From the NCBI GenBank assembly GCA_046350855.1, contig JAXLZM010000002.1, forward strand, positions 78,103 to 142,102: DNA of 64,000 bases. Reading direction: 5' to 3'. The position numbers were made by a program, and so were the translations under genes. The DNA comes from Candidatus Anderseniibacteriota bacterium (GTDB lineage Bacteria; Patescibacteriota; JAUYIX01). Numbering within the stretch: the first letter of the stretch is position 1; each line of letters starts with the position of its first letter. This document shows positions 1 to 64,000 of this stretch, one piece after another. The notes beneath the pieces were generated by a model. That model was not told the origin of the DNA and ran no database searches. It worked only from the letters and a program-made list of their open reading frames with translations.

Positions 1-254
1 ACGTCGAATCTGATCTATAGAGCTGGCAATACTTTGTAGGGTTGGTTGAGTTGTGGTTGGCATTGGAGAGGGTTAGTAAATCGTGTCTCAATGCTGGCAC
101 AAAAACCTTAAGAAAAGATTAAGGGATATGCCCTCCAAAACAAAAAAGAGTGGAAAACTCACTAAAAATGAAAAGGCTTTTTTCAAGTGCGCTAGCCTGT
201 AGAGTAGGCGAGTAGCGGGTTCACAAAAAACACCCTCATTTTTTCTGTGGATGA

Positions 255-1466
255 CTAACGAGAGTGCTTAGATTTTTTGAGCAGTCCGACAACCTGCGCC
301 AACTTTTCCACCGTCTGATCGAGTAGGGCTTGAGTTGTGCTCCGTCCCAGGGTGAACCGCACACTGCCGTGTGCCCGCGTGTAGGGGAGGCCAAGTGCAA
401 GGACCACGTGGGAGGGCTCGATACTGTGCGAGTCGCAGGTGGATCCCGTCGCCGCAGCCACACCGAGTTCGTCCAGCATGCTGATGATCGAATCGCCCTC
501 GATGCCTGGGATCGTGATGTGAATATTGTTGGGTAGGCGCTGCGTGGGGTGGCCGGTGAATTGGGCCTCGGGGACTGCCGTGAAGATCTTTTTAATGGTT
601 GCGTCGCGGAGTTTTGTCTGGCGAGCTGATTCAGTAACGCGGTCGGCTTCGGCCAACTCGAGGGATTTGGCAAAACCGACGATAGCAGCGACATTTTCCG
701 TGCCGGCGCGACGGTTGTCTTCTTGTGAGCCACCCACAATGAGGGGTTCGACTTGCACTCCACGCTCGGCAAGTTTTTTGCTGACGTACAAGAGCCCCAC
801 ACCTTTTGGCCCATACATCTTGCTGCCATTGAGCGTCATGAGATCGACGCCGAGCTCGCCCACAGCGAGTGGGAGCGCACCGGCCGCTTGGCAGGCGTCG
901 GTGTGGAACGGCACCTTGTGCTTGCGTGCAATGGCGGCCAGCTCGGTGATGGGTTCAACCGTGCCGACCTCGTTGTTGGCATACATGATCGAAATCAAAA
1001 TCGTTTTGTCGATGATGGCGGCCTCGAGCGTTTTGGGATCAACCAAGCCGGTGGCGTCGACCGGGAGGCGCGTCACGGCAAACCCCCAGCTCTCGAGCCG
1101 ATCGACCGCGCGCAAAACCGCTTTGTGTTCGATGGCCGAGACGATGACGTGGTTGCCGCGATTGGCCTTGCGCGCCGCCTGCGCGATGCCAAAGATCGCC
1201 ATGTTGTCGGACTCGGTGCCGGATCCGGTAAACATGAGTTCTTCTGGTGTGACGGATCCCGTGGCAGAACCACTCAAAATCTTTGCGATGCTCGCCCGAG
1301 CGGTATCGAGCGCCTGCTTAGCGGTTCGTCCCTCCTTATAGAGTGCGGATGGATTGCCAAACTCGGCGCCAAGGTATGGCTGCATCGCTACAAGAACGCG
1401 CGGGTCGAGGGGAGTGGTGGCGGCATGGTCGAGATAGATGCGCTCGGTGCGCGAAACGTTCTTCAT
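255..1466 (-). CDS. Cysteine desulfurase family protein (class V aminotransferase, NifS/IscS-like)
   Basis: 403-aa ORF. N-terminus 'IYLDHAATTP', PLP-lysine region 'LNGSKMYGPKGVGLLYV', C-terminal 'RFTLGR' typical of NifS/IscS desulfurases. Transcribed divergently from the DGR target gene. Confidence 0.8.
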   Translation of the reverse strand: MKNVSRTERIYLDHAATTPLDPRVLVAMQPYLGAEFGNPSALYKEGRTAKQALDTARASIAKILSGSATGSVTPEELMFTGSGTESDNMAIFGIAQAARKANRGNHVIVSAIEHKAVLRAVDRLESWGFAVTRLPVDATGLVDPKTLEAAIIDKTILISIMYANNEVGTVEPITELAAIARKHKVPFHTDACQAAGALPLAVGELGVDLMTLNGSKMYGPKGVGLLYVSKKLAERGVQVEPLIVGGSQEDNRRAGTENVAAIVGFAKSLELAEADRVTESARQTKLRDATIKKIFTAVPEAQFTGHPTQRLPNNIHITIPGIEGDSIISMLDELGVAAATGSTCDSHSIEPSHVVLALGLPYTRAHGSVRFTLGRSTTQALLDQTVEKLAQVVGLLKKSKHSR

Positions 1467-1548
1467 AAATCCGCTTAGCTGTAGCGTTTTTTTGGCTGAA
1501 CGTCAACTATATAGCCATCCGGGGTTAGTTGTTCTACGATTCAGGATT

Positions 1549-3441
1549 ATGCCAGGAGAACGCCCCGGACCAGGCCCAGAATTTTTAGGAGAAAAATACC
1601 AAGACCTGCCTGGTTCTAAACCGGTAGAGCGTGCCGTACAAAAAGAGCTACGCTCCGGCAAGCCCGGACCGACCACTAAAGAGGGTCGCATCGAATCGTA
1701 CCTGGGACGTCTCGAGCGCATCACCGAGGATGAGCGCGGCTATGAGCTCCTCAAAAATAAGCTCCTCAACAAATTTACAATCAATCTCGACGACACCGAG
1801 CTCGTTGACCGTATCGCCCACGGCCTCTACGAATCCGAGAAAAAGCTCGCCATCGAGCAAGGCCGCGGCGCAGATATCCGTCGCTTTGAGTCCGAGCAAA
1901 ACGTGGTCGAGCACTACAAACCGCTCGTCAAAGAAAAAGCCGAGATCCAGCAACGCACGCTCTCCAATTGGCTCGATTATCTCCAGCGCAACGACGCCAA
2001 ACAGCCCATGAGTTTTAGGTACTTTGTCGTACGCAGCCTCGAAAAAATGGGTCAGTTCGACAAAGAGCGCGGCCAGTACAGCAAACGCACGATCACCACC
2101 GTCGCGCCTTTTCCGGAGCTCAACTCCGAGGCACTTGGTTGGGTCTATCAGCGGCTCACCAAAGGTCTTGATCCGGACGAACAATACGACCCAGCGCAAA
2201 AAGCTGAGCTACAAAAACTCATCAAATCAAAAGACTTTGCCAAATTGTACGCCCATGCCCAAATCGAGACCGCCGGCAAACTCAACCGCGAATCACTCGA
2301 TGGAACCTGGAAAAAATATGACAAGGGTAGCGACTGGCGCACACTTGAGCATGATCTCAAAAACAAAGGTACCGGTTGGTGCACGGCCGAGGGCAGCGCC
2401 AAACCGCACCTGGCCGGCGGTGACTTTTTTGTCTATTACACCAAGGGTAAGGAGGGCAAGTACACCGAGCCGCGCGTCGCTATCCGCATGGAGGGCGACC
2501 ACATCGGTGAGGTCAGAGGTGTAGGGGCCAGGCAGGAGGTAGAACCGGCTCTTGTCGACGCAGCGCAGGCTAAGTACCACAAACTCCCGGGTGGCGAATC
2601 CTACGATAAAAAAGCCCACGACATGAAATACATGACCGCCCTTACCAAAAAACAGGCCGAGGGCAAACCCCTTACGGGACCAGACCTCAGATTCTTGTAC
2701 GAGCTCGACGCTCCGATCGAGAGCTTTGGGTACGATAAAGATCCTCGTGTCGCTGAGACTCGTAAAGGACGCGACGTTGAACAAGATATGTTGGCGGTTT
2801 TTGATGCGACGCCAGAGCAAATTGCACACCAAACGAGCGAGGTGCGTTCTGATACCAAGGCCTATGTCGGAAAATTAGAGCCGGGTGTTTTTGAGCTGCT
2901 CAGTAAATATCCTACAATTGAGCATATCTACACGAGCTTTCCAGAAAAGCCCATCCGCATCGAGCGACTTGAGACTGGTGGCAAAACCGCTGACCAGTAC
3001 ATCAAACTGCTCGAGGCGCAGGGTCACAAGATTTACGACTACGCCCTGGATATGCTCAAGAGTAAGGACTTTAAACCAGCCACCCAGGCGCAAAATCTCG
3101 AACTCGTACGACTCTCGGTCGGTGATCTTATGTTGCCTGAGGACCGTCAAAGGGGGTACCTCACTACGGATGAACTCTATAAGCGTGCAGACAGCTTTGG
3201 GTTGGACCTTGCTCCCGCCGAAACGGGCCCCGAACTCCGTCTCAAACTCAAAAACCAGCCAGTCGGTGAATACGTCTATGTAGGCATGAAGCCTATAACC
3301 GTTCGCGACGGCAATCCGAGCGTCTTCTGCGTCGAGCGCGGTGAGGATGGGTCCTGGCTCCAGCGGCGACGATGCCGGGCCCGTCAACTCGTGGGGTCCC
3401 GACCATCAGATCGTGTTCCGTCTCCGCAAGTAGCTTTGTGA
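1549..3441 (+). CDS. DGR target protein (variable protein). Large N-terminal domain of unknown function, C-terminal C-type-lectin-fold variable region. Frame as assembled is disrupted near the 3' end.
   Basis: ATG at 1549 lies in the divergent promoter region shared with the desulfurase gene. The C-terminal ~42 codons match the TR at 4894–5019 (− strand), mismatching only at TR adenines. With the 1-nt VR insertion removed, the C-terminus reads 'GNPSVFCVERGEDGSWLSGDDAGPVNSWGPDHQIVFRLRK*' (stop TAG 3431–3433), which fits the CLec-fold DGR VR consensus (GSW…N…FRLR). No signal peptide was seen. Confidence 0.85.
   Translation: MPGERPGPGPEFLGEKYQDLPGSKPVERAVQKELRSGKPGPTTKEGRIESYLGRLERITEDERGYELLKNKLLNKFTINLDDTELVDRIAHGLYESEKKLAIEQGRGADIRRFESEQNVVEHYKPLVKEKAEIQQRTLSNWLDYLQRNDAKQPMSFRYFVVRSLEKMGQFDKERGQYSKRTITTVAPFPELNSEALGWVYQRLTKGLDPDEQYDPAQKAELQKLIKSKDFAKLYAHAQIETAGKLNRESLDGTWKKYDKGSDWRTLEHDLKNKGTGWCTAEGSAKPHLAGGDFFVYYTKGKEGKYTEPRVAIRMEGDHIGEVRGVGARQEVEPALVDAAQAKYHKLPGGESYDKKAHDMKYMTALTKKQAEGKPLTGPDLRFLYELDAPIESFGYDKDPRVAETRKGRDVEQDMLAVFDATPEQIAHQTSEVRSDTKAYVGKLEPGVFELLSKYPTIEHIYTSFPEKPIRIERLETGGKTADQYIKLLEAQGHKIYDYALDMLKSKDFKPATQAQNLELVRLSVGDLMLPEDRQRGYLTTDELYKRADSFGLDLAPAETGPELRLKLKNQPVGEYVYVGMKPITVRDGNPSVFCVERGEDGSWLQRRRCRARQLVGSRPSDRVPSPQVAL
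3304..3429 (+). repeat. DGR variable repeat (VR) at the 3' end of the target gene
   Basis: About 126–127 nt homologous to the reverse complement of 4894–5019. About 18 substitutions, all at positions that are A in the TR sense strand. One extra C after 'ggctc' (about 3361). Ends in the shared GC-rich 'gttccgtctccgcaa'. Confidence 0.85.
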
Positions 3442-3442
3442 T

Positions 3443-4282
3443 TTAGAAGTTTTTGACATTTGGACTCTTAGGCTCTTTGGTACTTTGTCGTCTCGCAATT
3501 TGCTGATCTAAGCGATGTGCCAGTTTATACGTATTACCGTGGCTCAATAATCCGCGGTAAGACGCGATGGTCCCGGTGGAGTAGTTTTCTTGCAGTCGCT
3601 TTACGATTCTACGTTTTGTCGACGTGCGTAATACGCGGTGGCCTGGAAAATGTACCCAACCTAAAAAATCAACACCCGAGGCCAGCGTGGTGATAGATAA
3701 TTTGCGCGGGTGCAGTGATAATTTGAGACGCGTAGTAAGAAATCTTGCGATTTTAGGTATGAGTTGCTGTAGATACTCATACTCGCTACTCAGTATCACA
3801 AAGTCATCTGCATAGCGTACGTAATGCCGTGCCCTCAGTGTTCTTTTGATGTACGCATCTAGTTCGTGCATGTATATATTGATGAGGAGTTGGCTCGTTA
3901 CGTTACCAAGCGGCAGCCCGATCCCGGGCCTGTCAGTAGTGTGGAAACTCGTAATGACTCGCTCAAAAAGCCAAAGGACATGTTCATCCATAATGGACTT
4001 GCGCAAGAGTGCCATGAGCGTAGCTTGATCGATCGAGGCAAAAAACTTTTGTATGTCACATTTGAGCACCCAACACGTACGCGTATTGTTGCGCGAGACT
4101 TTACGCGCGAATGCTCTAAATCGGTTGAGCGCGCGGTGGGTACCTTTATTACGCCGACAAGAAAAAGCATCAAATAAAAATATGTGATCAAAATATGGAT
4201 AGAGTTGACGATAAATCGCGTGATGCACGACTCGGTCGCGCACCGTTGCCTTGTGGATGTCGCGCGGTTTTGGATCACTCAC
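3443..4282 (-). CDS. DGR reverse transcriptase. The ORF as called starts at GTG 4282; the conserved N-terminal domain continues in frame upstream to ~4480 with no start codon.
   Basis: Motifs 'FRDRVVHHA'-like 'VRDRVVHHAIY', 'SCRRNKGTH', the DGR-specific motif-4 variant 'LPLGNVTSQ' ([IL]GxxxSQ), catalytic 'YVRYADDFVIL', and 'GVDFLGW'. The upstream in-frame translation 'SFDSIISLDNLLESWRAFARGKRHRQDVARFSLQLIDNLLALHGDLKTGSYQHGPYHHFKVSDPKPRD' matches the conserved DGR RT N-terminus. Confidence 0.9.
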   Translation of the reverse strand: MSDPKPRDIHKATVRDRVVHHAIYRQLYPYFDHIFLFDAFSCRRNKGTHRALNRFRAFARKVSRNNTRTCWVLKCDIQKFFASIDQATLMALLRKSIMDEHVLWLFERVITSFHTTDRPGIGLPLGNVTSQLLINIYMHELDAYIKRTLRARHYVRYADDFVILSSEYEYLQQLIPKIARFLTTRLKLSLHPRKLSITTLASGVDFLGWVHFPGHRVLRTSTKRRIVKRLQENYSTGTIASYRGLLSHGNTYKLAHRLDQQIARRQSTKEPKSPNVKNF

Positions 4283-4475
4283 TTTAAAATGATGGTACGG
4301 ACCATGCTGGTACGAGCCAGTCTTTAGATCACCGTGGAGCGCTAGTAGATTGTCAATTAACTGCAGCGAAAAGCGTGCAACGTCTTGTCGATGTCGCTTA
4401 CCTCGTGCGAATGCCCTCCAAGATTCCAGGAGATTGTCTAAAGAGATGATAGAATCAAAACTTACATGAGTAAAA

Positions 4476-4514
<39 letters not shown>

Positions 4515-4527
4515 AAACGCGACCATT

Positions 4528-4875
4528 TTGCATCGGCTGCGAGAGGCGTACCTGGCCTGGTCCGCGGTTCTGCCGCACATAGCTAAGTCTGCTCGGTACG
4601 GGATCGGTGCCCGCATCGATAATCGTTTTTTGAGTCTGTTGGAGCGTACGCATGTGACGTATTTTAGCGCACGTGCACTGCGCGGCGAAAAAATTGCAAA
4701 CTGCATTGTTGAACTCGATACGCTCAAGTTTTTACTAGCAACGGCCTGGGAGGCTAAGCATATTTCTAATCACCAGTACGAGTTAGTGGCACTAAAACTA
4801 GAAGAAGTAGGTAAGATGTTTGGCGGTTGGAAAAAATCGCTCGCCACTAGTAATAAAAACCGCACGCTTTGGTAG
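4528..4875 (+). CDS. avd: Avd-like accessory variability determinant (four-helix-bundle / 23S rRNA IVS-protein family)
   Basis: 115 aa, basic. C-terminal 'LDTLKFLLATAWEAKHISNHQYELVALKLEEVGKMFGGWKKSL' follows the Avd/IVS four-helix-bundle pattern (compare Avd '…HQVETAQVLIAEVGRILGSWI…'). TTG start. Encoded divergently from RT, between RT and TR. Confidence 0.75.
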   Translation: MHRLREAYLAWSAVLPHIAKSARYGIGARIDNRFLSLLERTHVTYFSARALRGEKIANCIVELDTLKFLLATAWEAKHISNHQYELVALKLEEVGKMFGGWKKSLATSNKNRTLW

Positions 4876-4893
4876 GTGCGGAAAAGAGCCAGT

Positions 4894-5019
4894 TGCGGAG
4901 ACGGAACACGATCTGATTGTCGGGATTCCACTTGTTGTCGGGCTTGGCATTGTTGCTGTTGAGCCAGGACCCATCCTCATTGCGCTTGACGTTGAAGACG
5001 CTCGGATTGCCGTCTCGAT
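4894..5019 (-). repeat. DGR template repeat (TR), sense on the minus strand
   Basis: The reverse complement aligns with VR 3304–3429. It is adenine-rich in AAC/AAT codon positions ('aacagcaacaatgccaagcccgacaacaagtggaatcccgacaat'). Translated in the VR frame it gives 'GNPSVFNVKRNEDGSWLNSNNAKPDNKWNPDNQIVFRLRN'. A 6-bp-stem hairpin (4861–4882) lies immediately 3' of it on the minus strand. Confidence 0.85.
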
Positions 5020-5328
5020 CGGTTTGTACGATGTGCCATCCGTAACACTGCTTGCGCAGCAAAACAGCAGATCAAAGCGCCAAGCTGTATTGATTGCGTG
5101 ATCAAAAATCAGCCAGCACATCGCACCAAGTAGTTCTTTTTTAATGAGCTAGACACGGGTCCTCCGCAGATAGCCTTGACCATCCACGTTCTCAATCCAT
5201 GGTAGTCAATTTAGTCTCGCAAAGCCGTAACCGTACGATACGACTAAATCGGTTGAATTGTAGCAAAAAGGTCTTGACGTTCCGCCCGATCCTCAATATA
5301 GTACCAATCTAGTCTACTTACGCTCAAT

Positions 5329-5772
5329 TTGGTGTTACGCATCGGTCGGCTAACGGATTACGGCATCGATTTACTCACGCTTTTTGTGGACCCGCGCGAG
5401 CCGCTCGGCGTGCAAGGGATTTCTGCGACGGAACTGGCTCGACGCTCAGGTGTGCCGCTCCCGACCGTCAGCAAAATCTGCAAGCTCCTCACTAAAGCCG
5501 AGTTGCTTGTCGCCAGTCGTGGCAAAACCGGCGGGTATCGGTTGGCGCGCGATCCGAGTGAGATTTCGGTCGCCGATGTCGTGCGAGCACTGGAGGGTCC
5601 GATCGCACTGACGGCCTGTGTGGCCGATCCTGGGAGTTGCGCTCTCGAAGACAGTTGCGGAACGCGCACCAACTGGCAACGGATCAACCAGCACGTTTTT
5701 GCGTCGCTCGAGTCGGTCAAGATTTCTGAGATGCGAAGTCCTGTTCGGCATAAAAAGTTCGCCCATGTCTAA
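5329..5772 (+). CDS. Rrf2-family transcriptional regulator (IscR/SufR-like, Cys-containing)
   Basis: N-terminal HTH 'GISATELARRSGVPLPTVSKICKLL' and a Cys cluster 'CVADPGSCALEDSC'. Immediately upstream of sufB. Confidence 0.85.
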   Translation: MVLRIGRLTDYGIDLLTLFVDPREPLGVQGISATELARRSGVPLPTVSKICKLLTKAELLVASRGKTGGYRLARDPSEISVADVVRALEGPIALTACVADPGSCALEDSCGTRTNWQRINQHVFASLESVKISEMRSPVRHKKFAHV

Positions 5773-8272
5773 GACAACGCTCCAGCAACTCAGTACGCAG
5801 CCATATAAGTATGGTTTTTCGAGTAAGATCGCGACGGACACCGTGCCGGTCGGTCTTAACGAAGACATTATCCGCATGATCTCTACTAAAAAGCACGAAC
5901 CAGCCTGGCTTCTCGAGTGGCGTCTGCGAGCTTTTAAGTTTTGGCAGACGCTCACACCGCCGACCTGGCAAAATGTCGAGTTCCCCGCCATCGACTACCA
6001 GGCCATTCGTTACTACGCCGCTCCCAAGCGCCGCGCTCTCAAGAGTCTCGACCAAGTTGATCCGGAGATTCGACGCATGTTCGACAAGCTTGGTATCTCA
6101 CTGGACGAACAAAAACGTATCAGTGGTGTTGCCATGGACGCCGTGGTTGATAGCGCCTCGGTTGCGACCACTTTTAGTAAGGAACTCGCACGCCTCGGCA
6201 TTATTTTTTGCAGCTTGAGCGAAGCCGTGCAAAAACATCCCGATCTCGTACGCAAAAATCTCGGCACAGTTGTATCGTTTGGCGACAATTACTTTGCCAG
6301 CCTCAACGCGGCGGTCTTCAGCGACGGCTCGTTCTGCTATATCCCCAAAGGCGTGCGCTGTCCCATGGAGCTTTCGACGTATTTCCGCATCAACTCGGCG
6401 GGCACCGGTCAGTTTGAGCGGACGCTTATTATTGCGGAAGATGATGCGTACGTAAGTTATCTAGAGGGCTGCTTGCCAGGTGATGAGGAGGTCTCTTGTG
6501 GAGATCAAATCAAAACAATCCGGGACATTGAGGTCGGCAGTGACGTCGTCAATCATGAGGGAGAGCAAGCGCAGGTTGGAAAGATAATGCGAAGAGGTTA
6601 TGACGGCGAAATGTTTGAAATTACACCGCGTAGTCCGGGAAATGCATTTAGAATAACGTCAGAACATCCTGTTTTGTCTATCAAACGTGAATTAGTGCAG
6701 CGCTCAGTGAGGCCTGAAGGAAGATGGAGCGATATTGATCAGGCTAAGCTGGAAAAAACTCAACCGACCTTTACTCCCGCGAAGGACTTAACGGAAGGAG
6801 ATCTACTCGTATTTCCGGTTAATAAGATTGAAAAGAACGACTCGACATTGAGTGACGACTTCCTCAAATTATTGGGTTATTACATTGCAGAGGGGTGCTC
6901 GACAAAATTCAATGGATATAACGCGACTGAATTCTCTTTGGGTGATCACGAAGCAGACCTAATCGATGAGGTTTGCGAATTAATTGAAAAAATCACGGGT
7001 AAGCGCCCATCTTGCTCGCATGATGTACGTAAGCACGGAATGTACATCGTTACATACGACAAAGACCTTTTTGCCAAGTTACTCGAACATGGTGGAAAAT
7101 ATGCGCTTTACAAGAAAATGAGTAAGACGATTATGGAGTTGCCGCCGCAAAGACAAAAACTTTTGATTGAAACGTATTACAAGGGCGATGGCTCTCGATC
7201 AAAGGAAGGAAGTTTAACGCGAGTTCGGGCCGCAACAATATCGAGAAACCTGGCATTCCAGATGCAAGAATTACTTGCGCGACAGGGAATCTTCGCCTAC
7301 ATGAATACGCGCGAAGCATTCTCAGAACGCATGAAGGACGGACATTTTATTCACCATAAAAAACGGTACGTTCTGTTTTATGCAGAAAACACTCGTAGCA
7401 GACGGGCGATTCGTAAAGAAGATTACTTTTTGGTGCCAATTAAGAGCGTCAGCAAAAAGCGCTTTAGAGGTTTTGTATATAACTTTGAAACTAAACAGGA
7501 GCCCCATTCATATTTGGTAAAGGGCTTTGCGGTTCATAACTGTACGGCGCCTCGTCGTGATGAAAACCAACTGCACGCGGCCGTGGTTGAGTTAGTCGCG
7601 AAAGATCGCGCAGAAATTAAGTACGCCACGGTCCAAAACTGGTATCCCGGCGACGCCGACGGCAAGGGCGGCATTTACAACTTTGTTACCAAGCGCGGCA
7701 AGTGCCAGGGTAAAAACAGCAAGATTAGCTGGACGCAGGTTGAAACCGGTTCTGCCATTACCTGGAAATATCCGAGCGTGATTTTATTTGGCGACAACTC
7801 GGTGGGCGAATTTTACTCGGTAGCCCTGACCGCCAACCGCCAGCAAGCCGACACCGGCAGCAAGATGACGCACATCGGCAAAAACACGCGCAGCACGATT
7901 ATTTCTAAGGGGATCGCGGCCGGCCACGGGCGCAACACCTATCGCGGGTTGGTGCGCATCATGAGTACCGCCACGGGTGCCCACAATTACACCCAGTGCG
8001 ACTCGCTCATGCTGGGCGAGCACTGTCAGGCTACGACTCTGCCGTATATCGAGCAGCGTAACGACACCTCGACCATCGAGCACGAGGCCAGTACCGCCAC
8101 CATTCGGGATGAACAGCTGGTTTATTTGCGCCAGCGTGGCATCGCCGAAGAAGAAGCGGTCAGCATGATCGTCAATGGTTTTGGCAAGACGGTTTTTAAA
8201 CGCTTGCCGCTTGAGTTTGCCGTGGAAGCCCGAAACTTACTCAGCCTACGACTAGAAGGGAGCATCGCCTAA
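5765..8272 (+). CDS. sufB: Fe-S cluster assembly protein SufB, interrupted by an in-frame intein
   Basis: Extein sequences '…IIAEDDAYVSYLEG' and 'CTAPRRDENQLHAAVVELV…' flank a 357-aa insertion. C-terminal extein 'GHGRNTYRGLVRI…CDSLMLGE' is typical SufB. Extein length is about 478 aa. Confidence 0.9.
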   Translation: MSKTTLQQLSTQPYKYGFSSKIATDTVPVGLNEDIIRMISTKKHEPAWLLEWRLRAFKFWQTLTPPTWQNVEFPAIDYQAIRYYAAPKRRALKSLDQVDPEIRRMFDKLGISLDEQKRISGVAMDAVVDSASVATTFSKELARLGIIFCSLSEAVQKHPDLVRKNLGTVVSFGDNYFASLNAAVFSDGSFCYIPKGVRCPMELSTYFRINSAGTGQFERTLIIAEDDAYVSYLEGCLPGDEEVSCGDQIKTIRDIEVGSDVVNHEGEQAQVGKIMRRGYDGEMFEITPRSPGNAFRITSEHPVLSIKRELVQRSVRPEGRWSDIDQAKLEKTQPTFTPAKDLTEGDLLVFPVNKIEKNDSTLSDDFLKLLGYYIAEGCSTKFNGYNATEFSLGDHEADLIDEVCELIEKITGKRPSCSHDVRKHGMYIVTYDKDLFAKLLEHGGKYALYKKMSKTIMELPPQRQKLLIETYYKGDGSRSKEGSLTRVRAATISRNLAFQMQELLARQGIFAYMNTREAFSERMKDGHFIHHKKRYVLFYAENTRSRRAIRKEDYFLVPIKSVSKKRFRGFVYNFETKQEPHSYLVKGFAVHNCTAPRRDENQLHAAVVELVAKDRAEIKYATVQNWYPGDADGKGGIYNFVTKRGKCQGKNSKISWTQVETGSAITWKYPSVILFGDNSVGEFYSVALTANRQQADTGSKMTHIGKNTRSTIISKGIAAGHGRNTYRGLVRIMSTATGAHNYTQCDSLMLGEHCQATTLPYIEQRNDTSTIEHEASTATIRDEQLVYLRQRGIAEEEAVSMIVNGFGKTVFKRLPLEFAVEARNLLSLRLEGSIA
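6470..7540 (+). mobile_element. Intein with LAGLIDADG homing-endonuclease domain inside sufB
   Basis: Starts with Cys1 ('CLPGDEEV'). Block B 'RITSEHPVLS'. LAGLIDADG-like motifs 'KLLGYYIAEGCS' and 'LIETYYKGDGSRS'. C-terminal blocks 'FVYNFETKQEPHSYLVKGFAVHN' ending His-Asn, followed by +1 Cys (7541). Confidence 0.85.
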
Positions 8273-8281
8273 CGCACCACC

Positions 8282-8986
8282 ATGTCAAAAAACGTACTCT
8301 CGATAAAAAACCTACACGTAGCACGCCAAGATAAAGAAATTCTTAAAGGAATTTCTTTGGAGGTTGGTGCGGGCGAGTTACACGTGCTGCTCGGACCTAA
8401 TGGTTCTGGCAAAAGCACACTCGCAGCCGTCTTAGCAGGTGATCCGCGCTACAAAGTGACTCAAGGATCCGTCACGCTCGACGGTAAAGACTTTTTAGCA
8501 CTCTCTCCAGAGCAGCGGGCGCTCAGCGGAGTTTTTATTGGGTTCCAACACCCGGTCGAGGTCCCCGGACTCAGTACAGCACAGTTTTTACGTGCCGCGC
8601 TTAACGCCAAGCGCGCCGCAGCCAAACTAGCCCCCTTAGGAGCTGCAGAATTCTTAACCCAAGCCAAAAATGCGCTGCACGAAGTTGGTCTAGTCGAATC
8701 AACCCTCGAGCGCGCCGTCAACGTCGGCTTCTCGGGCGGCGAAAAAAAGCGCCTCGAACTCGCACAGCTGCTCCTGCTCCAGCCTCGTTTTGCAATTCTC
8801 GATGAGATCGACTCGGGCATCGATGTCGATGGACTCAACTCGATCGCGGCCAGTCTCGAGCGGTTCTACCAAAAGGGTGGCGGGCTGCTCGTTATCACCC
8901 ACAACCCGCGCCTGGTTGAACAACTCAAAGTCGCCAAAGTGCACACCGTGCAATCCGGCCACGTGGCAGAACAGGAACCGTCATGA
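8282..8986 (+). CDS. sufC: Fe-S cluster assembly ATPase SufC
   Basis: Walker A 'GPNGSGKSTL', ABC signature 'FSGGEKKR', Walker B 'LLLLQPRFAILDEIDSGID'. Confidence 0.9.
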   Translation: MSKNVLSIKNLHVARQDKEILKGISLEVGAGELHVLLGPNGSGKSTLAAVLAGDPRYKVTQGSVTLDGKDFLALSPEQRALSGVFIGFQHPVEVPGLSTAQFLRAALNAKRAAAKLAPLGAAEFLTQAKNALHEVGLVESTLERAVNVGFSGGEKKRLELAQLLLLQPRFAILDEIDSGIDVDGLNSIAASLERFYQKGGGLLVITHNPRLVEQLKVAKVHTVQSGHVAEQEPS

Positions 8987-10119
8987 AAACCCTCGAAATC
9001 AAACCAGCGCAACTCCCCACAAAAAAGCTCGAGGAGTGGCGCTATACCGATGTGAGTGCATTGGCGGCAACCTACACGCTGCCGCCCATAACGCCAGCAC
9101 GTAGTAATAGTGCCGCAGGGGAGAACAACGTACTTTTTGTTGATGGACTACTGGTCAGCAAAAACCTGCCCAAAGGCGTCACTATTTCCAAACAAACCGC
9201 TGCCACATCACAGCCTGATGCCAACGCAATCGCTGCTGTAACCCCTGCCACTTTTTTTGAACAACTCGGCTCCAATGTTCCCGGCTACAAGCTAACAATC
9301 TCCGCCGGTCTTACACTCGCTGAACCATTGGTCGTTTGCTATCAGCAAAAAACGAGCGGTACCTTGGTTCGACCACGCTTGGCCATCACGATTGGCAAAG
9401 GAGCTGCGATAAAACTGATTGAGCGTGTCGAGGATCAACCAGATACAAAGCTGCTCGCAACCACGAGCGTCACCATCGATCTTGCGCAAGATGCACGGCT
9501 CGCCCACCAGATAGAGCAAATCGGATCGAGTGCCGCCGCACATATTCAATCACGCATCGTCACGCTCAAAAAAAATGCCAATTACGATTTGACCCTGCTC
9601 TCCTGGGGCGCAACCCTTGGCCGACAGTCGCTCAAAGTACAGCTCACTGAGCCGGGCGCCCAGGCTGACTTGCGTGGTGTCTACATTGCACGCGCCACGA
9701 CCCAGAGCGATTACCAAATCGAAGTCGACCACCAAGCGCCTGAGACCAGTTCGAGCCAATCATTTAGAGGAACGGTCTCTGGCACGGGCAAAGCCGTCTT
9801 TAGCGGCAAGATTATTGTCAGGCCCGAAGCAAAAAATGCGCGCGCGCATCAACTCAATAAAACGTTGCTGCTGGATACGACCGCGCAGATGTTCACCCGG
9901 CCACAATTGCAAATCGAAACCGACAAAGTGCGCTGCAGTCACGGGGCCAGCATCGGACGGATTAGTGCCGAGTCACTTTTTTATCTGACTAGTCGCGGGC
10001 TAACACCTGAGCTAGCACGCAAGCAGCTCGTTGGAGCTTTTTTACGAGCTGATCTATCTGGTGTCTTACTCGCCGATACTTTGCCGATCGTAGACGCCCA
10101 GATTGCGAGGGGCGTATGA
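8983..10119 (+). CDS. sufD: Fe-S cluster assembly protein SufD
   Basis: 378 aa, overlaps the sufC stop by 4 nt. C-terminal 'ETDKVRCSHGASIGRISAESLFYLTSRGL' is typical of the SufB/SufD family. Confidence 0.8.
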   Translation: MKTLEIKPAQLPTKKLEEWRYTDVSALAATYTLPPITPARSNSAAGENNVLFVDGLLVSKNLPKGVTISKQTAATSQPDANAIAAVTPATFFEQLGSNVPGYKLTISAGLTLAEPLVVCYQQKTSGTLVRPRLAITIGKGAAIKLIERVEDQPDTKLLATTSVTIDLAQDARLAHQIEQIGSSAAAHIQSRIVTLKKNANYDLTLLSWGATLGRQSLKVQLTEPGAQADLRGVYIARATTQSDYQIEVDHQAPETSSSQSFRGTVSGTGKAVFSGKIIVRPEAKNARAHQLNKTLLLDTTAQMFTRPQLQIETDKVRCSHGASIGRISAESLFYLTSRGLTPELARKQLVGAFLRADLSGVLLADTLPIVDAQIARGV

Positions 10120-11354
10120 ACCAGGTACCCTTCCAGCGCGCAGATTTCCCAATCCTAGCCACCAAAGTCAGCGGTACACCGCTGGTGTATCTCGACAACG
10201 CGGCCACCAGTCAAAAACCGCGTGCAGTCCTCACAGCCGAGGCTAATTTTTATGAACACAACAACGCTAACGTGCATCGTGGCGTGCATGCTCTGAGTGT
10301 GCGTGCGACCAAAGCATACGAGGCAGCTCGTCAAACGGTGCAGCGTTTTATCGGTGCTGCGGACTCGCGCGAAATTATTTTTACGCGCGGCACCACCGAC
10401 TCTCTCAACTTTTTGGCAGACTCACTTGGATCCACATTCAAACCAGGCGATGAGATCGTTATTTCTGCCCTCGAACATCATTCCAATATCGTTCCGTGGC
10501 AGGTCATCGCTAAAAAAACCGGGGCCAAGCTTATCGTTTGGTCATTGCCCCTCTCGCTATCTGGCCTCAAATCACTTCTCAACGAGCACACAAAAATCGT
10601 TGCGATCGCGCATGTTTCTAACGTCCTCGGAACGGTTCTGCCAGTAAAAAAGATTGCCGATCTTGCGCACAAATACAACGCTCAGCTGATCGTCGACGGA
10701 GCACAAGCGGTTGGTCACCTACCCGTGGATGTCCAAGCACTCGACGCAGATTATTACGTTTTCTCGGGTCACAAAGTATACGGACCGACGGGTATCGGCG
10801 TTTTGTACGGCAGGTTGCGGCTCTTGGAGCACCTCTCACCCTATCAAACTGGGGGAGATATGGTTGCTACGGTTTCGTTTACTAACACGACCTATGCCGA
10901 ATTGCCCGCACGACTTGAGGCCGGGACTCCCAATGTTGCTGGTGCGGTCGGACTCGCTGCAGCCCTCGAGTACATCAACGCAAACGGCATCAACACAATC
11001 GCCAAGCACGAGTACACTCTGACAGAACAAGCGCGTATCAAACTCTCACACATCGCGGGCGTCAAATTGGTCGAACTACCAGACGGCAAACTATCCGCAG
11101 GCACCCTGTCCACAACCGGCATCGCCTCGTTTGTTGTCGAGGGCGTGCACCCACATGATCTGGGAACACTTCTTGATCAAGAAGGTGTTGCGATCCGGAC
11201 AGGCCTACTCTGCGCAGAACCACTCATCCGAGCCCTCGGCTACGACGCGGTTTGTCGCGCATCCTTTGCTGGTTACAACACCGAGGCCGACGTCGACGCC
11301 TTGGTCAGCGCGGTTCAAAAAGCCATTACAAAACTCGCACCAAAAACAAAATGA
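10116..11354 (+). CDS. sufS: Cysteine desulfurase SufS
   Basis: 'FSGHKVYGPTGIGVLYG' PLP-lysine motif and 'RTGLLCAEPL' active-site Cys loop. 4-nt overlap with sufD. Confidence 0.9.
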   Translation: MNQVPFQRADFPILATKVSGTPLVYLDNAATSQKPRAVLTAEANFYEHNNANVHRGVHALSVRATKAYEAARQTVQRFIGAADSREIIFTRGTTDSLNFLADSLGSTFKPGDEIVISALEHHSNIVPWQVIAKKTGAKLIVWSLPLSLSGLKSLLNEHTKIVAIAHVSNVLGTVLPVKKIADLAHKYNAQLIVDGAQAVGHLPVDVQALDADYYVFSGHKVYGPTGIGVLYGRLRLLEHLSPYQTGGDMVATVSFTNTTYAELPARLEAGTPNVAGAVGLAAALEYINANGINTIAKHEYTLTEQARIKLSHIAGVKLVELPDGKLSAGTLSTTGIASFVVEGVHPHDLGTLLDQEGVAIRTGLLCAEPLIRALGYDAVCRASFAGYNTEADVDALVSAVQKAITKLAPKTK

Positions 11355-11806
11355 GTGACGAACTCTACCAAGAACTACTCCTCGAGCACGCCAAATCGCC
11401 TCGCAATGCGCGATCGATTGCCGATGCGCTCTCAACCGAGGAGCACAACATCCTCTGCGGCGACGCGGTTACGGTCTACGTGCAGTTGCGCGACAACAAG
11501 ATTGTCGACATCTCGTGTGTCGCACACGGCTGTGTGTTGTCTAAAGCCTCGGCTTCGCTTTTGACCGAGACGCTTAAGGACCTGTCAGTTGAACAAGCGC
11601 TCCAGGTAATTGAGTCCGTGCAACGTTCTGCCACGGGTGAACACACTGCAGAAGATCGCACCGCGCTACCCGAAGAACTAAAAGTCCTGGCAGGCGTTGC
11701 GCAGTACCCCGCCCGCGTTAAGTGCGTGACGATGGTGTGGCACGCCGCTAAAAAACTTCTCATGAGCGAACCCGCAGCAGTTCCACCACAAAATCATGCA
11801 GCTTAG
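11351..11806 (+). CDS. sufU: SufU/NifU-like Fe-S scaffold / sulfur acceptor
   Basis: Start ATG overlaps the sufS stop (ATGA). 'PRNARSIAD…HNILCGDAVTVYVQL' and 'CVAHGCVLSKASAS' are conserved Cys motifs of SufU/IscU-like proteins. Confidence 0.8.
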   Translation: MSDELYQELLLEHAKSPRNARSIADALSTEEHNILCGDAVTVYVQLRDNKIVDISCVAHGCVLSKASASLLTETLKDLSVEQALQVIESVQRSATGEHTAEDRTALPEELKVLAGVAQYPARVKCVTMVWHAAKKLLMSEPAAVPPQNHAA

Positions 11807-12350
11807 TACGCCACGCAAAGTAAAAAAGAATATTTCTGGCTGGTTGGTGCCGGCCGGCGTCCCGCAAACTCTAAAAAAAGGCACGCAGGTAGAAGTCATG
11901 CAAGCTTTGGGAGACACCATCACCCTCGCTACTGCTGATGGTCGACTGGTGCGGGTAGATGCGGAGTTCGCCCCGTGTATTGGGCTCAAAGCGAGCGACA
12001 TCAATGCGATGCCGCTACCCGAGGCGCCCAAAAACCAATCGATTGAGTCGCAAGTGCTCGACCAACTGCGGACCTGCTACGACCCTGAGATTCCGGTCAA
12101 CATCGTCGAGCTTGGTCTGATCTATAAGTACGAGATTAAGGGAACCAAAAAAACCGGCTACACAATATCGGTCACCATGACGCTCACGGCAGTAGGGTGT
12201 GGTATGGGAGAAGTCATTGCTCGAGAAATCGAAGCCAAAATCAAGCGCCTCCCGTACGTCAAAAGCTGCAAAGCGACCGTAACCTTTGACCCGCCTTGGG
12301 ATCAGAGTCGCATGTCGGAGGCGGCTCGGCTCCAGCTCGGCTTGCTCTAG
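11796..12350 (+). CDS. DUF59 (MIP18/SufT-like) Fe-S assembly protein with N-terminal extension
   Basis: C-terminal 'VLDQLRTCYDPEIPVNIVELGLIY…TMTLTAVGCGMGEVI…VTFDPPW' is the DUF59 signature. It sits last in the suf cluster. Confidence 0.7.
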   Translation: MQLSTPRKVKKNISGWLVPAGVPQTLKKGTQVEVMQALGDTITLATADGRLVRVDAEFAPCIGLKASDINAMPLPEAPKNQSIESQVLDQLRTCYDPEIPVNIVELGLIYKYEIKGTKKTGYTISVTMTLTAVGCGMGEVIAREIEAKIKRLPYVKSCKATVTFDPPWDQSRMSEAARLQLGLL

Positions 12351-12356
12351 CCGCCG

Positions 12357-12692
12357 TTAGCGCGCCACCCAGATCGCACCGTCGCGCACCTCAACCGCAA
12401 AGCTCTCCAGTGCTTCTTTGGCCGGTCCGTTGAGTACGGTTCCATCTAGATTGTACCGGCTGCCATGACACGGGCAGTCAATACTTTTGCGATCCCCTTT
12501 AAATTGTACGATGCAACGGAGGTGTGTGCAGATTGCGGTCAGAGCGCGCAGCTTGCCATCTTGCTTGAGCAGCACCGTATGCACATCGCCGACCGTACCA
12601 ACCATTCCGGCCCCCTCCGCAATGTCCGCAAACCTAACAGCATCTCGCATCGGGCTTAAAAATGGCTTAAATTCTGGTTTTACGTCCGTCAT
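12357..12692 (-). CDS. Rieske [2Fe-2S] domain protein
   Basis: 'CTHLRC' … 'CPCHGSRY' Rieske boxes. The ORF as called extends to 12803, but a start at 'MTDVKPEF' (about 12692) is more likely. Confidence 0.7.
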   Translation of the reverse strand: MTDVKPEFKPFLSPMRDAVRFADIAEGAGMVGTVGDVHTVLLKQDGKLRALTAICTHLRCIVQFKGDRKSIDCPCHGSRYNLDGTVLNGPAKEALESFAVEVRDGAIWVAR

Positions 12693-13596
12693 AGCCACAG
12701 TAAAACACAGAACGCCCCCCGAGAGGAGAGCGTTCTGTACTAGGAAGTGTTTCTTGCGACTGAGTATACCACCAGCTCTCACTCGCGTTACCCACATGTG
12801 CACAGCTCAGGACTCTAGTTTTGCTTGCAAAATAAAAATCGACCTCTCGGTGAGAGAGTGAGCGCTCGTTACGTTGTGTTTTTTTAAAATCGGCTGAACA
12901 CCAAACATGCTCGACTATTTTTTATAAAGAAAGAGGGGCTCGCTGCTGCGGGCCCCCTGGGGTTCTACTCGTTGTTGGGTTGTCGTCGCTAGTTCGGCTT
13001 GAAATGTCTCCAGCGCATGAGGTTGGTTCTTTCTGCCGGATTTTCTAGATCGGCGATCGGATGGTCAGGTGGCGCTCCCTGAAGCGTTTGAGGGGTCGAT
13101 CTGGCTTGGTGAGAATCCTGCGCTAGAACTAGGTTAGATCGTGGGCGCTCACCGTTGTTCCACTTATGGTCATGAGACCTACAGGTCTCCATTGGTTGGG
13201 GGTGATGCGCGACGTGTCGTTGCTAGTGAGGGCAGGAGTTTCTCGCCGCAGAGTCGAGTCTCAAGTTCGCTGTAGTCAGTGCGCTGCGCCTTGAGCTACT
13301 CAAAGTCGCACCGACGTGCGCTGGCTACGTGAACGGTCGGGAGAAGAACCGGGACGGGTTCTGCATCGACCTACGTACCTCCTTGATCTTATAGTGCCGA
13401 ACGAGTGAAGGAACAATCCTGTCTGAGGAGGGAAGGCTACGGAAGCTCCCCAAACGGATCATAGGAGGCTAGCAGACCAACCCGACTTTGTCAATAAGGC
13501 CCTACTCACAGCCGCTTGCGGGCGTAGTAAAGGATTGCTAAAAACAGCCCAGAGACTGCTCTTTAAAGTGGTAAACGCGATGAGTGAGGTACGGCC

Positions 13597-14172
13597 ATGG
13601 AAAGCACCTATAACCAACATCCCGTTGGTGAGTGTGCGCACTGTCACCTCACCAAACGTCTCCCACACAAACACCTCGGTGACCGGATTTGTGCTACCTG
13701 CTACAGGTTGGAGCACCCCCGGCCCCAACGACCGTGCCATACATGCAGCCGAGTCAGGCCAGTTGCTAAGCGCACCGCAGATGGACCGCTTTGTAAAACG
13801 TGCTACGACAAGCAGTACAAACCGCCCCGAGTGCGCTGCTCGCGTTGTCACAAGCGTCGGGCTTTGCAAATCAAAAATCCACGCTGTTGTGTAACGTGCT
13901 ACAAACAGTATCACTGGAAACGCAAGCGGCAGAAGTGCAGCGGCTGCGGTCGGATCCGTTCGGTCGTCAAGCGCACCTCCCTGGGTGAACCCCTCTGTAC
14001 GGGCTGTCGACAAAGTACGTATCAAGCCCCGTGTAGGCATTGTGCGCGATGTAATAAGCTCCGTCCTGTCGATATGTACGAGGCGGGCAAACCCATCTGC
14101 ACGAGTTGCGCAGCGGCCATCCGGAATTTTCAAAAAAAGCTTACTGAGATAGACCAACCAGCTTCCGCGTAA
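13597..14172 (+). CDS. Cys-rich protein with five tandem CxxC…CxxC zinc-ribbon-like repeats
   Basis: Repeats of the form 'C..C.R.RPV.KRT.DG.PLC..CY' occur five times. SD 'tgaggta' is 8 nt upstream of the ATG. A strong hairpin terminator follows the stop. Confidence 0.6.
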   Translation: MESTYNQHPVGECAHCHLTKRLPHKHLGDRICATCYRLEHPRPQRPCHTCSRVRPVAKRTADGPLCKTCYDKQYKPPRVRCSRCHKRRALQIKNPRCCVTCYKQYHWKRKRQKCSGCGRIRSVVKRTSLGEPLCTGCRQSTYQAPCRHCARCNKLRPVDMYEAGKPICTSCAAAIRNFQKKLTEIDQPASA

Positions 14173-14205
14173 CCCCGTGCGACTAGTCGCACGGGGTTCT
14201 TTTGT
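14173..14205 (+). terminator. Rho-independent terminator
   Basis: 'ccccgtgcgactagtcgcacgggg' followed by 'ttctttt'. Confidence 0.5.
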
Positions 14206-14328
14206 GGGAGTGCCCAGGTCTTGACAAAAGTTGTCAAATACGCTACTGTGCCCGTCGACTAGTAGTTTGCCGAGGCACACAGTGACCCCAAACAAACAGT
14301 AGTCGGTTAACAAGTAATAGGAAATCAC

Positions 14329-14508
14329 GTGTCCTTCGACAACGATCGCGGTGGGCAAGGTGGATTCCGACGTCAAATGGTCCAGGGTAACTGGAAGTGC
14401 AGCAACTGCGGCACCGAAATTACCCAGCTCCCATTTGAACCAGACGGTCAGCGTCCGGTGTATTGTCGGGATTGCCACGCCCAGCGCCGCGCAGAGCGCG
14501 GTCGCTAA
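14329..14508 (+). CDS. Small zinc-ribbon protein (CxxC-x19-CxxC)
   Basis: 'taatAGGAAAtcacGTG' RBS and start. Product '…MVQGNWKCSNCGTEITQLPFEPDGQRPVYCRDCHAQRRAERGR'. Alternative ATG at 14377. Strong terminator downstream. Missed by the ≥60-aa ORF track. Confidence 0.45.
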   Translation: MSFDNDRGGQGGFRRQMVQGNWKCSNCGTEITQLPFEPDGQRPVYCRDCHAQRRAERGR

Positions 14509-14518
14509 CGCGACCAAG

Positions 14519-14548
14519 ACCGCCCCTTTATCGGGGCGGTTTTGTTTT
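14519..14548 (+). terminator. Rho-independent terminator
   Basis: 'gaccgcccctttatcggggcggttttgtttt'. Confidence 0.55.
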
Positions 14549-14629
14549 ATACTGAACCAGTCGAGTACGACCGGTTCTTTTGCTACTTCTCAGTAACTAC
14601 AGATAACGGTTCATCCGTAAGGAGCGCAT

Positions 14630-15355
14630 ATGATCGCACCGACTCCAACGACCATGACCATCCCTTGGCGATCTCTGCGCGGGATCGTCTTTGATATGGA
14701 TGGGGTCTTGTTTGATACCGAGCCCCTCAACCAGCAGGCCGAACAGCACATCTGCCAAACCCGTGGGTGGGATATTCCCGAGCGGGAGTGGCAGCACCTC
14801 AGGGGTAAAACCAACCACTCCGTCTTTACGCATCTTTTACAAGTGGCCCGGGTTGCTGCCACCGAGGAGTTGCTGGATGAACTAATCCAGCAAAAGCGCG
14901 CAGAGTTTTTACGGTTAGCCGCCACTGCTCAACCGATCAAAGGCGCCCTCGCCTTTGTGCGGCGAGTGAGGTTACTCTATGAGCGATTGGCGCTGACGAC
15001 ATCCAGTAATCGTCTTGTGCAGCAGGCCTTGTGTGAACGGTTTTTGCTGGCGGAGATCTTTGATACGGTCGTCACCGGTGACGATGTTCCGCGCGGTAAG
15101 GGCAAGCCCGACCCGACACCGTACCTGCTCACCATTAGCCGCCTCTGGCTGGATCCTAGGTTGCTCTGCGCTGTCGAGGATTCACTAAACGGTGTCCGGT
15201 CAGCGCGTGCAGCCGGGTGCTTTGTGACCGGTCTCACGACGTCGTTTTCGCGGGCCGAACTAACTCAGGCCGGAGCACATCTCGTTGTCTCGAGCTTTGA
15301 GGAGCTAGCCACAGAGCTGGCTAGGTCACCTCATTCGGTGGTTCATCCATTTTAA
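14630..15355 (+). CDS. HAD-superfamily hydrolase (subfamily IA, beta-phosphoglucomutase-like)
   Basis: Motif I 'GIVFDMDGVLFDTEP', motif III/IV 'KGKPDP…AVEDSLNGVRSARAAG'. Confidence 0.8.
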   Translation: MIAPTPTTMTIPWRSLRGIVFDMDGVLFDTEPLNQQAEQHICQTRGWDIPEREWQHLRGKTNHSVFTHLLQVARVAATEELLDELIQQKRAEFLRLAATAQPIKGALAFVRRVRLLYERLALTTSSNRLVQQALCERFLLAEIFDTVVTGDDVPRGKGKPDPTPYLLTISRLWLDPRLLCAVEDSLNGVRSARAAGCFVTGLTTSFSRAELTQAGAHLVVSSFEELATELARSPHSVVHPF

Positions 15356-15390
15356 GCTAGATCAGGACTACACGAATACAGTACTAAAGG

Positions 15391-15413
15391 CCGCGCTCTA
15401 CGAGCGCGGCCTG
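15391..15413 (+). terminator. Hairpin terminator after the HAD hydrolase gene
   Basis: 'ggccgcgctctacgagcgcggcc' followed by 'tgttctctct'. Confidence 0.45.
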
Positions 15414-15859
15414 TTCTCTCTGTGCGCACTAAAAAAGGCCATAAAAATAAAAGCCGGGGTAGAGGTGTCACTCTACCCCGGAGTCAACGATCACCCTCTC
15501 CGTAAGGTTAAGGTGTGACCGGACGTGGAGGAACCTGGGAGGAGTAAGACCTCCTACAGAGTCTCTGGTCAGCAAGGTATCCCGACAACATGCTCTGTTC
15601 CACACGGACAGGTTCCATTGAAGTAATGCGCTGCAAAAAAGGTTAAGACCCGTTCCCCTGGGTTATGAGGAAGTTTTAGGATTGGGTTAGTTAGACCCTT
15701 TGCCAAAGGAACGGGTGCTGACGGAGGGAGGGAGAAGAGATGAAGTTCACCCGACTGCCGTAAGCGTCGCCAGGCTAGCAAATCTCGTCGGGCTGTCAAG
15801 GATTGTGCCAAAACAAAAAACGCCACGCGCTAACGCGAGGCCAAACAGTGGTTGGTGGT

Positions 15860-15932
15860 AGTCCCATCGGGATTCGAACCCGAGTTTTCTGGCTGAAAAC
15901 CAGACGTCCTAGGCCAGGCTAGACGATGAGAC
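15860..15932 (-). tRNA. tRNA-Glu (anticodon TTC)
   Basis: Reverse complement 'GTCTCATCGTCTAGCCTGGCCTAGGACGTCTGGTTTTCAGCCAGAAAACTCGGGTTCGAATCCCGATGGGACT'. Acceptor stem GTCTCAT/ATGGGAC, D-arm like E. coli tRNA-Glu, anticodon loop TTTTCAG, T-arm 'GGGTTCGAATCCC'. CCA not encoded. Confidence 0.85.
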
Positions 15933-15954
15933 CAGACTACGCTAAGAAGCTACC

Positions 15955-17031
15955 ATGCTCATCCTCGGAATTGAAAGTAGCTGCGACGAAACCGCCGCCG
16001 CCGTGGTCAACGGTCGGCTGGACGTGCTGGCCTCGGTCGTCTCCAGTCAGATCGACCTGCATCGGGTCACGCACGGCGTAGTCCCTGAGGTAGCCGCCCG
16101 CGCCCACACCGAAAAAATCCTGCCGGTCATCCATACCTGTCTGCGCAAAGCCCAGGTTGAACCGCGCGAACTCGACGCCATCGCCGTGACCCGCGGCCCG
16201 GGCCTCATCACCTCTCTCCTGGTCGGACTAGAGACCGCCAAAGCCCTTAGTTTTGCGCTCGGGGTTCCCCTCATTGGGGTGAACCATATCGAAGGGCATG
16301 TCCTCTCTAACTTACTGATGCGCCCCAAAAAATCACAGAGTGGTTTGCGCTTTGAAAAAAAGCGCTTGCCGCTCGTGGTACTGACGGTCTCAGGGGGACA
16401 CACCGAGTTGATCCTGTTGCAAGAGCTTGGTCGTTACAAATTGCTTGGTCGAACCCGCGACGATGCTGCCGGCGAGGCTTTTGATAAGGTCGCGCGCTTA
16501 CTGGACCTGCCCTATCCGGGTGGCCCGGCGATTGGCAAGCAAGCCGAGCAGGGTGACGCCACCCGTTTTGTGTTTCCGCGTCCGATGCTCAGTGCTCCTA
16601 ATTTTGACTTTTCGTTTGCTGGTCTCAAGACGGCCGTGGCACGCGAGGTGGAGCGCTTACCTAAAAAAGCTCGTAGCGGTCGCACCTGGCAGCAGCTCGT
16701 CCCGGACATCGCGGCCAGCTTTGAACAAGCCGTGGTTGACACGTTACTCGGCAAAGCCTTTAGAGCACTCCAAAACTACCAGGCCAAAGAGCTCTGGATC
16801 GTGGGAGGAGTTGCGGCTAACCAGCGTCTACGCACCCAAGCAGCGGCCCGAGCAAAAAAAGGACTGGACGGCCGTACGGTTCGTCTAGAGATCCCATCCT
16901 TTGAGTTTTGCACCGACAACGCCGTAATGATCGCAGCCGTTGGTGCACTCAAATACAAACAGAACCGGTTCGACCGGATCATCAACTTGCAAGCGGACCC
17001 CAACCTTGACCTAGTAGTGGTGCGCGGCTAA
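15955..17031 (+). CDS. tsaD: tRNA N6-adenosine threonylcarbamoyltransferase TsaD (Kae1/Gcp family)
   Basis: 'MLILGIESSCDETAAAVV', 'SGGVAAN', and His metal-binding motifs 'GVNHIEGH'. Confidence 0.9.
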   Translation: MLILGIESSCDETAAAVVNGRLDVLASVVSSQIDLHRVTHGVVPEVAARAHTEKILPVIHTCLRKAQVEPRELDAIAVTRGPGLITSLLVGLETAKALSFALGVPLIGVNHIEGHVLSNLLMRPKKSQSGLRFEKKRLPLVVLTVSGGHTELILLQELGRYKLLGRTRDDAAGEAFDKVARLLDLPYPGGPAIGKQAEQGDATRFVFPRPMLSAPNFDFSFAGLKTAVAREVERLPKKARSGRTWQQLVPDIAASFEQAVVDTLLGKAFRALQNYQAKELWIVGGVAANQRLRTQAAARAKKGLDGRTVRLEIPSFEFCTDNAVMIAAVGALKYKQNRFDRIINLQADPNLDLVVVRG

Positions 17032-17042
17032 CCTTAGAGCAC

Positions 17043-18371
17043 ATGGCTACTAGATCTTCCCGAGCCCTCTGGCTCTTGCCAACTATCCTGATCGGCATCG
17101 CGATTGCAGCGGCACTCGTGGCCTATTTTTTTGGTGATCAAATTGCAACTTTTGTCCACTACCGAGGACCGGGGGGCGATACTTCAGCCTCGATCGTAGC
17201 GATTGCCTGTACCGACCAAGGTGAGGATGGCAGCTGTGAGGGCGACAAAGGCCGTCTAGAAAACGTCCAGCTGGAGTTGACCCAGCCCAGTGGTGCGGTC
17301 TTGACCGGCAGCACGGATGCCAATGGCTTGCACCGTTTTGACAACGCCGAGTTTGGCAACAGCAGTCTCCTCGTGACCTTGCCTTTTCCGGGTCGCCTGA
17401 CCACCAGTAACCCCATCACCGTGATGGTCCCGGCCCCGACCGGTTCGAGCAGCTTTGAGGTCAATGTTTTTATTCCAGTCGCCCTCACGGGTGAGTCCAG
17501 CCTGAGTGCCGCGATCTCCTACGTTAACCCGCAACGCCCCGGGGCGCTCCTCGGTACGGCCAAACCGGTTACAGTCGAGACCGTCTACCCCGGTCAGACC
17601 ATCGGCGTCGAGATAGCCGTCAAAAATTTACAGCCCCTCTCCGGCAGAACCACCTTTACCATCATCGATGATTTTGACGATCAGTGTGTCGAGGCTGCCT
17701 CGGAGTTGTTCCCGGCTAACAGCTCGACCGATGGACGCAAGGTAACCTGGAAGCTCGACACGCAAGGCGCCAAAAATTTTGATCGGAACTTGCGCTATCA
17801 GATGCGGTTCAAGACCAGCTTGCCTGAGATCGATCCGCTCCTCTGTACCAACCGGGTCACGATTCTCTCAGCCGAGGGTGCTACGCTCGGCACCGCCACC
17901 GGAACGGTGCAAGTCCTGCCGCTACCCGCGGGACGCGGCGTTCTCGAAATGACCAAGCGTGTGACCGATCTCAACGGTGGCGCGATTAAAGCGGGTGACA
18001 AACTTCAGTACACCTTGGCCCTCACTAACATCGGTCTCTCGCAGGGTGTCACGACCTTACGGGATGATATGCCCGCCCTGGTCAGTGACCCCGTGCTCGT
18101 TACCGCCCCTGATCCGACCAAAGTGCAGGTCTCCAAGACCGGCGGCAAAAACGGAACCGGCTTTATCGAAATCAAAAATCTACTCATCCCAGTCACCAGC
18201 CAAGTCGGGGAACAAGTCACGATCAGCTTTACCGTCACGGTCAAATCCGATGCTAAAACCTTTGAGACGATCGACAACTACGTTACGGTGACGGGCGCCA
18301 AGGGTGCTTACGTCGAGGCCCGCAATCGCACCAAGGTCGGGCAAGTTCCCATTTTGATCAAGGCCCAGTAA
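17043..18371 (+). CDS. Membrane-anchored protein with DUF11-type conserved repeat domains
   Basis: N-terminal TM 'ALWLLPTILIGIAIAAALVAYFF'. Repeats resembling 'YTLALTNIGLSQGVTTLRDDMP' (DUF11 consensus). Confidence 0.5.
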   Translation: MATRSSRALWLLPTILIGIAIAAALVAYFFGDQIATFVHYRGPGGDTSASIVAIACTDQGEDGSCEGDKGRLENVQLELTQPSGAVLTGSTDANGLHRFDNAEFGNSSLLVTLPFPGRLTTSNPITVMVPAPTGSSSFEVNVFIPVALTGESSLSAAISYVNPQRPGALLGTAKPVTVETVYPGQTIGVEIAVKNLQPLSGRTTFTIIDDFDDQCVEAASELFPANSSTDGRKVTWKLDTQGAKNFDRNLRYQMRFKTSLPEIDPLLCTNRVTILSAEGATLGTATGTVQVLPLPAGRGVLEMTKRVTDLNGGAIKAGDKLQYTLALTNIGLSQGVTTLRDDMPALVSDPVLVTAPDPTKVQVSKTGGKNGTGFIEIKNLLIPVTSQVGEQVTISFTVTVKSDAKTFETIDNYVTVTGAKGAYVEARNRTKVGQVPILIKAQ

Positions 18372-18415
18372 CCAGGCGCGTTGCGTCGGTAGGGATTTTA
18401 GGTAAGTATCTACTC

Positions 18416-21085
18416 ATGCCTGACCGCACGCCGGTTCTGCCGACGGCTTATACGCCAACCGATTACGAACAAAAAATCTATAGGCTCTGGGAACAGGGTG
18501 ATTATTTTAGAGGCGTTATCGATCCGGATAAAGAACCGTACTGCATTAGCATGCCACCGCCCAACATTACAGGGGTTTTGCACTTGGGACACGCCACCGC
18601 CGGGACGCTCGAGGATGCCTTGATCCGCTTTGAGCGTATGCGGGGCAAGGCCGCACTGTTTTTACCGGGCACCGATCACGCTGCTATCGCTACACAAGTG
18701 GTGGTTGAAGAAAAGATCGCTAAAGAAGAGGGCAAAACCCGGCACGATCTAGGCCGCGAGGAATTTTTAAAGCGCGTGCGTGCTTTTGTAAAAACGACCA
18801 AGTCGCGTATCGACACCCAGCAACGGCGTCTGGGTCTCTCGGCCGACTGGTCGCGTGAGCGCTACACGCTTGATGAACCCATGACGCGGGCCGTCAACGA
18901 AGCCTTTGTCCGCCTGTACAACGACGGCCTGATTTATCGTGGACAACGTATTGTGCATTGGGATGCCAAACTGCACACAACCGTCTCCGATGAGGAGATC
19001 GAATATACACAGGAGTCGGCTCCACTCTACACCCTGCAGTACGGCCCCTTCCAAATTACAACGGCCCGTCCTGAGACAAAATTTGGCGATAAGTATGTAG
19101 TAGTGCACCCCGATGACAAGCGCTACGGTGAATACGAGGACGGCGACACCGTTACCGCGGAGTGGATCAATGGTCCGGTGACCGCCACGATTATTAAAGA
19201 TAAAGCCATCGATCCTACCTTTGGAACCGGTGTTATGACCATTACGCCTTGGCATGATGCGGTCGACTTTGCAATTGCCGAGCGCCACGAGCTCGATCGG
19301 GAACAAATCATTGATTTCGATGGACGTCTTCTGCCGATAGCGGGTGAGTTCGCCGGGATGACGATTAAGGAAGCTCGACCAAAAATCGTCGAAAAACTCA
19401 AGATGAAGGCGCTGTTGGTTAAGACCGATACTGGGTACACCCACAATATTGCAGTTAACAGTCGCGGCGGTAACGTGATCGAACCCCAAATCATGCAGCA
19501 ATGGTTTGTAAAGGTTGCGCCCCTGGCAAAAAAGGCACTCAAGGCGGTCAAGAGCGGTAAAATCGAGATCGTTCCGCCACAGTTTACAAAGGTCTACTAC
19601 CAGTGGATGGAAAATCTGCATGACTGGAACATCTCGCGTCAGATTTGGTGGGGGCACCGGATCCCGGTCTTTACTTGCAACAAGTGTGCGCATCAGTTTG
19701 TTTCGGTAGAACCGGCACAGGAATGTCCCAAGTGTAAAGGGGGCTTGACCCAGGATCCGGATACATTAGACACCTGGTTCTCGTCGGGCTTATGGACTTT
19801 TGCAACATTAGGTTGGCCCAACAAAACACGCGATCTCGAGTTTTGGCACCCCACGGCCGTGCTCGAGACCGGCCGCGACATTTTGTTCTTTTGGGTCTCG
19901 CGCATGATTATGCTCAGTCTGTACTTGGTGGGGGAGGTTCCCTTTAAAAAGGTGTATCTGCATGGGCTGGTGTTAGATACAGACGGACAAAAAATGTCTA
20001 AGTCCAAAGGTAACGGGATCGATCCGCTTGAGATGGCTGACAAGTACGGGATGGATGCGGTGCGTCTTTCGCTCGTAATTGGCATCTCACCCGGTCAAGA
20101 CACGCGCCTCAGCCCCCAGAAAATCGCCCGCCAGCGCAATGTCATTAATAAATTGTGGAATATCGCCCGTTTTGTGAGTACCACCACGGAGTGTAAGCGG
20201 ACATGTAGTCGACTGGAGGAGATCCAACTAGGACAACTGGCCATTGAGGACCAGTGGATTTTGCATCGTCTCGCTGAGGTTACCGAACAGGCCACGCGTG
20301 GGCTTGAGGAATTCCGTTTTAGTGATGCGACGCAAACCGTGCTCGACTTTACCTGGAACGATTTTGCCGATTGGTACCTCGAGATTGCTAAGTTCACCGC
20401 CAAGCAGGCGACACCCAAAGCACGCGCGGCAAAAAACGATATTTTGCTTGCAGTGCTGGAGCAGATCCTCACCCTCTTGCATCCGATTTTGCCTTTTGTG
20501 ACCGAGGTGCTCTGGCAAGAACTCAAAAAGGCCGATCCCGACACGGCTCGACGACCAGACTTGATCGTCGCACCTTGGCCCTCGAGTAGTAACACGTTGC
20601 GTAACAAAAAAAGTGCCGACCAGTTTGAACAACTTCGCACACTCGTGCGTGGTTTACGGGCTATCCGGGCAGACTATCGCATTGCGAACGCTACTACTCT
20701 CCAAGTTACGTTGAGCGGCGCGCACTCTCTGACTGGAGACCCCGCTCTCACGACACTCCTCCAGGCCTTAGCGCGGGTCACGGTTAGCGACGGTTCTGCC
20801 AAAGATAAAAACACCAAGGAGGTTAAACGTACATTTGGTCCAATTGTGGTGACTGCGCACATCCAAGCTCATGCCGATGTGCATAAAGAGCACGCGCGGC
20901 TCAACAAAGAACTCTCTAAAGCGAGTGTGGCGTTACGTGCCCTGGAGGGTCGTCTCGCCAGCAAAACCTTTACTAAAAAAGCGCCCGCAGCGGTTGTAGA
21001 GCAGGAGCGCGAGCGCAAAAAAACGCTCAAACGCAAAGTCCAAGAACTCTCGCGCCTGGTGGATGAGATGGGACGGCTGCAATAA
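18416..21085 (+). CDS. valS: Valine--tRNA ligase
   Basis: 'PPPNITGVLHLGHA' HIGH region, 'KMSKSKGN' KMSKS motif, C-terminal coiled coil. Confidence 0.9.
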   Translation: MPDRTPVLPTAYTPTDYEQKIYRLWEQGDYFRGVIDPDKEPYCISMPPPNITGVLHLGHATAGTLEDALIRFERMRGKAALFLPGTDHAAIATQVVVEEKIAKEEGKTRHDLGREEFLKRVRAFVKTTKSRIDTQQRRLGLSADWSRERYTLDEPMTRAVNEAFVRLYNDGLIYRGQRIVHWDAKLHTTVSDEEIEYTQESAPLYTLQYGPFQITTARPETKFGDKYVVVHPDDKRYGEYEDGDTVTAEWINGPVTATIIKDKAIDPTFGTGVMTITPWHDAVDFAIAERHELDREQIIDFDGRLLPIAGEFAGMTIKEARPKIVEKLKMKALLVKTDTGYTHNIAVNSRGGNVIEPQIMQQWFVKVAPLAKKALKAVKSGKIEIVPPQFTKVYYQWMENLHDWNISRQIWWGHRIPVFTCNKCAHQFVSVEPAQECPKCKGGLTQDPDTLDTWFSSGLWTFATLGWPNKTRDLEFWHPTAVLETGRDILFFWVSRMIMLSLYLVGEVPFKKVYLHGLVLDTDGQKMSKSKGNGIDPLEMADKYGMDAVRLSLVIGISPGQDTRLSPQKIARQRNVINKLWNIARFVSTTTECKRTCSRLEEIQLGQLAIEDQWILHRLAEVTEQATRGLEEFRFSDATQTVLDFTWNDFADWYLEIAKFTAKQATPKARAAKNDILLAVLEQILTLLHPILPFVTEVLWQELKKADPDTARRPDLIVAPWPSSSNTLRNKKSADQFEQLRTLVRGLRAIRADYRIANATTLQVTLSGAHSLTGDPALTTLLQALARVTVSDGSAKDKNTKEVKRTFGPIVVTAHIQAHADVHKEHARLNKELSKASVALRALEGRLASKTFTKKAPAAVVEQERERKKTLKRKVQELSRLVDEMGRLQ

Positions 21086-21100
21086 GGTACACTACTCCAG

Positions 21101-22615
21101 ATGGTAGTGCTCTCGGCCCGGATCGAAGATCCAAAAATTGCGCATTCGCTGACAAAAAACCTTAAACGTCGACAACTCGCGTGGCGTTTAGTCTGGATTG
21201 GCTTACTGGCCGCAATGCTTGCCGCCGGAGTGTATGGGTACTATAGGTATGCGGCCTATGGCCGTGCCAAAGTTGCGTTGCTCGTGCAAGAGGCCCAACA
21301 GGATGAGGCAAAGTTCGCCCTGACCGCGGCTCTGGCTAAGTATACCGAGGCTCAGGCCTTGCAAGCCGTGGCCCCGAGCGGTGCGGCCGAGGCTTATTAT
21401 CGAGCAGCCCTGCTCTACGAGGGTAAGGCTGATCATGCTAAAGCTCAGGAGTTGCTCAAACAGGCCGAACAACTGGATGACGCTCAGATACGCTACCCTT
21501 TGGCCCTTGGTCGCTCGCTTGTGGTCACACGTTCGGCCGATTTGGCAGAACAAGCCTTTGATCGAGCTTTGGCGCTCGAACCCAATAATCCCGAAGTCTT
21601 AACCGGCAAAGCGCGGGTCGCTTTGTTGCGGCAGGATCCGACGACGGCGTTGGAGTTACTCGGTCAGGCTCTCGATCAGCACGGCGATAACAAGGCCGAC
21701 GTCCTTACCGAGGCGACCTTGCTCAAAGCAATTTTGGACGTGCACACTCGGCCAACGAGCAGCAGTGAGACGTTTGTGCAGATTGCGGGCACCTCGAGCA
21801 ATAAAGGGTTTGCGGCCACCGCACGCACCCTCGCTCCGATTGCTGATCAGATCAACACCAAGCTTGATGCCCCCAGTTTTGAACGTGTCCTGGTAGGCGC
21901 GGCTCTGATCGAACACAATGAGCTCGACTTAGCCTTACTCGAATTACGTGACGCGACCGAGCGCGACCAGTCCTATCGGGATGCCTGGGTCAATCGTGCC
22001 GAAGCTGAATTGTTGCTCTCGGATTTGGACAGCGCCCAAGCCTCGATCGATAAGGCGCTGCTGCTTGACCCAACCTTTGGGTTCTCCCGCTTTGTGGTCG
22101 GACAAATTGCGCAACGTCGTGACAAGTTGCAAGAGGCCCGCAGCGCCTTTGAACAAGCGCTCGAGCAGCGCTACAACGAGCCACAGGTATACCTTGCACT
22201 CGCCGATGTGCTGGTCCAGCTCAATGACCCCAGCGCAGCGATCAAAAAACTTCAGGGTGCGGTCGAGGCCAAGATCGAATCCCATGAAGTATATGATCGG
22301 CTGTTTTGGCTACTAGTTGAAGCTGGTAAAGACCAACAAGCGCTCCAAGTCGCACAGCGCTACACAACGTTTGATGACCGAGGAACAACCGCGCAGGGGT
22401 TGCTCGCCTATGCCCAGTTGCTGACGGGTACTACGGAGACCGCATTAAAAACCGCCGAGTCTCTCCTGACCCGTGACCCACTCTCAGCGATCGGCTCGCT
22501 CGTCGTCGGTGTTCTCAAAAACGACCGGGTCTTTTTAGAGAAGGCGCGCGATCTAGACCTTGGGGGTAAAGTCGCGCACCTGGCGAACCAGGCGCTTGAG
22601 GCGCAAGCAGAGTAG
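21101..22615 (+). CDS. TPR-repeat membrane-anchored protein
   Basis: N-terminal TM, then multiple A/L/Y-rich 34-residue repeats ('AEAYYRAALLYEGKADHAKAQELLKQA…'). Confidence 0.55.
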   Translation: MVVLSARIEDPKIAHSLTKNLKRRQLAWRLVWIGLLAAMLAAGVYGYYRYAAYGRAKVALLVQEAQQDEAKFALTAALAKYTEAQALQAVAPSGAAEAYYRAALLYEGKADHAKAQELLKQAEQLDDAQIRYPLALGRSLVVTRSADLAEQAFDRALALEPNNPEVLTGKARVALLRQDPTTALELLGQALDQHGDNKADVLTEATLLKAILDVHTRPTSSSETFVQIAGTSSNKGFAATARTLAPIADQINTKLDAPSFERVLVGAALIEHNELDLALLELRDATERDQSYRDAWVNRAEAELLLSDLDSAQASIDKALLLDPTFGFSRFVVGQIAQRRDKLQEARSAFEQALEQRYNEPQVYLALADVLVQLNDPSAAIKKLQGAVEAKIESHEVYDRLFWLLVEAGKDQQALQVAQRYTTFDDRGTTAQGLLAYAQLLTGTTETALKTAESLLTRDPLSAIGSLVVGVLKNDRVFLEKARDLDLGGKVAHLANQALEAQAE

Positions 22616-22688
22616 TTTCGGCTGTATTTCACAAAAAGTCCCCAAACTTTTCACAAATACACCAGCGTGCTACGTATAGGTTCAGCCT

Positions 22689-23360
22689 ATGAGATTACTT
22701 ATTGTAGAAGACGAAAAAGAGCTAGCCCGACCCCTCAAAGAGGGTTTGGAGTACCAAAAGTACGCTGTAGATTTAGCCTTTGACGGGGGTGAGGGGGAGC
22801 GTCTGGCTCGGGAGAACAACTACGACGTGATCATCCTGGACATCATGTTGCCGCAAAAGGATGGTATCTCGATTACTAAGAGCCTGCGCTCGGACGGTAT
22901 CTCGACTCCGATTTTGATGCTGACTGCCAAGGGCACCGTAGAAGACAAAACGGTTGGACTCGATGCGGGTGCGGACGATTATTTGCCCAAGCCCTTTGCC
23001 TTTGGAGAACTCTCCGCTCGAGTCCGCGCGCTGCTCCGTCGCGCCGGAGGCGAGAAAAAACCGGTCTTGCAAGTGGCCGACTTACAGTTGGATCCTGCCA
23101 CGCACGACATCACGCGCGCGGGCAAAAAAATCGACCTGGTCAAAAAAGATTTTCAGCTGCTCGAATATTTAATGCGCAACGCCGAGCGGGTTTTGACCCG
23201 CGCCGAAATCGAAGAGCACGTCTGGGACCGCAATGCCGAGCTCTGGTCGGACGTGATCCGCTCACACATCAAAACCTTGCGGGCCAAAATCGACAAGGGT
23301 CACAAGCTCAAGCTGATCCGCACGATTCATGGGGTGGGGTATAAAATCTCAGCCAAATAA
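22689..23360 (+). CDS. OmpR-family two-component response regulator
   Basis: Receiver 'MRLLIVEDE…DVIILDIMLP…LMLTAKG' and a winged-helix output domain 'IRTIHGVGYKI'. Confidence 0.85.
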   Translation: MRLLIVEDEKELARPLKEGLEYQKYAVDLAFDGGEGERLARENNYDVIILDIMLPQKDGISITKSLRSDGISTPILMLTAKGTVEDKTVGLDAGADDYLPKPFAFGELSARVRALLRRAGGEKKPVLQVADLQLDPATHDITRAGKKIDLVKKDFQLLEYLMRNAERVLTRAEIEEHVWDRNAELWSDVIRSHIKTLRAKIDKGHKLKLIRTIHGVGYKISAK

Positions 23361-23431
23361 ATCGCAGTCGGGCGGTTCGTCCGAGTCCGTCTCAAGCTGG
23401 ACTACTAAGCGCGTGGTGCTAGTCTAGCTCC

Positions 23432-24868
23432 ATGGCTATGTTAAGCGACTTAATGCAGCCCCTGCGGCGTTTGCGGCAGTTTGCCTCGGCCCGCCTCAAA
23501 TTGGTGACCTGGTTTGTGGCCGTCTTAGGTGGCGTCTTGATCGCCTTTGTGGCTTCGCTGATCGGCCTGGTGCACCACAACCTTTTTGCCGCGCTCAACG
23601 AGCGGCTCGTCACCAACACGCAGCAACTAGCCGACTTAGTAGAGTTCCGCCAGGGCGAACTCCTCTTTGCCAAGCTCGACCAAATTAGCCAAGAAAACGA
23701 GACCTTACGGACTTTTTCGGTCCAGATGGTCGGACCCAAAGGCACGGTCTTGTGGCAAGCCGCGCGTAACACGTTACCAGTCAGCAGTGCTGTCGAAAAA
23801 GCCTTTACCACCAACGAAGCCCAGTTGATTAACGTGGTGCTCCCCTTTGAGCGTTACCGCGTCTTGGCCAAACCCGTCACCCGTAACGGGCAAGTTGTAG
23901 GGGTGCTTCAATCGGGACTCAGTTTGCGTGATATCGATGAGGCTATCGCCAAACTCGTGATCGGCGCGCTCCTCAGTATCCCGGTCGCACTCGGTTTGGC
24001 CGGGTTTGCGGCCTGGTTTTTAGCGCTCAAAACGTTACGACCGATCGAGGAGAGCGTGCGTCGTCAGCGGCAGTTTATCCAGGATGCCTCACACGAGTTG
24101 CGTACACCCCTCGCTATTATCCAAAGCAACATCGATGTCAGTTTACAAAATCCCAACCCCAATGTGCCGCAACTGCAAGAGAAACTGCGCACGGTCAACG
24201 AGACGGCCCAGCGCATGGGTAAAATTATTACCGACCTCTTTACGCTCAGCACCTCTGACAGTCAGATGTTGCGTCTCAAACCACGCCTGATCCAGCTCGA
24301 TCACGTCGCGCGCGAGGTGGTCAAGCAAATGAAGAGCCTCGCTCGTAAAAAACAGCAACAACTGTTGCTGGGTGAACTAGAAGAACTAATCGTCTACGCC
24401 GACGAGGATCGCATCAAGCAGGTCATCACGATTTTTGTCGACAACGCCATCAAGTACACCCCAGAAAAAGGCATCATCACGGTAGCTGTTACCAAGACGC
24501 CCGCTATCGACTTTGCCAAAATTAGCATCAGTGACACTGGTCCTGGTATCTCCCGCGAAAATCAAGAGCGCATTTTTGAGCGTTTTTTTAGGGTCGACAA
24601 ATCCCGCTCGCGCGAGTTGGGCGGTAATGGCCTGGGACTGGCGATTGCCTCGACCTTGGTGCAACGTCAGCGCGGGCACATTAGTGTTCAAAGCAAACTC
24701 GGCAAGGGCACCCGCTTTGAAGTCTTTTTGCCCCTTGTGGCTAAGCGCTCCAGTAAAAAATCTCGGGGCAGCCTCACCTTTGGCTTACCAAAGTTATTCA
24801 CACTCAATGCAAAAAAGCCGGCAGAACCCGCCCAAAATCCACAGATTGCCCCCAGGAGCGGCTCCTAG
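23432..24868 (+). CDS. Sensor histidine kinase
   Basis: Two TM segments. H-box 'ASHELRTPLAII', N/G boxes 'DNAIKYTP…SISDTGPGIS…GGNGLGLAI'. Immediately downstream of the regulator. Confidence 0.85.
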   Translation: MAMLSDLMQPLRRLRQFASARLKLVTWFVAVLGGVLIAFVASLIGLVHHNLFAALNERLVTNTQQLADLVEFRQGELLFAKLDQISQENETLRTFSVQMVGPKGTVLWQAARNTLPVSSAVEKAFTTNEAQLINVVLPFERYRVLAKPVTRNGQVVGVLQSGLSLRDIDEAIAKLVIGALLSIPVALGLAGFAAWFLALKTLRPIEESVRRQRQFIQDASHELRTPLAIIQSNIDVSLQNPNPNVPQLQEKLRTVNETAQRMGKIITDLFTLSTSDSQMLRLKPRLIQLDHVAREVVKQMKSLARKKQQQLLLGELEELIVYADEDRIKQVITIFVDNAIKYTPEKGIITVAVTKTPAIDFAKISISDTGPGISRENQERIFERFFRVDKSRSRELGGNGLGLAIASTLVQRQRGHISVQSKLGKGTRFEVFLPLVAKRSSKKSRGSLTFGLPKLFTLNAKKPAEPAQNPQIAPRSGS

Positions 24869-24906
24869 TATACTAGTCGCACTAGCTCTAACGAAAAGGA
24901 GAGAAC

Positions 24907-25131
24907 ATGCCACGTCAAAAAGGTTCAGCCAAACGCAAGGGAAGCGCCAAAAAAGATTCGGCGTCCTTGCCCTACAACATGGTGATTTTTTACGTCATCA
25001 TTGGCTTGATCATGGGCATGGCCGTGGGCGCACTCGCGTTGCTCTACATTGCCCGGGTCCAAAACGACTACCAGCAAACGCTCAACGATACCTCGGCTCA
25101 GATTCTGCAGTACACGCCGCGGATTCGCTAA
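24907..25131 (+). CDS. Small single-pass membrane protein
   Basis: Strong RBS 'aaggagag' 4 nt before the ATG. Basic N-terminus then TM 'MVIFYVIIGLIMGMAVGALALLYIA'. Confidence 0.5.
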   Translation: MPRQKGSAKRKGSAKKDSASLPYNMVIFYVIIGLIMGMAVGALALLYIARVQNDYQQTLNDTSAQILQYTPRIR

Positions 25132-25156
25132 GCAGGATTGAGTCAGGTCGTCTCTA

Positions 25157-25759
25157 ATGGCTACGACCACTCCTGACTCACACCTCAAAAATGGCCTTGG
25201 CCTCGGGATGATCCTGGGGGTCTTGGGTGGCTTACTCGTGGGTGTGGTGGTGTTACTCACGTTTGAACTCTCACGCCGCGACGCCTTGCTCGAGGTTGAA
25301 CAACGTCTCGCCGAGACCAACGAAAAAGTCACGACACCTGAGCGTGTAGGGACTGCCATCGACGCGGATGGAATGGATGAGAGTACTACTACGACACCAA
25401 GCACACCTACAACTCCACCAACACCCGGTGCGCCAACCATCAGCAAAACCACACCTGCCAATGGCGCAAAAAATGTTGCTAAAAACCTCGACAAGATTTT
25501 GATTACGTTTTCTGCGCCGATGCAGGGAGAGTTTTTTGACTCTAACTCGATCGGGATCTATCGCAACGGAATCAGAATCAGCAATCGTTTTAGCTATGAC
25601 TACAAAGCGTCCAGCAACACCGTGCAGGTAACCCTCTCCTCGGGACAAATCCTCGAGCCTGGTTCACAAATCGAGGTACGCGTCTCGGGTGAGGTCAAAT
25701 CAGCCACCGGTATGTCTTTGGGTGACACCCAGACGTTTTCGTTTACACTAGCCTCATGA
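25157..25759 (+). CDS. Membrane-anchored Ig-like (SbsA-Ig-like) domain protein
   Basis: TM 'LGLGMILGVLGGLLVGVVVLL', Thr/Pro linker, 'PTISKTTPANGAKNVAKNLDKILITFSAPM' Ig-like domain start. Confidence 0.5.
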   Translation: MATTTPDSHLKNGLGLGMILGVLGGLLVGVVVLLTFELSRRDALLEVEQRLAETNEKVTTPERVGTAIDADGMDESTTTTPSTPTTPPTPGAPTISKTTPANGAKNVAKNLDKILITFSAPMQGEFFDSNSIGIYRNGIRISNRFSYDYKASSNTVQVTLSSGQILEPGSQIEVRVSGEVKSATGMSLGDTQTFSFTLAS

Positions 25760-26289
25760 ACTCCCGCCGTACCAACCTCGTCATTGGCATCGTTATCGGG
25801 GTCTTGGCCGCTTTTTTGATCACGGCCTTGGCGATTTTACTGGTGCCACGCTTGCGCCCGATCGTAGGGCTCGGAGCCGATACCACCGAATCTACTACGC
25901 CCACTACTACAAACGTTGATGATCAAAATAACGCGACCAGTGCTTCTACTGGCTCGATCAGCACCGAGAGCGAAAATATTTCGGTAACGAGTCCGGCACC
26001 GCTTGATACGCTCGAGACGCCCGTGACGGTAGCGGGTTCGGCCCGAGTTTTTGAAAACACGGTGAGCATTCGCTTACTGGATGGAGACGGCACGGTTTTG
26101 GCGGAAGCCGTCGCAACCGCACAGGCCAGTGATGTGGGTCGCTTTGGACAATTTGAGACGGAGGTAGCCTTTGGACAAACTAAGTATCCACACGGGACAC
26201 TCGAAGTCTTTCAGGTCTCCGCGCGGGATGGCAGCGAGATCGACAAGGTGACGCTCCCAATCCGCTTTACAACAAGCGCCGGGATTTAG
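25756..26289 (+). CDS. Membrane-anchored Gmad2-type Ig-like domain protein
   Basis: TM, then 'SPAPLDTLETPVTVAGSARVFENTVSIRLLDGDGTVLAEAVATAQASDVGRFGQFETEV', which matches the GerM/Gmad2 Ig-like domain pattern. Confidence 0.5.
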   Translation: MNSRRTNLVIGIVIGVLAAFLITALAILLVPRLRPIVGLGADTTESTTPTTTNVDDQNNATSASTGSISTESENISVTSPAPLDTLETPVTVAGSARVFENTVSIRLLDGDGTVLAEAVATAQASDVGRFGQFETEVAFGQTKYPHGTLEVFQVSARDGSEIDKVTLPIRFTTSAGI

Positions 26290-28124
26290 ACTGAGCGCTC
26301 GACTTCTTCGAGCGTGGTGATTTTGTCGAGGGCTTTGAGGACACCGTCTTGCTTCATGAGGACCATACCCTGGGCCACGGCGGTCTCACGGATCTCGGCT
26401 GTGCTAGCGGCGGACAGGATCAGTTTTTCCATGGCGTCGTCGATGCGGAACACTTCAAAGACGCCTGTTCGGCCTTTGTAGCCCAAAAAATTGCAGGCCT
26501 TACAACCTTTGGGCAACGCCAGTGTAAGGTTGGGGTGGGTTTTAGTGACCTGGGCCATAAGTTTGGGTCCGAGGACGCTCTCGATGTACTGGCGGTCGGT
26601 CTCGCTCGGTTTGTACTCGGTAAAGCACTCTTGGCAGACTTTGCGGACCAGGCGTTGCGCGATTACGGCATTGATCGCCGGGGCCAACACAAAAGGACGA
26701 ACCCCCATGTCAATGAGACGCGGGAGTGCTCCGGCTGAGTCGTTGGTGTGTAAGGTCGAAAAAACGATGTGACCGGTGAGCGCGGCCGAGACGGCGGTCT
26801 CTGCGGTCTCTAAGTCGCGGATTTCGCCGACCAGGAGCACGTCTGGGTCTTGGCGTAGGATCGAACGCAGGCCGCGCGCAAAGGTGTAGCCTTTGCCCTC
26901 GTCCACTTGGGTTTGCTCGATACCCTCGAGACGATACTCAATTGGGTCCTCCAGGGTAATAATCTTGAGGCCCGGTGAGTTGAGGGTATGGACAAAGGAG
27001 TAGAGGGTCGTTGTTTTACCAGAGCCGGTTGGACCAGTGGTCAAGATCATGCCGTTAGGTTTTTTGAGTTCTTGCGCAATCACCTCGGCGGCTTGGTCAC
27101 GTAGTCCCAAGTCGGACACCTTGAGCAGCACCGCACCGACCCCCAGTAAGCGCATCACAACCGCCTCGCCGTACTGTGAGGGGATGATCGAGACACGTAC
27201 GTCGATTGGGCGCTCTTTGGTCTGAATGGTAAAGCGACCGTCCTGAGCAACGGCGCTCACGTTGAGTTTGAGTTTGGAGAGTAACTTGATGCGATTGATC
27301 AGCGGTTTGTGGGAGGCAAGCGGCAGCTCTGCAGCGTCATGCAAGATGCCGTCTAAGCGGTACCGCACGCGCAACAGGTCCGCGGTTGGCTCCAGGTGAA
27401 TATCCGTCGCCTCCAGCTGCAGCGCTGCCGCCGCTAAGAGATCGATCATCTCGGTCACGCTGGCGCTGTTGGCTCGAGTTTGAATTTCTTTGAGGCTGGT
27501 GACCGACTCTTGGAACTTAGCCAAATCTTGCTCGCTAATCGTGACCTCGGTCGCGGCCGGAGTGACATTCTTGATCAGGTTCTCGTAAAACCCAATAATG
27601 TGCGCCAAACTTGATTTTGAGACGTAATAACTTTTGGCGCGATAACCGGCTTTGGTGAGTTGCCCCACCATTTTTTTGTAACCGGGGTTGTTTGGATTGC
27701 TGGTCGCGACCCGCACTTGTTGATCCGAGACGATAAAGGGAGCGCTCTCGGCTTGCTCGGCCTGCTCCTTAGGGACCAGTTTGAGAGCGTTGAGTTCTAC
27801 CGGAAAGCCAAACAGATTAATGTAGGGCAAGCCCACCCCGCGCGAACCAATCTGGGCCTGGCTCTCCTCAAAGCGGCGATCGGTCGTACCGATTTTTAGG
27901 CCACTGACTCCTGCTGCGTTATTGGTAACACTACTCTGGCCCGCCTTGGCTAGAGTTGGTCGCGTTCGTTTGCCCGCCTCAAATTGCTTACGCAGCAAGT
28001 TTTGGCTGGGGTTGGGTCGGGCGCCCTGCTGCCGCGAGCGCGGTGTCTCCTCGTTGTTGCCCAGATTGCTGTCTCCTTGTGCCATCGCGGGGTTCAGTAT
28101 AGCCCGGCCGTGTGATTTGTTCAC
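26286..28124 (-). CDS. Type II/IV secretion ATPase (GspE/PilB family)
   Basis: Walker A 'GPTGSGKTTTLYS', 'LRQDPDVLLVGEIRD', tetracysteine 'CQEC…CKAC'. Long low-complexity N-terminus. Confidence 0.85.
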   Translation of the reverse strand: MNKSHGRAILNPAMAQGDSNLGNNEETPRSRQQGARPNPSQNLLRKQFEAGKRTRPTLAKAGQSSVTNNAAGVSGLKIGTTDRRFEESQAQIGSRGVGLPYINLFGFPVELNALKLVPKEQAEQAESAPFIVSDQQVRVATSNPNNPGYKKMVGQLTKAGYRAKSYYVSKSSLAHIIGFYENLIKNVTPAATEVTISEQDLAKFQESVTSLKEIQTRANSASVTEMIDLLAAAALQLEATDIHLEPTADLLRVRYRLDGILHDAAELPLASHKPLINRIKLLSKLKLNVSAVAQDGRFTIQTKERPIDVRVSIIPSQYGEAVVMRLLGVGAVLLKVSDLGLRDQAAEVIAQELKKPNGMILTTGPTGSGKTTTLYSFVHTLNSPGLKIITLEDPIEYRLEGIEQTQVDEGKGYTFARGLRSILRQDPDVLLVGEIRDLETAETAVSAALTGHIVFSTLHTNDSAGALPRLIDMGVRPFVLAPAINAVIAQRLVRKVCQECFTEYKPSETDRQYIESVLGPKLMAQVTKTHPNLTLALPKGCKACNFLGYKGRTGVFEVFRIDDAMEKLILSAASTAEIRETAVAQGMVLMKQDGVLKALDKITTLEEVERSV

Positions 28125-29253
28125 CTACCTGATGCAGGACCCGCGCGGCCTCACTCAGCGTAAGTTGCAGCCGTACATGGGCCATGTGGCCGTTGTGTTT
28201 TTGGGCGCTGATGGGAGCGTGGGTCTCGAGTGTTGTGAGCACACGCTGGATGACCGTCTCGCGCGGCGAGACCAAAATCGCGCCGCTCGTACTACGCGCC
28301 AACTCGTAGACCACGGCAATGAGCTGGGCCTGCGAGGATTGAGTTAACACATCCCGCATCACCTCCACCAACTGATCCGGCTGCGTACGGGTCTCAGCAA
28401 AATCCACTTGTCTAATACTGGCAACCCAAACCCGCTCGAGCGGATCCGCACCAAGGCGCGAGAGCAGCCGACCCCACAGTTTAAGCACCGGCAAGGGTTT
28501 TGTCTTATACAAATGCTGAACCACGACATGCCGATTAGCCCCATGCTCGAGTAGTTCTGCCGCAAGATCAAACTCTTGGGGACTAGTCATGCCCCGCTGA
28601 AAACTCTGGCTCTCGGCAAAAACCCCCGTGAGGAGTGCCGTGGCGATAGTGGGAGTTAAAGCCGATGGTATATTCGAGAGCAAGGCGTGGGTGATCTCGG
28701 CACACGAGCGCGCCCCCGCTTGACCAAGGTGCACCGTCGCAAAAGATTCTGCATCGACCTGTGGGCTGATGGCAATAATCGGACGGCGATAAAATTGTTC
28801 AGTATTTTTGGTAAAGCGCGGCCCCAAGTCTTGTAGCCGACGTACCCCCAGCACCACGACCAGATCCGCACTCACGTTTGACGTTGTTTCAACTGCAACA
28901 CCGCTTGTCGTTAACGTATTTGGTTGGCTCGGTACCACGTGCACGCGTAGGCCTGTCTCGCTCCGCTCATACGACAACGCGGCCGTCGCTCCCGCGGCGA
29001 GCGGAATATCAATCGTCAAAGTCTGTGTGAGCTCCAGCTTGGTCTTAATCGCCCGCGCCCCCGCCAAAAAAGCCAGCGGAACGGTTGGTTCACGCTCCAG
29101 CACGATCGTTGCGGTGATACCGTGGGAGTCGAGTAGTTCTGCCAAGGCGCAGGCTGAGGCAATTGCATCGGTATCCTCACTCGAGCGCGGATATAAGACC
29201 ACCCGCTTGGCGTTTAACAGAAGTGTGCGAGCTGTCTCAAATGAGGTCGGCAT
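27988..29253 (-). CDS. DHH-family phosphoesterase (NrnA-like)
   Basis: 'VVLYPRSSEDTDAIASACALAELLDSHG' DHH-like N-terminus and DHHA1-like C-terminal region. The 3' end overlaps the PilB start by ~137 nt. Confidence 0.55.
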   Translation of the reverse strand: MPTSFETARTLLLNAKRVVLYPRSSEDTDAIASACALAELLDSHGITATIVLEREPTVPLAFLAGARAIKTKLELTQTLTIDIPLAAGATAALSYERSETGLRVHVVPSQPNTLTTSGVAVETTSNVSADLVVVLGVRRLQDLGPRFTKNTEQFYRRPIIAISPQVDAESFATVHLGQAGARSCAEITHALLSNIPSALTPTIATALLTGVFAESQSFQRGMTSPQEFDLAAELLEHGANRHVVVQHLYKTKPLPVLKLWGRLLSRLGADPLERVWVASIRQVDFAETRTQPDQLVEVMRDVLTQSSQAQLIAVVYELARSTSGAILVSPRETVIQRVLTTLETHAPISAQKHNGHMAHVRLQLTLSEAARVLHQVGEQITRPGYTEPRDGTRRQQSGQQRGDTALAAAGRPTQPQPKLAA

Positions 29254-29323
29254 AGGCCTACTAAATAGGACCCCAAACCGTAACGTGGCTGAGTTGTCCA
29301 GTCAAGCGTGCTAAAATCAGGCC

Positions 29324-30166
29324 ATGCAGTATCTCCAAGCCATCGTTTTGGGGGCGGTGCAAGGCCTGACCGAATTTTTGCCGATTTCGAGCGACGGACA
29401 TCTTTTTATCGTGCGGCAACTCTTTGGTTGGTCCGATCAAGGGCTACTCTTTGACGCAGTGCTCCACATCGGCACACTGCTCTCTATTATTATTGTGCTG
29501 TGGCGTGATCTGGCAGAACTGTTTGTCGGATTTTGGCAGGTCATCACGCGCCGGGAGTTGACTAAGACGCGCCAAGAGCGGCTCTTTGTTGCGGCCGTAG
29601 TGGCGACGATCCCCGCGGCGGTGGCTGGCTACTTTTTAGAGGACCTCTTTACGACCACCTACCGTAACGTGCTCTCGGTCGGGTTGTGGTTTGCGGCCTG
29701 TGGCGCCTTTTACCTCTTGGCCGAACAACTCGTCCGTAAAAAGCAACAGACTAAGCTCGAGCCAACCGTCCGTGACGCACTCGCGATCGGATTAGCGCAG
29801 GTGACGGCGCTGCTGCCTGGCGTGTCCCGCTCCGGCACGACCATCGCCACCGGGTCCTTAGTCGGACTAAAGCGCGAAGCCGCGGCGCGTTTTTCGTTTG
29901 TCATGGCGGCTCCAATTATTGCGGGGGCGTCTTTGCTCAGTTTGGTTCAGCTGCTAACGGGACATGCTGGTTCTGCCACGGCCCCCGTGACGCTCCGCGA
30001 TTGGCTCCCGCTCATCGTCGGGACCCTGGTCGCGTTGGTCGTCGGCGTTTTTGCGCTCAAGGGGTTACTGCAGATCGTTAAGCGGCGCGGCCTGCGTCTG
30101 TTTGGCGCCTACATGCTCACGTTAGGCGGCCTGATCGTCGCCTTGCATTTGTTTGGGATCTGGTAG
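29324..30166 (+). CDS. uppP: Undecaprenyl-diphosphatase UppP (BacA)
   Basis: 'AIVLGAVQGLTEFLPISSDGHL' and 'PGVSRSGTTI' conserved UppP motifs. Polytopic membrane protein. Confidence 0.85.
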   Translation: MQYLQAIVLGAVQGLTEFLPISSDGHLFIVRQLFGWSDQGLLFDAVLHIGTLLSIIIVLWRDLAELFVGFWQVITRRELTKTRQERLFVAAVVATIPAAVAGYFLEDLFTTTYRNVLSVGLWFAACGAFYLLAEQLVRKKQQTKLEPTVRDALAIGLAQVTALLPGVSRSGTTIATGSLVGLKREAAARFSFVMAAPIIAGASLLSLVQLLTGHAGSATAPVTLRDWLPLIVGTLVALVVGVFALKGLLQIVKRRGLRLFGAYMLTLGGLIVALHLFGIW

Positions 30167-30181
30167 AGCATCAAGCGTTCT

Positions 30182-30673
30182 ATGCGTTTGTATCTCCCGG
30201 ACGAACAGCACACCCACTCGCTCGGCCGCTGGTTGGCCAGTCGTGTCAGCGGTGGACACGTGCTCAGCTTGGAGGGTCCCCTCGGGGCCGGCAAAACCAC
30301 TTTGCTCCAAGGGCTCGCTCAGGGACTGGGGATCCCGGCTCGTTTGACCAGCCCCACCTTTATTGTATTTAGAGTTTTGCCGGTGACCCAGTCTGTCAAT
30401 CCGGGCTCCGGGATCGCGCAGCTTGTGCACGCCGACGCCTATCGCATCAAAAATCCGGCCGAACTAGTCGCCACCGGTTTTACCGAGTACGTGGGACGTC
30501 CCGATACCCTGACGGTGGTCGAGTGGGGGGACCGCGTCAAAAAACTGCTTCCACAAGACACGCTGCAGATCAAGTTGACGCGTGGTTCTGCAAAAAAAAG
30601 CACACGGTCGGGACGCCAAGTTGATCTACCGGCTGCACTCGGAAAACCACCCAAGGACTGGTATAAAAACTGA
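30182..30673 (+). CDS. tsaE: tRNA t6A biosynthesis ATPase TsaE (YjeE)
   Basis: P-loop 'LEGPLGAGKTTL' and 'SPTFIVF…HADAYR' motifs. Confidence 0.8.
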   Translation: MRLYLPDEQHTHSLGRWLASRVSGGHVLSLEGPLGAGKTTLLQGLAQGLGIPARLTSPTFIVFRVLPVTQSVNPGSGIAQLVHADAYRIKNPAELVATGFTEYVGRPDTLTVVEWGDRVKKLLPQDTLQIKLTRGSAKKSTRSGRQVDLPAALGKPPKDWYKN

Positions 30674-30674
30674 T

Positions 30675-33557
30675 ATGGCAACGCGTTCATCCGCCGCAAA
30701 AAAGCATCGCCTAGTGGTCTTTGATGGCAACTCGATCGTGCACCGGGCCTACCACGCTTTGCCGCCGACTTTGACCACGCGCGATGGGCGACCGGTCAAT
30801 GCGGTCTATGGATTTGTCTCGATCCTGCTCAAGGCCCTGGCCGACATCAAACCGCAATACGTAGTGGTGGCCTGGGATTATCCGGCCGAGACGTTTAGGC
30901 ACGCGTTATATGTCGAGTACAAGGCGACACGCCAAAAAGCGGATCCAGAATTGTACGCGCAGATTCCGATCGTCAAACAGGTCGTTGAGGCCATGAACAT
31001 TCCGTTACTGGAGGTCAAAGGCTACGAGGCGGACGATATTTTAGGCACTCTCGCGCACCAGGCCCACGAGTTTAAAGATGTTGAGACCGTATTGGTTACG
31101 GGAGACAAGGACGCCCTGCAATTGGTCGACAGCACAACTTGGGTCTACGCCATGAAGACCGGCATCAGCGAGGTGATCGAGTATGACCCAGCCAAAGTGC
31201 ACGAGAAGTTTGGGCTGTCTCCTGCGCAGTTGATCGAGTTTAAAGCCTTGCGCGGCGATCCTTCTGATAATATCCCGGGCGTAACTGGCGTCGGCGAAAA
31301 AACCGCCACTAAACTGATCCAAAATTTTGGTTCGATCGCGGTACTCTATACAGAGTTGGGTTCTGCCACCAAATCGGGCAAAAAAGAGCTGCTTAAGGGC
31401 GACCCCAAAACGACCGGCATTAAAATCTCCGGCAAACTCTTTGAGCGGTTGGTTCAACACCAAAAAGACGCCGAGCTTAGTCGCACCTTGGTCACCATCG
31501 ACACCAAAGCACCCGTCAAACTTAATCTACAGTTGGCCGAACTCGCCAACTACGATCATGACAAAGTCGTTACGCTTTTTGCTGAGTTGCAATTTAAGAC
31601 GTTGGTCAAGCGTTTACCAACCGCCGCACCGCGTGAGACTCAGTCACTTTTGAGCGTTGCACCGACCGGAGTCGCGCCCGGCGACAAACAAGCAAAGGGC
31701 CAGCGACCGAGCGACCAGGAAATCCAAGAAAAGTTAGAACGCTCGGGGTATGTGCTGGTCAATAACGAGACCAAGCTCAAGGCCATGATCGCTAAGCTCA
31801 GTAAGGTCAAGCGTTTTGCCTTTGATACCGAGACGACCATTCTTGGCCCAATGGGGTGCGAACTCGTCGGGCTCTCCTTTTGTGCAGCCGACGGCGAGGC
31901 CTTTTATGTCCCCGTCGGCCACGAACCGCATCTTGGTAAAACCTGCACGCGCACTCGTGCGCTGGAGTTGCTTAAAGTCCTGCTCGAGAACCCCAAGATC
32001 GGTAAAGTTGGTCACAATGCCAAGTACGACCTGGTCGTCCTCAAAAACTATGGCATTACAGTTGCTCCCGTCGTCTTTGACACCATGATCGCGAGCTACT
32101 TACTCGATCCCGGCCGCCGCCAAAATTCCCTCGACGCTCTGGCCTTTAACGAACTCGGCTACGAGATGATGCCGATCGAGGAGTGCATTGGGGTCGGGCG
32201 CAAGCAGTGCTCATTTAGCGAAGTGGACCTGCCGCGCGCCACGTTTTACGCTGCCGAGGATGCCGATTACACCTGGCGTCTCCTTGCTCCCCTTGAGAAA
32301 AAAATTAAAGCCAGCCCCGGCGCACAAAAAGTCTTCCAAGAAATCGAAGTTCCGCTGATCCCGGTCCTGGTGGATATGGAATTCCGCGGGGTCAAAGTCG
32401 ATACCAAAGTCTTGGTTGAGCTCGCCAAGCGCTACTCCAAGCGCGTCGTAGAAATCCGCAAGCAGATTTATAAGCACGCTAAGGGCGAGTTCAATATAAG
32501 TTCACCCAATCAATTGCAAGAGGTGCTGTTTGAACGACTCGCCATCCCAACCTTAGAAATCAAACGCACCAAGACCGGCTACTCGACCGCCGCCAGCGAG
32601 CTCGAGAAATTACGCGGTAAGCACCCCATCGTCGACCTGATCAGTGAGTACCGCGAGCTCACCAAATTGATCTCGACCTACCTTGAGGCCTTGCCCGAGC
32701 TGGTCGAACCCGGCACCGGTCGCGTCCATACCAGTTACAACCAGACTATCGCGGCGACCGGGCGGCTCTCCTCGACCGACCCCAACTTGCAAAATATTCC
32801 AGTGCGTACCGAGGTCGGTAACGAAATCCGCAAAGCTTTTGTGCCGGAGAAGGGCAACACCCTCGTGGCCTTGGACTACTCGCAGATCGAACTACGCATC
32901 GCCGCGCACTTTAGTCAGGACCCGGCGCTCATTAAGGCCTTTACCTCCGGGCAAGATATTCATGCCGCCACCGCCTCGCGCGTCCTCAAAAAACCCATGG
33001 ACAAAATTACTAAAGCGGAGCGTTCTGCCGCCAAAATGATGAACTTCGGAGTAATTTACGGGCTCTCAGCCTTTGGGTTGTCGCAGCGCTCGGGCATGTC
33101 GCGCGACGAAGCCCACGATTTTATCGAAAACTATTTTGCGAGCTACCCCAAGCTCAAAGAGTACATCGACGGCATGACCGAACAGGTTCGCAAGACCGGC
33201 TACGTCGAGACACTCTTTGGGCGTCGCCGCTACTTACCTGAGGTGCGCTCACAAAACTGGCAGGTGCGGGCCGGGGCGGAGCGAGCGGCCACCAACCATC
33301 CCTTTCAGGGGACCAACGCGGACATTATCAAAAAAGCTATGATCACGATTCATGCCAAAGTGCCTGGCGCTGACAAGTTGCTCCTTATGCAGGTGCACGA
33401 CGAGTTGATTTTTGAGATTCCAACCAAGGACGTCAAAAAAGTCGCGGACGCCTGCAAAAAAATTATGGAGACCGTCACTAAGCTGCGCGTCCCAATCGTG
33501 GTTGATATCAGTACGGGTTCTAACTGGGGTGAACTTGAAAAACTCAAAAAAGACTAG
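30675..33557 (+). CDS. polA: DNA polymerase I
   Basis: 5'-3' exo 'LVVFDGNSIVHRAYHA…GYEADDILGT'. 3'-5' exo 'FAFDTETT'. Pol motifs 'RRSAKMMNFGVIYG' and 'QVHDELIFE'. ATG at 30675 lies just after the tsaE stop. Confidence 0.9.
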   Translation: MATRSSAAKKHRLVVFDGNSIVHRAYHALPPTLTTRDGRPVNAVYGFVSILLKALADIKPQYVVVAWDYPAETFRHALYVEYKATRQKADPELYAQIPIVKQVVEAMNIPLLEVKGYEADDILGTLAHQAHEFKDVETVLVTGDKDALQLVDSTTWVYAMKTGISEVIEYDPAKVHEKFGLSPAQLIEFKALRGDPSDNIPGVTGVGEKTATKLIQNFGSIAVLYTELGSATKSGKKELLKGDPKTTGIKISGKLFERLVQHQKDAELSRTLVTIDTKAPVKLNLQLAELANYDHDKVVTLFAELQFKTLVKRLPTAAPRETQSLLSVAPTGVAPGDKQAKGQRPSDQEIQEKLERSGYVLVNNETKLKAMIAKLSKVKRFAFDTETTILGPMGCELVGLSFCAADGEAFYVPVGHEPHLGKTCTRTRALELLKVLLENPKIGKVGHNAKYDLVVLKNYGITVAPVVFDTMIASYLLDPGRRQNSLDALAFNELGYEMMPIEECIGVGRKQCSFSEVDLPRATFYAAEDADYTWRLLAPLEKKIKASPGAQKVFQEIEVPLIPVLVDMEFRGVKVDTKVLVELAKRYSKRVVEIRKQIYKHAKGEFNISSPNQLQEVLFERLAIPTLEIKRTKTGYSTAASELEKLRGKHPIVDLISEYRELTKLISTYLEALPELVEPGTGRVHTSYNQTIAATGRLSSTDPNLQNIPVRTEVGNEIRKAFVPEKGNTLVALDYSQIELRIAAHFSQDPALIKAFTSGQDIHAATASRVLKKPMDKITKAERSAAKMMNFGVIYGLSAFGLSQRSGMSRDEAHDFIENYFASYPKLKEYIDGMTEQVRKTGYVETLFGRRRYLPEVRSQNWQVRAGAERAATNHPFQGTNADIIKKAMITIHAKVPGADKLLLMQVHDELIFEIPTKDVKKVADACKKIMETVTKLRVPIVVDISTGSNWGELEKLKKD

Positions 33558-33570
33558 CGATGCGCACGAT

Positions 33571-34155
33571 ATGAGCCCAACACATCTCGAGCGTGCGGTC
33601 TCGTTACTACAATCCGGAGAGGTACTGGCGGTGGCAACCGACACCGTTTTTGGTTTGATGTGTGATCCATGCAACCAAGCGGCCGTCGACAAGATCTTTA
33701 CCCTCAAAGGGCGAGATTTTACTAAACCGTTGCAAGTTTTGGCGGTCGATCGTAAGCAAGCACAAGACTTGATCGAGATCCCCGAGCATGCCGTCGAGCT
33801 AACCCATGAATGGCCAGGTGCCCTGACCTTGGTGGCAAAAGCAAAAGTGCAGCTTGCAAAGCGAGTTGGCAAAGAGAATACGCTCGGCGTGCGTGTTCCG
33901 ACGGGTGCGACTATTACGGCTTTGTTGCAGGCTTTTGGTCCGGTGGCTGCAACTAGCGCCAACCCTTCTGGCCAGTCACCTGCCACGACCAAAGCGCAGG
34001 TCGCGGCCTATTTTGGAGATACCATTCCGCTCATCCTGGGCGAGGATCGTGAGGTAGCCAGTGGTTCTGCCTCAAAAGTGGTCGACGTCACGCACCAGCC
34101 TCATGTAGTATTGCGCCAACCCTCAAATCCCAATGCCAGAACTACCCGAAGTTGA
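33571..34155 (+). CDS. tsaC: L-threonylcarbamoyladenylate synthase (TsaC/YrdC/Sua5 family)
   Basis: 'GEVLAVATDTVFGLMCD', 'KGRDFTKPLQVL', 'TSANPSG' YrdC motifs. Confidence 0.8.
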   Translation: MSPTHLERAVSLLQSGEVLAVATDTVFGLMCDPCNQAAVDKIFTLKGRDFTKPLQVLAVDRKQAQDLIEIPEHAVELTHEWPGALTLVAKAKVQLAKRVGKENTLGVRVPTGATITALLQAFGPVAATSANPSGQSPATTKAQVAAYFGDTIPLILGEDREVASGSASKVVDVTHQPHVVLRQPSNPNARTTRS

Positions 34156-35014
34156 ATCCCAGGCGCGCGATGTTAAGCACTGGGTCGTAGGCCGACCGAT
34201 TCAGGAAGTCTGGGTCGGTAACAAAAAAACCGTGGCGACGCCGGGCGTGCCACAATTTATCAAGCAGCTCAAGGGTCGACGGTTTAAAAAAGTCTCGCGG
34301 CGCGGCAAATTCATCCTGATGGAGCTCGATGGCGGGTTAACGCTTGTCTCGCACTTTAGGATGACTGGACATTTTAGACTGGCGTCCCTTACCAAGTCTA
34401 AGTCGGCGCGCGAGTGGTATATCTATCCGCCCGATCGGTTCAGCCGAGTGGCGTTTAAATTGGATCGCGGGGATGTGTTGCACTATACCGACATCCGTAA
34501 GTTTGGACGGCTGTGGTTGGTGCCGACCAAAAAAGTGCAGCAGTTACCTGAGTTGGCAGAACTCGGACCTGAGCCACTCGACAAGAGCTTTACCCCCGAT
34601 AAATTTGCTACCTGCGTGCGCCGTTTTAGTGGCATGATTAAACCGGTGTTACTCAATCAATCATGTGTGGCCGGCATCGGCAATATTTATGCGGACGAGA
34701 GTTTGTTTGACGCGGCGATTCATCCTAAAACGCGCGTACAAAAATTGTCGGATGAGCAGCTGCATGAACTCGTCAAGATGGTAATCGCCAATTTGGGAGC
34801 GGCGGTTAAGCACCGGGGTTCGAGTGTAGGGGAGTTCACCAACATTAAGGGCGACGCGGGCAAACACGGTTTGTATCTGCGGGTCTACCAACAAACTGGC
34901 GAAAAATGTCAGCGCCGACGTAACGGCAAGCCCTGTGGTGGCGTGGTTAAGCGCATCGTGGTTGGACAGCGCGGTACCCACATCTGTCCGGTCTGCCAAA
35001 AAGTCAAAAGATAG
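34133..35014 (+). CDS. mutM: Formamidopyrimidine-DNA glycosylase
   Basis: N-terminal 'MPELPEVE', H2TH region, C-terminal zinc finger 'CQRRRNGKPCGG…CPVCQ'. Confidence 0.85.
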   Translation: MPELPEVESQARDVKHWVVGRPIQEVWVGNKKTVATPGVPQFIKQLKGRRFKKVSRRGKFILMELDGGLTLVSHFRMTGHFRLASLTKSKSAREWYIYPPDRFSRVAFKLDRGDVLHYTDIRKFGRLWLVPTKKVQQLPELAELGPEPLDKSFTPDKFATCVRRFSGMIKPVLLNQSCVAGIGNIYADESLFDAAIHPKTRVQKLSDEQLHELVKMVIANLGAAVKHRGSSVGEFTNIKGDAGKHGLYLRVYQQTGEKCQRRRNGKPCGGVVKRIVVGQRGTHICPVCQKVKR

Positions 35015-35064
35015 GGCGCGGACAGGCGCTAGACAAGTACGTCGCGGCGCGCCAGAGTACAGCT

Positions 35065-36042
35065 ATGATTATTCTGCTTTCGAGCCAATCCTACCGGTTG
35101 CTACAAGAACAGCTCGCGCAGCTGGTCGGCAGCTTTAAGCAAAAAGCTGGGGCAGGGGCTAGTCTCGAAGAAATCATCGCGACCTCGTCTATGACCGCCA
35201 AAGAAATCTGGTCGCGCCTTGGGACGGGCTCACTTTTTGCAAGCAAGCGCTTGGTGCTGGTACGGGATGCATTGGACTCGTTGCGTTCTACCGAGTCAAA
35301 GTCTCTGGCAGAACTACTCAAAAAACGCGAACTACCTGCAGGTACGACCCTTGTGCTACTGGCCCACGAGCCGCTACCACCCATGACTAAAAATCCGCTC
35401 TACGCTTTTTGTAAAAAGACCAAAGCCGTCCGAAAAATTAGTGTTGCGATCCCCGAGGGCCCGAGCATGGTCAAGGCCTTGGGAGCACGCGCACAAAAAC
35501 TGGGCGTGAATTTGCCCGCCGCCGCGGCTCGCGAACTACTCGACCGTGCGGCCGACTTTGATCAGGCTCTCAACGAGCTGGATAAACTCGCTCTCTACGC
35601 ACTCTCACAAAAAAATAAAACGATTACGTTGGGTGATATCCAGGCCATGACCACGACTACGCTTGAAGCTGACATTTTTGCCATGCTACGAGCACTTTCT
35701 GCGGGGCAGCGCGCGCAAGCCCTGCGCTTACTCCATCGCGAACTCGCGGCGGGTGCCCATCCGCTCTACATTTTAGCCATGTTGCGCTACCAGTTTAGGT
35801 CCCTCATCTTGGTGGCTGAGAGCGACGACGGTATGCAAGCTCCGCGGGTAATGCAACAGCGTACCGGTCTTTCTCCCTTTGTGATTCGCTCTATGCAACA
35901 GACGTTGCGCGCTGGTCGTTATTCTACAGGCTCAATCAAAGCCATTTTTAATAAGCTCGTCGATGCGGACGAGGCTATCAAAACCAGCGCTATCGATGGG
36001 GACGTCGCGCTTGATCTGCTGGTGCTCGCGATGAGTCGCTAG
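35065..36042 (+). CDS. holA: DNA polymerase III delta subunit-like (HolA)
   Basis: ~325 aa. Overall helical pattern and C-terminal domain '…ADIFAMLRALSAGQRAQALRLLHRELAAGAHPLYILAMLRYQFRSL' resemble HolA. Confidence 0.55.
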   Translation: MIILLSSQSYRLLQEQLAQLVGSFKQKAGAGASLEEIIATSSMTAKEIWSRLGTGSLFASKRLVLVRDALDSLRSTESKSLAELLKKRELPAGTTLVLLAHEPLPPMTKNPLYAFCKKTKAVRKISVAIPEGPSMVKALGARAQKLGVNLPAAAARELLDRAADFDQALNELDKLALYALSQKNKTITLGDIQAMTTTTLEADIFAMLRALSAGQRAQALRLLHRELAAGAHPLYILAMLRYQFRSLILVAESDDGMQAPRVMQQRTGLSPFVIRSMQQTLRAGRYSTGSIKAIFNKLVDADEAIKTSAIDGDVALDLLVLAMSR

Positions 36043-36055
36043 TCGGCTGAACCGC

Positions 36056-36334
36056 TTATGTAGTAGCCGCTTTGGCTAACTTGTTGACCGCATTGGTCAG
36101 GCGTGACTTGTATCGTGCGGCCGTCCGAGCATGCACCACGCCAGCCTTGACGGCGCGATCCAACTGCGAGGCCATTTTTTTGAGTGACTCACGCGCCTCG
36201 GGAGCTTTACCCGCGGCCACGGCCTTACGCGTTACCGAAATCGCCTTCCGAACCGTGCGTCGGACTTGGGCGTTGCGTGTAGCACGGCGTTTGGTTACGC
36301 GGAGCGCTTTGATACCTGCATGTCGACGAATCAT
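36056..36334 (-). CDS. rpsT: 30S ribosomal protein bS20
   Basis: 'IKALRVTKRRATRNAQVRRTVRKAI…ARESLKKMASQLDRAVKAGVVH…AARYKSRL' is typical bS20. Confidence 0.85.
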   Translation of the reverse strand: MIRRHAGIKALRVTKRRATRNAQVRRTVRKAISVTRKAVAAGKAPEARESLKKMASQLDRAVKAGVVHARTAARYKSRLTNAVNKLAKAATT

Positions 36335-36351
36335 ATGTGCGCGCTAGCCTA

Positions 36352-37254
36352 TCAGCGGGCCAACGACCTGTCAAAGAGTTTTTTCAGTTTAAAGGTCTCG
36401 CTGACCCGATCTAACGAGACCAGCATCTGTAACTCGCCACGCCGCGTCACGATTGCCACCTCGTTCTGCTTTGTTTTTTGGGAGAACCCCTTGGCCGAAA
36501 TCGTCTGCCCATTGGCAAGTCGCGCCAGTTCTGCCGCTGACGGAATCAAATGGATCAGGTGCTCGACCGCGATCTCAAGCGGCAAGAGCAACCCTGACAA
36601 ACGCTCTGCCGTAATGTCGTTGAGCTCGTAGGCATCTGCTAGGTTGATCGTTCCGCTGCGAGTGCGCTTGAGGGAGGCCAGGTACCCACCCGTGCCGAGG
36701 TCGGCCCCAAGGTCACGCGCAATGGCTCGGATATAGGTGCCCGAGCTGACTCGAGTCTCGATCTGGAGAGTGGGGTACTGGTAGGAGAGTAAGGTGAGCT
36801 CGTGCACCGTGACCGGGCGCGGTTTGCGCTCGACCGCCACCCCGCGTCGAGCCAAGTCGTACATGCGTCGGCCTTGGACTTTGAGTGCTGAGTAAGCTGG
36901 CGGAACCTGCTGGATCGGGCCGGTCAAACGCGCCAAGGCCAGACGGACCGCTGGTTCTGCCGGAGGAGTGCTCACGGTTTGCGGCGTTTTATGTCCGTCC
37001 TGGTCGTCGGTATCGCTGGTCACACCAAGCTGTATCTGGCCTCGGTACGTTTTGTCACGACCCTGCAGATACTCGACCAGGCGGGTGGCTTGATTGATCG
37101 CAATTACGAGTAGCCCGGTCGCAAAGGGATCGAGAGTGCCGGCATGGCCGATCTTGTCGATTTTGGTAATCGAGCGTACCTTAGCGACTACGTCAAACGA
37201 CGTCCACTTTTTGGGTTTGTTGATTGCCAAAAAACCACTCGGTGCCGCAGGCAT
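36352..37254 (-). CDS. truB: tRNA pseudouridine(55) synthase TruB
   Basis: 'GFLAINKPKKWTSFDVV…GHAGTLDPFATGLLVIAI' with the catalytic Asp motif. The ORF as called extends to 37272. Confidence 0.85.
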   Translation of the reverse strand: MPAAPSGFLAINKPKKWTSFDVVAKVRSITKIDKIGHAGTLDPFATGLLVIAINQATRLVEYLQGRDKTYRGQIQLGVTSDTDDQDGHKTPQTVSTPPAEPAVRLALARLTGPIQQVPPAYSALKVQGRRMYDLARRGVAVERKPRPVTVHELTLLSYQYPTLQIETRVSSGTYIRAIARDLGADLGTGGYLASLKRTRSGTINLADAYELNDITAERLSGLLLPLEIAVEHLIHLIPSAAELARLANGQTISAKGFSQKTKQNEVAIVTRRGELQMLVSLDRVSETFKLKKLFDRSLAR

Positions 37255-37328
37255 ACAGCAATTGTGCCTCAAGCGCGAGAGGGTTCCAAATCTCGAGTGC
37301 TGACGTGAGTGTCAGCCAGGGAGGTACC

Positions 37329-37529
37329 GTGCCCGTAGAGTTGCATACGCTTTTTCGCCACATGATGGCAGAACTGCTCGGCGTCAAACCAGAAGAGGTC
37401 CCCGATCGGTGCATGGCAACGTTTTCGGAGGAACGCTACCGTGAGTCCTTACACAAGCAAGGTCTCGAGCCGCCCTCACCGGAGACTTTGAGCGCCTGGA
37501 TCGAGGCTCGTAAAAAGGTTGGTACGTGA
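37329..37529 (+). CDS. Small hypothetical protein (paralog 1 of a 'GV[KR]PEE[VI]' pair)
   Basis: RBS 'gggagg' 5 nt before GTG 37329. Shares 'ELLGVKPEEVPDR…ERYRE' with the next ORF. Confidence 0.35.
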   Translation: MPVELHTLFRHMMAELLGVKPEEVPDRCMATFSEERYRESLHKQGLEPPSPETLSAWIEARKKVGT

Positions 37530-37576
37530 CATGCTGATGTCTCGCTCTGCTACTATGTCAGTGTTGGGGGTGCAGA

Positions 37577-37825
37577 ATGGCACGAGAAAGTCTCTCCGAG
37601 TTCTTTAACCGTCACATAGCTGCAGCCGAAGGGGTTCGTCCAGAAGAGATAACGTCCGAGTACATCCAACGTCGGCGACGCGAGATTTACCAGGACAGTC
37701 GGGAACTCCTAACGCCCGATCCGCTGACCGGACAATTCAGGGCTATGACTCGAGCCGAGCGTGACCAAGCCCTACGTGAGTGGGAGCTCCTCTCCAAGAA
37801 TCTCCAGGAGCTACGACTCTCATGA
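37577..37825 (+). CDS. Small hypothetical protein (paralog 2)
   Basis: 'AAAEGVRPEEITSEYIQRRRREIYQD' motif shared with the 37329 ORF. Its stop overlaps the next start (ATGA). Confidence 0.35.
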   Translation: MARESLSEFFNRHIAAAEGVRPEEITSEYIQRRRREIYQDSRELLTPDPLTGQFRAMTRAERDQALREWELLSKNLQELRLS

Positions 37826-37974
37826 CGGAGGCAATCCGCTCGTGGATCAGTACGGTTGCGTTTTGGGTACTACTGGTCACCTTCGTGTGGATTGCGTTCC
37901 AGATCTGGACTCAAGACGTGTACAAGCCCGAAAAGCCTTCGGCTCCACCACCAAAGACCAAACCTGATGCCTAA
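37822..37974 (+). CDS. Small single-TM membrane peptide, translationally coupled
   Basis: ATG 37822 overlaps TGA 37823–37825. Product 'MTEAIRSWISTVAFWVLLVTFVWIAFQIWTQDVYKPEKPSAPPPKTKPDA'. Confidence 0.35.
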   Translation: MTEAIRSWISTVAFWVLLVTFVWIAFQIWTQDVYKPEKPSAPPPKTKPDA

Positions 37975-38006
37975 CCGCCTCGCTTTGTAAGCCTGGCGGT
38001 TCTTTT

Positions 38007-39995
38007 TTAGCCGCGTTTTTTAGCGTTGCGTTTTGAGTCACGTAGTGCGGCGATCTGGTCGCGCAGTTTAGCTGCCTCCTCAAACTCAAGATTGCGCGCG
38101 GCCATGTCCATTTTCTCTGAGAGCATTTTGATAAATGCTTCGCGTTCACCCGGAGCCATATTGGCGCGTACAGTGGGAGCAGGTTCTTCTTGGGCTTTGG
38201 CGCCGGCGAGGCGCCCTTCGTTGATAGACTTGATGATGGACTTGGGCGTGAGTCCATGTTTTTTGTTGAACTCGGACTGCAACGTACGGCGGCGCTCCGT
38301 CTCTTTGATAGCGCGCTTCATCGACCCCGTCATCTTGTCCGCATACATAATCACGTGCCCGTCTACATGTCGCGCCGCCCGTCCCATGGTCTGAATCAGC
38401 GCAATCTCGTCCCGCAGGTAGCCCTCTTTGTCGGCATCCAAGATCGCAACCAACGACACCTCAGGCAAGTCGAGCCCCTCACGTAGTAAGTTGATTCCTA
38501 CCACCACGTCGTACACGCCGAGTCGCAGGTCGCGCAGAATCTCAAGTCGCTCGAGCGTGTCGACCTCGGAGTGCAGGTATTGCACTTTGACGCGCAGCTC
38601 TTTGAGATATTCGGTGAGTTCTTCCGCGAGCCGCTTGGTCAAGGTCGTCACGATCACGCGCTGCCCCTTGGCCGTGCGCGCCTTAATTTGCTCCAGTAAA
38701 TCGTCGATCTGGTGCAGCGTCGGCTTAACCTCAATCGTCGGATCGAGCAGGTACGTCGGTCGGATCAGTTGTTCTACCCGCTGCTTAGATTTTTGCAGCT
38801 CGTACTCGCGCGGCGTGGCACTCACGTACACGGCCTGATTAATGTGCTGGTTGAACTCCTTAAAATTGAGTGGTCGATTGTCCGCCGCGGCCGGCAACCT
38901 AAAACCATAGTCCACCAAAATCTTTTTGCGGGCCGCATCACCACGCTCCATACCTGAGACCTGGGGCAATGTAATGTGCGATTCATCCACAAACAGTAAA
39001 AAGTCCTTAGGAAAATAATCCAGCAACACCGCGGGTGGCGACCCAGGAGCACGTCCATCAAAATAGCGCGAGTAGTTCTCGATGCCGTTGATGTAGCCGG
39101 ATTCTTTAAGCATCTCGAGGTCGTAGGTGACGCGCTCCTCGATGCGCTGCGCTTCTAGTAGTTTGCCTCGTGACTTAAACTCGGCCACCTTGATCCCCAG
39201 GTCACGTTTGATGAGCGGAATAGCCTCCTCGATACGCGAACGCTCGGTGGCCCAGTGGCTGGCGGGAAAAATTACGGCCTCGTCTAATTTTTCCAGTAGC
39301 TCGCCGGTTAGAGCATCGATTAACGTAATTTTCTCGAGTTCTTCCCCAAAAAAACTAAAGCGTAGAACATTGTCCTCATAGGTCGGGTAAATCTCGAGCG
39401 TGTCGCCACGCACCCTAAACGATCCGCGACTAAAATCTAAGTCGCTCCGCGCATATTGGATGTTAACCAAGTGCTTGAGCAGCTCGCGCACGGCGTACTT
39501 TTTACCGACGACTAGTTTGAGTTTGCCCTTGGAGTATTCTTCGGGAGAACCAAGGCCGTAAATGCACGACACCGACGCCACGATGATCACGTCTTTGCGG
39601 GTGAGCAGTGACATCGTCGCTTGGTGGCGTAGTCGATCGATCTCGTCGTTGATCGAAGAATCCTTGGCGATGTAGGTATCGGTGCGGGGGATATAGGCCT
39701 CCGGTTGGTAGTAGTCATAGTAGGAGACAAAGTACTGCACGGCGTTTTTGGGGAAGAGCTCCTTAAACTCACTGGCCAACTGCGCGGCTAACGTCTTGTT
39801 ATGTGCCAAAACCAAGGTCGGACGCTGCATCTGCTCGATCACGCCAGCCATGGTCATCGTTTTACCCGAGCCGGTCACGCCCACGAGCGTCTGGTGCTGA
39901 TAACCTTTGCGCAACCCCTCCACCAAGGCCGCAATCGCCTTGGGCTGGTCCCCGGCAAACTTGTTTTTAGTGACGAGTTCTAATCGTTTAGCCAT
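38007..39995 (-). CDS. uvrB: Excinuclease ABC subunit B
   Basis: 'GVTGSGKT' Walker A, DEAH-like helicase motifs, C-terminal UVR domain '…[17 protein letters not shown]'. Confidence 0.9.
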
Positions 39996-40020
39996 AAAAC
40001 GACCAACCCTAACATGTTTT

Positions 40021-40197
40021 CTGGAGTTTTTAAAGTTTCACAACCTCGCAACCCACAAAGACTTAGCGCAAAAGCTCAAGGCACTGGAGAAGCGCTACGA
40101 CGCACAGTTTCGTTCGATTTTTGAGGCGATTCGAGCATTAATGAGCCAAGAAAAAGAGCAAAACCACACATCGATCGGGTTCAAAACAGACAGTTGA
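40021..40197 (+). pseudogene. Start-less gene fragment resembling the C-terminus of an ORF6C/KilA-C-type (phage antirepressor-like) protein
   Basis: Open frame '[48 protein letters not shown]…' has a protein-like coiled-coil pattern. It has no ATG/GTG/TTG start in frame and begins in the uvrB promoter region. Confidence 0.3.
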
Positions 40198-40245
40198 GCT
40201 TTAAACCAGCTTTGCTAGGGTAGCGCTAGGATAAGGAGGTGCGGA

Positions 40246-40713
40246 TTGTTCTCTCACACGATTGGTCAACTCGGGTTCAATCGGCTCCGTCAACTCGATA
40301 ACTTTAATGTTAGTTTGGCGGCGCATCGATCTGGTGACCAGCCCAAAAAAGACGAACCAGACACCCGACCGTACGCTCTCGAAGTCGTCTTTGAGCATAC
40401 CCAGGGCAAAGTACTCACGGTGGCGATCCCGGGGACACTGCCTGACAACTGGCAACCCGATGCTGGACTGACCGATTCTGGTGGTTTTACCGTCATGCCT
40501 ACTAAGGACTGGCTCAAAAGTGTGACGCTCGGGGAACTCACCTATGCGCTTAATAAGTTCGGCCAGATCAATCTGGAGGGGATCCGTTTTAAAAACCCCA
40601 AAGATCTGGACTGGAACGAGCTGATCAACATACGAGTCCTGCTGCCCCTTTTTGATCGGCAACGCCGACTCAGAGCTCGATTCTTTAACGGATTTATGGA
40701 GGTTCGACCCTAG
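40246..40713 (+). CDS. Hypothetical protein (strand assignment uncertain; a 217-aa ORF overlaps on the opposite strand)
   Basis: 155-aa ORF with a protein-like segment 'GELTYALNKFGQINLEGIRFKNPKDLDWNELINIRV'. No recognisable family. Confidence 0.3.
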   Translation: MFSHTIGQLGFNRLRQLDNFNVSLAAHRSGDQPKKDEPDTRPYALEVVFEHTQGKVLTVAIPGTLPDNWQPDAGLTDSGGFTVMPTKDWLKSVTLGELTYALNKFGQINLEGIRFKNPKDLDWNELINIRVLLPLFDRQRRLRARFFNGFMEVRP

Positions 40714-40767
40714 GCCCGTACCATGTGCGGGCCTCGTTTTTTTGAGTGGCTTTGCTAGGATAGCCGC

Positions 40768-41382
40768 ATGATCGCTGGTCTCTCCGGTCGTGTGGCCGAA
40801 AAACTCGATAAAAGCGCCGTGATCGATGTGCAGGGCGTACGCTATGAGGTGCACCTGAGTGCCAGTGGTCTAGCGCATCTGCCCAACTTGGGCGAACCAA
40901 TAGCACTCTGGACGCGCCTGATTCCGAGCGAGGACTCCATGACGCTCTACGGTTTTGGGACGTATCCTGAGCAGCAACTCTTTGATTTACTTGTAACCGT
41001 CACGGGCGTTGGTCCCAAACTCGCCCTCAATATTCTCAACGCCGGTCCGGTGAGCAGTATCGTCTCGGCCATCTCGCAAGAAAAACCTGAGTTTTTTCTT
41101 AAGGTCACTCGTCTCGGCAAAAAAACCGCGAGTAAACTCATTCTCGACCTCAAGACCAAAGTCGAGGCGACCTTCCCCGATGCGCACGTGCCGGGTGCCG
41201 GGTCGCGTGACCTGTCAGATCTGACCAACCGTGACGACATCGCCCTGCAAGCGCTGGTAGAACTCGGCTACAACAGTTCCCAAGCCAAGGCCGCCCTGGC
41301 CGAGGTCAGCGCTACCGATCCCAGCGCCCGCGTCAAAGAAGCCCTGCAAAAATTGGGTTCGGCCGCATCGGTTACGCGCTGA
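40768..41382 (+). CDS. ruvA: Holliday junction DNA helicase subunit RuvA
   Basis: 'MIAGLSGRV…VIDVQGVRYEVHLS' OB domain, HhH repeats 'LVTVTGVGPKLALNIL', C-terminal domain III. Confidence 0.85.
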   Translation: MIAGLSGRVAEKLDKSAVIDVQGVRYEVHLSASGLAHLPNLGEPIALWTRLIPSEDSMTLYGFGTYPEQQLFDLLVTVTGVGPKLALNILNAGPVSSIVSAISQEKPEFFLKVTRLGKKTASKLILDLKTKVEATFPDAHVPGAGSRDLSDLTNRDDIALQALVELGYNSSQAKAALAEVSATDPSARVKEALQKLGSAASVTR

Positions 41383-41407
41383 TTTTGTTCTACCGTAGCT
41401 GACACCC

Positions 41408-42436
41408 ATGCGCCTGACCGAAGCTGATGCCGCCACACTCGATCGGTTCATCCAGTCCGAGCTGGACTCGAGTTTGTTGCAATCTTGGATGTGGGGAGAG
41501 TTTCAGGCGGCACTTGGACGTACGATTGCTCGGATTGGGGTAGAACAAAACGGTCGGCTGGTGGCGACCGCGCTGCTGATTAAGTATGACCTGCCGCTGG
41601 GGCAATCCTATGCCTACTGTCCGCGTGGGCCGGTGGTGGTTGGTCAACATGACGGCCGTCCCGATCCGGTCGCCCTCGAGCAAATTACCGAGCAACTTAC
41701 GGCGCAAGCGCGCGAGTGGGGCGCCATGTTTGTACGGATCGACCCACCCCTCCCGCCTGGAGCACAAGAGCAGTATCAGTCACTTGGTTTTGCTGCGGCT
41801 GCTAACCAGATTCAGCCGCGCGTCACGGCCTTACTGGATCTTAAGCAGCCGCGCGAGCAACTTCTCGCCAACATGAAGCAAAAAACGCGTTACAACATCC
41901 GTTTGGCGCTCAAAAAAAACGTACACGTGCGCCAGAGCTTTAGTCCGCACGATGTTGAGGCTTTTTTGCAGCTTAACCGTGCCACTACCCAACGCGACGG
42001 ATTTGTCGCGCACCCGGATAGCTACTACAAAACCCAAACCGAGATTTTGGGGCGGGCGGGGCTACTTAAGCTCTTTATTGCAGAACACAACGAGCAGCCT
42101 CTCTCGATCATTGTGGTGGCGTTCCATGGTAAAACCGCAACCTATCTGCATGGCGCCTCGAGCGACGCCGAGCGCAACCGCATGCCCACCTTTGCCGTGC
42201 AGTGGGAGGCGATTAAAGAAGCGCAGCGACTCGGTCTCTTTTGGTTTGACCTGCATGGTGTAGCACCAACTGATGATCCTGAGCACCTCTGGGCGGGTAT
42301 TACGCGGTTCAAGCTGGGTTTTGGTGCCAAGCGTCACTCGTACATGGGGGCTCTGGATCTGCCGATTAAGCACACCTGGTACCGCTTATATAAGATGCGT
42401 CTATCCCTACGTCGCAGCGAGGCGCGTAACCAATAA
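41408..42436 (+). CDS. FemAB-family peptidoglycan branch (aminoacyl) transferase
   Basis: 'LQSWMWGEF…YCPRGPVV…FVRIDP…KTRYNIRLALKKNV…YLHGASSD…FKLGFG' are FemAB/FemX-family hallmarks. Confidence 0.75.
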   Translation: MRLTEADAATLDRFIQSELDSSLLQSWMWGEFQAALGRTIARIGVEQNGRLVATALLIKYDLPLGQSYAYCPRGPVVVGQHDGRPDPVALEQITEQLTAQAREWGAMFVRIDPPLPPGAQEQYQSLGFAAAANQIQPRVTALLDLKQPREQLLANMKQKTRYNIRLALKKNVHVRQSFSPHDVEAFLQLNRATTQRDGFVAHPDSYYKTQTEILGRAGLLKLFIAEHNEQPLSIIVVAFHGKTATYLHGASSDAERNRMPTFAVQWEAIKEAQRLGLFWFDLHGVAPTDDPEHLWAGITRFKLGFGAKRHSYMGALDLPIKHTWYRLYKMRLSLRRSEARNQ

Positions 42437-42749
42437 CAGCACAACCGTGCAACGACCCTTGACAACGGTAAACGGTAGTGTAGGATGCCGGGTCCCTACA
42501 CGAGACGTTGGTGATTCAAGAAAGAGAGGTTGATCGTCGTGGAGTTCCCTCAGCACTTTACGGAAACACAAAAGAAGCGCATCGCTCGGCAAGAACCAAT
42601 TGCCAAGCACAAGGGGTTTACCATCAAACTCTCAGAAGATTGCGCGCAGTTGATCTGGATCAGCGATAGCACGGGACTCGAGCAGTACCGTGAATCCGTC
42701 GAGAACTACAAGTGACTACTCCGAGGAATCGTGCCTTGGAGTAGTTATC

Positions 42750-44084
42750 TTAGCTACTCCAACCGAGCGCATGCCGCAGAAGTGTAATGTCTCGATCGTG
42801 GCGTTTTTTGTCTTTGCCACGGGCTTTGGCGGTTTCTGCAGTAAATTCCGCAATGTGGCGCTCTATAAAAGTCCGGGACTGCTCGGGCGTTAGGACTTCT
42901 TGGTCATGCAGTTCCTCAAGTGCCGCGCTGATAAATTCCATCCGCTCATCGCTATTTTTTGTCTGTAAAACACTCTTTTTCCAAACTGCGTCAAGCACTC
43001 TATCGGCTGGTTCTTTTTTGAGCTGCTCGATAAAGCGTAAAAATCGTCCGGAATGTTTTGTATCGTAGAATAAATTATCTAACCCCCGTTCAGTCTTAGT
43101 GAGCAGCTCCATTTTTTTGACTAGCTCCTCGTCCGGAATGAACTCCTCACCCTGAGATCCCTTATACAGGTAGTCCCCATATTTTCCTTCGAACAGTCGG
43201 GCACTCCCAAAGTCGATGATGGTTGTACGGAGCTGCTGATTTTCCTCATGCACCATGATGTTGCGTTCGTGTGCATCCCGATGTGCAATGCCGCTGCGAT
43301 GTAGCTGTGTAAAAGCATTCTTAGTTTGTTCGTACACGGTTGCGTCGAGTTTAAAGTTATTGCGTGCTAAAAACCCGTAAATCTCGCTGGAATTATGGCG
43401 GATAATCGCCGTTCTTTTTTCTATGTCACCGCCCGCCGGTACCGCCGAAAGCTTAAGCGTATTTTGAACTGCATCAAACAACTCATCCACACGCATGTGT
43501 TCTATATCCGTAAAAACTTTAGATGCTTGTGGGTGACGTTTGAGCACCTCACGATACATGCGCGTGGCCAGATCCTCGCCGGGCATTAATTCCATTACGA
43601 GGAGAGCAATCTTTTCTTGGTTTTTAACTCCATAGGTGCTTAATTGTTGCTGCATTTCTGGACTCAAATTAGAGAGCTCACGATAGAGGATCGGGCGCGG
43701 GATCCCGGCAATCGTAGCGGAACTTTTCTGCGCCTCAGCGATCGATTGATACGCAGCACTCTGGGCTTCAAACTCTTTCTTACCGACACTCGCCTCATAC
43801 ACTTTCAAAATTTTAATAGCCGGGGTCTCATCAAGCTCGATTCCCGTTTCTTTAAGTTTTTCCACTAACTCGGGCGGAAATTTGCCAATGTCCGCGCGAA
43901 AAATAACACCGTTATGTCCCTCGTTAATTTTTTCGACCCCGTGCAGAAGGACTTCTTCGAGACGAGCATCGATGAGACGTTCGGTCTCATTTTCTCGACT
44001 GGTGGCAGTTTTTTCAGCGGTTTGTTCACTTTGGCTTAGCCCCAGTTCTTCCGGACTCGGGCCATGCTCTGGATTTGTTGGCAT
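42750..44084 (-). CDS. Atypical protein-kinase-like protein (ePK/APH fold)
   Basis: 'PAIKILKV' (VAIK-like Lys), catalytic loop 'IAHRDAHERNIMV', 'IIDFGSA' (DFG). Long helical extensions on both sides. Confidence 0.6.
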   Translation of the reverse strand: MPTNPEHGPSPEELGLSQSEQTAEKTATSRENETERLIDARLEEVLLHGVEKINEGHNGVIFRADIGKFPPELVEKLKETGIELDETPAIKILKVYEASVGKKEFEAQSAAYQSIAEAQKSSATIAGIPRPILYRELSNLSPEMQQQLSTYGVKNQEKIALLVMELMPGEDLATRMYREVLKRHPQASKVFTDIEHMRVDELFDAVQNTLKLSAVPAGGDIEKRTAIIRHNSSEIYGFLARNNFKLDATVYEQTKNAFTQLHRSGIAHRDAHERNIMVHEENQQLRTTIIDFGSARLFEGKYGDYLYKGSQGEEFIPDEELVKKMELLTKTERGLDNLFYDTKHSGRFLRFIEQLKKEPADRVLDAVWKKSVLQTKNSDERMEFISAALEELHDQEVLTPEQSRTFIERHIAEFTAETAKARGKDKKRHDRDITLLRHALGWSS

Positions 44085-44130
44085 GGCTACAGTATACGTG
44101 ATCAGCGTTACAATAGTGTAGGATAACAGT

Positions 44131-44466
44131 ATGTCGCGCCGTCTGCTCTATCTTACTATCTTCTTTGGCGTTCTTTTTGTGACTGGGCTGGTTTGGTTTG
44201 TCATCTCAGCTAACTCGCGCAGTTCAGCCCAACCCGCCCCTGGCCCGAGCCAACTCTTTGATAGTGATCAGGACGGTCTCTCCGACGCGCGCGAGACCGA
44301 ACTCGGCAGTGATCCCAACCAAGCCGATACGGACCATGATGGCCTCACCGATCAGCAGGAGGTCGACACCTACACCACCGTACCAACCATTGTCGATACG
44401 GATGGCGACGGCTATAGCGATGGAGTTGAGGTGTTGGGTGGCTATAACCCCAAGGGTCCCAATTAA
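44131..44466 (+). CDS. Small membrane-anchored protein with thrombospondin type-3-like Ca-binding repeats
   Basis: TM 'LLYLTIFFGVLFVTGLVWFVI', then 'DSDQDGLSDARE…DTDHDGLTDQQE…DTDGDGYSDGVE' DxDxDG repeats. Confidence 0.5.
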   Translation: MSRRLLYLTIFFGVLFVTGLVWFVISANSRSSAQPAPGPSQLFDSDQDGLSDARETELGSDPNQADTDHDGLTDQQEVDTYTTVPTIVDTDGDGYSDGVEVLGGYNPKGPN

Positions 44467-44491
44467 TCGCAGGGTTTGGTAGCCTGCTACC

Positions 44492-45925
44492 ATGCCGACT
44501 AAAGCCGCTCTCCGCCGCCTCGTTCCGCGCCCGTTGCTCTTTGGCTACCATGCTGTGCTCAATTGGCTCTCCATGGCGGTCTTTGGATTTCCGACCCGTC
44601 GTTTGATCACGATCGGTGTCACCGGCACGACCGGCAAAACCTCGGTGGTCAGTTACATCAGTGACACATTAGAATCGGCCGGGGTACGCACCGGGTATGT
44701 CAGTACGGCCACCGTTAAGATCGGTTCTGCCAAACGGCTGAACCAACTCAAAATGACCATGCCGGGTCGCTGGACTCTGGCGCGCATGTTGGCACAGATC
44801 CGTCGCAGTGGCGCTCAGGCCGTGGTGATCGAAACCTCCTCGCAAGGGCTCGAGATGTACCGGCATCTTGGGATCGCCTATGACGTGGCCGTCTTTACCA
44901 ACCTGACACCCGAGCACATCGAGGCGCACGGTTCCTTTGAAGCCTATCGCAGCGCCAAAGAGCGACTCTTTGCGGCACTGGCTGGTAGTCCTCGCAAAAC
45001 CGATCGTGTCACGGGCAAACCAATCAAAAAAATCATCGTAGCCAACTTGGATGACGCTAATGCCAAATATTTTTTGCAGTACGACGCCGACGAAAAATGG
45101 GGTTTTTCGCTCGCGGCTGGTGGTCCGGATGCCCACGTCTCGCTCACCAATGTGGTTCGGCCGAGTGCCTACAGTTGTGGTCCGGAGGGGATCTCGTTTA
45201 CGCTGCGTCTACCAAAACGCGAGCTTCACAAAGGTAGCCCGCTGGCCGGTCAGACAGCAATCGATGTACGAACCAAGTTAGTAGGTATTTTTAATTTGCA
45301 GAACATGCTGGCGGCGGCAAGCGTCGCGCTGAGTCAAGAAATTCCGCTCGACAAAATCAAAACGGCTTTAGAAAAACTCGAGCCAGCCCCCGGGCGTATG
45401 GAACCGATCGTGGCCGGACAGCCCTTTAGTGTCGTAGTGGATTACGCGCACGTGCCCGAGTCGCTCGAGCTGGTCTACAAAACTTTGCGTGACCAGTTGG
45501 CCCCAGGTAAAAAATTGATCGCGGTCCTGGGTTCGGCCGGAGGCGGCCGGGATGTCGCCAAGCGCCCCCGCTTGGGCGCGCTCGCCGGTCGGTATGCAGA
45601 CTTTGTGGTAGTGACCAACGAGGACCCCTACGATGAGGACCCAGTGCAGATCATCAACCAGGTCAAAGCGGGGGTGCTCTCTGCCGGTAAGCCCGAGGCC
45701 CACAAAAATAGAGGTGGGAGTGCTGATCAACGGGGTGTGGTGGCGATTACCGACCGGCGAGCCGGTATGCGCCGCGCACTTCGCGCGGCGCAACCAGGCG
45801 ACATCGTGGTGATTACCGGCAAAGGCTGCGAGCCTGTGATTATGTCCAAAGACGGCGCACGTATCCCTCACGACGATCGTACGGTCGCGCGCGAGTTACT
45901 CCGTGAGCTGTTGGACAAACAATAA
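44492..45925 (+). CDS. murE: Mur ligase family protein (MurE-like UDP-MurNAc-tripeptide synthetase)
   Basis: 'IGVTGTTGKTSV' P-loop, central and C-terminal Mur ligase domains ('DYAHVPESLE', 'VVVTNEDPYDEDP'). Confidence 0.65.
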   Translation: MPTKAALRRLVPRPLLFGYHAVLNWLSMAVFGFPTRRLITIGVTGTTGKTSVVSYISDTLESAGVRTGYVSTATVKIGSAKRLNQLKMTMPGRWTLARMLAQIRRSGAQAVVIETSSQGLEMYRHLGIAYDVAVFTNLTPEHIEAHGSFEAYRSAKERLFAALAGSPRKTDRVTGKPIKKIIVANLDDANAKYFLQYDADEKWGFSLAAGGPDAHVSLTNVVRPSAYSCGPEGISFTLRLPKRELHKGSPLAGQTAIDVRTKLVGIFNLQNMLAAASVALSQEIPLDKIKTALEKLEPAPGRMEPIVAGQPFSVVVDYAHVPESLELVYKTLRDQLAPGKKLIAVLGSAGGGRDVAKRPRLGALAGRYADFVVVTNEDPYDEDPVQIINQVKAGVLSAGKPEAHKNRGGSADQRGVVAITDRRAGMRRALRAAQPGDIVVITGKGCEPVIMSKDGARIPHDDRTVARELLRELLDKQ

Positions 45926-45968
45926 CCCGCTGGTCAAAGCGACATACCCGAGTGTAGAGTGCTAGACC

Positions 45969-47561
45969 ATGTTGGCCGTCGTATCTCCAAAGCGGACCTC
46001 GCGCTTGCTCCTGATCGGTGCTGCTCTGGTTGGTCCGGTTCTCTATAGTCTCCTTGCTCTCTACCGTTTGCACTATCCGGGCGTGCACTACGACGAACTC
46101 TTGTTTACTAACGCCGCGCTCGGTCCGATCGGTGACCTTTTTATTTTTAGACGCTGGCACGGTGTCACGCTCTTGCTAATGCCGTATATCGGTGCGCTCA
46201 AGGCCTGGTTTGCTATGCCGATTTTTACCTGGTTTGGGGTCTCGGTTGTTTCGATTCGGTTACCTAATGTGCTCTTGACCGCCCTGGTCTTGTTTGGATT
46301 GTGGTGGCTGGTCCGGCGACCCCTGGGAGCGCGCCTTGCCACGGCCGCGACGGTGCTTCTCGCTCTCGATCCTAATTTTATCGCGCTGACCCGCACCGAC
46401 TTTGGCCCGGTGGTCTTTGCACTGCTCTGTCGAGTACTCGTCCTCGCGGTCGTGGTGTGGTTCTTGCGGACCAAAAAAATCACCACGTTGCTGTGGCTCT
46501 TGCCGATCATGGCGGCCGGCCTCTTTAACAAACTAGATTTTTTGTGGTGCATCAACGCAACGTTTGCAGCACTCTTTTTGCTTAACCTCCGACAAGTTCA
46601 CACCTGGCTACGCACTACCGCTGGTCGTAGCACGTTAGTGACGTTACTACTCGGGTACGGTGTCTTTGTTTGGTACTACCTAACCCTCCTTAAACTGGGT
46701 AAGCTCTCGGTAGGTCTCACTGGTAGTGCAATCAAAGCACACGTCCTGCAGTGGATCGTGGGCTGGTGCGATGTTCTCTCGGGCGAGGGATTTTTTGGAC
46801 ATGCCTTAGCCCCCTACCGTACCGTTTTCTACGGCAGTATCGGCCTCACGTTGACTCTCATTTTGCTGGCTGGGTTCTACCTGATTAATACCCGCAGTCA
46901 ACACCGTGCTTGGCGCAGTCTGTGTAACTTTTTGGTGCTCTCGCTCGTGCTGGCAAATGCGCAGATTTTAGTCACCTCGCAAGCCTCGGGTCCCTGGCAC
47001 TATCTTACCGTGCAACCGATGCTTGCGCTCATGTTAGTCATGAGTCTCGCAGCCCTCTACGTCTGGGCCCGGCAGCATTTTGCAAAAGTCGGTGCCGGTT
47101 TGGTTGTTGTACTCTGTCTTGCTCTCATCGCGCATTTTGTGTTGGTGTACGGGCTCTCAGTGCGCTCCTATCGCCACCCGACCAACGTCAGCTGGTCGCC
47201 CGCGATTTATGACCTGCTCGCCTATACCCAGTCACACTCGGGTCGCTTTTTGGCGGAGGATTGGGGCATGACGACACAGCTGCTCGCTTTTGATCGGCAG
47301 CCTAATAAGTACTTTGACGTTACGGCTGCTTTTAGCAACAGTACGCCAAGTACCTACGCTAACTTTGCGCACGCGTATTTTTCGGCCAAGCCCGAGACTA
47401 CCTTTTTGTTCCATACGCAAGAACTCTCGGTCTTTCCAGAAGCGCGCACCAAAGCCTTTGCGATTGCCGCTGAGTTCGGCCTGACCTTACACAAGGTACA
47501 CGAGGTCAGCGACGGCAACCGAGTTATTTTTGAACTCTACCAAGCCCTGCCAAAGCCCTAA
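45969..47561 (+). CDS. Polytopic membrane protein, putative GT-C glycosyltransferase (PMT/ArnT-like)
   Basis: About 12 predicted TM helices. 'DELLFTNAALGPIGD…LLLMPYIGALKAWF' resembles the GT39/ArnT N-terminal loop. Confidence 0.45.
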   Translation: MLAVVSPKRTSRLLLIGAALVGPVLYSLLALYRLHYPGVHYDELLFTNAALGPIGDLFIFRRWHGVTLLLMPYIGALKAWFAMPIFTWFGVSVVSIRLPNVLLTALVLFGLWWLVRRPLGARLATAATVLLALDPNFIALTRTDFGPVVFALLCRVLVLAVVVWFLRTKKITTLLWLLPIMAAGLFNKLDFLWCINATFAALFLLNLRQVHTWLRTTAGRSTLVTLLLGYGVFVWYYLTLLKLGKLSVGLTGSAIKAHVLQWIVGWCDVLSGEGFFGHALAPYRTVFYGSIGLTLTLILLAGFYLINTRSQHRAWRSLCNFLVLSLVLANAQILVTSQASGPWHYLTVQPMLALMLVMSLAALYVWARQHFAKVGAGLVVVLCLALIAHFVLVYGLSVRSYRHPTNVSWSPAIYDLLAYTQSHSGRFLAEDWGMTTQLLAFDRQPNKYFDVTAAFSNSTPSTYANFAHAYFSAKPETTFLFHTQELSVFPEARTKAFAIAAEFGLTLHKVHEVSDGNRVIFELYQALPKP

Positions 47562-48041
47562 CTAGATTGCTGCCAAAATCCAGTACAGCAGGAGGGTTAG
47601 TCCAATCCCAAAGGTCGCGCCGCCAAAAGCCTCCAGCGGGGTGTGCCCCACCCGCTCTATTTGCTTGGGGATTAGGCGTTGCTTATCGCGCGGGAGTTGT
47701 TGACGCAGGATATTGATGGCGCGGGAGTGTTGTTCTACAAACATACGTAAGCCGAGTGCGTCCCGGGTGACGATTACCGCCAGGGCCAAAGCCAAACCAA
47801 AGCTGAGGGAGTCTAGCCCCGCGACTAACCCCGCCACCGTCGCGAGGGCCGAGACGAGCGCAATGTGCGAGGAGGGAAACTTACCCCAGGCGTAGTACTC
47901 GTGCGGATCAATTTTGCCGGTTTGTACGAGCTTGATCAAAACTTTGGTAAGCTGCGTCACGACCGTAATCGCAATAGGCCAAACAACTAGCAGGAGTAGT
48001 GTATAGTCGAACCTCATGGAAAAGTCTCTCAATCTTACCAC
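47562..48041 (-). CDS. Divergent PAP2-family (DUF212) membrane protein
   Basis: 'YAWGKFPSSHIALVSALA…VTRDALGLRMFVEQH' matches the acid-phosphatase/haloperoxidase-related DUF212 pattern. Confidence 0.7.
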   Translation of the reverse strand: MVRLRDFSMRFDYTLLLLVVWPIAITVVTQLTKVLIKLVQTGKIDPHEYYAWGKFPSSHIALVSALATVAGLVAGLDSLSFGLALALAVIVTRDALGLRMFVEQHSRAINILRQQLPRDKQRLIPKQIERVGHTPLEAFGGATFGIGLTLLLYWILAAI

Positions 48042-48456
48042 GCTCGTCTTTAGTGCTTTGCCGCTCCGTTCTGCAATCGGACCAAGCGTCGCTCAGGCGG
48101 GCAAGCCTTGGCTCGGTCTGCACGATGGCATTAAGTGGTATTTTAAAAAAACGCTCAGCACGTATAGACCCGGCCGGGTGAACTTTTGGAAATTGCTCAT
48201 ACCCTACAAACGGCGACTGCCTCCTGACGCGATCCTTGTAGTCACGAGCCCCGGACCCTTTAGTGCGACCCGAGCGAGCGTCTCCATCGCCAACGCCCTA
48301 GCCTTTGCTTGGGATATTCCAGTTGTGCCGGTCTCGATCGAGCAGCTCCGCCGTACCACCCCAATGCTCCTCGCTAAAAAAGCGGGCGTGGCCAAACGCA
48401 CAGGGTTTTCTCTCGCGCGCCGCGCTTTACCTCAATACAACCGCAAACCCTATTGA
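48016..48456 (+). CDS. tsaB: TsaB (YeaZ)-like protein, short form
   Basis: 'ILVVTSPGPFSATRASVSIANALAFAWDIPVVPVSIEQL' matches the TsaB N-terminal domain. Only 146 aa, versus ~220 for typical TsaB. Confidence 0.5.
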   Translation: MEKSLNLTTLVFSALPLRSAIGPSVAQAGKPWLGLHDGIKWYFKKTLSTYRPGRVNFWKLLIPYKRRLPPDAILVVTSPGPFSATRASVSIANALAFAWDIPVVPVSIEQLRRTTPMLLAKKAGVAKRTGFSLARRALPQYNRKPY

Positions 48457-48856
48457 TGGCTGGGGGACTGGCGTGCAGCCAGTAGAACTTGCTCCCAGGC
48501 AGTTTCTGGCCTACTTGTGAATAACCTGTGGACGTGGTGTAGTAAATGGCTTAAGGAGTTCCCCTACATACCTCTTGACAGTCGTCAAGCGCCTGCGTAT
48601 AGTTTTCCCCATGCACACGGGGGGCCGCGCCCGCTAGCAAACTAAGGACTAACCTGGGTACCCAACATAAGGGGTGCCGGGGTATTTTTTGTTTCTGTTC
48701 AGCCAAATTTGGCTAGTCCTTATTTTTGTCAGCGGAACCCAAATTGCACAGTTTGCCGTACTACAAGCACTCATCTGCTCCACCCCAATCTAAAAGGCCC
48801 ACGTAGTCCCCGCGTGAACGCAACAACAATTTATTACTTAAGTACCACGTAGCTCG

Positions 48857-51800
48857 ATGCCTACCAAAACTGCGCGCACTGCTAAAGCTGGCCCAAGCCA
48901 GAAGGCCAACCAAGGCCAGTCCTTGCGCAAATTCTTTTCTCCGAGTCGCGACGTTAGCGACTTGCCCAACTTAATCGAGATCCAGCTGGACTCCTACCGC
49001 TGGTTTTTGGAGAAAGGCTTGCGCGAACTCTTTGACGAACTCAACCCGATCGAAGATTTTACCCAAAAAGAACTCGAGCTACACTTTTTGGACTACTACC
49101 TCGACGAGGCTAAGTTTGATGAGGTAACCGCCAAGGCGCGCAACACAACTTTTGAGGCACCCTTGCGTGTTAAGGTCCGACTCGTAAACAAGCGCACCGG
49201 AGAAATCAAAGACCAAGAGGTCTTTTTGGGAGATTTTCCGCTCATGACCGATCGCGGCACCTTTATTATCAATGGTGTCGAGCGCGTGATCGTCTCGCAG
49301 TTGATTCGTTCTCCCGGTGTGTATTTTACCAGCGAGACCTCACAGGGCAGCACGTACTACGGAGCAAAACTGATCCCAAACCGCGGTGCTTGGCTTGAGT
49401 TTGATACTGATAGCAACGGAGTGATCTCGGTCAAAATCGATCGTAAGCGCAAAATCGCCGTGACCGCTCTCTTGCGCGCTTTTGGCTACAACACTAATGA
49501 GGAGATTGCTGCACTCTTTAAAGACATCGATAGCGATCCAGATATCAAATACATCGAGGCTACGCTCGCTAAGGATCCTGCCCGCACGCACGCGGATGGT
49601 CTCAAAGAAGTCTACAAGCGTATCCGTCCTGGCGACCTGGCCACCGTCGAAAACGCTAAGCAAATGATCGAGTCAATGTTTTTTGACTTTGATCGTTACG
49701 ACTTTGGACGCGTAGGTCGTTACAAGCTCAACCAGCGCTTTGGCCAAAGCCTCCCGATCGATCGTAAGACTCGAGTGTTCCGCAAAGAGGATCTCATCAA
49801 CATCATCCGCGAGATCATCCGGTTGAACATCGCTCTCGATCCAGCCGACGACATCGACCACCTTGGCAACCGTCGCGTCCGCGCCATTGGTGAGTTGATC
49901 CAAAATAAATTCCGCGTCGGTATGGCGCGTCTCGAGCGCATCGTGCGTGATCGTATGTCGACCCTCGATATCGACACACTGACCCCGGCTCAGCTCATCA
50001 ACGCTCGCCCGGTCATCGCTGCGGTAAAAGAATTCTTTACCAACTCGCAGCTCTCGCAGTTTATGGACCAGACCAACCCGCTCTCCGAGCTCGAGCACAA
50101 GCGTCGTCTCTCGGCCATGGGTCCTGGGGGCTTGTCGCGTGAACGCGCCGGCTTTGATGTCCGTGACGTGCACCCTTCGCACTACGGCCGCATCTGTCCA
50201 ATCCAAACCCCTGAGGGTCCCAACATCGGACTTGTGGGCCACTTGGCCAGCTACTGCCGCATCAACGAGTACGGCTTTTTGGAAACGCCCTTCCGCAAAG
50301 TTGAACGTGAGCTACCCCTCAGCGCTAAAGCACTGATTGGTAAAGCGGTCCGTGCTGAGATCAAAGATGCTGCTGGTAAGGTGGTTCTGCCGAGTGGACA
50401 TACGGTCTCGGCCGCAGATGTAGCGACACTCAAGGCCGCTGGAATTAAAAGTGTGCCGATTAAACCGCGCGTGACGGATGAGATCGTCTATTTGGATGCA
50501 TTTGAGGAAGGTCGCTCGGTGACCGCTCCCGCCACGATCGACATCGATAGCGAGGGATACTTTAAAAATCAAAAAGACCAAGTTCGTTCCAAAGGGGAGT
50601 CCGGTGTTCGTCCTACGGATGTGATCCAGTATGTCGACGTCTCGCCTAAGCAAATTATCTCGGTGGCAACCGCGTTGATTCCGTTTTTGGAACATGACGA
50701 TGGTAACCGCGCCTTGATGGGCTCCAACATGCAACGCCAGGCCGTCTCGACCATTCGGCCCGAGTCGCCCATCGTAGGCACCGGCGTTGAGGCTAAAGCG
50801 GCTATCGACTCCGGTCAGGTCGTCGTGGCAGCCGGAGCTGGTAAGGTCGTGGCCGTGGATGCCAAGCACGTGGAGGTGCTGCAGGACGATGGCAATCTCA
50901 AAAATTACAACCTGCTCAATTTTTCGATCTCCAACCAAAATACTTCGATGCACCAGCATCCGGTCGTCGAAAAAGGCCAGCTAGTCAAAAAGGGTGACAT
51001 TTTGGCGGACGGCGCCTCGACCGATAAGGGTGAACTCGCGCTCGGTCAAAACATTCTGGTTGCCTTTATGGCTTGGAACGGTGGCAACTACGAGGACGCT
51101 ATCTTGATCTCGCAGCGCGTCGTCGAGAACGACCGCTTCTCGAGTGTACACATCGAAAACTTCTCGGTAGATGTGCGCGATACTAAGCTTGGCCCCGAGA
51201 TCGTTACACGTGACATCCCCAACATTGGCGAAGAAAAACTTAAAGATCTCGACGAAGATGGCATCATCCGCATCGGTGCGCAGGTCAGCTCCGGCGATAT
51301 TTTGGTCGGTAAGATCACACCAAAAGGTGAGACCGATCTGACCGCCGAAGAGCGTTTGCTGCGCGCCATCTTTGGCGAAAAAGCCCGTGACGTAAAAGAT
51401 ACTTCGCTCTACCTGCAACACGGTGAGTACGGCAAGGTCATTGACGTCAAAATCTTTAGCCGTGATCAGGGTGACAAACTCCCGACCGGCGTAATCAAAA
51501 CGATCCAAGTCAGCGTGGCACAGTTACGTAAGGTTCAGCCAGGAGATAAGATGGCCGGACGACACGGTAACAAAGGTGTAATCTCGCGCATCGTGCCAGT
51601 CGAAGATATGCCCTTTTTGGAAGACGGTACGCCAATCGACATCGTGCTCAACCCGCTCGGTGTGGCTAGCCGTATGAACCTCGGACAAATTTTGGAGACG
51701 CACCTCGGTTGGGCCGGACTCAAGCTCGGCTACAAAGTGGCCAGCCCTGCCTTTACCGGTGTCGAGGAAGAGCAAATTCATGCCGAGCTCAAAAAAGCCG

Positions 51801-52378
51801 GCATCCCCGACGAGGGCAAGGTCCAACTGACGGACGGTAAGACCGGACATAAGTTCGACTTTAAGACCACGGTGGGTGTCATGTACATGCTCAAGTTGCA
51901 CCACTTGGTTGACGACAAGATGCACCAACGCTCGATCGGTCCCTACTCGCTGGTCACGCAGCAGCCGCTGGGTGGTAAGGCGCAGTTTGGTGGTCAGCGC
52001 TTTGGTGAGATGGAAGTCTGGGCGCTTGAGGGGTATGGCGCCGGTCACACGCTGCAGGAGATGCTCACTATTAAATCTGACGATGTACTCGGTCGCTCTA
52101 AGACCTACGAGGCGATCGTTAAGGGTGAACCGATTCGCAAACCCAACGTGCCTGAGTCCTTTAACGTACTCGTCCGTGAGTTGATGGCCTTGGGTCTGGC
52201 GGTTGAGATGGTGGGTGGTCCGGTCGCAGAAAAAGAGGAGGATACGATGAGTCTCAAGGCTCCTGAGCGTAAACGTGTTACTAAAAAAACAGGCGACAAA
52301 GGGCGCGCGGATAAACGTGGTTCTGCCACGGCCAAAGCCGACAAGGCCAAAGTCGCCGCTAAGCAGAAAGGTAAATAG
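48857..52378 (+). CDS. rpoB: DNA-directed RNA polymerase subunit beta
   Basis: 1173 aa. '[17 protein letters not shown]', '[19 protein letters not shown]', Rif-region '[21 protein letters not shown]'. Confidence 0.95.
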
Positions 52379-52380
52379 CC

Positions 52381-55300
52381 ATGGCTGGAATTCCATCACT
52401 CTCTACTAAGGGAACCGACTTTGACGAGGTGCAAATCCGCCTCGCCAGTCCCGATGACATCAAGCAGTGGTCGCACGGTGAGGTCACCAAGCCCGAGACC
52501 ATTAACTATCGCACGCAAAAACCGGAGAAGGACGGTCTGTTTAGCGAGGAAATTTTTGGACCAACTAAAGATTGGGAGTGTTACTGCGGTAAGTACAAGC
52601 GTATCCGCTACAAGGGGATCGTCTGTGAAAAATGTGGTGTCGAGGTTACGCGCTCGATCGTGCGTCGCGAGCGTATGGGCCACATCGAGTTGGCCGTGCC
52701 AGTCACGCACATTTGGTTTTTGCGCGGCGTGCCCAGCAAGATCGGTTTGATTTTGGATCTCTCGATTTTGGATCTCGAAAAAGTCGTCTACTTTGCCGCC
52801 TACATTATTACGGATGTGGACGAACGCGCTCGCGAAGAGGCGCTCAAGCAGATTCAGCAAGAATTTAAGGCCAAAAAGGCTGAGATCGACGGTAAATTTA
52901 AACAGTTCCGCGAGCAGCTCAACCTCAAACACACCGCTCGTCTGGCCAAAGCGGCCGAAAAAGAAAAAGGCAGCGCGGCCGAAAAGAAGAAGGCCGAAAA
53001 AGAGTTCAAAGAAGAAGAGGACCGCTTTACCGCCGAACACAAAACCGAGCTTGAGAACTTGAGCGAGGCCTTGGATACCGCTAAACGTGAGCTCAAAGGT
53101 TTGCAACGTCTGCAGGTCATCTCCGAGCTCGAGTACCGCGATTTGTCGGTTAAGTACGGACATGTCTTTAGCGCCGGTATCGGGGCTGAGGCTCTGCGTA
53201 CCCTGGTCGCTAAGATTGATTTGACCCAACTCTCGGTCGAGATCGAAAAAGAACTCGGCACGGCCGTGACCAGTAAGCGCCGTAAACTCAAGCGCCGTCT
53301 CAAGTTGATTAAGTCTATGATTAAGGCCGGAATCCGTCCGGAATGGATGTTCTTGACGGTCTTGCCAATTTTGCCGCCAGATTTGCGCCCAATGGTGCAG
53401 TTGGATGGAGGACGCTTTGCTGCTTCCGACCTCAACGATTTGTACCGCCGCGTGATCAACCGCAACAACCGTCTCAAGCGTTTGATTAAGTTGAGTGCGC
53501 CGGAGGTCATTACTCGCAACGAAAAACGTATGCTGCAAGAGGCCGTGGACGCCTTGATCGACAACAACGCTCGGCGTGGCAAGGCCGTCGCCAGCGCCAC
53601 CGGTCAAAAGCGCACCCTCAAGTCACTGGCTGACATGCTCAAAGGTAAGCAAGGACGATTCCGCCAAAACCTGCTCGGTAAGCGCGTCGACTACTCGGGT
53701 CGCTCCGTCATCGTGGTCGGACCAAAACTCAAGCTCCACCAGTGTGGTCTGCCTAAAAAAATGGCGTTGGAGTTGTTCAAACCCTTTGTGATTGGTCAGC
53801 TCATCAAGCATGAGTACGCCTACAACGTCCGCTCCGCCGGTAAATTGATCGAACAAGGTCGCCCAGAAGTCTGGGATATGCTCGACAAGGTGATTAAGGG
53901 ACAGTATGTGCTCCTCAACCGCGCTCCGACCTTGCACCGTCTTGGTATCCAAGCCTTTGAGCCCGTTTTGATCGAAGGTAAAGCCATCCATGTGCACCCC
54001 TTGGTGTGTGAGGCTTTTAACGCTGACTTTGATGGTGACCAAATGGCCGTCCATGTGCCCCTCACGCGCGCCGCGCAAAAAGAAGCCAAAGAGATTATGC
54101 TCTCGGCTCGCAACATGATTAAGCCGGCCACGGGCGATCCGATCGCGCAGCCTCGTATGGATATGGTGCTCGGCTCCTACTGGACCACAAAACTAATGGC
54201 CGCCAAAGACCCTAAGCGTGTCAAACACTTTGACAGCCTCGACGAGGTCTTGATGGCACGCGCTACCGGTGCGATCACCTACCAGCAAGAGATTCGTGTT
54301 TTGATCGCTGGTACCTGGGTCAACACCTGCGCGGGACGCGTGGCGTTCAACCAGCTCTTGCCGCGCGAGTTGCAGTTCCACAACAAACAGATCGACAAAA
54401 AAGAGATCAAAAAGTTGATGGCCGAGTCGCTGGATCGCTTTGGTATGGAAGAGACGGCCGAGCTCGCCGATCGCATCAAAGATTTTGGGTTTGAACAGCT
54501 GACCGCCTCTGGTTTGTCGTGGGGTATGGCGGATATTCAGACGCCTGAGGGCAAGCACGCCCTGATCAAAAAGGCCGAGGACGAGACGGAGCTGATTCAC
54601 GGTCACTACAAGACCGGTTTGCTCACCGACGAAGAGCGTCGTCTCAAAACGATCGAGCTCTGGCAAGGCGTGCGCGATAAGATCGCGGATTTGGCGCAAG
54701 CTCAATTGGTCCGGATGAACAACTCGGTCTACATGATGGTCACCTCTGGTGCGCGTGGTAACCCCGCCCAGGTCGCCCAGATGATGGGTATGAAAGGCCT
54801 CGTGGCTAACCCAGCCGGTGAGACCATCGAGCTCCCCATTAAGCACAGCTTTAAAGAGGGCTTGGGAGTGTTGGAATACTTCATCTCGACGCACGGTGCT
54901 CGTAAAGGTATGTCCGACACGGCGCTCCGTACCGCTAACGCGGGATACTTGACTCGTCGCCTGGTCGACGTCTCGCAAGATGTCGTGATCACGCACGAGG
55001 ATTGCAAGACCAAAGAGGGTATCGTCTTGACCAAAGCCGACACCGAGAGTCTCGGTTTGCACTTGGCCGGTCGTGTCTGGGGTCGCGTGCTCGCCAGCAA
55101 GATCGTCAACGAAAAAACCGGCGAGGTGGTGGCTAAGGCCAACACTTTGATCGATAAGACCTTGCTTAAAAAGATCGAGGAAGCCGATCCCGAGTTGATC
55201 CGCATCCGTAGCCCGCTCACGTGTGAGGATGCCAACGGTCTTTGCCAAATGTGCTACGGCTACGATTTGGGTCGCAACAAAATGGTTGAACTCGGACAAG

Positions 55301-56439
55301 CCGTCGGTATCGTCGCCGCTCAAGCTATCGGTGAACCAGGTACACAGCTTACGATGCGTACCTTCCACTCCGGTGGTGTGGCCGCATCCGACATCACACA
55401 AGGATTGCCTCGTGTTGAGGAACTGTTTGAGGCCCGTCCGATTAAAAAGCCCGCCATCGTCTCCGAGATCGGTGGACAAGTGGCGATCGAGCAAGAGAGT
55501 AAGCGCGAGCGCGTAATCCGCATTACCTCTAAGGACGTCATCGTCGATCCGTATCCGTTGACCGACAAGGCCAAAATCAAGGTCAAAGCTAAAGACTACG
55601 TTGAGGCTGCGGCCGAACTCGCCTTGGATGGTAGCGGTAAAGACGCCAAAAAAATCACGGCGCGCTACGCTGGTATCGTCAAAAAGATTGAGCCAGGCAA
55701 GCAACTACTCATCACGCGCGAGGGCAGCAATGAGATGGTCTACCGTGTGCCGACCGCTCTGCCGCTCTGGGTCAAAAATGGTGAACTGGTCGAAAAAGGC
55801 CAGCAGTTGACCGAGGGTTCGATCGATTTGTTTGAACTCTTCCGTGTCTCTGGTACCGAGGCCGTCCAGCGCTACATCATCCGCGAGATCCAAAACATGT
55901 ACTCGACGCAAGGTCAGCCCCTCAACGACAAGCACGTTGAGATTATCGTTCGCCAAATGTTACTGCGTAAAGTAGTGCGTGAGGCAGGCGACTCTGAGTT
56001 GCTCGAAGGCGACCTGATCGATAAAAACCAGCTGCGCAAGATCAACGATGAGTTGCGCGCCGGTGGCAAAAAGCCGGTCATTGCGGACGACTTACTGCAG
56101 GGTATTACCAAGGCCAGCCTCTCGACGGATAGCTTCTTGTCGGCTGCCTCGTTCCAACAGACCGCCCGGGTCTTGATCGACGCCGCTATCACCGGCAAGA
56201 CCGATACGCTCAAGGGTCTCAAAGAGAACGTCATTATCGGTCGTGTCATCCCCGCTGGTACCGGCTTTAAGTACTATGCCGATAAGTTTGGGATCAAACT
56301 CTCACCTGAGATGTTGGCTGGTCTCAATGACGAGACTAATCTCGCCACGGCAGGTGTCAGCCAAGGATCTAACATCCCGGTCATCGCCCCGCCTGGTACG
56401 CAGCCGACCGCACAAACCCTCCACGAGGACGAGTTTTAA
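52381..56439 (+). CDS. rpoC: DNA-directed RNA polymerase subunit beta'
   Basis: 1352 aa. Zn finger '[20 protein letters not shown]', catalytic '[12 protein letters not shown]', trigger loop and bridge helix motifs. Confidence 0.95.
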
Positions 56440-56474
56440 GCACAGAGTGCTCGGTTTTACCAAAGGCTAAACTA

Positions 56475-56509
56475 CTAACAAACGACCGGCAGACAGAACC
56501 GGTCGTTTG
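56475..56509 (+). terminator. Rho-independent terminator after rpoC
   Basis: 'aacgaccggcagacagaaccggtcgtt' followed by 'tgtttt'. Confidence 0.55.
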
Positions 56510-56533
56510 TTTTATGATGGTCCTACACTTTCT

Positions 56534-58918
56534 ATGGCTAAGGCTAAAACGAGCAAAAAAAAGGACCAGGCTGCCGAGCCTGCTAGCCCTGCCCGTCGCG
56601 GCGGACGTACGCCGGGGCGGCGTGGCTTAGGACTCAGCACCGATACCCGTCGGGGGATTTGGTCGGTTGTTCTGTTTGCTCTGGCACTCTTGACCCTGCT
56701 CTCCCTGTTTTCGTTTGCCGGCCTGGTCGGCGAGTATTGGCGTAAGTTTTTAGGCTTTTTTGTTGGGTTGGGAACCCTCATCATGCCAGTCGTCTTAGCC
56801 GGGGCGGGACTACTGATTATGCGCGGTCAAAAGATTGAACACATCCGGGCTCGTACAGCCGGTTTTATCACAACGGTTGTGGCGCTCTTGGCGCTTTTTC
56901 ATGTCTGGACCAATACCGGTGAGATGGTCGAGGCAGCCAACGCGGGTCAGGGGGGTGGCTGGATCGGGACCCTCTTGGCTTTGCCACTGCGCGGTGGCCT
57001 CGGTTTGTGGGGAGCGGTGATCGTCCTGATCGCTGTGATGCTGATCGGTATTTTGTTGCTCTTTGATGTCGGAGTCAGCGCCCTCTGGGCTAAATTGCGG
57101 CGCAATCGACCCGCCAAAGAGGACATCCAGGTGCGTGGGATCGAGGAGACCCCCGAGGAGCCTGCCATCAAGACCGAGAAAAAGACGCTACTTGGTTCAC
57201 TCTTTAGTCGTAAAAAGGTTCAGCCGGCTACAGATCAAACGCAGGCTGGGACCGAGGGCAACGCCAATGCAGAGGCTACCGACCTGGCCCAACAAACTCC
57301 CGCAAAACCCGAGCGTGCCAAGGCTGATCCCGAAATCCAAATCCGCAACGTGCCCGACTCGGTTGTCCCTAAGGGCCCAGCTTTGCAAGTTAAAGATATG
57401 CAGTATGAGTTGCCCTCACTCGATCTGTTGGATAGCAAAATGGGCCGACCGACGGCCGGTGATATTAAAGCTAACGTACGCAAGATCCGTCGCACTCTGG
57501 AGAACTTTGGTATCCCCGTAGAGATGGGCGATGTCTCGATTGGACCGACCGTCACGCAGTACACCTTTAAACCCGCCGAGGGGGTCAAGCTCTCGGCCAT
57601 TACCGCGCTACAAAATGATTTAGCGTTAGCCCTGGCCGCCCACCCGGTCCGTATCGAGGCGCCTATCCCGGGTAAATCGCTGGTCGGGCTAGAGGTTCCC
57701 AATGTGGGCGTGGCGCTGGTGCGCCTGCGCGAGATTTTGGCGAGCCAACCGTACCAGAGTGCCAAAGATCCACTCACGATTGGCCTCGGTCGTGACGTAG
57801 CAGGCAACCCTGTCGTGGCCAACCTGGCCAAGATGCCGCACTTGCTGATCGCCGGTGCGACGGGTTCGGGCAAATCCGTAACGATCAACAGCCTCTTGAT
57901 GTCGCTGCTCTTCCGCAACTCTCCCCAGACGCTTAAGCTCATTTTGGTTGATCCTAAGCGGGTCGAACTCACGGCCTACAATAATATTCCGCACCTGGTC
58001 ACGCCTGTTATTACCGAGACCAAAAAAACCGTACATGCCCTGCGCTGGTGTGTGGCCGAAATGGACAAACGCTACGAGTTACTCAACGCCTCGGGTAAGC
58101 GCAACATTTTGTCGTATAACAGCAGTGCGCACGGTCAAAAGTTGCCTTACATAACGGTGGTGATCGATGAGTTGGCCGATCTGATGGCGGTGGCCGCCAA
58201 CGATGTTGAGTCGGCGATCGTACGGTTGGCGCAGATGGCCCGTGCGGTGGGGATTCACTTGGTAGTGGCGACGCAACGTCCTTCGGTCGATGTGATCACT
58301 GGATTGATCAAAGCCAACATTACCTCACGTATGGCTTTTAACGTGGCCTCCTCAATCGATTCGCGCACGATTTTGGATCACGCCGGAGCGGAGAAGCTCC
58401 TTGGTAACGGCGACATGCTCTACATTACGGCCAGTCTCTCCAAACCTAAGCGTATCCAGAGCGCCTTTGTCAGCGAGAGCGAGGTAGAAAAAGTCACCGA
58501 CTTTATCCGCAGCAAAAACGGTGCGCCCGAGTACGTCGAGGCTATCGCCACGGGTCAGGTTGGTGGAGGGAGTGCCGCCTCTGCCGCTGCCATGGGTGCG
58601 GGTGAGGAGAGTGATCCCATGCTCGAAGATGCCAAAAAAGTGATTATCGAAAACCAAAAAGCCTCAGCCTCCCTCTTACAGCGGCGACTCTCGGTGGGCT
58701 ATGCTCGTGCCGCGCGTCTGCTCGACTTAATGGAAGAAAAAGGCTGGATCGGACCGGGCCAGGGGGCTAAACCACGTGAGATCTTTATTGGACGTGACAA
58801 TGGCACGCTCGAGCGTGCCGACGACGCGAGTCTGGACGAGATCCCAACCCCAGACGAAGTTCCGCCACCGCCTGAGGATCCGGACATGCCACCGCCCACC
58901 GAGGACTATCGCGGCTAG
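56534..58918 (+). CDS. ftsK: DNA translocase FtsK/SpoIIIE
   Basis: Basic N-terminus, 4 TM helices, Pro/Thr linker, 'GATGSGKS' Walker A, 'VVIDELADLM' Walker B, C-terminal gamma domain. The start at 56534 is chosen to avoid overlapping the terminator. Confidence 0.9.
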   Translation: MAKAKTSKKKDQAAEPASPARRGGRTPGRRGLGLSTDTRRGIWSVVLFALALLTLLSLFSFAGLVGEYWRKFLGFFVGLGTLIMPVVLAGAGLLIMRGQKIEHIRARTAGFITTVVALLALFHVWTNTGEMVEAANAGQGGGWIGTLLALPLRGGLGLWGAVIVLIAVMLIGILLLFDVGVSALWAKLRRNRPAKEDIQVRGIEETPEEPAIKTEKKTLLGSLFSRKKVQPATDQTQAGTEGNANAEATDLAQQTPAKPERAKADPEIQIRNVPDSVVPKGPALQVKDMQYELPSLDLLDSKMGRPTAGDIKANVRKIRRTLENFGIPVEMGDVSIGPTVTQYTFKPAEGVKLSAITALQNDLALALAAHPVRIEAPIPGKSLVGLEVPNVGVALVRLREILASQPYQSAKDPLTIGLGRDVAGNPVVANLAKMPHLLIAGATGSGKSVTINSLLMSLLFRNSPQTLKLILVDPKRVELTAYNNIPHLVTPVITETKKTVHALRWCVAEMDKRYELLNASGKRNILSYNSSAHGQKLPYITVVIDELADLMAVAANDVESAIVRLAQMARAVGIHLVVATQRPSVDVITGLIKANITSRMAFNVASSIDSRTILDHAGAEKLLGNGDMLYITASLSKPKRIQSAFVSESEVEKVTDFIRSKNGAPEYVEAIATGQVGGGSAASAAAMGAGEESDPMLEDAKKVIIENQKASASLLQRRLSVGYARAARLLDLMEEKGWIGPGQGAKPREIFIGRDNGTLERADDASLDEIPTPDEVPPPPEDPDMPPPTEDYRG

Positions 58919-58926
58919 TCTAAAAC

Positions 58927-60555
58927 TTACTGGGCGATGGTGAGCAGCGAGACCCCGGTCATGTCGGGGTGTTTGGGTAGACCCATCAGCTCCAATACCG
59001 TTGGTGCTACATCCGCCAACACACCCGCCGGCGGATTATAGTAGGACATCAAAGCCTCATCGCTCTTGGGTTGGGGCAGTTTAAATTGAGTAGCCACAAG
59101 GTAAAATGGCACGGCATTGGTCGAGTGCTGCTTATCGATCTCACCCGTCGCAGCGTTGATCAATTCTTCGGCGTTGCCATGATCGGCCGTAATCAAAAGG
59201 GCGCCATTAACACTCAAGACCGCTTGCATCAGTTTGCCGATTTGTTCATCCAGAACCTCGATGGCTTGCGTGGTTGCTTGGAGGTTACCGGTGTGTCCCA
59301 CCATATCGGCGTTGGCGTAATTGGCCACGATGTAATCGTAGGTGCCGGACTGAATCCCTTTGAGAATCGCGTCGGTGATACCGGCAGCACTCATGGCCGG
59401 TTTTTCGTCGTAAGCATTAACCTGCTGGCTCGGGATCAAAACCCGCTCCTCACCCGGAAACGCTTTTTCTGTTCCGCCGTTAAAAAAGAAGGTGACGTGG
59501 GCGTATTTTTCGGTCTCGGCCACATGCAGTTGTTTGCGACCAGCCTCGGATAACACTCGGGCCAGAGGATACCGAACATTTTCTGGTTCAAAGGCGACCG
59601 AGACAGGCAGAGCCTCCTCATACTGGACCATCGTCACAAAAAAGAGGTCGGACAAACGCTCACCCCGGTCAAATTTATCAAAGCTCGGCAGGGCAAAGGC
59701 CTCGGTCAGTTGGCGCTCGCGATCGTTTCTAAAGTTGATGTATACGAGTGCATCACCAGATTTGATTTGCCCCACTGGTGCCTCGTCACCGCCGACCAGG
59801 ATAGTCGGCGAGATCGCCTCATCGTTGAGATTGGCGGCATGCGCTTTTTGGATGGCCTCGCGCGCCGTCGCGGCGGTCTCACCCTTAGCATGCACCATGG
59901 CGTCATAGGCCTGGCCTGTTTTAGCCCACTGTCCATCGCGATCCATCGAAAAATTGCGGCCCATGACCGTAGCAATTTGACCGACATGATTTTCTTGCAG
60001 AGCTTTTTCGACCTCGTCCAAAAAAATTAAGGATGAACGTGGCGGCGCATCGATTCCATCTGTAAAGAGGTGCAGGTAGAGTCGTTCGATTTTTTGCAGG
60101 GCTGCAAATTTAATCATTGCGAGCAAGTGATCGGTATGGGAGTGGATGCCGCCGTTACCGAGGAGGCCCATCACATGCAAGCTGCTCTTGTTTTTTTTGA
60201 CTTGTTCAGCCGCTTGTAAAAAAGCTGGTTTTTTAAAAAAGGTCCCATCCTCGATTGCTAGGGTGATGCGCGGTAGGTTTTGGTAAATCACCAAGCCACT
60301 GCCGAGGGTGCGATGTCCAACCTCAGAGTTACCAAACTCGCCCCAGACCAACCCGACGGTAATCCCGGCCGCCGCGAGTGCCGCACCCGGGTAATTTTGT
60401 TCAATCTGATGAAAATTGGGCCGCTTAGCGAGTGCAATTGGATTACCCTCCGGCAGCGGGCTCAAGCCAAAGCCATCCAGCACGACCAGAACCACCGGCC
60501 TAATTGGCGGCAACGCAGTCGGGGCAGCAGGTGGTGGGGTGCTGTGTAAGGGCAT
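58927..60555 (-). CDS. gpmI: 2,3-bisphosphoglycerate-independent phosphoglycerate mutase
   Basis: 'VVLVVLDGFG…', 'SEVGHRTLGSG', 'ITADHGNAE' metal-binding motifs. Pro-rich N-terminal extension. Confidence 0.85.
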   Translation of the reverse strand: MPLHSTPPPAAPTALPPIRPVVLVVLDGFGLSPLPEGNPIALAKRPNFHQIEQNYPGAALAAAGITVGLVWGEFGNSEVGHRTLGSGLVIYQNLPRITLAIEDGTFFKKPAFLQAAEQVKKNKSSLHVMGLLGNGGIHSHTDHLLAMIKFAALQKIERLYLHLFTDGIDAPPRSSLIFLDEVEKALQENHVGQIATVMGRNFSMDRDGQWAKTGQAYDAMVHAKGETAATAREAIQKAHAANLNDEAISPTILVGGDEAPVGQIKSGDALVYINFRNDRERQLTEAFALPSFDKFDRGERLSDLFFVTMVQYEEALPVSVAFEPENVRYPLARVLSEAGRKQLHVAETEKYAHVTFFFNGGTEKAFPGEERVLIPSQQVNAYDEKPAMSAAGITDAILKGIQSGTYDYIVANYANADMVGHTGNLQATTQAIEVLDEQIGKLMQAVLSVNGALLITADHGNAEELINAATGEIDKQHSTNAVPFYLVATQFKLPQPKSDEALMSYYNPPAGVLADVAPTVLELMGLPKHPDMTGVSLLTIAQ

Positions 60556-60565
60556 CGCTTAGGGA

Positions 60566-62104
60566 ATGGCTCTACTATACGCTATACTGTGCAAAACGAC
60601 GATGTCACTTCCCGCAAAAACGGTGGTCTATAGTTCGCTGGCTTTTTCGACCTTGGCCATCGTTATTCTTGTGGTTGCCGCCGTCTCTGGCAGAACCCCG
60701 AGCGGCCAGGCCGCAACCTATGGCGGCGCCCAAATTTTGATTCCACCGGGCTCGAGTCAACAACCGCCCATCTCGGCCGGCCCGCCGCGTAACCAGCTGC
60801 CAATCCAAAGTCAGCCGCCCACGACGCAAACCCCCTCGTCGATCAATACACCACTACCGGTTAACGTGCCAATCTCAGCGGCGCCACCCCCGACGCTGCC
60901 TAACAACACGGTCAACACTCCAGCACCCGCTAACAACACACCCCCTCCGGCCAATCTCCCGGTGACACCACCCCCGACGCCTACGCCCGTCCCTCCCACG
61001 GTTCCGCTCAGCTCCCCGAGCTCGCCCTTGGCCAAAGTACTGGCCTCTCGTCCAGCCCGCACGTTGCAGCAAGTAACCAACCAAGTGATCGCCCCAGCCC
61101 TCGCCTTTTTGAGTGCCCTCAACCTGCTCCTCGCTACGACCATCACCCAGTGGTACCCCTTTTTGCTGCGAATTTTTTTGGAACCTGCACAAATTTTGTT
61201 CCGCAAACGACGTCGAGCCTGGGGCGTGGTGTACAACGCCCTCTCCAAACGTCCCCTCGATCTCGCCATCGTTCGTCTGCTCCAAGAGGACGGACTACGG
61301 GGACAGACCCAACATGTTTTTGCGACCCGGGTAACCGATCGCTTGGGCCGCTACCAATTTTTGGTGCCACCTGGGCGCTATCGTCTGGCGGTGGCTAAAC
61401 CGGGCTTTACTTTTCCGTCGCGCTTACTCGGTGGAACCCGTCGGGACGATGTTTTTACCGCTCTCAACTATGGGGAGCCACTCTCGCTTGCCACGCGGGG
61501 CCTGATTCAATCCAACCTGCCGCTTGATCCGCCCCAAACCGTGCCAAGTCCAGCGCTCATTTTACGTCGGGCCAGTAAACACACTGCGCACGCCGTGATT
61601 GCGTATCTTGGATTGATTCTCGGGATTATTGCCGTCGTCGTGGCGCACACCTGGTTAGCTTACTCGCTGATGCTCTTGCACATTCTCGTCTTTGCGCTCT
61701 TTTGGCGCCTGGCCCGCGGACGTAAACCGGAGCCGTGGGGAACCGTCTTTGATCGTGCTACCCAGGCACCCTTGCCCCGCGCGGTCGTGCGCATCCACGA
61801 TGCACACTACAACCGGATTTTGGAACAGCAGGTTAGTGACGGAGCTGGTCGTTTTGGGTTTTTAGTGGGTCGCTCCACCTACTATCTCGACGCAATCAAG
61901 CCGGGCTATCAATTTCCGGCCACGACTAAGACCAAATCACGCGATTACCTGGGCGGTATGCTACAAGTTCGGGATGAGGAGTCGTCTGTAGCGGTAGATG
62001 TCCCAATGGAACAGCTCGCCCCAGGTCAACAGCCGGCCCCACGCCCCGCCCTCAACCCCGCCGCCCCGACCGGTCCCATCGCACCCGCGAGCTCCGGCAT
62101 CTAA
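60566..62104 (+). CDS. Pro/Thr-rich membrane protein with carboxypeptidase-regulatory-like beta-sandwich segments
   Basis: N-terminal TM, long P/T/N low-complexity region, 'GRYQFLVPPGRYRLAVAKPGFTFPS' CarbopepD_reg-like, further TM helices. Confidence 0.4.
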   Translation: MALLYAILCKTTMSLPAKTVVYSSLAFSTLAIVILVVAAVSGRTPSGQAATYGGAQILIPPGSSQQPPISAGPPRNQLPIQSQPPTTQTPSSINTPLPVNVPISAAPPPTLPNNTVNTPAPANNTPPPANLPVTPPPTPTPVPPTVPLSSPSSPLAKVLASRPARTLQQVTNQVIAPALAFLSALNLLLATTITQWYPFLLRIFLEPAQILFRKRRRAWGVVYNALSKRPLDLAIVRLLQEDGLRGQTQHVFATRVTDRLGRYQFLVPPGRYRLAVAKPGFTFPSRLLGGTRRDDVFTALNYGEPLSLATRGLIQSNLPLDPPQTVPSPALILRRASKHTAHAVIAYLGLILGIIAVVVAHTWLAYSLMLLHILVFALFWRLARGRKPEPWGTVFDRATQAPLPRAVVRIHDAHYNRILEQQVSDGAGRFGFLVGRSTYYLDAIKPGYQFPATTKTKSRDYLGGMLQVRDEESSVAVDVPMEQLAPGQQPAPRPALNPAAPTGPIAPASSGI

Positions 62105-62241
62105 GTCACGCCCGGCCGCCAACAATTAGTCACAGCACCGCCCAAATCTTTCACGAGCGGTGGAGTGTGCTCGTTGACGTTCTGCCAAAAAAATCGTAGA
62201 ATAACGAGGCTTAAATTCCCAGGGAACCACGTTGTTTATGC

Positions 62242-63345
62242 GTGACGCCGCTCATGGTTAGCGGATTTTTTACGAGAAGAATACTGCAAGTCCAAAGCGT
62301 TGGGGATATCCTCAACGGTCGTCGTTTGGCTCTTGGGATTGCCCTAGAACGGGTGGCCCGTGAGACGCAGGTTCAGGCCAAGTATTTGGATGCGATCGAG
62401 CGCGGCGATCGTAACCGTTTGCCGGCCGAGATTTATGTGCGTGGTTTTGTGCGGACCTATGCCCGCTACTTGCGCCTGGACGAGGCCGTGATTTTAGAAC
62501 AGTGGGAGCGGGAGCGTGGGATCGCACGGCACTTGGCTAATAAAGAGCAAGCGGCCCAGCAGGCCGTGCGTAACGGCAACACCCGAATCGACCCGCGTAA
62601 AGCTTTTCCCGAGCGTAAGCGCCTCTTACCGCGCCTCAAAATTACGCCCCTCGTTTTTAGATCGGGGTTGGTGGGGCTAGCCCTCCTTGCGGGCTTACTC
62701 TATCTCACGATCGCGGTCTCGAGCCTTGGTCGCCGTCCTGCCCTGGAGCTCTCGGAGCCGACCCACGACATCACGGTCAAGGACAGCGCGCTTGTCCTGG
62801 TGGGCGAGACCGAGCCAACCGCCCGTTTGTCGATCAATGGTCAACCCGTTCAGGTCACCTCAGATGGACACTTTAGAGAGACGGTCACTCTGCAAGGCGG
62901 GATGAACCAAATCAAATTGGTTGCGCGCAGCAAACTTGGGCGCGAGACCGAAATCGTACGCAACGTGCAGGCTAACTTGGACCCGGTGGCGGTGCGTAAC
63001 GATACCCACGCCACGCAGACGGGTGGGACGAGTAGTTCAACCAGCCAAAGTGACGCTGTCGACAAAAAAGGACCGGTGGAACTGACGGTTGAGATTTTGG
63101 ATGAGGCTACCTGGATCTCGGTGGATGTGGATGGCGAGTCGTCCTTTGAGGGCACACTCTTGCCCAGTTCAACCAAACACTTTGTGGGTCAGGACAGCGT
63201 AGTCTTGACCAGTGGCAAGGCTGAACACACCGCCGTCGAATTTAAAGGTAAAAAGCTAACCAACCTGGGCGAGGGTTTTTTGCGCGGTATAACCTTTACG
63301 CAAGACTTAGATCTTAACGACTTGTCCACAGCGGCGGCGCTGTGA
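62242..63345 (+). CDS. RodZ-like cytoskeleton protein (HTH-XRE + TM + DUF4115)
   Basis: HTH 'LGIALERVARETQVQAKYLDAIERGD', 'EIYVRGFVRTYARYL', single TM, C-terminal 'TWISVDVDGESSFEGTLLPSSTKHF…VEFKG' DUF4115. Confidence 0.7.
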   Translation: MTPLMVSGFFTRRILQVQSVGDILNGRRLALGIALERVARETQVQAKYLDAIERGDRNRLPAEIYVRGFVRTYARYLRLDEAVILEQWERERGIARHLANKEQAAQQAVRNGNTRIDPRKAFPERKRLLPRLKITPLVFRSGLVGLALLAGLLYLTIAVSSLGRRPALELSEPTHDITVKDSALVLVGETEPTARLSINGQPVQVTSDGHFRETVTLQGGMNQIKLVARSKLGRETEIVRNVQANLDPVAVRNDTHATQTGGTSSSTSQSDAVDKKGPVELTVEILDEATWISVDVDGESSFEGTLLPSSTKHFVGQDSVVLTSGKAEHTAVEFKGKKLTNLGEGFLRGITFTQDLDLNDLSTAAAL

Positions 63346-63436
63346 GGCTCGTTTTTTTAAGTATTTCTTTATGCACATGTCATACACTCGACGGTACTGG
63401 CGTTGATCGCTAGCATAATTCATTCACTTCACACCT

Positions 63437-64000
63437 ATGGCAAAAAAAGCTTCTACTAAAAATACCGTAACGATCGACCCCGCCGCCCGTGTACCGGCTC
63501 CGACCGGGTTTAAACGTGGCAAAGGCACTAAGACTGGGGCAAAAGGCTCGACCAAAGGCGCAGGTGTTAGGATCGCTAAAAAAGCGCTCGATCCCCAAAT
63601 TGCGCGGGTTCAGGCGGCGCGTCTGGCGGTTGACCAAATCAAAACACGCTTTGGCGAAGGCTCCATTATGAAGTTAGGCGAGGCTAAGCGAGTGGATGTG
63701 GACGTGGTCTCAACGGGCTCGATTTCACTCGATATCGCCCTGGGTGTAGGAGGTGTACCCAAAGGCCGCGTTATAGAAATTTACGGACCGGAGAGCTCAG
63801 GCAAAACGACCCTGGCGCAGCATGTCGTTGCCAACGTGCAAAAGCGCGGCGGGATTGCAGCCTACGTCGATGCCGAGCACGCTCTGGATCCGGAGTACGC
63901 CAAACGCATCGGTGTCAAAATCGACGATTTACTGATTAGCCAACCCGACACTGGAGAACAAGCGCTGGAAATCGTGGAGACCTTGGTACGCTCCAATGCG
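63437..64000 (+). CDS. recA: Recombinase RecA (5' partial, continues beyond the window) with a ~45-aa Lys/Gly/Thr-rich N-terminal extension
   Basis: '[10 protein letters not shown]…[38 protein letters not shown]…[10 protein letters not shown]' is canonical RecA. It is preceded by '[11 protein letters not shown]…[26 protein letters not shown]'. Confidence 0.9.

Follow-up and report, generated by a model that had tools for sequence, protein, structure and literature searches.

An extra nucleotide in the variable repeat shifts the conserved C-terminus of a DGR target out of frame in a Candidatus Andersenbacteria genome

The prototype DGR, BPP-1, is arranged as mtd-avd-TR-brt, and the region between its template repeat (TR) and its reverse transcriptase (RT) gene holds a priming spacer. 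In the CPR set of Wu et al. 2018 (Nucleic Acids Res 46:11; PMC5758913), 90% of the DGRs had architecture B3, which is TR-(avd)-RT. DGR clade 2 is restricted to Patescibacteria (Roux et al. 2021, PMC8144416). Unequal lengths of the TR and the variable repeat (VR) have been described. Wu et al. found them in 25 of 372 DGRs (7%), with differences by multiples of three in 14 and frameshifts in 11 (PMC5758913). In the same survey, 74% of the TR/VR indels adjoined a TR AAC, and the authors invoked template slippage of an RT copying AAC repeats (PMC5758913). For the Bordetella element in reconstituted form, a 2026 study proposed that bRT slips transiently at AC contexts, and noted that the register must be restored or insertions result (PMC12875486).

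We analyzed 64 kb (64,000 nucleotides) of a Candidatus Andersenbacteria MAG. This whole stretch of DNA is referred to as the window. A first-pass annotation had pointed to a frameshifted VR at the 3' end of a DGR target near its beginning. The features of the locus were as follows.

1549 to 3441, plus strand: DGR target as assembled (NCBI U0517_01960), 630 aa; the frame-corrected form ends at 3433 and has 627 aa
3297 to 3427, plus strand: VR, 131 nt, encoding the last ~44 residues; placed by repeat arms, alignments and adenine-only mismatches
3360 to 3363, plus strand: site of the extra nucleotide, opposite TR CTC|AAC; out of frame from this site to the gene end
3407 to 3435, plus strand: VR 3' end, with the IMH-like 23 nt and the boundary mismatches; holds the restored stop TAG (3431-3433)
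3443 to 4465, minus strand: DGR RT; RVT_1 with E 9e-23 and 81.5 bits (cut-off 29.6); LGNVTSQ and YADD motifs
4479 to 4513, no strand assigned: (CT)17.5 tract found by TRF, (GA)n when read on the strand of RT and TR; located in the gap of ~60 nt that separates the head-to-head avd and RT
4528 to 4875, plus strand: avd accessory gene, 115 aa from a TTG; strand opposite that of TR and RT
4887 to 5024, minus strand: TR (VR-matching part 5024-4895); in frame it encodes ...DRDGNPSVFNVKRNEDGSWLNSNNAKPDNKWNPDNQIVFRLRN, of family-standard length

One imperfect inverted-repeat pair was present in the window, at 3297-3435 (+) and 5024-4887 (-). Within 3297-3427, the two copies differed by 19 substitutions, and the (-) copy carried an adenine at 19/19 of these positions. 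Since this copy contained 37 A in 130 bases, the hypergeometric P for adenine-only mismatches was 5.9e-13. The spectrum was A>G 12, A>T 4 and A>C 3. Because all the mismatches fell at its adenines, the (-) copy was assigned as the TR and the (+) copy as the VR of a DGR. We looked for a second VR, TR or target within the window and found none.

The locus had the features by which DGRs are recognized. The RT carried the SQ and YxDD motifs, the TR/VR changes were confined to adenines, the VR lay at the 3' end of the target, and an Avd was encoded. All of these are shared with BPP-1, including the Avd as a four-helix-bundle accessory. The first-pass assignment of the region as the VR of a DGR target therefore held, with TR, avd and RT all in place. 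The avd product matched Pfam bAvd with 51.6 bits (gathering score 40) and NCBIfam DivGenRetAVD with 51.2 bits, under its cut-off of 80. Thousands of CPR RTs shared ~60-65% identity with the RT of the window. As in BPP-1, the 3' end of the VR was identical to the TR and was followed by a few differences. The identical part comprised 23 nt (3407-3429) and was GC-rich and IMH-like, and this 23-mer was found in the VR and TR only. Non-adenine differences at 3430 and 3432, just past the identity, marked the repeat boundary. Unlike BPP-1, the avd of the window lay on the opposite strand, between TR and RT, and the target was cellular and without a known domain. In addition, no stable hairpin was found downstream of the VR (3405-3500), where the MFE was -2.2 kcal/mol, worse than that of shuffles. 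The TR-RT region of the window held the antisense avd and the (GA)n tract where BPP-1 has its priming spacer.

The layout was compared among relatives by scanning one genome per species, which gave 80 loci encoding target homologues. In 29/29 related loci with both genes, avd and RT were head to head, ~50-90 nt apart, and the TR lay past the avd 3' end in RT orientation. A misassembly or inversion behind the opposite-strand avd was ruled out by these 29 relatives and the published B3 architecture. Gene order and strands were the same as in the CPR B3 DGRs (PMC5758913), whose targets likewise lack a recognisable domain, and no essential difference was seen. The module of the window was located downstream of the target and inverted to it, which was one of several arrangements in relatives. 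Judged from its sequence, this DGR is of the ordinary CPR type, with target, RT, opposite-strand avd and TR (architecture B3).

The VR was longer than the TR by one base. The repeat arms 3297-3360/4961-5024 and 3361-3435/4887-4961 were offset from each other by exactly 1 base, and MAFFT pairwise alignment of the VR with the TR contained only 1 gap. Exhaustive gap testing gave three tied placements, which were a C at 3360, a C at 3361 and a G at 3363. Every tied placement fell at TR CTC|AAC, so that the additional nucleotide adjoined a TR AAC. The VR as assembled around this site (within 3350-3375), in its +1 version, was CTCCAGCGG. An extra C after 'tcctggctc' at about 3361 had been reported in the first-pass annotation, and the offset arms, the MAFFT gap and the gap placement all bore this out. 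Its list of diversified codons was essentially right. It had left out S>G (AGC>GGC), K>S (AAG>TCG) and a silent CGA>CGC, and the D>V change that it listed was present and occurred twice. All of these changes were at adenines.

The correct frame was examined using the target family. The search gave 1,751 homologues at E <= 0.001, of ~610-640 aa and nearly all from Patescibacteria MAGs. After the window's own protein, the closest homologue was 62% identical. No Pfam match was obtained for the target or for 36 homologues, and no NCBIfam match was obtained for the target. From these searches, the target family is an uncharacterised CPR protein family of ~620 aa. The family C-terminus followed the pattern ...G.P.VF.V.R..DG.WL....A.P...W.P...FVFRLRK, then 0 to ~10 residues. 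Phe623 was invariant in 81 sequences and Trp615 was conserved in at least 90%.

In the assembled frame, the target ended with ...SWLQRRRCRARQLVGSRPSDRVPSPQVAL at stop TGA 3439-3441, and this tail was Arg-rich. After removal of one base, it ended with ...SWLSGDDAGPVNSWGPDHQIVFRLRK*. The corrected translation through the stop was ...GEDGSWLSGDDAGPVNSWGPDHQIVFRLRK, with TAG at 3431-3433. The corrected target and the TR-encoded peptide both matched the family consensus WLxxxxAxPxxxWxPxxxFVFRLRK column by column (36 and 81 homologues). Translation and family pattern thus agreed with the earlier claim that removing one base restores the conserved C-terminus. The fit of both the TR peptide and the corrected protein to the family pattern meant that the VR had gained a base and the TR had lost none. 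A deletion in the TR instead of an insertion in the VR was ruled out by the family-standard length of the TR-encoded peptide. By comparison with these homologues, the family-conserved C-terminus is in a frame other than the assembled one. The annotated 3' end of the gene had also been called wrong. The deposited NCBI protein U0517_01960 (Candidatus Andersenbacteria MAG, 229,149-bp contig) was 100% identical to the assembled target ORF, so the 630-aa record is exact for the assembly; the claim stood in that the annotation does not describe the functional form. The deposited protein has a meaningless 26-residue tail, and modelling or clustering of DGR targets should take the frame given by the TR.

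We considered whether the cell still makes a normal protein from the shifted gene, through programmed +1 ribosomal frameshifting or slippage in transcription. No point in support of such compensation was found, and the sequence at the site spoke against it. TGG CTC CAG CGG has no slippery heptamer or homopolymer run, and it lacks the in-frame stop or rare-codon pause on which known +1 sites rely. No slippery motif was present at 3355-3370, and relatives were in frame at the site. Nor is the site conserved, since each retrohoming event rewrites the VR. We regarded compensation as extremely unlikely.

The effect of the shift on the protein was evaluated with AlphaFold. The model of the corrected target had a mean pLDDT of 90.4, and that of the C-terminal domain alone 95.3. 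In this model, the VR encoded the last three beta strands of the C-terminal domain (residues 590-598, 601-608 and 620-625). The frame was shifted after Leu604, and the last 23 codons were affected, which replaced 23 residues with 26 unrelated ones. Half of the penultimate strand was lost together with the whole terminal strand (FVFRLRK, with Phe623, past Trp615). Since these strands of the modelled fold, including the conserved terminal one, are lost, the frameshifted allele is most probably non-functional (null).

The solved folds closest to the C-terminal domain were the C-type lectins Mincle, BDCA2 and DCIR, with weak matches (E 0.1-0.6, TM 0.40-0.45). The first-pass annotation had called the domain a lectin. 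C-type lectin domains did top the fold search, and with matches as weak as these, the lectin identity of the modelled domain should be taken as a lead. The middle region of the target weakly resembled PcfJ-like phage proteins, and its Foldseek matches were weak and to viral models.

Within the same target family, ~40 TR/VR pairs were surveyed for indels. Five further events were found in four loci, which were L009 (-3), L012 (+3), L031 (-3 and +3) and L079 (-4). All five were at TR AAC/AAT runs. The -4 deletion in L079 was a frameshift and threw the conserved ...KFVFRVRK* out of frame, as in the window. The VR of the window was similar to the cases of Wu et al. in its unequal TR/VR length, the indel adjoining TR AAC, the C-terminal frameshift and the otherwise adenine-only changes. 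In contrast to the reading of some of those cases as extra diversification, the shift in the window removed the conserved terminal strand and looked destructive. The VR of this Candidatus Andersenbacteria MAG is a new instance of catalogued DGR behaviour, and the finding raises no new question on its own. It adds one data point, together with the five indel events of the relatives, in support of RT slippage at AAC-rich templates. The chance that a random TR junction touches AAC was 15%, and that it touches AAN 38%, so the adjacency to AAC was only modest evidence for a slippage origin of the extra base.

From these results, we lean towards a real null allele that was made by the DGR and could be repaired by the next retrohoming. 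In the proposed course of events, the RT would copy the TR RNA into cDNA with random bases opposite adenines, and the cDNA would replace the VR. At the event that gave the present allele, the RT would have slipped by one position at CTC-AAC-AGC-AAC-AAT, which would have added one base to the cDNA and then to the VR. The resulting target would have its final 23 residues swapped for 26 and would lose strands of a ligand-binding domain, making it null. This null allele would be the dominant one in the sampled population. A later retrohoming event would then overwrite the entire VR, which would put the gene back in frame.

The extra base could also have been created during assembly, an alternative that the first-pass annotation had named, if in-frame VR variants were collapsed, for example by long-read consensus or polishing. 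The VR of an active DGR is heterogeneous by nature, and consensus and polishing err in hypervariable regions. Contigs of a related species often ended just before the VR (L084 and L089), which indicated that assemblers struggle there. However, variants that differ by substitutions only are equal in length, and a graph path would gain no base unless a read bore the insertion. Since a de Bruijn-graph mix would not change length, the artefact would need an insertion-bearing read or a long-read consensus step. The remainder of the window showed no sign of indel errors. It had no broken genes, its intact ORFs reached 1,355 aa, and the ten likeliest split-gene candidates all gave end-to-end Pfam domain matches (10/10). 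These intact ORFs and domain matches meant that the general level of assembly indel error was low, and the lack of broken genes favoured a real allele. The same class of length change was also seen in independent assemblies of relatives, mostly by multiples of three, as expected if selection acts on real alleles. An artefact was regarded as possible but less likely than a real allele. As for other copies of the allele, the protein cluster of the target had one member, and exact-protein look-ups of the target and avd had no match on record. Exact DNA scans of JGI metagenomes for a second allele, using the unique pre-VR flank and the 23-mer common to VR and TR, gave 0 hits.

The RT gene was inspected for signs that the DGR had stopped. 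The conserved N-terminus of the RT (HVSFDSIISLDNLL) began near 4465, and no in-frame ATG, GTG or TTG preceded the GTG at 4282. NCBI annotated only 3443-4282 as RT, a truncated protein of 279 aa from this internal GTG. The lack of a canonical start could be taken as a sign of decay, in which an ordinary replication or repair indel struck the VR of a stopped DGR and decay of the target was beginning. In addition, many target homologues had no adjacent DGR. This meant that the target family survives without diversification and that DGRs have evidently been lost. Against decay, the 131-nt VR had zero non-adenine substitutions, and no stop or frameshift was present in RT, avd or TR. It has been argued that an abandoned DGR cassette would gather random changes (PMC3521204). 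The N-terminal 61 codons of the RT were conserved and open, and a canonical RT start was also absent in the related loci L015, L040, L045 and L067. Because these four loci were alike, an RT without a canonical start may be normal for the clade and reflect unusual initiation, not a defect. The intact RT, avd and TR and the lack of any non-adenine change in the VR suggested recent activity of the DGR. We considered decay unlikely.

Under the preferred reading of a DGR-made allele, repair appeared feasible. The VR retained its 5' homology and its IMH-like 3' end of 23 nt, and RT, avd and TR were open, which suggested that the VR can be repaired. If the RT is not made, repair of the allele would be impossible. 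The first-pass annotation had offered a pseudogenised VR as one outcome. This was too strong a word, since both homology ends of the VR were intact and overwriting is possible in principle. Given the established mechanism of retrohoming, the term transient null would fit this state better than pseudogene. If so, a natural population of an ultra-small bacterium can come to be dominated by a frameshifted and probably null DGR allele.

The (CT)17.5 tract between avd and RT was the sole simple repeat that TRF found in the window. At the same position on the RT strand, 28/29 related loci carried (GA)n of 5-21 units or a run of G9-G14. Across 905,634 nt examined, there were 39 such tracts, and 31/39 were in short avd-RT gaps. 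Four of the remaining eight adjoined an avd or RT that was cut by the contig end or was a second copy. Phase variation by simple sequence repeats is known at divergent promoters, such as the (TA)n of Haemophilus influenzae hifA/hifB. The tract of the window is likewise a dinucleotide or homopolymer repeat exactly between two divergent genes. Unlike the hifA/hifB repeat, tracts at this position showed no length polymorphism in the two species compared. No mention of the tract was found in the papers searched on DGRs together with simple repeats or phase variation.

The length and repeat nature of the tract suggest a switch or a DGR RNA element. Phase variation of the tract received no support, as its length did not vary within either of the two species compared, whose samples came from few projects. 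Ten assemblies of a Paceibacter species had the same short (GA) tract (GAGAGAGAGG), and the same VR where the VR was covered. Six assemblies of a Giovannonibacteria species had G10 in 6/6. A broader proposal would be that DGR-made frameshifts are a regular, reversible OFF state, with the retroelement of this CPR clade governed by the avd-RT tract, which would be either a switch of variable length or a polypurine element in a TR-antisense-avd-RT RNA. We considered this speculative and quite improbable. If it were true, retrohoming would add on/off switching to sequence diversification. Alternatively, the tract may be a ribosome-binding or RNA element rather than a phase-variation switch. Where an RT ATG exists, the tract preceded it by 5-16 nt, and this spacing suggested that it may be part of the ribosome-binding region.

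The frameshift in the variable repeat (VR) of the window's target gene was not the only one in this target family. A second frameshifted VR was found in locus L079 of Candidatus Nomurabacteria SJ250, where the repeats were located as follows.

L079, 3462-3584: VR
L079, 3920-4046: template repeat (TR)

The VR of L079 was 4 nt short opposite the TR sequence TACAACAAG. Because these 4 nt were missing, the ending ...KFVFRVRK* was out of frame. In three relatives (L009, L012, and L031) the VR differed from its TR by insertions or deletions of 3 nt, which kept the frame and all lay at AAC/AAT runs. The +3 change before TTGGGCG was at the identical spot in L012 and L031.

Truncated or aberrant C-termini were also found in four other target homologues, P0009, P0020, P0011, and P0048, with ends such as ...FRLPQVALDS and ...FRLPASPSAS.... 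These odd C-termini suggested that additional frameshifts may have occurred close to the conserved end. One of the four was encoded at the following position, and neither an RT nor a TR was found near this gene at L002.

L002, 1518-3401: gene of P0020

Contigs of one species, Candidatus Paceibacter sp., came from several samples. Two of them (L084 and L089) stopped within the target gene at a point upstream of the VR; another three (L086, L090, and L092) did not extend as far as the target gene at all. The VR was spanned by five other contigs of this species, and its sequence was identical in all five. The contig ends were consistent with a heterogeneous VR that may have broken the assembly.

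Two further features of the window DGR lay at the following positions.

Window, 4282-4470, - strand: N-terminal region of the RT, 61 codons, open and conserved
Window, 4479-4513: purine tract, also present in the avd-RT gaps of L008-L081

No ATG, GTG, or TTG start was found at the conserved N-terminal 61 codons. For this reason the NCBI annotation of the RT (P0121) was truncated to 279 aa from the GTG at 4282. An ATG at 4467-4465 was out of the RT frame and was followed by TAA. A canonical RT start was likewise absent in L015, L040, L045, and L067.

Of 29 related DGR loci of Patescibacteria, 28 carried in the avd-RT gap either a (GA)n tract with 5-21 units or a run of G9-G14. In these loci avd and RT were head-to-head around the tract, with its purine side on the RT/TR strand. 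Within 906 kb, 31 of the 39 such tracts fell in avd-RT gaps of about 60-90 nt. Within-species comparison in two species gave no tract length polymorphism. A ribosome-binding region, a switch, and an RNA element are candidate roles for the tract.

Among viral structures, those of PcfJ-like proteins matched the target model best (residues ~150-440; window 1549-3433), and the leading match had E about 0.01 and probability 0.98. Pfam gave no match supporting this link. A PcfJ-like motif is listed by Wu et al. (PMC5758913) as one of few motifs in DGR targets of Patescibacteria.

One flank of the DGR held a cysteine desulfurase-like class-V aminotransferase (255-1466, - strand); an Rrf2 regulator and the suf operon lay on the other. 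SufB (window 5768-8272) was split by an intein carrying a LAGLIDADG homing-endonuclease domain; Intein_splicing scored under its cut-off, and the SUFBD core and LAGLIDADG_3 domains were identified.

Follow-up and report, generated by a model that had tools for sequence, protein, structure and literature searches.

An intein with a LAGLIDADG endonuclease domain interrupts sufB of a candidate phyla radiation bacterium at the site of the Mycobacterium tuberculosis SufB intein

The closest described system is the intein of Mycobacterium tuberculosis SufB (Pps1, Rv1461), which splices experimentally and carries the sequence VYNLD...GFAVHN (PMC8891592). Its junctions are YVHYVEG/CLPAGE and GFAVHN/CTAPIYKS (PMC8891592 supplement; a slash marks the junction here and below). 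In Escherichia coli SufB, the residue that accepts persulfide from SufE is C254 (PMC13228346). The window analysed here, meaning the whole stretch of 64,000 nucleotides, comes from a metagenome-assembled genome of Candidatus Andersenbacteria within the candidate phyla radiation (CPR), and its sufB gene is interrupted at the same place as that of M. tuberculosis, with Y(V/L)EG before the insert, C...GFAVHN as the insert and CTAP after it. The two inteins are 357 and 359 amino acids long, respectively, and both consist of a HINT domain plus a LAGLIDADG domain. Moreover, both start with CLP, end with GFAVHN, have Cys at positions 1 and +1, and share an unusual block F with the sequence VYN. When compared by BLASTP with the M. 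tuberculosis intein, which was taken from the machine-read supplement with 354 of 359 residues recovered, the window intein was identical at 117 of 359 positions (33%; E 5e-57) and was covered over residues 1 to 357. The hosts differ, as M. tuberculosis SufB is of the actinobacterial type with a C-extein of 235 amino acids whereas the C-extein of the CPR protein is 243 amino acids long, and in a neighbor-joining tree without bootstrap the M. tuberculosis intein fell outside the clade of the window intein. A preliminary description of this DNA had named SufB as a known intein host in some bacteria, and the comparison supplied a recognisable homologue at the same site. Both site and full-length homology match the M. 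tuberculosis (Pps1)-site allele, and we conclude from the sequence that the insert is a SufB intein of an ordinary, known kind.

The interrupted gene is the only sufB of an otherwise normal suf operon (Table 1), and the contig that carries it is 229 kb long. A single open reading frame (5618..8272, plus strand), with a probable ATG start at 5765, spans the N-extein, the insert and the C-extein, and the stop of the upstream Rrf2 gene overlaps the sufB start. In the deposited annotation the precursor is called a "SufD family Fe-S cluster assembly protein" and the intein is unmentioned. The NCBIfam SufB model (PRK11814) matched at 3.4e-245 in two stretches that were split exactly at the insert, and the C-extein alone matched Pfam SUFBD_core at 8.7e-73. 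The host SufB belongs to the longer, proteobacterial type, with the 243-residue C-extein and a WYPGD..GGIYNF insert. A preceding Rrf2 gene is also present in intein-free relatives (L082 and L084), and the order of the suf genes is identical in the intein-free relatives.

Table 1. Features of the interrupted sufB gene and its operon (positions in the window)
Feature	Position	Strand	Remarks
Rrf2-family regulator gene	5329..5772	+	Pfam Rrf2 1.8e-28; directly 5′ of sufB
sufB N-extein	5765..6469	+	235 codons, end ...AYVSYLEG; Gly at −1 (GGC 6467-6469); Pfam SufBD_N
Intein	6470..7540	+	357 codons, CLPGDEE...KGFAVHN; HINT splicing domain interrupted by LAGLIDADG homing-endonuclease domain
Cys1	6470..6472	+	TGC; Cys in 67/67 related loci
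Block B, T63-S-E-H66 (ITSEH)	6656..6667	+	T63 6656-6658; H66 6665-6667
LAGLIDADG homing-endonuclease domain	6830..7405, approximate	+	intein residues about 121-312
LAGLIDADG motif 1, LKLLGYYIAEG	6863..6895	+	acidic E141 at 6890-6892
LAGLIDADG motif 2, LIETYYKGDGS	7163..7195	+	acidic D240 at 7187-7189
Blocks F and G, GFVYNFETKQEPHSYLVKGFAVHN	7469..7540	+	H346, penultimate H356, terminal N357; His-Asn end CAT AAC, 7535-7540
+1 Cys	7541..7543	+	TGT, then ACG GCG CCT (TAP)
sufB C-extein	7541..8269 (stop to 8272)	+	243 codons and stop; start CTAPRRDENQLH
sufC	8282-8986	+	rest of suf operon (span 8282..12350); Pfam and source names
sufD	8983-10119	+	suf operon; Pfam and source names
sufS	10116-11354	+	suf operon; Pfam and source names
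NifU_N/SufU-like ORF	inside 11252-11806	+	suf operon; Pfam
FeS_assembly_P ORF	11796-12350	+	suf operon; Pfam

Removal of the insert restores a complete SufB. The insert-free product aligned without gaps to E. coli SufB (5awf_A; E 1.6e-186), with the N-extein on residues 20 to 253 and the C-extein on residues 254 to 494, in agreement with the earlier claim that SufB is split at EG/CTAP. Across the junction, YVSYLEG-CTAPRRD of the window corresponded to YVSYIEG-C254-SAPVRD of E. coli, and the +1 Cys after splicing is the equivalent of E. coli C254. Intein-free relatives read YVSYLEGCTAPRRD across the junction. The empty site is YVSYLEGCTAPRRDENQ in L082/L083 and L084, where it lies within the same Rrf2-sufBCDS-sufU operon, and the junction in L082 is ...GTCTCGTATCTAGAAGGC/TGCACCGCTCCGCGCCGC.... 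The same site was used in all 72 related SufB loci in which a C-terminal junction was identified.

Spanning 1071 nt, or 357 codons, the insert is in frame and free of stop codons. The preliminary description had placed a 357-residue intein at the coordinates given in Table 1, which the open reading frame and junction codons bear out to the base, and each of the signatures that it listed (the Cys start, TSEH, LLGYYIAEG, YYKGDGS, the His-Asn end and the +1 Cys) occurs in the sequence. Cys1 is the nucleophile of the first splicing step, an N-S acyl shift, and the trans-esterification step has the +1 Cys as its nucleophile. C1, T63, H66, H356 and N357 were each invariant across 67 related loci; T63 and H66 were likewise invariant in an alignment of relatives (A1), as were V336, N338, Y348, L349, G352, F353, H356 and N357. 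The splicing residues that bear out the earlier reading of the insert as an intein, namely C1, T-x-x-H, the block F His, His-Asn and the +1 Cys, are kept, being invariant or nearly so in the relatives. Position 338 of block F (VYNFE) is Asn, matched by the same residue in the M. tuberculosis intein, and the equivalent position is Asp in many inteins. An in-frame insert with Cys1 and +1 Cys, a block B T-x-x-H, and H346, H356 and N357 has the makeup of a class 1 intein. Pfam Intein_splicing matched at 8.9e-8 with 32.5 bits, under its gathering score of 35.8, and the NCBIfam intein_Nterm and intein_Cterm matches were weak, that of intein_Nterm falling under its cut-off, so it is the motifs, the homologues and the predicted fold that support the domain call. 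Consistent with a HINT fold, an AlphaFold2 model of the intein (pLDDT 91, pTM 0.89) matched solved inteins from one end to the other. We infer that the precursor splices, given the intact residues and the presence of this sufB as the sole copy in a normal suf operon.

A bacterial intein-like (BIL) domain was considered as an alternative identity and rejected. BIL domains are HINT domains that have neither a +1 nucleophile nor an endonuclease and that occur in variable, non-essential proteins; here there is both a +1 Cys and an endonuclease domain, and the intein sits in a conserved housekeeping protein. A family HMM run against six-frame ORF pieces of at least 50 amino acids matched this locus only, and Pfam scans of ten large ORFs of the window found no intein domains. 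As a separate observation on the window, its DGR repeats are inverted, and an upstream search for direct repeats only gave nothing.

The preliminary description had also assigned the insert a LAGLIDADG homing endonuclease, and both Pfam and the predicted fold uphold this. LAGLIDADG_3 matched at 4.8e-12 in two stretches, and the two motifs each contain an acidic residue followed by Gly: G136 and G142 of motif 1 are invariant and E141 is conserved in 62 of 67 relatives, while D240 of motif 2 is conserved in 64 of 67. The approximate bounds of the domain were set from the secondary structure of the model, a PI-PkoII alignment, Pfam, and matches to I-DmoI and I-Tsp061I. The PI-PkoII sequence matched at 4e-6 over intein residues 114 to 337. 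In the model, the duplicated alpha-beta-beta-alpha-beta-beta-alpha core is present, with helices at residues 129 to 141 and 226 to 239 and a strand pair after each. The top 16 PDB matches in Foldseek were without exception endonuclease-bearing inteins (E 8e-19 to 5e-12), among them TliVMA (7qsu, 7.8e-19), PI-SceI (1.2e-16), PI-PfuI (3.9e-15) and PI-PkoII (3e-14), and I-DmoI, I-Tsp061I and I-SceI matched the endonuclease domain alone. TliVMA/PhoVMA (7qsu, 7qss, 7qst), PI-SceI (1vde, 1lws), PI-PfuI (1dq3) and PI-PkoII (2cw7) share the same two-domain fold with query TM-scores of 0.58 to 0.71, but they are only 12 to 16% identical in sequence and reside in different hosts (V-ATPase, ribonucleotide reductase and DNA polymerase). 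Unlike the solved inteins, whose lengths of 405 to 537 amino acids imply extra DNA-recognition or stirrup elaborations, the window intein is without such additions.

Of 185,579 species genomes, 170 contained relatives of the intein; these genomes span many bacterial and archaeal phyla, and homologues over the full length reached an E value of 1e-149. The nearest inteins (e.g., L002-L046, P0001) come from uncultivated Gammaproteobacteria, mainly Steroidobacteraceae, and from other phyla, and are 53 to 64% identical over 357 of 357 residues. The Steroidobacteraceae-type inteins agree with that of the window in site, in the length of 357 amino acids and in having proteobacterial-type exteins. They differ in composition, as their GC content of 0.58 to 0.69 is near that of their own hosts whereas the window intein has 0.44 in a host of 0.55, and their exteins are only 63 to 69% identical to those of the window at the protein level; therefore, none of them is the donor. 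The intein clades follow SufB type, with one clade for the proteobacterial type and another for the archaeal/Gram-positive type. Almost all SufB-intein proteins in the database contained only one junction, which raised the idea of a split or decaying gene. The idea was rejected when DNA from 80 genomes gave intact single ORFs across both junctions at nearly all loci. We conclude that the one-junction entries are artefacts: gene calling, short contigs and assemblies with many errors account for them. One locus, L001, is broken, likely through assembly errors because adjacent genes on its contig are fragmented too.

Outside SufB, full-length relatives with 35 to 40% identity occur in archaeal IscU/NifU_N scaffold proteins (e.g., P0019-P0056, L075, L078) and in a beta subunit of 2-oxoacid:ferredoxin oxidoreductase (OFOR; P0055, P0202). 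Like the window intein, they start with CLP or CVP, end with KGFAVHN and have their insertion point between a Gly and a conserved Cys, and in the neighbor-joining tree, again without bootstrap, they group as a separate clade that is nested within the SufB inteins. The IscU site is FGC/AAAIA, with the intein directly before the conserved Cys and a gap-free product once it is excised; the FGC-motif Cys is regarded here as a cluster ligand. In the OFOR beta subunit the intein lies directly before the GIGC Cys, and the P0055 intein is without LAGLIDADG motif 1. A firm claim for an Fe-S-specific intein lineage was dropped, as the 15,315 hits of a profile search were spread over many host proteins, multi-intein viral-like proteins among them.

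The distribution of the intein is patchy among close relatives of the host, and its composition is foreign. The other 119 SufB proteins in the list of the best 120 were all 441 to 509 amino acids long and so intein-free. The five closest SufB relatives, listed here with their extein identities, are all among those lacking the intein: P0078 (94%), P0080 (93%), P0079 (86%), P0081 (84%) and P0082 (79%, "Parcubacteria group"). GC content is 0.437 in the intein and 0.545 in the window, and the intein GC3 of 0.443 is lower than that of any of the 288 control windows, each 357 codons long, from the rest of the 64-kb window (mean 0.641, sd 0.04, min 0.473). Intein-free close relatives and deviant GC3 favour recent horizontal arrival by homing, and both support the preliminary view of a selfish mobile element. 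A search for a donor found no intein more than 64% identical to that of the window, so the direction of change, gain versus loss, is read from composition only. A tblastn search of 50,697 phage and 72,556 plasmid records for a vector found only inteins of 22 to 27% identity in unrelated genes. For co-conversion of the exteins, the window was compared with two relatives lacking the intein in sliding segments of 10 codons, and no tract could be demonstrated: DNA identity dips immediately upstream of the junction, yet a comparison of the two intein-free relatives with one another gives the same dip, and the first 30 nt downstream hold 7 synonymous differences between window and relatives and 2 between the relatives, not a significant excess when roughly 5 are expected.

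One other way to account for the pattern is that the intein is ancestral in the lineage and was precisely lost from the sampled relatives. The absence of a close donor (the best match being the one 64% identical) and the way intein clades track SufB type are consistent with such descent, but we consider it unlikely, as several independent precise deletions would be needed to empty five of five closest relatives. Moreover, an old resident is expected to drift toward host composition, as most Steroidobacteraceae loci indeed do with intein and extein GC close together, and here GC3 lies under every host control. We conclude that entry into the lineage was most likely recent and horizontal, from an unsampled donor of lower G+C content with a proteobacterial-type SufB.

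Foreign composition, nearest intein relatives from other phyla and a metagenome-assembled source could also indicate that assembly or binning fused a CPR sufB to the intein of another organism in the metagenome. Such a chimera would require two precise breakpoints at the splice junctions, yet the insertion is codon-exact, in frame and at the canonical site, and the contig is 229 kb long. Moreover, the flanking exteins are CPR-type on both sides, with 82 to 84% DNA identity to L082 and L084 over 600 nt each, and differ from the exteins found beside related inteins. We regard an artefact of this kind as extremely improbable. Taken together, we conclude with high confidence that a class 1 LAGLIDADG intein occupies the M. 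tuberculosis site in a CPR sufB, and that it probably splices, homes and was recently gained.

Such an intein would act as follows. Transcription and translation would give a single 835-aa precursor, in which Cys1 would attack the peptide bond of Gly(−1) to form a thioester, and the N-extein would be transferred to the +1 Cys. Cyclisation of Asn357, aided by His356 and His346, would release the intein, and an S-to-N shift would yield a normal 478-aa SufB with the C254-equivalent Cys at the junction as sulfur acceptor. The excised intein may then cut intein-free sufB at a candidate target, ...TATCTnGArGGC/TGCACCGC..., and repair of the cut would copy the intein in. The empty site of L082 and L084 is a candidate target for such site-specific cleavage, and endonuclease activity is unreadable from sequence alone. 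A stranded element late in its homing cycle, with splicing intact and the endonuclease inactive, would be retained because imprecise loss would destroy sufB. Decay of the endonuclease does occur in relatives, as a Methylothermus intein (P0006) is without GDGS of motif 2 and P0055 is without the whole of motif 1, and catalytic-acid substitutions are found in 3 to 5 of 67 loci. In the window, however, both motifs are intact, as are E141 and D240, and the endonuclease domain has its full length and is modelled with high confidence. Moreover, absence from relatives that are 93 to 94% identical, together with unameliorated composition, indicates a recent invasion, after which a functional endonuclease is expected. 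A stranded element is accordingly a possibility that we hold to be doubtful, and an intein still able to home is preferred.

The +1 residue is the equivalent of a persulfide acceptor, and the intein might have been co-opted as a post-translational switch, with splicing governed by the state of Cys1 and the +1 Cys, redox or Fe-S, such that active SufB would form in suitable conditions only, a role also proposed for the M. tuberculosis SufB intein. Topilina et al. in 2015 reportedly described that homologous intein as sensing oxidative and nitrosative stress. Consistent with a switch, the closest non-SufB relatives lie directly before conserved Cys residues of IscU and OFOR beta. Conserved catalytic residues are the usual sites of inteins in any case, however, as a +1 nucleophile is needed and a conserved stretch of DNA is well suited as a target for homing. 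Thousands of related inteins sit in unrelated hosts, close relatives manage without an intein, and the sequence has no feature by which regulation could be told from mere selfishness. We consider co-option improbable for this host. A broader conjecture, to which we give little credence, is that one intein lineage repeatedly colonises Fe-S-related proteins and couples splicing chemically to the state of the Cys, be it thiol, persulfide or metal. If true, the intein in a streamlined CPR host would be a post-translational checkpoint on Fe-S assembly and not purely selfish.

As matters stand, we regard this result as a correct annotation rather than a discovery. The intein, new and predicted to be splicing competent with Cys at 1 and +1, is a possible minor part for protein engineering. 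The presence of one intein lineage before a conserved Cys in SufB, IscU and OFOR beta gives a comparative handle on the redox-sensing idea put forward for M. tuberculosis SufB. The window and L082/L084, with exteins 93 to 94% identical, provide an occupied and an empty allele as a clean natural pair, suited to studies of homing and of the endonuclease target. The range of M. tuberculosis-type SufB inteins now includes a CPR bacterium and a proteobacterial-type SufB.

The sufB gene of the window is a single open reading frame (see the table), and its likely start codon overlaps the stop codon of the upstream gene for an Rrf2-family regulator. The NCBIfam SufB equivalog model PRK11814 matched the precursor in two stretches flanking the insert (3.4e-245), and the Pfam domain SUFBD_core was also detected (8.7e-73). 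The boundaries and length of the insert in the preliminary description were exact, as were the motifs quoted from it (ITSEH, LLGYYIAEG, YYKGDGS, and a final His-Asn followed by Cys). When the insert was removed, the spliced sequence aligned without gaps to E. coli SufB (5awf_A, 1.6e-186), such that YVSYLEG-CTAPRRD of the window was paired with YVSYIEG-C254-SAPVRD. C254 of E. coli SufB accepts persulfide from SufE (PMC13228346). Because the junction alignment pairs the two residues, we conclude that the +1 nucleophile of the window is the equivalent of C254.

Coordinates of the sufB precursor, its intein, and other features of the window
Feature	Position	Strand	Remarks
Diversity-generating retroelement	1438-5024		complete; directly upstream of suf operon
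667-aa ORF	1438-3441		
Inverted repeat of retroelement, 139 nt	arms 3297-3435, 4887-5024		
Reverse transcriptase	3443-4282	-	RVT_1, 5.9e-23
(CT)n dinucleotide run	4480-4515		about 35 nt
bAvd-like accessory gene	4528-4875	+	1.5e-13
suf operon	5329-12350		full
sufB precursor ORF	5618-8272	+	likely start ATG 5765
SufB N-extein	5765-6469	+	235 residues, ending AYVSYLEG
Intein	6470-7540	+	357 residues, CLPGDEE to KGFAVHN
SufB C-extein	from 7541; stop 8270-8272	+	243 residues, starting CTAPRRDENQLHAAVV
444-aa ORF	42750-44084	-	GC3 0.476

The insert alone matched Pfam LAGLIDADG_3 at 4.8e-12. Pfam Intein_splicing was matched at 8.9e-8 and 32.5 bits, slightly below the 35.8-bit cut-off, and the only significant sequence match among solved structures was the intein endonuclease PI-PkoII (4e-6). 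In an alignment of 14 relatives of the intein (A1), T63, H66, N338, H356, and N357 were invariant, Cys1 was kept in every sequence whose N terminus was present, and E141 and D240, the acidic residues closing LAGLIDADG motifs 1 and 2, were nearly invariant. C1, T63, H66, H356, and N357 were each found in 67/67 genomic loci, with E141 in 62/67 and D240 in 64/67. An AlphaFold2 model built from A1 was confident (mean pLDDT 91, pTM 0.89), and its 16 best PDB matches were all endonuclease-bearing inteins; matches included TliVMA (7.8e-19), PI-SceI (1.2e-16), PI-PfuI (3.9e-15), PI-PkoII (3e-14), and PhoVMA (8e-14). The free-standing LAGLIDADG enzymes I-Tsp061I, I-DmoI, and I-SceI ranked next and matched the central domain only. 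Profiles, conserved residues, predicted fold, and the gap-free spliced alignment thus support the earlier reading of the insert as an intein with a LAGLIDADG endonuclease that splits sufB.

The same insertion site is occupied in SufB of Mycobacterium tuberculosis (Mtu), where the N-extein ends in GSYVHYVEG, the intein starts with CLPAGELITT and ends with YLAYGFAVHN, and the C-extein starts with CTAPIYKSDSLH (PMC8891592, supplement). BLASTP aligned residues 1-357 of the window intein with 33% identity (E 5e-57) to the Mtu intein, for which 354/359 residues were recovered from a machine-read PDF. Both inteins have Asn in block F (VYNFE in the window and VYNLD in Mtu) where Asp is the common residue, and since the Mtu intein has Asn too, its presence is compatible with splicing. 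SufB had been named a known intein host, which is borne out by the catalogued and experimentally studied Mtu intein, and the shared site and homology therefore make the window element its allelic homolog. We conclude that with the window element, the Mtu-type allele of the SufB intein extends to a new host lineage.

As the splicing residues are intact and the suf operon is complete, with sufB as one of its ordinary genes, we infer that the insert splices by the class 1 pathway. The precursor would be translated as a single chain, a thioester would form between Cys1 and Gly(-1), the N-extein would pass to the +1 Cys, Asn357 would cyclize with the aid of His356 and His346, and an S-N shift would yield a 478-aa SufB in which the Cys equivalent to C254 is restored, all steps of the established class 1 pathway (PMC8891592). 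The freed 357-aa protein would be a monomeric double-motif LAGLIDADG endonuclease that recognizes the junction in its uninterrupted form. The two catalytic acids are preserved, and the window intein is probably active as an endonuclease. Decay of the endonuclease was observed in two relatives, P0006 (Methylothermus subterraneus), which lacks the GDGS of motif 2, and P0055 (313 aa), from which motif 1 is wholly absent; the splicing blocks of both are intact despite the decay.

In the database, the precursor and its neighbors belong to a 229-kb contig of a MAG labelled "Candidatus Andersenbacteria bacterium"; the entry of the precursor carries the name "SufD family Fe-S cluster assembly protein" and leaves the intein unmentioned. 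When the spliced exteins were used as the query, 1 of the 120 best SufB proteins contained an insert, namely, the window's own 835-aa protein. The nearest relatives were uninterrupted (SYLEGCTAP(R/K)R(D/N)ENQ) and included P0078 (94% identical), P0080 (93%, on an 868-kb contig), P0079 (86%), P0081 (84%), and P0082 (79%, "Parcubacteria group"). The loci of P0080 and P0078 (L082/L083 and L084) share the window's operon of Rrf2, sufB, sufC, sufD, sufS, NifU_N (SufU-like in the window), and FeS_assembly_P, and in the two 600-nt stretches that flank the empty site, their DNA was 82-84% identical to that of the window exteins. The insert could in principle be an assembly chimera, but this is very unlikely, as the insert sits at the canonical site with codon precision and is directly bordered on both sides by sequence of the candidate phyla radiation (CPR) type. 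The window SufB belongs to the long type known from E. coli and proteobacteria (PRK11814, 814 bits; WYPGD..GGIYNF insert) and is paired with a SufU-like, not SufE, sulfur carrier, an arrangement common to related CPR genomes.

The composition of the intein differed from that of its surroundings: its GC content was 0.437, that of the window was 0.545, and values for the exteins and the remaining operon were 0.53-0.56. Its GC3 (0.443) was lower than in any of 288 control windows of the same length (357 codons) drawn from 25 other window ORFs (control mean 0.641 and sd 0.04, lowest value 0.473), at z ~-4.9. Intein GC was close to host GC in most Steroidobacteraceae loci, and the window belongs to a minority with a large deficit. 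An ancestral intein would have to have been lost precisely and repeatedly from the relatives, and the GC and GC3 deficit together with absence from all close relatives favors instead recent acquisition from an unsampled donor of lower GC. Extein co-conversion, a direct trace of homing, was looked for around the junction and could not be demonstrated, and no close relative of the intein was found in phage or plasmid records. The GC3 of a 444-aa ORF elsewhere in the window was far below that of other window ORFs (0.54-0.68), and the ORF may be another foreign gene.

No intein relative above 64% identity was found in 5.8 billion proteins or 185,579 species genomes, and a relative was encoded in 170 of those genomes. 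The 80 best of the 170, from which taxonomic spread and junctions were taken, included bacteria (Gammaproteobacteria, mostly Steroidobacteraceae; Actinomycetota, Elusimicrobia, Latescibacterota, Acidobacteriota, Planctomycetia, Chloroflexi, and Peregrinibacteria) and archaea (Thermoplasmata, Methanomassiliicoccales, Nanoarchaeia, Nitrososphaerota, Aenigmatarchaeota, and Micrarchaeota). The C-terminal junction was found in 77/80 loci, and the host was SufB at the same EG-C(T/S)AP site in 75 of the 77, nearly all as one intact ORF; the other two (L075 and L078) were IscU. By identity and a neighbor-joining tree without support values, the window intein clustered with inteins of proteobacterial-type SufB (53-64% identity), while those of archaeal or Gram-positive-type SufB were 37-50% identical to it and the Mtu intein was farther. 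Three loci from MAGs labelled Thermoplasmata or Methanomassiliicoccales (L032, L037, and L046) had a proteobacterial-type SufB, 64-68% identical to the window exteins, and a bacterial-clade intein, which suggests either inter-domain sufB transfer or binning errors. Two or three inteins were present in some archaeal and Chloroflexi sufB genes (L048, L053, L057, and L072), the sites besides EG-CTAP being NIG-C...HN-S(K/A)(V/I/L)TMKYP (second) and (V/M)R-C...HN-CDA (third), and all three were occupied in L048. The +1 Cys of the third site apparently corresponds to E. coli C405. Intein-bearing SufB was often deposited as fragments, "SufD family protein," or "LAGLIDADG family homing endonuclease" (P0002-P0069, P0070), and one locus (L001) lay on a 1.45-Mb contig with genes broken by frameshifts.

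Full-length relatives with 35-40% identity were also hosted by archaeal IscU/NifU_N scaffold proteins (P0019-P0056, L075, L078), between FG and C of the FGC(A/T)AAIA motif, and by the beta subunit of 2-oxoacid:ferredoxin oxidoreductase (P0055 and P0202), at a GIG-CGSK site. After intein excision, IscU aligned without gaps to solved archaeal IscU structures. In the neighbor-joining tree (no support values), the IscU and oxidoreductase inteins formed a clade nested among SufB inteins, which suggests host switching. The family profile retrieved 15,315 proteins at E ≤ 1e-3, of which 1,664 reached E ≤ 1e-30, including inteins of unrelated and multi-intein proteins, and therefore the recurrence of Fe-S-related hosts, while suggestive, is not to be over-read. 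IscU proteins with the family intein were sometimes named "SufB" by JGI, and in a literature search, papers mentioning both "intein" and "IscU" had neither term in any title or abstract.

A retroelement lies directly upstream of the suf operon. One arm of its inverted repeat forms the C-terminal end of the 667-aa ORF, which had no Pfam match, and 19 of the 21 repeat mismatches change a template A to another base (template, reverse complement of 4887-5024), the signature of adenine mutagenesis. A (CT)n run between the reverse transcriptase and bAvd-like genes falls within a spurious ORF of the opposite strand, where it reads as poly-(Arg-Glu).

CPR genomes are known intein hosts. Because SufB is one too, the window intein is not expected to surprise specialists. 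Useful by-products are the cross-host relatives, the finding that the database record lacks an intein annotation, and the pair of occupied and empty alleles, which can serve in tests of homing.
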